Positions 1 through 24,630 of a DNA stretch of 24,630 bases are shown piece after piece. The DNA is taken from NCBI GenBank assembly GCA_963796685.1, contig CAWCMR010000024.1:1-24630 (forward strand), in the 5' to 3' direction. A program made the translations under genes and the position numbers. This stretch comes from an uncultured delta proteobacterium. Its GTDB lineage: Bacteria; Myxococcota_A; Polyangia; Fen-1088. The first letter of the stretch is position 1; every line of letters starts with the position of its first letter. Under the pieces are notes generated by a model. The model had not been told where the DNA came from. It made no database searches and worked only from the letters and a program-made list of their open reading frames with translations.

Positions 1-108
1 GGCGTCTATTTCATCAGAAGGAAAGGCTTCAGCGTCGATCCCCTGCCTCGGAAAGAGGCGATGAAGGATATCGTCGAAATGAAATACGATATGGGGACGG
101 AATCGTAA
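1..108 (+). CDS. Possible 3' end of a gene entering the window (GVYFIRRKGFSVDPLPRKEAMKDIVEMKYDMGTES*)
   Basis: Frame 1 is open from base 1 to TAA at 106-108 and reads like protein. It is too short to assign a function. Confidence 0.35.
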   Translation, partial: GVYFIRRKGFSVDPLPRKEAMKDIVEMKYDMGTES

Positions 109-219
109 GGCATTGCGGTTCGCCAGCTCGGAGAGGAAGATCCGACCGCCTGTCTCGCCGACGAGGTGTCCAGAAATCGACGGTAGCGCGAGGGCGACGG
201 ACAAGAACACCAATTCGAC

Positions 220-248
220 TTGCCCGTGGATGATGCGTGTTTTACATT
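220..248 (+). promoter_or_regulatory. Putative sigma70-type promoter for the leader ORF/TBDR operon
   Basis: TTGCCC (220-225), a 17-nt spacer, then TACATT (243-248); 4/6 match at each box. It lies 22 nt upstream of GTG at 271. Confidence 0.35.
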
Positions 249-270
249 TGGACGCAGAGTGCTCCCAGGC

Positions 271-702
271 GTGAACATAGGCAGGCTGCTCATACCCCGC
301 AAAGGAAGGGCGGCACGGCTTTTCGCGGCAACGCTGATCGTCGCCATGGGGGTTGCGCAGTTCTTGGCGTCGTGGCACGAGGCCACGGTTCGGCACGTGC
401 GCTGCGCAGAGCACGGCGAGGCCATCGACGTCGGAGCCTTCTCGCATCCGGGATCGGCTCCAGCGCGGTACCGGGCAGCCGGTACGGGGATGGAGGGCGC
501 GGATAGTACCGAGACGCCGTCGCACGATCACTGCGCCATTGTCTTTGCATGCCGGGCAAGTGCGCGGGCACGGCTACTGAGGCAGACCATGCGCTTGCTG
601 CCGCCGCCGGTTGTCGTGCGGCCGGCCATCGAACCCGCCTCGCGACCTGGGCGAGCGTTCGTCCTTGCGAGCGCGCCCAAGACCTCTCCACCCGCAGGCT
701 AG
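271..702 (+). CDS. His/Cys-rich exported or membrane-targeted small protein; candidate leader (uORF) with DUF2946/CruR-like architecture
   Basis: GTG at 271 is preferred over TTG at 220, which overlaps the putative -35. Basic then hydrophobic N-terminus (RKGRAARLFAATLIVAMGVAQFLA), motifs WHEATVRHVRCAEHG and SHDHC, and a Pro-rich C-terminus ending APKTSPPAG*. It sits directly upstream of a TBDR. Confidence 0.72.
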   Translation: MNIGRLLIPRKGRAARLFAATLIVAMGVAQFLASWHEATVRHVRCAEHGEAIDVGAFSHPGSAPARYRAAGTGMEGADSTETPSHDHCAIVFACRASARARLLRQTMRLLPPPVVVRPAIEPASRPGRAFVLASAPKTSPPAG

Positions 703-711
703 CGTCCGGTC

Positions 712-750
712 CCCTCTCCTCGCGTGAGCGAGGAGAGGGCTAGGGTGAGG
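712..750 (+). repeat. REP/boxC-like palindromic element
   Basis: Perfect 12-bp stem CCCTCTCCTCGC-GTGA-GCGAGGAGAGGG (712-739) followed by CTAGGGTGAGG. This resembles the widespread CCCTCTCC...GGAGAGGG(C/T)TAGGGTGAGG repeat. Confidence 0.55.
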
Positions 751-926
751 AGAGTCATCTCTCCGTCGACGTGACGCCGTCACGCCCTTCCCCTGTTTGA
801 GCCTGTTTGACGTTGGACCCGCTCGTATTGAGCGTTGGCTTCGGGCGGCCTGCGGCAAGCGTGTATCAAGTCGCTGCCGTCGGCTGTCTGGGTGTTCCCG
901 TTCCTTGGACTTGTCGAGGAGATCCC

Positions 927-3521
927 GTGTCTTCATTTCGCGTTCCTTGTTTCCTATCAGGACTCTGCGTCTTGCTTTTGTCGGAGCCTCTCGCTCGTGC
1001 GCAGGATGGCGGAGTCCCTGCGGTCGAGCCGCCACAGGTCGTGGAAGAGCGGCAGCCCTCATACCCGTTAGAGGCCGCCGCCAGCGGCGCGCGAGGCGAT
1101 GTCGCGGTGAATGTCGAGATCGACGCGGATGGAAACGTCACCGGGGTAGGGCTCGTGCGTGGGGTGGCGCCAGCCCTGGACCGGGCTGCAATCGAAGCCG
1201 CCAGCCACTGGAGATTCAAACCGGCGCTCCGTGGCGACGTCGCGGTGGCGAGCCGCGTGCGATTGCTGTTCCACTTCGAGCCACCGGCCCCGCCGGCTGC
1301 TCCGGTACCGCCACCCAAGCAAGAGACACCTGGCAGCCCAACGGTGATTCCGTCCCCAGCGCCGACACCCCCGCCGCCGACACCAACGCAGGTGCCGACA
1401 GTGCCTGCGCCGCCAGCCGCCCTCGACGTCACGGTGCTCGGCCGCCGCCCACCCGTCAGCCGGGGCGCATCCGATTTCCAAATCCGCGTCGACCAGCTTG
1501 CCGAGGTTCCGCGCGCGAATGCCTCCGAGCTGCTCAAGCTGGCGCCTGGCATCTTGCTGACCAACGAGGGCGGCGAGGGGCACGCCGAGCAGGTGTTCAT
1601 GCGCGGCTTCGATGCGCGCGAGGGACAGGACATCGAGTTCACAGTGGGTGGCGTGCCCATCAACGAGAGCGGGAATTTGCACGGTAACGGCTACGCCGAC
1701 ACCCACTTCATCATTCCCGAATTGGTCGAGTCGCTGCGCGTGCTCGAAGGCCCCTTCAATCCGCGCCAGGGCAACTACGCGGTGGCGGGAAGCGCCGACT
1801 ACCAGCTCGGGCTCTGGCAGCGGGGACTCACCGCCCGCTACACGAGCGGGAGCTTCGGCACCCAGCGCGTGGTGGGTTTGTGGGGGCCGCCGGGCGAGAG
1901 CACGCACACCTTCGGGGCGGCCGAGATTTACAAGACGGAAGGGTTTGGTCAGAATCGGGACGCCCAACGCGCGTCGGCCATGGGCCAGTACGAAGGGCGC
2001 TTCGGAAACAACGGCAACTACCGCATTACGACCCAGGCATATGCCACGCACTTTCACTCGGCCGGCATCGTTCGCGAGGACGACTACCAGTCAGGGAAAA
2101 TGGGCTTTTTCGACAGCTACGACCTCAGCAGCTTCGCGCGCGAGCACGTGCCCGAGGGCGGAGATGCCTCGCGCTACTCGCTGGCCGCGGATCTCGAAAC
2201 CCGCGCCGGGAATACCACCTTTTCTCAGCAGATGTTCGTCATCAAGCGCGACATGCGCCTTCTCGAAAACTTCACCGGGTTCCTGCTCGATGTGCAGGAG
2301 CCGCTGCAGAGCGTACACGACCAGCGCGGCGACATGATCGACCTCGAGGTTCACGAGGTCACCATCGGAGCGCGTGGCGCCGCGCGCGTGCACGGAAACT
2401 TCCTGGGCCAACTCCAAGAGATGGAACTGGGCTATTTCGCACGCGGCGACCAGGCCGCGGGCGTGCAGCAACGCCTGGAGGCATCGACCGGCGTTCCCTA
2501 TCTGACCGACACCGATCTCGTCTCCCAGATCGGAAACATCGGTCTCTACGGCGACGCGAACCTGCGTCCTAGCCGGTGGCTCAGCTTGCGCGGCGGCGCG
2601 CGCGCCGACCTGCTCACTTACAGCGTTCTCAACAACTGCGCCGCTCAAACCGTCGCCCATCCCTCGACCACCAATCCTCCCATCGACCAGAGTTGCCTCA
2701 GCCAGCAGGATTACGGACGGCCGCGCGAGCCCAACCAGGAGACCTCCACGTCGAGCGTCGCGTTCTTGCCGCGCGCCTCGCTGATCGTCGGCCCCTTTCG
2801 CGACGTCACCTTTTCGGCCAGCTACGGCCAGGGCATTCGATCGATCGATCCCTCCTACATCACCCAGGATGTCGCGACGCCGTTCGCGCACATCGTCGCT
2901 TACGAGGCGGGGGCTGGGTACGCCGGGAATATCCGGGACACCACCGTCGTCGCGCGATCGGTCTTTTTTCAGACCGTCGTCGACAGGGATCTCATCTTCG
3001 ACCAAACCGCCGGGCGCAACGTGGTTGGCGTCGGCACCACGCGCTCCGGCTGGGTGGGAGCGTTGCGCTTGACTGGCCGTTTTTTCGACGAGTCGGCGAA
3101 CCTGACCCTGGTGCGCGCGACCTTCAACGACAACCACGAGGCGGTGGCCTACGTGCCGTCCACTGTGTTTCGTTCCGACACCGCGCTCCGCACCCTCCTG
3201 CCGTGGCGCCTGCTCGGGATGCCCGTGCACGCACGACTTAGCGGGGGCGTGACCTTCGTCGGCCAACGCCCGCTGCCCTACGGGGAGGTCAGCGACCGCA
3301 TCTTCACGGTCGACGCGTCGGCCGTCCTTTCTTGGTCGCACTACGAATTGTGGCTCAGCTCGACCAATATCCTCAACACGCAATACCGTCTGGGCGAATA
3401 CGACTACGCCTCGGACTTCCACAGCCAGCCCCAACCGACGTTGGTCCCCGAGCGTGAGTTCGCGGCCGGCGCGCCACGCGCGGTGTTCGTCAGCTTGGGC
3501 ATCAACCTGGGAGGATCGTGA
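927..3521 (+). CDS. TonB-dependent receptor with N-terminal TonB C-terminal-like domain
   Basis: GTG 927 with GAGGAG RBS at 916-921, and signal peptide ending ARA|QDGG. TonB_C-like domain (PSYPLEA...GDVAVNVEIDADGNV...LDRAAIEAASHWRFKPA), Pro-rich linker, plug (MRGFDA...HGNGYADTHFIIPELV...GPF), and a beta-barrel ending GAPRAVFVSLGINL. Confidence 0.95.
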   Translation: MSSFRVPCFLSGLCVLLLSEPLARAQDGGVPAVEPPQVVEERQPSYPLEAAASGARGDVAVNVEIDADGNVTGVGLVRGVAPALDRAAIEAASHWRFKPALRGDVAVASRVRLLFHFEPPAPPAAPVPPPKQETPGSPTVIPSPAPTPPPPTPTQVPTVPAPPAALDVTVLGRRPPVSRGASDFQIRVDQLAEVPRANASELLKLAPGILLTNEGGEGHAEQVFMRGFDAREGQDIEFTVGGVPINESGNLHGNGYADTHFIIPELVESLRVLEGPFNPRQGNYAVAGSADYQLGLWQRGLTARYTSGSFGTQRVVGLWGPPGESTHTFGAAEIYKTEGFGQNRDAQRASAMGQYEGRFGNNGNYRITTQAYATHFHSAGIVREDDYQSGKMGFFDSYDLSSFAREHVPEGGDASRYSLAADLETRAGNTTFSQQMFVIKRDMRLLENFTGFLLDVQEPLQSVHDQRGDMIDLEVHEVTIGARGAARVHGNFLGQLQEMELGYFARGDQAAGVQQRLEASTGVPYLTDTDLVSQIGNIGLYGDANLRPSRWLSLRGGARADLLTYSVLNNCAAQTVAHPSTTNPPIDQSCLSQQDYGRPREPNQETSTSSVAFLPRASLIVGPFRDVTFSASYGQGIRSIDPSYITQDVATPFAHIVAYEAGAGYAGNIRDTTVVARSVFFQTVVDRDLIFDQTAGRNVVGVGTTRSGWVGALRLTGRFFDESANLTLVRATFNDNHEAVAYVPSTVFRSDTALRTLLPWRLLGMPVHARLSGGVTFVGQRPLPYGEVSDRIFTVDASAVLSWSHYELWLSSTNILNTQYRLGEYDYASDFHSQPQPTLVPEREFAAGAPRAVFVSLGINLGGS

Positions 3522-4324
3522 TGCGGAAACGACGTCTCTGGCTTTTCTCGCTTTTGCTCGCGCCGGGCGGCCTTTCGTGCGTGGGGCAAACCGGCGGCAA
3601 CGCCATCGACTTCCCGGTGGCCGCCGCGGGACCGGCGAGCTCAATCCTCGGGCAGCCGCTTGCTTGCACCAACGACGGCAGCTGGGCCATCACGCTGACC
3701 CAGGCGACGCTGCACATCGGGGCCGTCTACCTCGACCAAAGCCAACCGATTTCGGGCGGACAAGCCACCGGCTGCTACCTCACCGGAACCTACGTCGCGC
3801 AGGAGACCTCGGCCCTCGACGTGGATCTCCTGTCGCCCGACCCGCAATGGTTTCCCGCCGACGCCCACGGCATCACCTATCCGCCGGCGCTGGTCGGCCA
3901 GGTTTGGCTGACCCATGGGGATATCAACACCATTGCCGATCGGGTCCCTGTGTTCCAGGTCGCGGGCACGGCCACGCAAGCGGCCAGCACCTATCCGTTC
4001 ACCGCCGCGCTCACCATCGGTTCGAATCGGCAGGCCTCGGGCGGCGCCGTGGCCGGGGGCGATCCCATTTGCAAGGAGCGCATCGTCTCGCCGATTCCGA
4101 CCACGGTGACCATCCAGCCGATCGGCGGGCTACTTCTGACCGTCGATCCGTGCCGCCTGTTCACCAACGTCGACTTCAGCCAGCTGGGGCCGGGCTCGAC
4201 GCCCGGCACGTACGCCTTCAGCGACGATCCGACTTCGGCGGACTACACGCAACCGAGTCGGAACCTGTACGGAAATCTGCGCAATACGGGGCCGTACACG
4301 TTCTCGTGGACCCCGAGTCCATAA
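3521..4324 (+). CDS. Uncharacterised lipoprotein, TBDR-associated
   Basis: TGATG overlap with the TBDR stop and a GGAGGA RBS. Basic N-terminus, hydrophobic core, lipobox-like GLSC, beta-rich body with four further Cys. Confidence 0.85.
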   Translation: MRKRRLWLFSLLLAPGGLSCVGQTGGNAIDFPVAAAGPASSILGQPLACTNDGSWAITLTQATLHIGAVYLDQSQPISGGQATGCYLTGTYVAQETSALDVDLLSPDPQWFPADAHGITYPPALVGQVWLTHGDINTIADRVPVFQVAGTATQAASTYPFTAALTIGSNRQASGGAVAGGDPICKERIVSPIPTTVTIQPIGGLLLTVDPCRLFTNVDFSQLGPGSTPGTYAFSDDPTSADYTQPSRNLYGNLRNTGPYTFSWTPSP

Positions 4325-4345
4325 GCACAGAAGGAGATGAAAGAA

Positions 4346-5698
4346 ATGACAAAGAGAGATCAGAGAATGCGAACCAAGACCTTGATGATCGGAGCGGTCG
4401 CCGTCGTCGCCGCCGGGTTGGGAGGCTGTGGGAGCAGCAGCTCGACGCCGGGCGCGGGTGGGGCGACCACGGCCGGCGGTGCGACCGACGCAGGCGGGTC
4501 CGCCAATGCTGACGGCGCCACCGGCGCGGGCGGATCGGGCGTCACGGGCTTCACACCGCCCGTGGATCCAGGCCCGGGCGGAATTCTCTTCGCGGCCTCG
4601 GGCGAGGTTCTTGCGCTCACGGGCTACGCCTTTCCGCCCGTGAACGATGGCGATCCCGCCTTCGTGGACGGTTGGCAGGTAAGTTTCACGCGCCTGCTCG
4701 TGACCATCGACAAGATCGTCTTGTCGAGCAACCCGGACGTCAGTCCCGGCAACCAGGCGCTCACCGGGCCGGCGCCCGGCAGCGTGGGCGGCGGGCTGGT
4801 CGCCGAGGTTGACGGGCCCTGGGCGGTCGACCTCGCTCACGGCGATCCCAGCTACCTTCCCGGCAAAGGCGGACCGGGCGAAGAAGCGGTGCCCATCGTG
4901 GCGCTCAGCACCCAGAACAAGAACGGCAACAAGCCGTTCGCCACCGACGGCACCCGCTACGCGTTTGGGTTCGATGTGGTGCCCGCGAGTGCGAGCGCGC
5001 TCAAGGTGAATCTCGATAGCGCGGCCATGTCCGACTACCAGCAAATGGTTGCCGACGGTTGCGCCGTGCTTTACGTCGGAACCGCCACCTTCAAAGGCGG
5101 TACGGTTCCGGGACACACGGATTGCAATAGCGGCATTTACGCCACATGGCCGACCACGGTGAACTTTCATCTCTGCTTCAAGTCGCCGACCACCTACGGG
5201 AACTGCCAAAATCCCGACAACGATCCGGCGCAGGCCTTCCCCGGCGAAGAACACGAGCGCGGCATTGCGTTCCTGGCCAGCCAATCGGTCATCGGGCAAG
5301 TCACCATTCACACCGATCACCCGTTCTGGGACAGCGTGCTCCACGACTCGCCCATGCACTTCGATCAGTTCGCCGCGCGCGTGGCCGGCCAACTGGACGC
5401 GGGCGTGCCCACGGTGACGCTACCAATGACCCAGGGGGTGGACTACACCGCGTACACGGATGTGCTCGGCAATCATCTCGACTGGCGCTACTGCATGGAT
5501 CCGCCGACCGACGTTCACCCGCAGTTCACCGGAGCCATGGCTTTCGATCCGCAAAGCGTGCCCCATGCCACCGGGAACGACCCCTCCACCGGGCTGCGCG
5601 ACTACTACGACTACGCGACCTACGACCAGAGCACACAAGGGCACCTGAACTCGGACGGGCTGTGCGCGGTCGAGCGGCACTACCCATCGCCCCAATGA
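4346..5698 (+). CDS. Uncharacterised lipoprotein with His cluster (putative metal-binding)
   Basis: AAGGAG at 4331-4336 favours ATG 4346 (alternatives 4337, 4367). Lipobox LGGC, Gly/Ala/Thr-rich tether, DGWQVSF motif, TIHTDHPFWDSVLHDSPMHFD and QGHLN. Confidence 0.88.
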   Translation: MTKRDQRMRTKTLMIGAVAVVAAGLGGCGSSSSTPGAGGATTAGGATDAGGSANADGATGAGGSGVTGFTPPVDPGPGGILFAASGEVLALTGYAFPPVNDGDPAFVDGWQVSFTRLLVTIDKIVLSSNPDVSPGNQALTGPAPGSVGGGLVAEVDGPWAVDLAHGDPSYLPGKGGPGEEAVPIVALSTQNKNGNKPFATDGTRYAFGFDVVPASASALKVNLDSAAMSDYQQMVADGCAVLYVGTATFKGGTVPGHTDCNSGIYATWPTTVNFHLCFKSPTTYGNCQNPDNDPAQAFPGEEHERGIAFLASQSVIGQVTIHTDHPFWDSVLHDSPMHFDQFAARVAGQLDAGVPTVTLPMTQGVDYTAYTDVLGNHLDWRYCMDPPTDVHPQFTGAMAFDPQSVPHATGNDPSTGLRDYYDYATYDQSTQGHLNSDGLCAVERHYPSPQ

Positions 5699-5706
5699 GG
5701 TAATCC

Positions 5707-6429
5707 TTGAGCACCATCGAAACGGTCAAGCGGATTCTGCTCGCCTCGGGAGCGGGCTGGGTCCTCTGGTTCCTTGGGGCGCTGTCGATGGCCAGCCTTG
5801 CGCTGGCCGTCGAGCGCTGGCTGTATCTGCGCCGGCGCGGCGGGGATCTCGAGAGGCTGGCGCGCGAGCTCGACGAGCACTTGTCGAGCGGCGACTTCGC
5901 CAGCGCGCGGCGCGTGCTCGAAGCCAGCTCCTCGGTGGCGGCGCGCGTGGCGGACGCGGGACTGCGTCTCGCCGAGCGTGGCACCGAGGCCGCCGAGAAA
6001 GCCATGCAAAGCGCGGCGGCGCTCGAGCGCGGTCGGCTCGAACGCTGGCTTGCCTTCTTGGCCACCGTGGGTAACAACGCGCCCTTCGTGGGGCTCTTCG
6101 GCACTGTAGTGGGCGTCATCCACGCCTTCGAGGAGCTCGGTCACTTCGCGCCCGGCCACGCCGCGGCTGCCGGCCAGGTGGCCTCGCAGGCGGTCATGTC
6201 GAGCATCGCCGAGGCCCTGGTGGCGACCGCGGTTGGCATCTTGGTCGCCTTGCCCGCGGTAGCGGCCTACAACTACTTGCAGCGGCGGGTAACGGCCTTG
6301 CTCTCCGGGACCGAGGTGCTCACCAACCTGGTGCTCGCGTACCTCGCGGATGGTGCGCGTGGGCCGCACCAGGCGCCTCGTTTGCGCGAAGTGAAGGACG
6401 TGAAGGAGGCGAAGGATGGCGGCACCTAG
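5707..6429 (+). CDS. exbB: MotA/TolQ/ExbB proton channel protein
   Basis: Motifs FLATVGNNAPFVGLFGTVVG and IAEALVATAVGILVALPA, three TM segments, TTG start with GAGG RBS. Confidence 0.93.
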   Translation: MSTIETVKRILLASGAGWVLWFLGALSMASLALAVERWLYLRRRGGDLERLARELDEHLSSGDFASARRVLEASSSVAARVADAGLRLAERGTEAAEKAMQSAAALERGRLERWLAFLATVGNNAPFVGLFGTVVGVIHAFEELGHFAPGHAAAAGQVASQAVMSSIAEALVATAVGILVALPAVAAYNYLQRRVTALLSGTEVLTNLVLAYLADGARGPHQAPRLREVKDVKEAKDGGT

Positions 6430-6838
6430 CGGACAGTCTGCGAATGGAATCATCTCGGGCATCAACGTCACCCCGCTGGTGGACGTGATGCTGGTGTTGC
6501 TGGTGATCTTCATCGTAACCGCGAAGATCATCGTGACCCCGGCGGTGCCACTCGATCTGCCGCACGCGGCCCACAGCGAAGAGGTCCAGGTCATCCTATC
6601 GGTGATCGTACCGGTACGCGGGCCGATGTTGGTCAACGGCGCCGCCCTGCCGAACGACGAGGCGCTCGAGGACAAGGCGCGCGCGGCGTTGGCCGGCGAT
6701 CGCGATCTGCGCGCGGTCATCCAAGCCGATGGCGACGTGCCCCACCGGCGTGTGATTCACGTGCTCGACCTGCTCAAGGGCGCAGGCCTGACCCGGGTGG
6801 CATTCGGTGCCCTTCCGGACGAGCAGCAGAAGCAGTGA
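6416..6838 (+). CDS. exbD: Biopolymer transporter ExbD/TolR
   Basis: INVTPLVDVMLVLLVIF with the essential Asp, and VIQADGDVPH...VIHVLDLLKGAG. Overlaps exbB. Confidence 0.93.
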   Translation: MAAPSGQSANGIISGINVTPLVDVMLVLLVIFIVTAKIIVTPAVPLDLPHAAHSEEVQVILSVIVPVRGPMLVNGAALPNDEALEDKARAALAGDRDLRAVIQADGDVPHRRVIHVLDLLKGAGLTRVAFGALPDEQQKQ

Positions 6839-6848
6839 GGCATCTTTC

Positions 6849-7673
6849 ATGCGCTATCCTTTGCTAACTAAGCCCGTGGACCGTTCACCGCGCATCGTCG
6901 ATTTGGTCTTCCTCGCCGAGCCTGCCGGCCGATGGAGGCGTCTGGCCCTGGGTGGCGTGGTTGTGCTGGGGCTCTACGGTGGCGCCTTCGCGCTGGTGAG
7001 CCGCCTGGGCGACTCCCTCGCGCCGTGGAGCGCGGAGATGGCCGCGCGCATTCACGAGGCTATCGCGATGGAGCGTGCAGTCGAGGTGACGCCGCCGCCA
7101 CCGCCACCCGCGCCGCCTCCTCCCGCGCCCGCGCCGGAGACGTCGCGCGTCGCGGTCTCGCGATCCGCGCGGGTGCCTCACGCGCAGCCAGCTCGCGCGA
7201 CGCCGCCCGCGCAGGCGGGGCAGATCGTGGCCGCAGCGCCGGCCCCACTCGATTTCACGGGCATGGCATTCATCGTCGGCTCGGGCACTTCCTACGCAGG
7301 CGGTACAACGACCAGCAGCGGAACCAGCCGAAAGGCGGCGCTGGGTCCCGTGGCCCCCGCCGTACCCAAGAGGGCACCTGTCGGGGTGCGCAGCAAAGCC
7401 CGTCCGGTCACGCTGGACCAATCCGCCTGGAACTGCCCCTGGCCGGCCGAAGCCGATGCCGAGCAGATCAACGAGCAGACCGTGGTGCTGAAGGCCAGGG
7501 TGGGCGCCGACGGTCGAGCCGGGCACGTGGACGTGCTGAGCGACCCCGGATTCGGATTCGGCTCGGCCGCCCGCCTCTGTACCCTGCGCACGCGCTTCGA
7601 GCCGGCACTCGATCCCGAAGGCCAACCTGTCGCCGCCGAGTCGCCTCCCATCCGGGTACACTTCTATCGGTGA
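6849..7673 (+). CDS. tonB: Energy transducer TonB family protein
   Basis: N-terminal TM segment, polyproline tract, C-terminal TonB domain (CPWPAEAD...VGADGRA...DPGFGFGSAARLC...RFEPA). Follows exbBD. Confidence 0.85.
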   Translation: MRYPLLTKPVDRSPRIVDLVFLAEPAGRWRRLALGGVVVLGLYGGAFALVSRLGDSLAPWSAEMAARIHEAIAMERAVEVTPPPPPPAPPPPAPAPETSRVAVSRSARVPHAQPARATPPAQAGQIVAAAPAPLDFTGMAFIVGSGTSYAGGTTTSSGTSRKAALGPVAPAVPKRAPVGVRSKARPVTLDQSAWNCPWPAEADAEQINEQTVVLKARVGADGRAGHVDVLSDPGFGFGSAARLCTLRTRFEPALDPEGQPVAAESPPIRVHFYR

Positions 7674-7981
7674 TGGTCGACATGCGCTTGCGCCGATGGT
7701 TCCTTCTGGGCATCCTCCTCGTTGTCGGATTCGCGGGTTGCAGCCGACACCCGGCGAGCCCGGACGAGTGCGCGGCCATTCTCCACCGACTCATCGATCT
7801 CGAGCTCAGCGAGTCCGGCTACCACGACCCGGTCCTGCGCGTGCGTTGGCAACAGGACCTCGCCCGTCGCTTTGCACCCGATCTGGATCGCTGTCGGGGC
7901 CGTGCCGTGCGCTCTTCCCTGCGGGCCTGCCTGGCCACGGCCCGGAATTCGGAGGAGATAGCCCACCGGTGTCTCGATTAA
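7673..7981 (+). CDS. Small Cys-rich helical lipoprotein (102 aa)
   Basis: TGATG overlap with the tonB stop, lipobox in MVDMRLRRWFLLGILLVVGFAGC, and four further Cys. This is the tail of the 6932..7981 ORF. Confidence 0.75.
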   Translation: MVDMRLRRWFLLGILLVVGFAGCSRHPASPDECAAILHRLIDLELSESGYHDPVLRVRWQQDLARRFAPDLDRCRGRAVRSSLRACLATARNSEEIAHRCLD

Positions 7982-8047
7982 TTGCAAATGAGTATCCAGA
8001 AACTCCAATCGCTTGGCTTCATCCACTCTGCTATCCCTTTGCTCGTC

Positions 8048-10163
8048 ATGACCATGCGACCTTTCTTGCGCAGAGATCTTCTCGGGCTGGTTTTCGCGGT
8101 TTGTGGGTGTCGGGCGACCCCCGCGGTGGGTCCGTCGCACCAACCCCACCCGGTGCCTTCCGCGCTCGCGGCCATTGCTGCGCCGGCCGTCGGGGATCCG
8201 GCCGCGCTCGGATTCGATCCGGCTGCAATCGACCACTCGGTCTCACCCTGCCAGGACTTCTACCAATACGCATGCGGCACCTGGCTCGCGCGCACCCCGA
8301 TTCCGCCCGATCGCCCGGCGTGGTCCCGATCCTTCTCCGCAATCCACGAACGCAACCAGAACATCCTGCACGGCATCCTCGAGGCCTACGCCGCCGGGCA
8401 GGTCAACCCGGGCGAGCCCGACGCGCATCGGGTGGGCGACTTCTACGCCTCCTGCATGGACGAGCCGGCGGTGGCCGAGGCCGGACGGAAAGCCTTGTCC
8501 GACTGGCTGGCCCGCATCGCGGCGGTCTCCAACCTCGACCAATTGGCCGTGCTCGTGCGCTGGATGCAGGACCGCGCCTTCGGTGTGTTCTTCACCTTCG
8601 GCCCGGATCAGGACTTTCGCGACGCCACGCAGATAATAGGCGAAGCCGACCAGGGCGGGCTGGGACTGCCCGATCGCGAATACTACCTGAAGCAGGATCC
8701 GGAATCGCGCAAGCTGCGCCAGGCCTACCGCGGCCACATCGTGCGCATGCTCGTCCTCGCTGGCGAGACCACGACCGCTGCCGCCGCGGACGCCGACGTC
8801 GTGCTGCAGCTCGAAACCCAGCTCGCGCAAGCCTCGATGTCGCTGGTCGACCGGCGGGATCCGGAGAACGTGTACCACCGGATCGATCGCGCCGGCCTCG
8901 AGGCGGCCGCGCCGCATTTTTCGTGGCGGGGTTACTTCGTCGGCGATCTGTCCGAGGTCCGAGCCATCAACGTGGCGGTCCCCGGTTTCTTCGTCGGGCT
9001 CAATCGCCTGCTCGAAGCCACACCTCTTGCCGAGCTTCGTGCCTATTTGCGCTGGCACTCGGTTTCCGACCACGCCATGGCCCTGGGACCGCGCTTCGTC
9101 GACGAGGCCTTCGCGTTTGACAGCCACAATCTGACCGGGGCCAAGGTCCTGCTGCCACGCTGGAAACGTTGTGCGGACGCCACCGATGCGGCCCTCGGCG
9201 AGGCGCTGGCTCAGCCCTTCGTGAAGAAGGTGTTTTCCGCCGATTCCAAGCAGCGTGCCCTGTCCATGGTGCACGACATCGAGGCCGCCTTCGCGCAGGG
9301 AGCTCGAGCAAATCACCTGGATGGACGCGCCCACGCGGGCCGCGGCCTTGGACAAGCTGCAAGCGGTGTTCGACAAGATCGGCTATCCCGAGAAATGGCG
9401 ACGCTACGATCGCGTCCACATCGACCGGCACGACTACATCGAAAACGTCCTGGCCGCGGATGCGTTCGAGAGCGAGCGCCAGGATGCGAAGATCGGCAAG
9501 CCGGTCGACCGCCAGGAATGGGCCATGACGCCCGTGACCGTCAACGCCTACTACAATTCTCAACTCAATGAGATGGTCTTTCCGGCGGGCATTCTGCAAA
9601 CCCCGTTCTTCGCCCCGAGCGCGCCCGACGCCGCCAATTACGGCGCCATCGGCATGGTGATGGGGCACGAGCTGACCCACGGGTTCGACGATGAGGGGCG
9701 CAAGTTCGACAAGAGCGGCAACCTGCGCGCGTGGTGGACCCCGCAAGTGGAACGCGCGTACGAAGAGAGAACCGCGTGCGTGGTCAGGCAATACGCCGGC
9801 TATCACGCCTACGACGAGGTCCCGATCAACGGCAAGCTCACGCTCGGTGAGAACATCGCGGACCTCGGCGGCGTCAAGCTTTCCCTGCAGGCGCTGCTCC
9901 ATCGGACGCAAGCGAATCCGGTCGCAGGGGCGGGGACCAAGGGCGATACCACGGAAGAGCAGCGCTTCTTCCTCGCTCTCGCCCAATCCTGGTGTACCAA
10001 TCGGCGGCCCGAGCTCGAGCGCAGCCTGGCCACCGTCGATCCCCATTCCCCGCCGCGTTTCCGGGTCAACGGCACGCTCAGCGACCTGCCCGCCTTTGCC
10101 TCGGCCTTTGCCTGCCCGGCCGACTCGGCGATGGTGCGGCGCGATCGTTGCAGTGTGTGGTAG
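8048..10163 (+). CDS. M13 family (neprilysin/PepO-like) zinc metallopeptidase, probable lipoprotein; one frameshift as read
   Basis: PCQDFYQYACG, GLGLPDREYY, VNAYY, HELTHGFDD, ENIADLGG and DPHSP motifs. Removing one G at 9298-9300 joins the frames as FAQELEQITWMD. Confidence 0.92.
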
Positions 10164-10225
10164 CACGCTCGGGAGTTGACGCGGGCATGTGCCGGCACCC
10201 GCACCGAAGCAGAGACTCCCCCGCG

Positions 10226-10254
10226 CTGCATGGCATGCTTGGCGTGCCATGCAG
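10226..10254 (+). promoter_or_regulatory. Inverted repeat/hairpin upstream of the ZIP gene
   Basis: CTGCATGGCA-TGC-TTG-GCG-TGCCATGCAG: 10 perfect bp plus 3 inner bp (one G-U). No U-tract; lies just 5' of GGAGG. Confidence 0.45.
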
Positions 10255-10269
10255 AAGAACGGAGGTTCG

Positions 10270-10311
10270 ATGTCCATGATCGCGGTTCATCGCTCGCGGG
10301 GCGCGCCATGA
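10270..10311 (+). CDS. Candidate 13-aa leader peptide MSMIAVHRSRGAP* coupled to the ZIP gene
   Basis: GGAGG at 10261-10265, ATG 10270 (or 10276), and TGA 10309-10311 overlapping the ZIP ATG (ATGA). It could instead be a frameshifted ZIP N-terminus. Confidence 0.3.
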   Translation: MSMIAVHRSRGAP

Positions 10312-11036
10312 GGGTTCCCTGGCTCGCCATTGCGTTGGCAGTGCTGATCGACGGGTGCGCAGGTTTGACGGGCGCGCTCTTGCCCGAAGCGTGGCTGGCC
10401 AGTCGGCGTCAAGCCCTGGTCGGTTTCGCCACCGGCGTGATCCTCGGCGTGGCCTTCCTGGACATCTTGCCCGAGGCTCTGATCAAGGGCGACGCGAAGA
10501 CGATCCTGGGCATCGCCCTGGCCAGCTTCAGCGCCACCGCGGCCTTGGAGTGGTGGCTCGGACATCGCCGCAGCCGCCACGACTCGCACACCATCTTGCC
10601 GACCATGCTGCTCGGCTCCGACGGGCTTCACAATGCCGGCGACGGTGCTGCCATCGCGGCGGCGTTCCTCGCCTCGCCCCGCCTCGGCGTGACGACCGCG
10701 CTCGCGGTGATCGTGCACGAAGTCCCGCAAGAGGTCGGCGACTACGCGATCTTGAGAAGCGCAGGGGTGAGCCGTGGGCGAGCCGTCGTCGCTCTGTCGC
10801 TGGTGCAGCTGACCGCGGGCCTGGGCGCGCTGGCCGCGATCCTGGCGGCCAGCGCCTGGACCTCCGCCACCCGAGGCGTGCTCGGCATCGCCGCGGGAAC
10901 CTTCGTGTACATCGGTGGGTCCGACCTGCTTCCCGAGCTGCTGCACGAATCCCACGACGGTCGGGCCGGCTGGCAGGCGATAGCAGGGTTCTCGGCCGGG
11001 CTTGTCGTGGCGGTGGCAAGCTCGGCGCTCGGCTAG
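10308..11036 (+). CDS. ZIP family divalent metal (Zn/Fe/Mn/Co) transporter
   Basis: GVILGVAFLDILPEA, DGLHNAGDG and VHEVPQEVGD signature helices, short His loop HRRSRHDSH, multiple TM segments. Confidence 0.92.
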   Translation: MRVPWLAIALAVLIDGCAGLTGALLPEAWLASRRQALVGFATGVILGVAFLDILPEALIKGDAKTILGIALASFSATAALEWWLGHRRSRHDSHTILPTMLLGSDGLHNAGDGAAIAAAFLASPRLGVTTALAVIVHEVPQEVGDYAILRSAGVSRGRAVVALSLVQLTAGLGALAAILAASAWTSATRGVLGIAAGTFVYIGGSDLLPELLHESHDGRAGWQAIAGFSAGLVVAVASSALG

Positions 11037-11087
11037 TCGACCACGAGGGTGCGCGGAGCTTCCGCTAGCGCCACCGATGTCTCGAGT

Positions 11088-11606
11088 GTCGACGCCGTGC
11101 TCTTCGCGCATTTCTTCCTCGATGAACGCGATGGCGGCCTTGAATGCCTCGGCCGAGGCACCATCGGTGTTGCGCGTCTCGAGGGAGGCCTTGACCACCT
11201 TCTGCAGCGAGCCCGGGGTTCTTCCCAGCCCATCCAGGATGGTTCGCCCTTTGCGCGTGATGACCGAGTTGTCGATGCCGAACGGACAGAACTGGGCGCA
11301 GCGACGGCAGGTGGTGCACGAGTAGAGAAGATCTCGCCACTCCTCGAACCTGGCTGGGTCGAAGTCCCTCGCGCCCACCAGCCTACCGAAGAGCTTGCCC
11401 GTCACGGTGCTGTGTCGCCGGTAGAGGCCTCTGATGAGGTCGGAGCGATTGGCCGGGTTGTATTTCGGATCGCGTTTCCCCTGGTAGACGGGACAAACCT
11501 CGGCGCAGGTACCGCACTTCGCGCAAATGTCCATGTACAGACGGAGCGCGCGCGGACCACCCTTGATGGCCTTGACAGCAGTGACGACCGTTTCCTGGTC
11601 GCTCAT
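11088..11606 (-). pseudogene. dsrK: DsrK/HdrD-like Fe-S protein, only the N-terminal ~173 aa present (CCG domains missing)
   Basis: LRLYMDICAKCGTCAEVCP, DPKYNPANRSDLIRGLYRR and YSCTTCRRCAQFCPFGID match the DsrK N-terminus. Resemblance stops after EEHGVD, and the ORF then runs antisense through the ZIP gene. Confidence 0.78.
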
Positions 11607-12313
11607 GGCTGACTCCTCTTGATGAGAGAGAACGTAAAGAAGAACCCGCCGAAGTGCATGAGCTTCGAGAACGCCATGTAGAGAATCAGAAGCTCTGCCA
11701 AGAATATGTGCACGAGAAACGTCGGGTAGGGGGGCACGGCCGGTGACAGGGTGAATAGGGAAGCGGCCCAGGTTCGGGTCACGGCGAGGCCGACATGCAT
11801 GGTGCCAAACCGCATCAGGTTACCGGTGGTGATGACCGCAACCAACAGCAACAGCGCCAGAAAGTCGGGCACCGCGGAAATCTCACGAACCCGCCCCACG
11901 AGCACTCGACGCGCGAGCAAGGTCACCACGGCCGCCAGCAGCACGATGCCCGCGGTGCCGCCGGCGATGGTGGAGAGTCCTGCGATGCTTCCGCGACCCA
12001 GGCCCATACCGCCCATCGCTCGATCGAGCACACCCGTCAGGACTCGCAGGTGGCCGACGAAGGCGGTCGCCAAGGTCACGTGGAAAGACCAAGCCAGAAG
12101 CCACATGGTCTTGTCCCCCCGAAAAAGGCTCGGGAAGAACAGCGCCTCCTTGGCGAGCTCCTTGAAGCCCGCGCCCTTCGTCGGATAGAGCGTGATCAGG
12201 CCCGGCTGAGGCACGCGCTTCCACCCCACGAGGCGGATCACGACGCCAATCAGGAACACAACGATGGCCATGTACGGTAGGACGCCACCTACCATGAATG
12301 CAGCGTTGCTCAT
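11603..12313 (-). CDS. dsrM: DsrM/NarI-family di-heme cytochrome b membrane subunit
   Basis: AAGGAGGT RBS 7 nt before ATG 12313. Motifs ELAKEALFFPSLFR, WSFH...GHLR, RVREIS...DFLAL and HIFLAELL...FSKLMH (heme-ligand His). ATGA overlap with the dsrK-like gene. Confidence 0.82.
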   Translation of the reverse strand: MSNAAFMVGGVLPYMAIVVFLIGVVIRLVGWKRVPQPGLITLYPTKGAGFKELAKEALFFPSLFRGDKTMWLLAWSFHVTLATAFVGHLRVLTGVLDRAMGGMGLGRGSIAGLSTIAGGTAGIVLLAAVVTLLARRVLVGRVREISAVPDFLALLLLVAVITTGNLMRFGTMHVGLAVTRTWAASLFTLSPAVPPYPTFLVHIFLAELLILYMAFSKLMHFGGFFFTFSLIKRSQP

Positions 12314-12381
12314 GTCCATGACCTCCTTGTTCAGGGTCTTAGCCACACCTTCCGCGGCGACTCCCTCGCCCGTACCGAATC

Positions 12382-12397
12382 AGCAATAACCGTGCCG
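12382..12397 (-). promoter_or_regulatory. sigma54 -24/-12 promoter for the dsrMK-like genes
   Basis: The minus strand reads CGGCACG-GTTA-TTGCT versus consensus TGGCACG-N4-TTGCW, about 70 nt upstream of the start codon. Confidence 0.7.
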
Positions 12398-12592
12398 CGC
12401 TTTGCGTGGACGTGCCGATGCGAGCCGATCAGGCCCAAGACCCCCCACAATTGGCGCGGATGGGTATCTCTGGTGTGCTTTGGGCCGGGATCCTGCTTCA
12501 GGCGGTCCATCATATTCAACGGACATGCCGTCATATATGCTGGGCCCTACCGAGCGGTCGATGTCGCCCGGACCTCCACGCCAGAGCAAGCC

Positions 12593-13654
12593 CTACTTCG
12601 CGCAACTGGTGGCGAGTGCGGGCGGCGTGGACAGCGGATAGGCCCGCGAGTGTGTGATCTCGATTCCCAGGTGGCAGCCTGCCTCCACGCCGCGCAACAA
12701 GCTTGATCGACGCGGAAACTGAGCGATGATCGGCTGTCCGTTTTGCAGGGTCGCCTCGACGCGAACGCGGTCGCCAATAGGCAGCACCCGATCTGTGACC
12801 GCCAGGCCTTGGCTCTCCACCCGAAAGAGCTTGATGTCGTAGGGGCGGATCACCAGCCTCACCTGCGTTCCGTCTTGGTGGTGGACGGGCACCTCAAGCG
12901 CACCGATGGTCGCCTGTCCGTTACGAACGACTGCATCGTAGACGTTGACGTCGCCGACGAAGCGGGCGACGAACTCCGTGGCGGGTTCATCGAGGATTTG
13001 GAGAGGTGTGCCTATCTGCTCGAGGCGGCCCTTGTTGATGATCACCACGCGATCCGCGACGCTGAACGCCTCCTCCTGATCGTGCGTGACGAATAGAGTG
13101 GTGGCGTGTAATTCATCGTGCAGGCGCCGGAGCCACCGGCGTAACTCCTCCCGCACCTTCGCGTCGACGGCCCCGAAAGGTTCGTCGAGCAGGAGCACGC
13201 GCGGCTGCGGCGCGAGAGCGCGCGCGAGCGCGACGCGCTGGCGCTGGCCACCCGAGAGTTGGTGCGGGAAGCGCCCCTCGAGGCCTTTGAGCCCCACGAG
13301 CCCCAGCAGAGCACCGACCCTCCGGCGTTGCGCGGGGCGGTCCACGCCCTGCACCTTGAGGCCGAATGCGACGTTCTCACCCACCGTCATGTGTTTGAAC
13401 AGAGCGTAGTGCTGAAAGACGAACCCAACCTGGCGAGAACGCGCGTGCAGGTGGTCGACGCGTTCTCCGCCAAGCTCGACCCTACCGCCGTCGGAGTCTT
13501 CCAGACCTGCGATGATGCGCAAGATGGTGCTCTTGCCGCCGCCCGAGGGGCCGAGCAGGGCGACGAGCTCGCCATCGGCGATCTCGAAGCTGACGTCGTC
13601 GACCGCGGCGAACTCGCCGAAGCGCTTGGCCAAATTTCGGATTCGTATTGCCAT
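12593..13654 (-). CDS. cysA: Sulfate/thiosulfate ABC transporter ATP-binding protein
   Basis: Walker [70 protein letters not shown]-terminal TOBE-like region. Confidence 0.95.
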
Positions 13655-13655
13655 A

Positions 13656-14456
13656 CTACCTTTCCTTGGGAGGTGCCTTGAGCCACTCGAGAAGTCCGAG
13701 CACGATCATGCTTGCCAACGCGAGCAGCAGCGCCATGCCGAAAGCGGCGCCCTCCTTGCGTTCCTCGGTTGCGGCATAGATGAAGATGGTCGCTGACTGT
13801 GTCCTGCCGGAAATGGCGCCGCCAAGGATCAGCACCGCACCGAACTCACCCAAGGCGCGCGCCAGGCTCAACGTCGCTCCGCATGCCAATCCGTGCTTGA
13901 TATTGGGCAGGGTGACATTCCAGAAGGTCTGCCAGGCAGATGCCCCTAGCGTCACGGCGGCCTCCTCGTCGCTCGTGCCGACCTCCTCCAGCACCCCCGC
14001 GACTTCGCGCAGGGTGAAGGGCAGCGTGACGAAGAGCGTGGCGATGACCAGTCCTGGAAACGCGAACGTCACCTTCCATCCGAGGGCGGCCAGCGGCGCT
14101 TCCAGCCAGCCAGCGCGACCGAAGACCAGCAGGAACGCGAGCCCGGTCATGACCGGGGACACGGTGAGTGGCAGATCGATGAGGATGTCGAGCACCGTGC
14201 GCCCCCAGAAGCGCTGGCGGACAATCACGAGCGCGGCGACGATGCCGAACAGTCCATTGACGAGGACGGCAATCGCGGCGAGCACCGCCGTCAACATCAT
14301 CGCGTGGACGGCATCGTGATGGCCCAGCTCGGCTAGCACGGTGCCAACTCCTGCGTCGATGACCCGAAGGACGATCGCAATGATCGGCACCAGGACCAGT
14401 GCACCTAGATAGCCAATGACGGCTATGAAAAGGAGGGCTTTCCAGGGAATGCGCAT
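13656..14456 (-). CDS. cysW: Sulfate ABC transporter permease CysW
   Basis: [50 protein letters not shown] and [10 protein letters not shown]. Start set at ATG 14456. Confidence 0.92.
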
Positions 14457-14478
14457 GTCGAATTTCTTCAAGGCCGTC

Positions 14479-15312
14479 CTAGACGCGCCGGTGACCGGCA
14501 AGGTAGCGCTCAAGACCCCGTACAGCCAGCAGAAGCACCGCGGCCAGCGCCAGTAACACCAGGGACACCGCAGCCGCGGTCTCGGGGGAACCGCTTTCGA
14601 CTTCACCGAAGATGAATACCGGGATGGTCAACGTACGTGATGGGATGTTGCCCGAGACCACGACGATTGAGCCAAACTCCGCCAGGGCACGGGCGAAGCT
14701 TTGCAGCGTGCCGGTGGTGATCGCGGGCAGCAGCGGTGGAAGCAGGATCTGGAAGAAGATGCGCAGGTCGCTCGCACCCAGCGTCCGTGCTGCTTCCTCC
14801 TCGGACGGATCGAGCTCGCGCAGGACAGGTTCGACGGCGCGCACCACCATGGGCAGATTGATGAACAGCAGCGCGAGGACGATTCCCGGCGTGGCAAAGA
14901 CGATGTCGACGCCCCGTCCGGCGAGGAAGCCGCCCAGCTTGGACTGGGGCCCGAGCAAGACGACGATCATCATGCCCGCCACCAGCGTGGGAATGGCCAG
15001 GGGCAGATCCACCAGCGACGCGAGGAACCGCCGTCCCCGGAAGTCGTGGCGCACCAGCAGCCAAGCGGTAAAGGTGCCCATCACCGCGTTTACGACCGAC
15101 ATGAGCGTGGCGGTCCAGAGGGTAAGCGAGAAGGCCGCGCGCGCCGTGGGGGCCATCAGGGTGCGTGCGATTCCCGCCGGACCCATCGAGCCCCCCTTGA
15201 CCACGAGCGCGGCCAAAGGCACAACGACGAGGATACCGACGTAGAGGGCCACGCTCGCGCGCAGGGCGATCCCTCCGGTCCCGTGGCGAACGGCACGACT
15301 GATACCGCTCAT
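14479..15312 (-). CDS. cysT: Sulfate ABC transporter permease CysT (CysU)
   Basis: LVDLPLAIPTLVAG, LPMVVRAVEPVL, EEAARTLGAS and FARALAEFGSIVVVSGNIP. ATGA overlap with the sbp stop. Confidence 0.92.
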   Translation of the reverse strand: MSGISRAVRHGTGGIALRASVALYVGILVVVPLAALVVKGGSMGPAGIARTLMAPTARAAFSLTLWTATLMSVVNAVMGTFTAWLLVRHDFRGRRFLASLVDLPLAIPTLVAGMMIVVLLGPQSKLGGFLAGRGVDIVFATPGIVLALLFINLPMVVRAVEPVLRELDPSEEEAARTLGASDLRIFFQILLPPLLPAITTGTLQSFARALAEFGSIVVVSGNIPSRTLTIPVFIFGEVESGSPETAAAVSLVLLALAAVLLLAVRGLERYLAGHRRV

Positions 15313-16388
15313 CTGTCCGCGCCTGCGAGAGCGGTTGCCTTCTCGTACGCCCCCTCTGGACCGAAGACCGTTTTGTCGACGCCCACCCAGCCGCCGAGAT
15401 CCTCGATGGTGAAAAGATCGGTCACGCCTGGGAATTGCTCGGCCAGCGCCCTTGCGATCTCGGGATCGACCGGCCGGTAGCCGAAGCCAGCGAACGCTTC
15501 CTGTGCCGCCTTGCTGACAAGATAGGCCACGAAAGCCCGCGCAATGTCCGTGTTGCCGTGGCGGTCCGCGTACCCGTCGACCACCGCAACCGGATTCTCG
15601 ATGAGGATGGTCGATGTCGGGACGACGTAGTCGTATGCCTTGCCGGATTTCTTGGCGACCAGGATCTCGTTCTCGTAGGTAATGATTGCGTCGCCGATCC
15701 CGTTCTCGAACGTCAGCATCGATTCGCGCGCACCCTTGTCCATGATCTGCACGTTCTTGATGATGCGACCGAGGAGCGCGACCGCCCCGGCGCTGTCCCC
15801 GGCCTTGACGCCGGCCTTGCCTCGCAAGGCAGCGCCCCAGATGGCTAGGATGTTCCACATGGCACCACCGCTCGTGCGAACATTGGGGGTAAGCACCTTG
15901 ATCCCCGGCTTGGCCAGATCGGTCCATTGCTTGATAGCCTTCGGGTTTCCCGTCCGCACGCCGATGACAACGATCGAGCGCGAAACCATGCCCTTGGTGG
16001 TGGTCGCCCTCCAGTCGCTCGTGATGAGGCCCGCATCCGCAATCTTCTTGATGTCCGGATCGAGCGACAGCGCTGCGACGTCGGCCTCGAATCCACCGAC
16101 GATAGCCCGCGCTTGCGCGCCCGAGCCCAGGTACGACTCCTCGAACTTCAGGACTTCGCCCTTCTCGGCTTGCCACTTCGCCTGAAAGGCGGGCAAGAGC
16201 GATTTTTCGTACACTTCGCGCGGGGTGGTGTAGGCACCCAGAGTCAGCGTGCGCGTGGGCCTCGCCACGACTGGTGTTGGCGCCCATCGCGGCAGATTGG
16301 CTGGAGTCTTGTGGCTCCGGCAGGCCACAACGACGAAGGTTGTTGCAATCAGGGTGGGCAGCACCCAAACGCGTGCGTGCGTCATCAT
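15309..16388 (-). CDS. sbp: Sulfate ABC transporter substrate-binding lipoprotein (Sbp/CysP family)
   Basis: SYLGSGAQARAIVGGFEADV, GNPKAIKQWTDL, TPNVRTSGGAMWN, GDAIITYENE and TILIENPVAVVD. Lipobox VVAC, AAAGGA RBS before ATG 16388. Confidence 0.94.
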   Translation of the reverse strand: MMTHARVWVLPTLIATTFVVVACRSHKTPANLPRWAPTPVVARPTRTLTLGAYTTPREVYEKSLLPAFQAKWQAEKGEVLKFEESYLGSGAQARAIVGGFEADVAALSLDPDIKKIADAGLITSDWRATTTKGMVSRSIVVIGVRTGNPKAIKQWTDLAKPGIKVLTPNVRTSGGAMWNILAIWGAALRGKAGVKAGDSAGAVALLGRIIKNVQIMDKGARESMLTFENGIGDAIITYENEILVAKKSGKAYDYVVPTSTILIENPVAVVDGYADRHGNTDIARAFVAYLVSKAAQEAFAGFGYRPVDPEIARALAEQFPGVTDLFTIEDLGGWVGVDKTVFGPEGAYEKATALAGADR

Positions 16389-16409
16389 GGACAGTCCTTT
16401 CGACAACGG

Positions 16410-16565
16410 TCATTCATCAAGAGGGAGCTCCGAGATATCGCTTTCAGGAAATTGGCGAGGCTCCCGGATGGCAAGACCGAGGAGCAGTTGGAGGCATACG
16501 ACGGGCGCCATGAGCAGCGCAGCGATAGCGCAGAGGCTTCCGAAGAGCGCAATGAGGATGCTCAC
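16410..16565 (-). CDS. Small hydrophobic hypothetical protein (about 51 aa) at the head of the sulfate operon
   Basis: GGGAGA precedes GTG 16565. About 33 hydrophobic residues followed by an acidic tail (FPESDISELPLDE). The longer start at 16661 overlaps the sigma54 promoter. Confidence 0.4.
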   Translation of the reverse strand: MSILIALFGSLCAIAALLMAPVVCLQLLLGLAIREPRQFPESDISELPLDE

Positions 16566-16644
16566 GGCGCGGGTTCTCCCGGCTTCGATGACCATTCCTG
16601 CAATCCGCTTGGAATCATGTGCATGTGCGGCCGTAGCACCGAGG

Positions 16645-16660
16645 TGCAAGGGGAGTGCCA
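16645..16660 (-). promoter_or_regulatory. sigma54 -24/-12 promoter for sbp-cysTWA
   Basis: The minus strand reads TGGCACT-CCCC-TTGCA, a near-perfect consensus. Confidence 0.78.
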
Positions 16661-17000
16661 CGCCACCATGGTTTCCAGGATACTGGAATTACTACATATG
16701 CAACGAGACAAGAGGCTCGCCGGAAGCCTGTGCCCATCGTATGCGATGGGCGAGCCAGCAAATATGACGGTAGCCGGACACGGGCCCTGCCTTCGATCCT
16801 GTGTTCGGTTGGCACTGGGGGGGAAGCACGAGAGGCTCGCCATTCGCCTCGCCTAATGGGCTGCAGAATCCAGCAATTTCTTAGGCCATTATCGTTGAGC
16901 TGAGTGATCCGCGGTGAGTGACCAGCGTCAGGAAGCACAAGCCGTGAACAGGCGATGCCATCGCCGCGTTCCTCGCAAGTGGCGGCCCCCGAATCGTGAG

Positions 17001-17016
17001 TGGCCTGGGCCTTGCA
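17001..17016 (+). promoter_or_regulatory. sigma54 -24/-12 promoter for the porin gene
   Basis: TGGCCTG-GGCC-TTGCA with correct GG-N10-GC spacing, 65 nt upstream of ATG 17082. Confidence 0.65.
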
Positions 17017-17081
17017 GGCTGTCCAGCGGACATCGACATAGCGTCTCAAAAGAGACGTGCGTCCAGTTTACAGGAGCAACC

Positions 17082-18596
17082 ATGCGCAACACTCTCCATC
17101 CAAGGCGTCCATCGTCTCGTCCGTCTGTCGCCATAGTTATTGCCTGCCTTGCCTGGCCGACGGCCACCACCTTTGCCCAGGAACAGGAGGTGCCGACGTC
17201 GCCGGACGCTCCGCTTGGCGCAGCACCATCCCGAGGTGTCGCGCCTGAATCTCCGCCGCCTGTTTCTGCGCCCTCCACGACCGCCCTGGAGAAACGCATC
17301 GACGAGATCAATCTGCGAACGAGTACAGCGATTCAAGCGCTGCAGACAGCCGAAGAGGCAAGGAGCCATCGCGAGAACAACGCGCCTACGGTCTCGGCCG
17401 AGGAAGCCGGCTTCGGCATCGCGAGCAGGGATCGCAGATTCTGGATCCACATCCATGGACAACTTCAGGTCGACGGCCGGCGTTTCCTCGGCGACGACTC
17501 GCTTCGGGCTCTGGACACCTTCTTGATTCGCCGTGCACGCCCCACCATCGAGGTCTCGTTGGCGGGTCTTGCCGATGCGCAGATCACTCCGGATTTCGCT
17601 GGCGGGACCATGCAACTCTTCGATGCATTCATCGATCTTCATCCGCGGCCATGGCTGCGCCTGCGCGCCGGCAAGTTCAAACCACCGGTTGGCCTCGAGA
17701 GATTGCAATCCGACAATAGTTTGGTGTTTACCGAGCGCGCCCTCGACCAGGACCTGTCGGCTCAGCGCGATGTCGGCGTTCAGCTATGGGGGGACGTGGC
17801 TGAGGGAATCCTGCGCTACGAGGCCGCCATCCTTAATGGCGCTCCCGATTCCGCCCTGAACGACGTCGACAACGACTACGCGAAGAGCGTCGCCGGCCGG
17901 GTGTTCGTACAACCCTTTGCCAGCCCAAACCTGCGTTGGTTAGGGCGGCTTGGCCTGGGGTTCGCCGCGCAGACCGCCGACGAAACAGGCAGCCCTGCTA
18001 TCAGCAACGCAGCCGTCACCGGAACATGGCTGGGCTCGTTCAAATCGATCGGACAGAACGCCATCTTCTCGTATTCGTCGAGCACAACCGATACTTCCCG
18101 AACCGTCGTGTCGCTGCACCGTCATACGCGCCTCAACCCACAGCTCTACTACTACTACGGCCCGCTCGGCTTCGAGGCGGAGTACCTCCACGAGCGCATT
18201 GGGGTGAGCAAGGGAGACACCGAGGCGACTCTTGAAAACTCGGCCGGTCACGCAACCCTCGCCTACGTTCTCGGAGGCGATTGCCGGTACGAAGGCCCCA
18301 CGGTTCGCAACCCATTCGATCTCGAAACCGGCGGGCTCGGTGCGCTCGAAATCGGTGTTCGTTACGATTGGCTCAAGATTGACTCGGCGACTTTTCCCAA
18401 TTTTGCAGACCCGGCGAAGTCGGTTGCCAAGGCGCAGGGAATCGGTGTGGCAGTGAATTGGTACCTATCGAGAGGCTTGCGCCTGGTTGCGACCTACGAC
18501 CAGACAAAGTTCGATGGTGGCGGCGGCGGCACTGGGGCGATCGTCAATCGAACGACGGAGAAGGTCTTCATCGGCCGCATGCAGGTCGGCTACTGA
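17082..18596 (+). CDS. OprO/OprP-family anion-selective porin (probably sulfate uptake)
   Basis: CAGGAG RBS and signal peptide ending TFA|QEQ. Motifs DTFLIRRARP, RLRAGKFKPPVGLERLQSD, RDVGVQLWG, GALEIGVRY and GVAVNWYL, ending RMQVGY. Divergent from sbp. Confidence 0.9.
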   Translation: MRNTLHPRRPSSRPSVAIVIACLAWPTATTFAQEQEVPTSPDAPLGAAPSRGVAPESPPPVSAPSTTALEKRIDEINLRTSTAIQALQTAEEARSHRENNAPTVSAEEAGFGIASRDRRFWIHIHGQLQVDGRRFLGDDSLRALDTFLIRRARPTIEVSLAGLADAQITPDFAGGTMQLFDAFIDLHPRPWLRLRAGKFKPPVGLERLQSDNSLVFTERALDQDLSAQRDVGVQLWGDVAEGILRYEAAILNGAPDSALNDVDNDYAKSVAGRVFVQPFASPNLRWLGRLGLGFAAQTADETGSPAISNAAVTGTWLGSFKSIGQNAIFSYSSSTTDTSRTVVSLHRHTRLNPQLYYYYGPLGFEAEYLHERIGVSKGDTEATLENSAGHATLAYVLGGDCRYEGPTVRNPFDLETGGLGALEIGVRYDWLKIDSATFPNFADPAKSVAKAQGIGVAVNWYLSRGLRLVATYDQTKFDGGGGGTGAIVNRTTEKVFIGRMQVGY

Positions 18597-18662
18597 CGAA
18601 AGGTCGCCATCGGCGAAGGAGACGATTTTTTTTTGTTTTCAGGGCGGAGGAATCTGGCCCTC

Positions 18663-19657
18663 CTACAACACCTGGTATTGCAGCCCACGGCGACGGACGG
18701 CTTCACGTCCTGCTCGCCGTAGAGATTCTTGTAGAACGGGATCTGGGCACGTGCGAACACCCAGAAGGCGCTGGAGGCGTTGAAGTACAGGCCGGGTGCC
18801 ACGGACAAAAGCGCGCCGCCGGTGTTGTCCGCGGTGATGCTCGACGCCGCGCCGGCGTCGGTGGTTTGGTCGACGCGGGCGTAGCGGCCGTCGATGCCGA
18901 GGTCCACGGCAAGGGTGGAAACGGGCCGGTACTGTCCGTGGACGCTCCACAGGGCGGCGTCGCCGAACTTGTACTTGCTGCCATCGAAGTATGAGCCCGT
19001 GGTCCGCCATCGGTAGGACAAATCGGCGAAACCCATCCACTTGACCTGCTCGAAGCGGTAGTGAAGCCCCAGGAACGGTCCCCATCCGCCCGTGCCAAGC
19101 TGGCCGTGCGGATCGACGACGGTTACCTCGCCCGTGCTCGGGTCGGTCATCTTGGCATCGCTTGCCCCCGTGGGCATCATGACTCCGCCCGCGAGCGCGA
19201 ATTCCTGGGCGCGTCCGATGCCCATGTCGACGGCGCGCCAGAGCGCGTAGCGCGCTCCCAGCTCCGCGTCGCCGATTCCGGTGAGGTGGGAGGCGGTGAT
19301 GTCCGTGCCACCGCCCACGGTGTGGATGGTCTTGTCCAGCACCGGAAGGGTCGCGATGAGGGATAGCCGGCTGATGGGGCGGTAGACGGCATTGAGACGG
19401 TAGGACCATTGCGTGAGCTCGTCCGTGTAGCCGGGCGAGTTGTCCGTACCCGCGTCGACGCGCAGATATTCGGTGTCGAGCTGAAGACGCAAGAGCCCGG
19501 TGATGGCCGCCGGATCGCTGGCCACGAGCAGCGGATCGCCACACCCGCAGATGGAGCAGGCTGTGGCCTCGGGGATCGCCGTGCAGAGCGCGACCGCGAG
19601 CCCGAGCGCTGCAAACGACAGTCGCAACCTACCCCATGCAATCGCTCTATTCCGCAT
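18663..19657 (-). CDS. Outer-membrane beta-barrel transporter with N-terminal CxxCGC motif; one frameshift near the C-terminus as read
   Basis: Signal peptide ending ATA|CSICGCGDP, and motifs TGIGDAELG, MPTG, QLGTG and LLSVAPG. Adding one base at 18684-18686 restores the barrel end PSVAVGLQYQVL*. Confidence 0.8.
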
Positions 19658-19878
19658 AGCCCTTGGATGCCCGGCCCGGACATTGGTTCGGCCGGCGTAT
19701 CCCGCCAATTTTTGCGGCCCACTCATGTGTCGCTCGGCAGCGCATCGCGCGCCAGCATTTGTACCGACGCGCTTGCGCCCGGGGGGCGTGCCGAGGTCGT
19801 GCGTACCGAGACGGCCCACCAACCGGACGGGCCCGCTGGCGTTCACCGGCAACGGTTGGGCACGCATCGTGTGTCCCC

Positions 19879-19902
19879 GGGCTAGGAAGGGTCTCCTAGC
19901 CC
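19879..19902 (-). terminator. Hairpin at the 3' end of the SPFH gene
   Basis: GGGCTAGGA-N6-TCCTAGCCC, a perfect 9-bp inverted repeat overlapping the stop codon. No U-tract. Confidence 0.35.
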
Positions 19903-20752
19903 TTGCCAGGCTTGAGAGAGGCGGCCAGGCCCCTCATCGTCTCCATGACGTCGACCGGAACCGCCAGTATCACCGTGTTGGACGCCGACGGGCCTAGCCC
20001 GTCGAGGCTCTGCAGGGTGCGCAGTTGCATGGCGCCCGGGCTCTCGGCCATGGTGCGCGCGGCCGCGGCCAGGTTCATGGCGGCGTCGCGATCACCTTCG
20101 GCCTTGGTGATGGTGGCGCGCTTCTCGCGCTCGGCCGAGGCCTGGCGCGCCATCATCTTCTTGAGCTCCTCGGGCATGTCGACGTCCTGGATGCGGATGC
20201 CCTTGACCTCGAGGCCCCACTCCTCCGTGTCCTTTTCCACGTTGGCTTCGATGGACTTGCCAATCTCCTCCCGTTCGCTGAGGAGCTGGTCGAGCGTCAT
20301 CTGTCCGATCACGTCGCGCAGCGAGGTTTGTGCATATTGGGAAATCGCGTAGCGATAGTCCTGCACCTTGATGATGGCGTCGGCGACGTTCCTGACCTGG
20401 AAGAACAACACACCGTTGATCCGAACCGGCACGTTGTCCTTGGTGATCACTTGTTGGGTCGGGATGTCCAGCGTCAGCACGCGCGTGTCGATGAATCGGG
20501 CCTGGTCGATGAGGGGGATGATGAAGAACAAGCCCGGGCCTTTGATCGACGAGTACTTGCCCACGCGAAACACGACCACCTCTCCCATTGCGCCGCCATC
20601 TTGATTCCCGACGCCAAGATGATGTCCAGGAGCAGCCACGCCAGACCGAAGGTGACTGCGGCGACCTCGTGGAGCTGGGCGGCCGCACCGGCAAGCACCG
20701 CTCCCACGGCGCCGACCACGATGAACACGAGGATTGAAATGTAGTTGACCAT
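19896..20752 (-). CDS. SPFH/band 7 (slipin, stomatin-like) membrane protein; one frameshift as read
   Basis: GGAGGAG RBS, then MVNYISIL..., and motifs GPGLFFIIPLID, VITKDNVPV, QTSLRDVIG and MARQASAEREKRA. A missing G at about 20579-20580 restores QWERVVVFRVG. Confidence 0.9.
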
Positions 20753-20890
20753 CGCTTCTCCTCCAGCAGTTTCGACGCATCGTACTCGATCCCCGACCGG
20801 CTGGCGGCAACGACCGGGGAGCAGGGTCGCCTTTTCCAAAATGAGCTATGCCTCGACAGTCAGGAAAACTGCCTAAGAAAGGGTCGGGTC

Positions 20891-21196
20891 ATGGTGAAAG
20901 TCGCACTGTTCGTGAGGCTGGACGCGAAGCCAGGCAAGGAAGCGGAAGTCGAGCAATTCCTGCGCGCGGGATTGCCCATGGTCGAAGAGGAGCCGGGCAC
21001 GACGGCGTGGTTCGGGATCCGCCTCGGACCATCCACGTTCGGCATCTTCGATGCCTTTCCGGACGAGGCTGGACGGAACGCGCACCTGTCCGGACGGGTC
21101 GCCGCGGCACTCATGGCGAAAGCCGGCGAGCTCTTGTCGAAACCGCCCTCGATCGAAAAAGTGGACGTCCTCGCGGCCAAACTGCCGCGATTGTGA
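20891..21196 (+). CDS. Antibiotic biosynthesis monooxygenase (ABM)/putative quinol monooxygenase family protein
   Basis: LFVRLDAKPGKEAEVEQFL...EEPGTTAWF...FGIFDAFPDEAGRNAHLSG, 101 aa. Confidence 0.87.
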   Translation: MVKVALFVRLDAKPGKEAEVEQFLRAGLPMVEEEPGTTAWFGIRLGPSTFGIFDAFPDEAGRNAHLSGRVAAALMAKAGELLSKPPSIEKVDVLAAKLPRL

Positions 21197-21261
21197 CGGG
21201 GGCCGTGGCCAGGTCGATGCCCGTTCCCAGACAGGGGAGTGGAGCGGTACTCTCGATGCCC

Positions 21262-21711
21262 ATGAAGGATCCCCTGGTTCGGTTCGGTGTTGCCCTCGAA
21301 GGCTCGCTTCTGCGCGATCTCGACGCCGTCGTGCGCGAGCGTGGAGGGACGCGGTCGGAGCTGTTTCGCGATTTGGCGCGGGCCGAGGTCGGCCGGGCCA
21401 AGGTGCCCAAAGCCGTGGACGCCATCGCGACGCTCACCCTGGTCTACGACCACCACGTGCGCGATCTGAGCGAAGCGGTTGACCGACCTTCAGCACGCAG
21501 CTCGGCGAGCAGGTGCGCGCGACGTTGCACGTGCACATCAACCACGATCTATGCCTCGAGGTGATTGTGATTCGGGGCAGGCTCCGAACGGCTGAAGAGT
21601 ATCGCTGACCGCCTGCTGGCCTTGCGCGGGGTGAAACAGGGAGGAATCGAGATTGTGGCAGGTCTCGGCGATTTGGGGCACGAGCACAGCCGCAAGAGCG
21701 CCAAACGCTGA
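21262..21711 (+). CDS. nikR: Nickel-responsive transcriptional regulator NikR; three +1 insertions as read
   Basis: RHH domain (VRFGVAL...TRSELFRDL), TLTLVYDHH, and reconstructed LTDLQH...TLHVHINHDLCLEVIV (Ni ligands H, HxH, C) and ALRGVKQG. Extra bases at about 21473, 21497 and 21581. Confidence 0.9.
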
Positions 21712-21727
21712 TTAGGTTGCCCTAGGG

Positions 21728-22462
21728 TCACTCCGGGGATAGGGAAAACCGCACTGGCACGACAACCTCGCTCGTCACCGCGACGCCGGAGGCTCGAGCG
21801 GGCTCGAAGGTCCAGGTGCGGACGGCGTCGACGGCGGCCTGGTCCAGCAGCGGGTGGCCGCTGCTCTTCGCCAGCGAGACGCGCAGAGGGCGGCCATCCG
21901 GGCCAACGGTGACAGCCACACGCACCTCGCCCTCTTCGCGTCTTCGCTTGGACGCCATGGGGTAGTCGGGGCGGGGATTGCTTCGATAAAGGGGTCTCGC
22001 GAGGACGGTGATGGGGGAGGGAACTCTTCCGATCGTGGCTGCCGGTGCGCTTGGCGAAATCGGAGTCGAGACCTCTTCCTTCCTGCGTGGCGCAGTCTCG
22101 GCGGCGGCAGGCAGCGCAACCTCGTCGGGCGCTGCCTGCTCCGTGGACGGGCTCACCGCGATCTGGGGCGCGGCGGTTTGCACGCGTGCCTGGGGCCTGG
22201 GATGCGTTCGCGGGCGTCTGGGCGCGCTGGGGATTGCGGGCGTGGGCTGCCTGTCGGGCAGCACGGGCGGAACGTCGCGGCTTGGCTGCGGCTTGGCTTC
22301 GACGATGTCCACGTCGATGGTCCTGGCCGCGGCCGGTCTTCCTACGGGGCGAGTCAGCGCCAGCGCGGCCAGCCCGAACAACAGCGTGTGGCAGATCGCC
22401 GACGCCGTAAGGCTGATGGCAGTTCGCCTGCGTGCGGAGGAGGCGGTGCGTGCGGCGGGCAT
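21728..22462 (-). CDS. tonB: Energy transducer TonB
   Basis: TM with SAICH (SxxxH), Pro-rich spacer, and PDYPMASKRRREEGEV...SSGHPLLDQAAVDAVRTWTFEPA...VPVRFSL. Confidence 0.92.
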   Translation of the reverse strand: MPAARTASSARRRTAISLTASAICHTLLFGLAALALTRPVGRPAAARTIDVDIVEAKPQPSRDVPPVLPDRQPTPAIPSAPRRPRTHPRPQARVQTAAPQIAVSPSTEQAAPDEVALPAAAETAPRRKEEVSTPISPSAPAATIGRVPSPITVLARPLYRSNPRPDYPMASKRRREEGEVRVAVTVGPDGRPLRVSLAKSSGHPLLDQAAVDAVRTWTFEPARASGVAVTSEVVVPVRFSLSPE

Positions 22463-22471
22463 GGCCTCGCG

Positions 22472-24630
22472 TCAGTAGTGGACGGTCAGGCCCGCCCGGA
22501 CCTCGAAGGGCTCCACAGGGTGAATGTGCACACCGTTCACGCCGGTCGGCTCCCCGCGCAATTGCGATTCGTAGTAGTAGGCGATGTCATCCGACTTGGA
22601 ATCTAGCAGGTTGAGCAGGTCGACAGCGACCTCGTAGCGGCTGCGGCGATAACCTAGCCTGGCGTCCACGATCATCGCTGTCGGGCTCGCGCACGCTGTT
22701 GTCCTCGACGAGTGGCTGCGAGCTGAAATAGCGCAGACGCGCACTTCCGAAGAGACCGCCGGGCGCCTCGACGGTGGCTACGCCAGACACTACGATGGGA
22801 ATGGAATTGGGGATATAGGGGCCCGCGGCATCGTCGACGTAGCGCGCATGGGTAAGCGCGACATCGGCCGCCAGAGTGAGCCAAGCTCTCGGCTTATAGA
22901 AGTTCGCCCACTCCACGCCGTACTTGCGGCTTTGCGAGGTCGCCTCGGTGTCGCCTGCGTCGCCAGCGAAGGTCAGCTCGGAATCGGATTGCAAGTACCA
23001 GAGCGAAAGCGTGCTGACCAGGCCGGGCAGAATGGACGTGCGGGCTCCGACCTCGGCGCCCTTGGTGCGGACCAGCAACGGCACTTTGGACTGCGGGGCC
23101 AGGTCGGCGGCGGACACCGTGGCGGTCACGCCGCGCGCGTCGTTGCTGTGAAAACCCGAGCCGAGGTCGAGATAGAGCTCGGTCTTGTTCCACGGACCGA
23201 AGATCAGGCTCGCCTTGGGATTGACGATGGCAGAGGCCTTGCTGCCCGAGTTCACCGGGATGTTGTGGCTCGTCACGTCCACGGCGAAGACGTCCGCGCG
23301 CAGGCCGACGTTGGTCCGCAGCCAGTCGGTCCACTGGATCTGATTGTTGCCGTACGCCCCGGTGGTGAATTCCTCGATGCGGTCGTCGATATAGATCCCG
23401 CTGGATCCATCCGGATTCACCATCACCACCTGCCGATTGGCGGTGTGGTCGAGGCCGGAGAGCGGCAGGTAGTCGTTGCGAAGCTGGACACCGAGGACAT
23501 TTTCGACGTCCTTGCCGAACCAAGTCTGGTTCCAAGTCCGTTTGAGATCGGCGCCGGTGACGTACCGTCGATCGATCTGCTCGAACTGATCGCCGTTCAC
23601 GGGGTCGTCCAGGAAGTACGTGAAGTTCGAGAACAGGTTCAGGCGATAATAGAACCCGTACAGGGTCAGTGTCGTCGTGCCGTCGTCATGCTTTCGCGTC
23701 CAATTGAAGGTCAAGGCGCCCCGGCCGGTATTGCCGCCGTCGGAGGGATCCAGGGTGCCGAATCGGGAGATGAGGCCTCCGCTGATGGCCCGCTCGGCGA
23801 CGTGGTCTGTGGCATGCCAGCTCGGTGCCGCGTAGACGCTGGCGGTGAGGGTGTATTGGTCCTTCGCGCTCGTCCAGTGGTAGCGCAGAAGTCCGTTGAA
23901 GCGATTCGAATCTTCGTGGACCACCCACGGCCCGTCGTAGTGGTTGTATTCGAGTGCGTAGAGCAAGGTCCCAGGGCCCACGGTCGGCGACGCCGCCACC
24001 AGACCACGCACGAAACCGATACTCGCCGCCTTGCAGGTTGACGGTTCCATGCGGAAGGATGTTCACGAGATGGACGTCGGCCGCGCCCGAGCCCGAAAAG
24101 TCGCCAACATCCGGATAGAAGGGCCCCTTCCGGTAGTCGATCCGGCTGACGAGCTCGGGAATCAGGAAGTTCAGGTCGGGTAGCCCTGCCCATGCGCGTG
24201 GGTGGGCATGTTCCAGGGCACGCCATCGATCTTAGTGGCGAAATGGTGCCGTGGTCCAGGTTATAGCCGCGCAGGAAGTACTGGTTCGCCTTGCCATCGC
24301 CCGAGTGCTGCGTGACCACCATGCCGGGAACGGTCTCCAGCACCTCGCCCGGGCGCAGCAGCGGCAGGTCTTTGAGATCGGCCTCGCCGATGGCGCCCTC
24401 CGAGGCTCCGACCGCCACGCCCAGGATGTCTTCCGCGCGTCCGTGGACCACGACCTCGGGCATCTCGGTGGGATGGCTTGCCAGGGCAGGGCTGTTGGCC
24501 TCGGCGAGCTTGGTGGCGGGCCGATCATCAAGGCGTCCGGCCTCGACACTGCCCGCGTCGACGATTCCCACGCCGCCCGCCGCCGTCTCGGCATCAAGTT
24601 GACCGCCGTCCTGTGCCCACGAGGTGGCGC
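22472..24630 (-). CDS. TonB-dependent receptor (putative Ni/Co uptake), 5' end outside the window; four frameshifts as read
   Basis: Signal end TSWA|QDGG, EVVVHG TonB-box-like sequence, plug QHSGDGKANQYFLRGYNLDHGT...NMPTHAHGQGY.DLNFLIPELV, GFHSNDARG, and C-terminus HIHPVEPFEVRAGLTVHY*. Indels at about 24244, 24180, 24018 and 22676. Confidence 0.9.

Follow-up and report, generated by a model that had tools for sequence, protein, structure and literature searches.

A conserved leader gene ahead of metal-uptake operons in Myxococcota, a putative nascent-chain metal sensor with a variant proline motif

To our knowledge, studies of nascent-chain metal sensors are confined to two, CruR and CutF, both of them copper sensors from Proteobacteria. 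CruR/CutF-like proteins are defined by a length below 150 amino acids, an export signal, and a Cys/His site (passages of PMC9973294 and PMC9426467). CruR and CutF respond to the same metal, copper, with opposite polarity (as described in the same passages). In CruR both the RA and the PP of the RAPP motif are needed, and the 45 intervening residues between the metal and proline motifs are conserved within one or two residues. This spacing is functionally required, as five additional residues abolish regulation (passages of PMC9426467). The facts about CruR on which the initial annotation of the present locus was built (an upstream ORF with an export signal, a CXXC motif, and a C-terminal RAPP arrest motif, controlling a copper transporter gene) agree with the CruR paper. 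CutF-like proteins were collected with filters that include PP within the last 15 residues and a same-strand neighbour within 1000 nt, and those with His or mixed Cys/His sites, and with neighbours implying other metals, have already been described (passages of PMC9973294). Pseudomonadota make up 55% and Bacteroidota 40% of the CutF-like list when normalised by proteome (76% and 19% when unnormalised), and Myxococcota are not named for this list in the passages of PMC9973294.

The gene described here is found in the window, i.e., the whole stretch of 24,630 nucleotides of Myxococcota DNA that was analysed. A promoter-like element, the leader, a 224-nt spacer, and the genes for a TonB-dependent receptor (TBDR), ExbBD, and a ZIP transporter follow one another on one strand. 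The features are as follows.

220..248, + strand: promoter-like element, with -35 TTGCCC (220-225), a 17-nt spacer, and -10 TACATT (243-248)
259..702, + strand: leader ORF, 147 amino acids plus TAG (from the ORF list, upstream alignment, and family conservation)
307..387, + strand: hydrophobic helix predicted near the N-terminus (residues 17-43, numbered in the 147-amino-acid form), preceded by Arg/Lys
376..420, + strand: motif 1, H-x5-H-x2-C-x-E-H-G-E (HEATVRHVRCAEHGE)
523..534, + strand: motif 2, H-D-H-C (from alignments)
673..693, + strand: motif 3, A-P-K-T-S-P-P, candidate arrest motif
694..702, + strand: two-residue tail (Ala-Gly) and TAG stop
703..926, + strand: spacer between leader and TBDR, 224 nt
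712..739, + strand: hairpin of 12 perfectly paired bp closed by a GTGA loop, starting 10 nt after the stop
916..921, + strand: Shine-Dalgarno sequence GAGGAG of the TBDR, which also precedes the GTG/TTG starts of orthologous TBDRs
927..3521, + strand: TBDR with GTG start (Pfam TonB_C 5.6e-16, Plug 5.8e-12, TonB_dep_Rec_b-barrel 6.9e-07)
3518-4324 and 4337-5698, + strand: two conserved lipoprotein-like genes without Pfam family
5707-6429, + strand: ExbB (Pfam MotA_ExbB 6e-31)
6416-6838, + strand: ExbD (Pfam ExbD 1.2e-23)
10176..11036, + strand: ZIP-family zinc transporter (Pfam Zip, PF02535, 5.1e-26)

The reading frame of the leader is open across 220-702 on the + strand and has two alternative starts, GTG 271 (143 amino acids, the choice of the initial annotation) and TTG 220. 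In the upstream DNA alignment of 18 loci, GTG 259 is in the same column as the ATG of the orthologs, and the 147-amino-acid form is therefore more likely than the 143-amino-acid one. TTG 220 is an unlikely start because the promoter-like element occupies that stretch. The two hexamers of this element align with TTGACA and TAAnTG-type hexamers 5' of the orthologous leaders. They fall below the threshold of the consensus promoter scan, which found no consensus promoter, and the promoter at 220-248 is therefore putative. Read from GTG 271, the ORF is the 143-amino-acid protein that had been described, with HEATVRHVRCAEHG at nucleotides 376-417. HDHC lies at 523-534 and APKTSPP at 673-693, and the position given for the SPP codons (685-693) was correct. 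After APKTSPP the protein ends in Ala-Gly, with TAG at 700-702.

The in-frame GC3 of the leader ORF is 0.75. Homologs are found in 33 of the 61 related genomes and in 89 of the 301 sampled Myxococcota genomes. The codons of the conserved motifs differ synonymously from locus to locus, implying that selection acts on the peptide. Judged by its composition, the spread of its homologs, and these synonymous codons, the ORF is more than a chance reading frame. The public sequencing runs listed with this sequence are six rows of soil-metagenome DNA, with small shares, and zero RNA.

The leader family, of small Myxococcota proteins without Pfam annotation, comprises 4057 cluster representatives. The family search gave 856 matches. 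None of the 120 relatives listed has a precomputed Pfam domain, while most of the canonical DUF2946 controls among the matches listed do carry one. The motifs singled out by the initial annotation, HxxCxEHG, HxHC, and a terminal APKxSPP, proved near-invariant across this very large family. In motif 1, which is found in 260 of 261 database relatives, both leading His, the Cys, and the following His are invariant, and the Glu and Gly reach at least 90% conservation (31-sequence alignment). The Cys of motif 2 (HxHC) is invariant and the preceding His at least 90% conserved in both the 31- and the 143-sequence alignments. Nearly all relatives (261 of 262) have APK..PP, as APKTSPP in 177, APKNSPP in 45, and APKSSPP in 28. 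The Lys of motif 3, invariant in the smaller alignment, reaches at least 90% conservation in the larger one; in both, the Ser is at least 90% conserved and PP is invariant. The protein ends shortly afterwards, with one residue after PP in 70 and two in 140 relatives, i.e., one or two in 210 of 261. All three stop codons are in use across the family. The 143-sequence alignment has eight invariant columns and a mean column identity of 16%, with conservation confined to the motifs. A search of the bacterial literature for the motif strings found none. As a sequence, K-x-S-P-P lies outside the documented arrest motifs, and its role in arrest is that of a candidate.

Another feature that is conserved is the distance between the second metal motif and the end. 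From the Cys of HC to the first Pro of PP, 243 of 256 family proteins have a distance of 51 to 53 residues (52 in 185, 51 in 39, and 53 in 19), and the leader of the window has 52. Measured to the Pro of APK, the distance is 47-49 residues in 64 of 71 genome-derived ORFs. Between motif 1 and HC, the spacing is loose in these 71 ORFs (31 to 58). Canonical DUF2946 proteins keep the same distance, counted from the first Cys of CxxC to PP: 51 residues in 61 and 52 residues in 18 of 81 proteins.

The similarity of the family to DUF2946 is borderline on sequence comparison. The ORF of the window itself has no Pfam match at E<=1, PF11162 (DUF2946) included. Of the 143 aligned family members, 20 match PF11162 at E<=0.1 (best 1.3e-4), and every other Pfam family is matched by at most two. 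Two members (L079 and L080) exceed the PF11162 cut-off in the genome scan. When the family was compared with a canonical DUF2946 alignment by hhalign (a narrow one, of Burkholderiaceae plus a few Myxococcota), E was 0.078 over 23 columns, with HDHC placed on the HC of HCxxC. Reciprocal HMMs gave up to 10 bits, and reversed controls at most 0.7 and 4.7 bits. Among protein-atlas neighbours beyond the family's own clusters, PF11162 is present in 15% of members. An alignment seeded from a canonical Myxococcota DUF2946 protein (L081) collected only four matches, and tblastn of L081 against plasmids gave only chance-level matches, one of which led to a Ralstonia record containing true DUF2946 genes. 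Homology to CruR or CutF is thus not established, and function is transferred by analogy. The suggestion of a distinct family is weakened by the PF11162 matches, by the Cys-to-PP distance, which is that of canonical DUF2946, and by the earlier description of CutF-like proteins with His or mixed sites.

The leader comes first, on the strand of the uptake genes that it precedes and separated from them by a long spacer, at 37 of 41 loci and at 26 of 28 loci across the phylum. It consistently precedes TBDRs or other metal-uptake genes. The first downstream gene of the 41 ORFs is a TBDR in 26, unkB/ExbBD in five, and ZnuA, ABC, or porin-like in six; no recognised uptake gene is found downstream at the other four. 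Phylum-wide, 12 of the 28 loci have a downstream TBDR and 14 a porin-like gene with or without ZnuA, and two have no recognised uptake gene. A spacer separates the leader from most downstream genes. The TBDR of the window has both plug and barrel, plus an extra N-terminal TonB_C domain, and the lipoprotein-like pair is syntenic behind the TBDR at many loci. The third leader copy of the source genome is followed by a glycosyltransferase-like ORF. Such diversity of partners is more in keeping with a regulator than with an accessory protein dedicated to one partner. ZnuA (PF01297) follows paralogs of the leader, and distant members have His/Asp-rich linkers. Together with ZIP, ZnuA and the His-rich linkers suggest that the metal is probably zinc specifically.

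The initial annotation described the spacer as structured. This is only partly borne out. The spacer of the window folds better than shuffles (z -2.71), mostly through the 712-739 hairpin. The arms of this hairpin are CU-rich (anti-SD-like) and GAGGAGAGGG (SD-like). The hairpin is common only to the window and its closest relative (L005) and is missing from other orthologs. It was considered as a genome-wide repeat, which was rejected since it is present only at this locus and its duplicate contig. No conserved structure is found across the family spacers, which are poorly conserved in sequence and 117-297 nt long at 17 TBDR-linked loci. A strong post-stop hairpin is likewise weak as a family feature, with a mean z of -0.86 and 17% of values below -2 (mononucleotide shuffles, 92 loci). 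A semi-conserved palindromic TCCGTCGACGTGA-like motif is present in several spacers. Terminator-like sites were not found by scan within 703-926. A C-rich spacer of the Rho type is not evident (C/G 0.79-1.35), and the ratio of 0.92 in the window means that its spacer is not C-rich. The downstream Shine-Dalgarno sequence is predicted to pair with the last codons of the leader in 9 of 17 related loci. The window is not one of them; its Shine-Dalgarno sequence is predicted to form local pairs (unpaired probability 0.03) and none with the end of the leader. In Shine-Dalgarno pairing, terminators, C/G ratio, and conservation, the spacer of the window offers no clue to coupling with the downstream genes.

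On the analogy with CruR and CutF, we favour, with some reserve, the reading that the leader is a cis-acting nascent-chain metal sensor of their kind, with a variant arrest motif and probably responding to zinc. The initial annotation is thereby partly supported. Of the findings that were to refute it, the two that can be read from sequence, an unconserved C-terminal motif and a missing positional link to TBDRs, do not apply, while the family is not cleanly distinct and the spacer structure is not conserved. The gene, its family, the motifs, the fixed distance, the first position, and the uptake-gene neighbours are observed; stalling, zinc as the metal, the direction of the response, and the link to the downstream genes belong to the proposed model, which runs as follows. 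The N-terminal hydrophobic segment would target the nascent chain to the membrane or periplasm. It consists of a 19-residue hydrophobic stretch preceded by basic residues and stays hydrophobic in the family alignments; the helix is predicted to act as an export signal or to anchor the protein N-in/C-out in the membrane. Directly ahead of the first invariant His, many relatives have [SGA]-x-[AGS], which may be a signal-peptidase site. The invariant His/Cys of motif 1 and HxHC would jointly bind the metal, zinc as the neighbours suggest. Translation would pause two to three codons ahead of the stop, on the invariant K-x-S-P-P. With the ribosome paused there, a constant 52 residues would separate the last ligand (the Cys of HC) from the peptidyl-transferase centre, and this ligand would therefore have just emerged from the exit tunnel or translocon. 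Folding of the part outside, dependent on metal, would pull on the chain and release the pause. The leader would then be completed and the uptake genes (TBDR, ExbBD, and ZIP) would remain off. When metal is absent, the pause would persist and the downstream genes would be expressed. Coupling may be through Rho-dependent termination as in CruR or through Shine-Dalgarno unmasking as in CutF and SecM.

A more specific form of this model can be put forward tentatively. APK[TNS]SPP would be a new force-sensitive arrest motif in the first zinc-responsive sensor of this kind, with a zinc-released stall and a 52-residue ruler, and at a subset of loci the codons of the arrest site would themselves be the anti-Shine-Dalgarno, so that the stalled ribosome directly unmasks the downstream translation start. 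Release of the stall by zinc would shut off outer- and inner-membrane zinc uptake operons.

The leader could instead be a stable membrane-anchored or periplasmic metal-binding protein that acts in trans, for example as a zinc chaperone, buffer, or sensor serving the uptake machinery. The C-terminal APKxSPP would in that case be a tag for docking, sorting, or turnover, and an independent promoter or operator would lie in the long spacer. We regard this as unlikely. In the AlphaFold2 model, the N-terminal helix (residues 17-43) is confident, with a block pLDDT of 96-97, and a small hairpin bearing H/C/H comes after it. The helix, together with residues 111-130 at pLDDT 77-80, would also suit a resident membrane protein, and the six invariant or near-invariant His/Cys could make a structural metal site. 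The model as a whole has a pTM of 0.38 and no globular fold, with residues 61-110 at pLDDT 52-61. Searched by sequence, the PDB gave three matches, each with E above 0.4 and none counted as a relative; searched by fold with this low-confidence model, it gave no match at E<=0.001. HC and PP stay a constant length apart although the sequence outside the motifs is nearly unconstrained. This is odd for a folded domain, and such a constant length has been shown to be important in CruR (passages of PMC9426467). Small non-polar C-terminal residues suit protease recognition too (discussion of CruR in PMC9426467). The palindromic spacer motif could be an operator. Against action in trans, the stop comes one or two codons past PP in the large majority of relatives. 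The genes that follow the leader are of several kinds (TBDR, porin-like barrel, ZnuA, ABC ATPase, and lipoprotein), which makes one common docking partner unlikely. The leader is also placed at the head of its putative operon and is followed by a spacer.

The leader might also act in cis, in the manner of CruR and CutF, with another signal or polarity. It could respond to copper or another thiophilic metal, periplasmic redox, or export capacity, or it could have a metal-induced stall as proposed for CutF. The copper response of CruR and CutF and their opposite polarity agree with this, and a Cys/His site could bind Cu(I). Upstream at the paralog locus of contig C22 are ORFs that resemble DsbA and DoxX (labels that are a reading of their sequences). 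At the leaders examined, however, the neighbours are of zinc type (ZnuA PF01297 and ZIP PF02535) and copper-specific families were not found, and for uptake genes it is economical to be off in the presence of metal. Another signal or polarity is accordingly improbable. The weakest explanation, a chance ORF of GC-rich DNA or a conserved RNA element instead of a protein, has several ORFs overlapping the leader on both strands in its favour, and long spurious ORFs are many in high-GC genomes, but it is refuted by the conservation pattern and is next to impossible, since thousands of homologs keep their residues in the leader frame, the invariant residues vary synonymously, GC3 is high, and Rfam has zero matches within 1-1200.

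If the family acts as proposed, nascent-chain metal sensing would reach beyond copper, probably to zinc, and beyond Proteobacteria to a phylum in which the family has thousands of members, and it would employ a different arrest sequence. The ligand-to-PP distance that it has in common with DUF2946 would be a direct handle on the idea that metal-dependent folding pulls on the chain during translation. A large family of "hypothetical proteins" would have a function, and zinc-uptake operons of Myxococcota would be recognisable by their leader.

Among known systems, Caulobacter CC2720 is a DUF2946-type small first gene of a zinc/cobalt/cadmium efflux operon (passages of PMC4176598), and Cupriavidus CzcI is a DUF2946 gene without the C-terminal proline motif (passages of PMC9973294). 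Like the leader, they are small first genes of zinc-related operons. While the leader precedes uptake genes, these head efflux systems and have no sequence motifs in common with the leader family. SecM and ApdA/ApdP are arrest peptides in exported nascent chains, with R-A-G-P and R-A-P-P, and are released by pulling force. Like the leader, they have a basic residue three to four positions ahead of the stall-site Pro and a small residue before this Pro. The basic residue is Arg in these peptides and Lys in the leader, which has one more residue between it and PP. The sequence of the leader is K-T-S-P-P, and the core R-A-[PG]-P is absent. SecM and ApdA/ApdP regulate secretion factors and not metal uptake, and stalling of the leader is putative.

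CutF of Rhodobacter capsulatus has CxxxC, PPP, and a short stem-loop spacer, and the leader differs in all three. CutF controls a copper-induced detoxifying oxidase, whereas the leader precedes uptake genes. The Shine-Dalgarno pairing with the last leader codons at nine of the 17 related loci recalls the cutO stem-loop. The leader falls within the CutF-like filters of Ozturk et al. 2023 (passages of PMC9973294), whose list has 29 clusters. Its 147 amino acids and predicted N-terminal helix agree with the size and export signal of CruR/CutF-like proteins, and it has the metal motif and the proline motif in variant form (Cys/His ligands and not CXXC; APK..PP and not RAPP).

CruR (Bordetella pertussis Bp2923) differs from the leader in several respects. 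It matches PF11162 while the leader of the window does not. Its ligands are CXXC, in contrast to H-x5-H-x2-C-x-EHG plus HxHC, and it ends in RAPP with a tail of three residues, in contrast to APK[TNS]SPP with a tail of one or two. CruR is a copper sensor of Proteobacteria; the leader has zinc-type neighbours and belongs to Myxococcota. The layout is alike. Both are small first genes whose products have an export signal (predicted in the leader), a motif of metal ligands, and xxPP shortly ahead of the stop. The first ligand of CruR is Cys 90 and the first Pro is 141, the same spacing of about 51-52 residues as in the leader family (passages of PMC9426467). The GC-rich spacer is long in both, 162 bp in CruR and 224 in the leader. 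In both, a TonB-dependent transporter is encoded downstream, which is repressed under plentiful metal in CruR and for which repression is proposed here.

The leader, a small His/Cys ORF ahead of a TonB-dependent receptor (TBDR) operon, lies in an open frame that runs from 220 to 702 on the forward strand of the window. The initial annotation read it from GTG 271, and that frame gives every feature described there, including the C-terminus APKTSPPAG. The start itself, however, is better placed at GTG 259, which is favored by an alignment of upstream DNA from 18 loci. Because this in-frame codon occupies the column of the ortholog ATG and a promoter-like pair (TTGACA-like and TAAnTG-like in the same alignment) is found just upstream of the leader starts, we take the leader to be 147 aa long. 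Residues are numbered in this form; numbers counted from GTG 271 are 4 lower. Basic residues followed by a hydrophobic stretch make up the N-terminus, and GC3 is 0.75 in the leader frame vs. 0.81 in the TBDR. The promoter-like -10 ends only ~10 nt before GTG 259 (243-261), and no Shine-Dalgarno precedes this codon. The leader may be translated from a leaderless or almost leaderless mRNA, here and in several orthologs. The features of the region are as follows.

220-225 and 243-248, +: promoter-like hexamers TTGCCC and TACATT (18-locus upstream alignment)
376-417, +: motif 1 segment HEATVRHVRCAEHG (read from the ORF sequence)
523-534, +: HDHC (read from the ORF sequence)
673-693, +: APKTSPP, SPP codons at 685-693 (read from the ORF sequence)
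700-702, +: stop TAG of the leader, after APKTSPPAG
703-926, +: leader-TBDR spacer, 224 nt
916-921, +: Shine-Dalgarno GAGGAG of the TBDR
927-3521, +: TBDR, GTG start, carrying an additional TonB_C domain at its N-terminus
3518-4324 and 4337-5698, +: two lipoprotein-like genes without a Pfam family, conserved after the TBDR
Downstream of the lipoprotein-like genes, +: ExbB and ExbD
7982-9571 and 9255-10163, +: M13 zinc-peptidase gene, split over two overlapping frames
Downstream, same strand (+): ZIP zinc transporter

The leader family is real and large. When 1.84 billion cluster representatives were searched with a profile, 4057 matched at E<=1e-3 and 2610 did so at the stricter E<=1e-10; a word-indexed search gave 856 matches. 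Among the matches listed, none of 120 relatives has a precomputed Pfam domain, and their sole name is 'hypothetical protein'. The window ORF has no match at E<=1 in Pfam or NCBIfam. Homologs are found in 33 of 61 related genomes; across the phylum, a profile search detects them in 89 of 301 sampled genomes (60 of 209 genera). Named holders are Polyangia, 'Myxococcales', Kofleriaceae, and Haliangiales MAGs; other MAGs are broadly labelled as delta proteobacterium, Proteobacteria, or Pseudomonadota.

The window takes up all of contig C24, and the source genome has three further family matches. The one on contig C14 is an identical leader copy, with at least the leader/TBDR start near-identical (L001, G000:C14:162984-166412); this duplicate is probably assembly redundancy, and the contamination estimate of the assembly is 6.5%. 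Contig C22 has a 33%-identical paralog. The copy on C25 (L116, G000:C25:1205435-1205839, minus strand) is divergent: SAC replaces HC, the end is APKTSPPVRHA, GC3 of the region around it is lower (0.65), and what comes after it is a glycosyltransferase-like ORF rather than uptake genes.

In an alignment of 31 members (23-66% identity to the window protein), H40, H46, C49, H52, C92, P140, K141, P144, and P145 are invariant, and conservation reaches at least 90% at E51, G53, H91, A139, and S143. Even among 143 sequences, where mean column identity is 16%, eight columns remain invariant. The conservation of the terminal APKxSPP was thus confirmed: APK..PP is present in 261 of 262 database relatives (APKTSPP in 177, APKNSPP in 45, APKSSPP in 28), and 260 of these 261 have motif 1 (H-x5-H-x2-C-x-EHG). 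PP is followed by one residue in 70, two in 140, three or four in 36, and more in 15. The Cys of motif 2 (HxHC, or HC) lies 52 residues before the first Pro of PP in 185 of 256 proteins, 51 before it in 39, and 53 before it in 19. Among 71 genome-derived ORFs, motif 1 and HC are 31 to 58 residues apart, and the distance from the HC Cys to the Pro of APK is 47-49 in 64, indicating that the second linker is fixed in length and free in sequence. Motif codons vary synonymously among loci, which indicates selection on the peptide.

The positional link to TBDRs or other uptake genes holds in three partly overlapping censuses. Among 32 family ORFs of related genomes, a homolog of the window TBDR is downstream in 18, and the other 14 precede a porin-like barrel (8, classified partly by eye), ZnuA (2), an ABC ATPase (1), or other ORFs (3). 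Among 41 ORFs of MAG records with at least 300 nt downstream, scored by the first recognisable downstream gene and biased because they were recruited with patterns of the TBDR-linked subgroup, the counts are TBDR 26, unkB lipoprotein then ExbBD 5, ZnuA, ABC, or porin-like 6, and no recognised gene 4. In the phylum-wide census, 28 of 29 loci have downstream DNA: a TBDR follows in 12, a porin-like gene in 14 (ZnuA visible after it in 4), and no recognised gene in 2. The family and its position as a leader are well supported.

The TonB_C domain of the window TBDR (Pfam 5.6e-16; 927-1290) precedes a Pro-rich linker and then the plug, and this fusion is common to the TBDR orthologs. Several MAG loci have two or three leaders, one of which sits between the two lipoprotein genes inside the operon; such a second copy is seen in some genomes (L061, L062, L066, L068). 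One frame of the M13 peptidase gene covers profile positions 1-351 of Peptidase_M13_N and the other covers 350-381 and the catalytic domain; the split is due to a frameshift, whether genuine or introduced in assembly. Behind the C22 paralog come a porin-like gene and then ZnuA-like and permease-like ORFs (these two ORF labels are from our own sequence reading; ZnuA is Pfam-confirmed at other loci). This porin-like outer-membrane family (L117 at G000:C22, 5178-6620, minus strand; L025, L028, L031, L032, and many of L087-L115) has members of 340-480 aa with GAHGAHPF or GPHGAHSF at the C-terminus, and has no Pfam family, with only a sub-threshold match to BBP2. Many loci have it between the leader and ZnuA, and it may be a zinc-related outer-membrane channel.

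For 17 TBDR genes whose Shine-Dalgarno site is clear, the spacer measures 117-297 nt. The structured spacer of the initial annotation is present in the window as a 12-bp hairpin (712-739), its main feature, but this hairpin is specific to that locus. The window spacer is not C-rich, no terminator-like site was found in it, and local pairing is predicted for the TBDR Shine-Dalgarno. A semi-conserved palindromic TCCGTCGACGTGA-like motif occurs at 762-776 and in the spacers of L043, L052, L059, and L046, and a second short hairpin motif, CCGCTCGnnTTGAGCG, in the closest orthologs; each of the two may be an operator or RNA element. At 9 of the 17 TBDR-linked loci, predicted folds place the downstream Shine-Dalgarno in a duplex with the APKxSPP codons (probability 0.48-0.99), and at 7 of these 9 no more than 2 of 30 synonymous recodings do so equally well. 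Over 78 loci, the native motif:SD duplex averages 1.5 kcal/mol more stable than recodings, with 27% in the top decile. Codon use at the motif (window 682-693 and the equivalent codons of 90 unique family ORFs) is unusual: CCU or CCA encodes the first Pro of PP in 47 of 90 vs. 19% background, the Thr codon is ACG in 3 of 66 vs. 50% background, and the Ser codon is never AGY. The loci are interrelated and downstream starts were placed heuristically; the predicted pairing is no more than a lead, and for the window the prediction fails (probability 0.02, percentile 0.42).

AlphaFold2 (143 sequences; mean pLDDT 70, pTM 0.38) predicts a confident helix at residues 17-43 and a small hairpin at 46-57 bearing C49 and H52. 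Residues 61-110 are of low confidence (block means 52-61), and 111-130 have block means of 77-80 without secondary structure. Neither sequence nor fold searches turned up a PDB relative. These results are compatible with a chain that has no stable globular fold but fall short of proof.

About 30-40 residues of a nascent chain are inside the ribosome tunnel. With the ribosome at S143-P144-P145, H91 and C92, 52 residues back, would have just emerged or be at the translocon exit, and motif 1 would already be outside. A metal bound by motif 1 and HxHC together would make the emerged part fold, which could exert a pull on the chain; a folding-driven pull is also proposed for CruR in the available text of PMC9426467. 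An economical logic for uptake genes would be that metal releases the stall and downstream genes stay off. Zinc is suggested as the metal by ZIP in the window, ZnuA at other loci, and the His/Asp-rich linkers of distant members. The leader is a candidate, unproven arrest peptide.

As far as their available text goes, reports on CruR and CutF, the copper-sensing leader peptides of DUF2946 (PF11162), describe short proteins (<150 aa) that carry an export signal, a site of the CXXC or Cys/His type, and RAPP or PPP at the C-terminus; the motif spacing is functionally needed and kept within 1-2 residues, and the gene heads a metal operon with a long spacer (PMC9426467; 10.1101/2025.02.05.636593; PMC9973294). 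The output is via Rho termination in CruR (PMC9426467) and via Shine-Dalgarno unmasking in CutF (10.1101/2025.02.05.636593). The CutF-like survey, in the portion available, has 29 clusters, mainly of Pseudomonadota and Bacteroidota; it already reports some clusters whose sites are His or mixed, and it hints at other metals (PMC9973294). Among papers that mention DUF2946 together with zinc, the relevant one only lists DUF2946 genes in the Zur regulon of Caulobacter, including one at the head of a zinc efflux operon (PMC4176598). The strings PKTSPP, APKTSPP, and PKNSPP were not found in the bacterial literature searched.

Sequence evidence for DUF2946 membership is borderline. PF11162 is not over cut-off in the 61 related genomes, where weak matches fall on contigs other than those of family loci, and passes 3 times in the 301 phylum genomes: one is a classical CDFC...RAPPAA protein, and two are family members (L079, L080) ending APKTSPPA. 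At E<=0.1 it is matched by 20 of 143 members, and any other Pfam family matched by the 143 recurs at most twice. Profile-profile comparison with a narrow, mostly Burkholderiaceae canonical alignment pairs HDHC with the HC of HCxxC (E 0.078, not significant), and reciprocal HMMs give up to 10 bits vs. 0.7 and 4.7 bits for reversed controls. Among protein-atlas neighbours, after the family's own clusters, PF11162 is in 15% of members. The strongest link is one of geometry: canonical DUF2946 proteins have the same Cys-to-PP distance, the first CxxC Cys being 51 (61 of 81) or 52 (18) from the first Pro of PP, and the corresponding CruR positions are 90 and 141 in the available text of PMC9426467. 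The family suggested initially to be distinct is not cleanly so: two members are over the PF11162 cut-off, and the Cys-to-PP distance is shared. Given this borderline evidence and shared distance, we file the leader as CruR/CutF-like and not as a demonstrated PF11162 member; it probably works like a CruR/CutF leader and represents an outlying branch of that superfamily.
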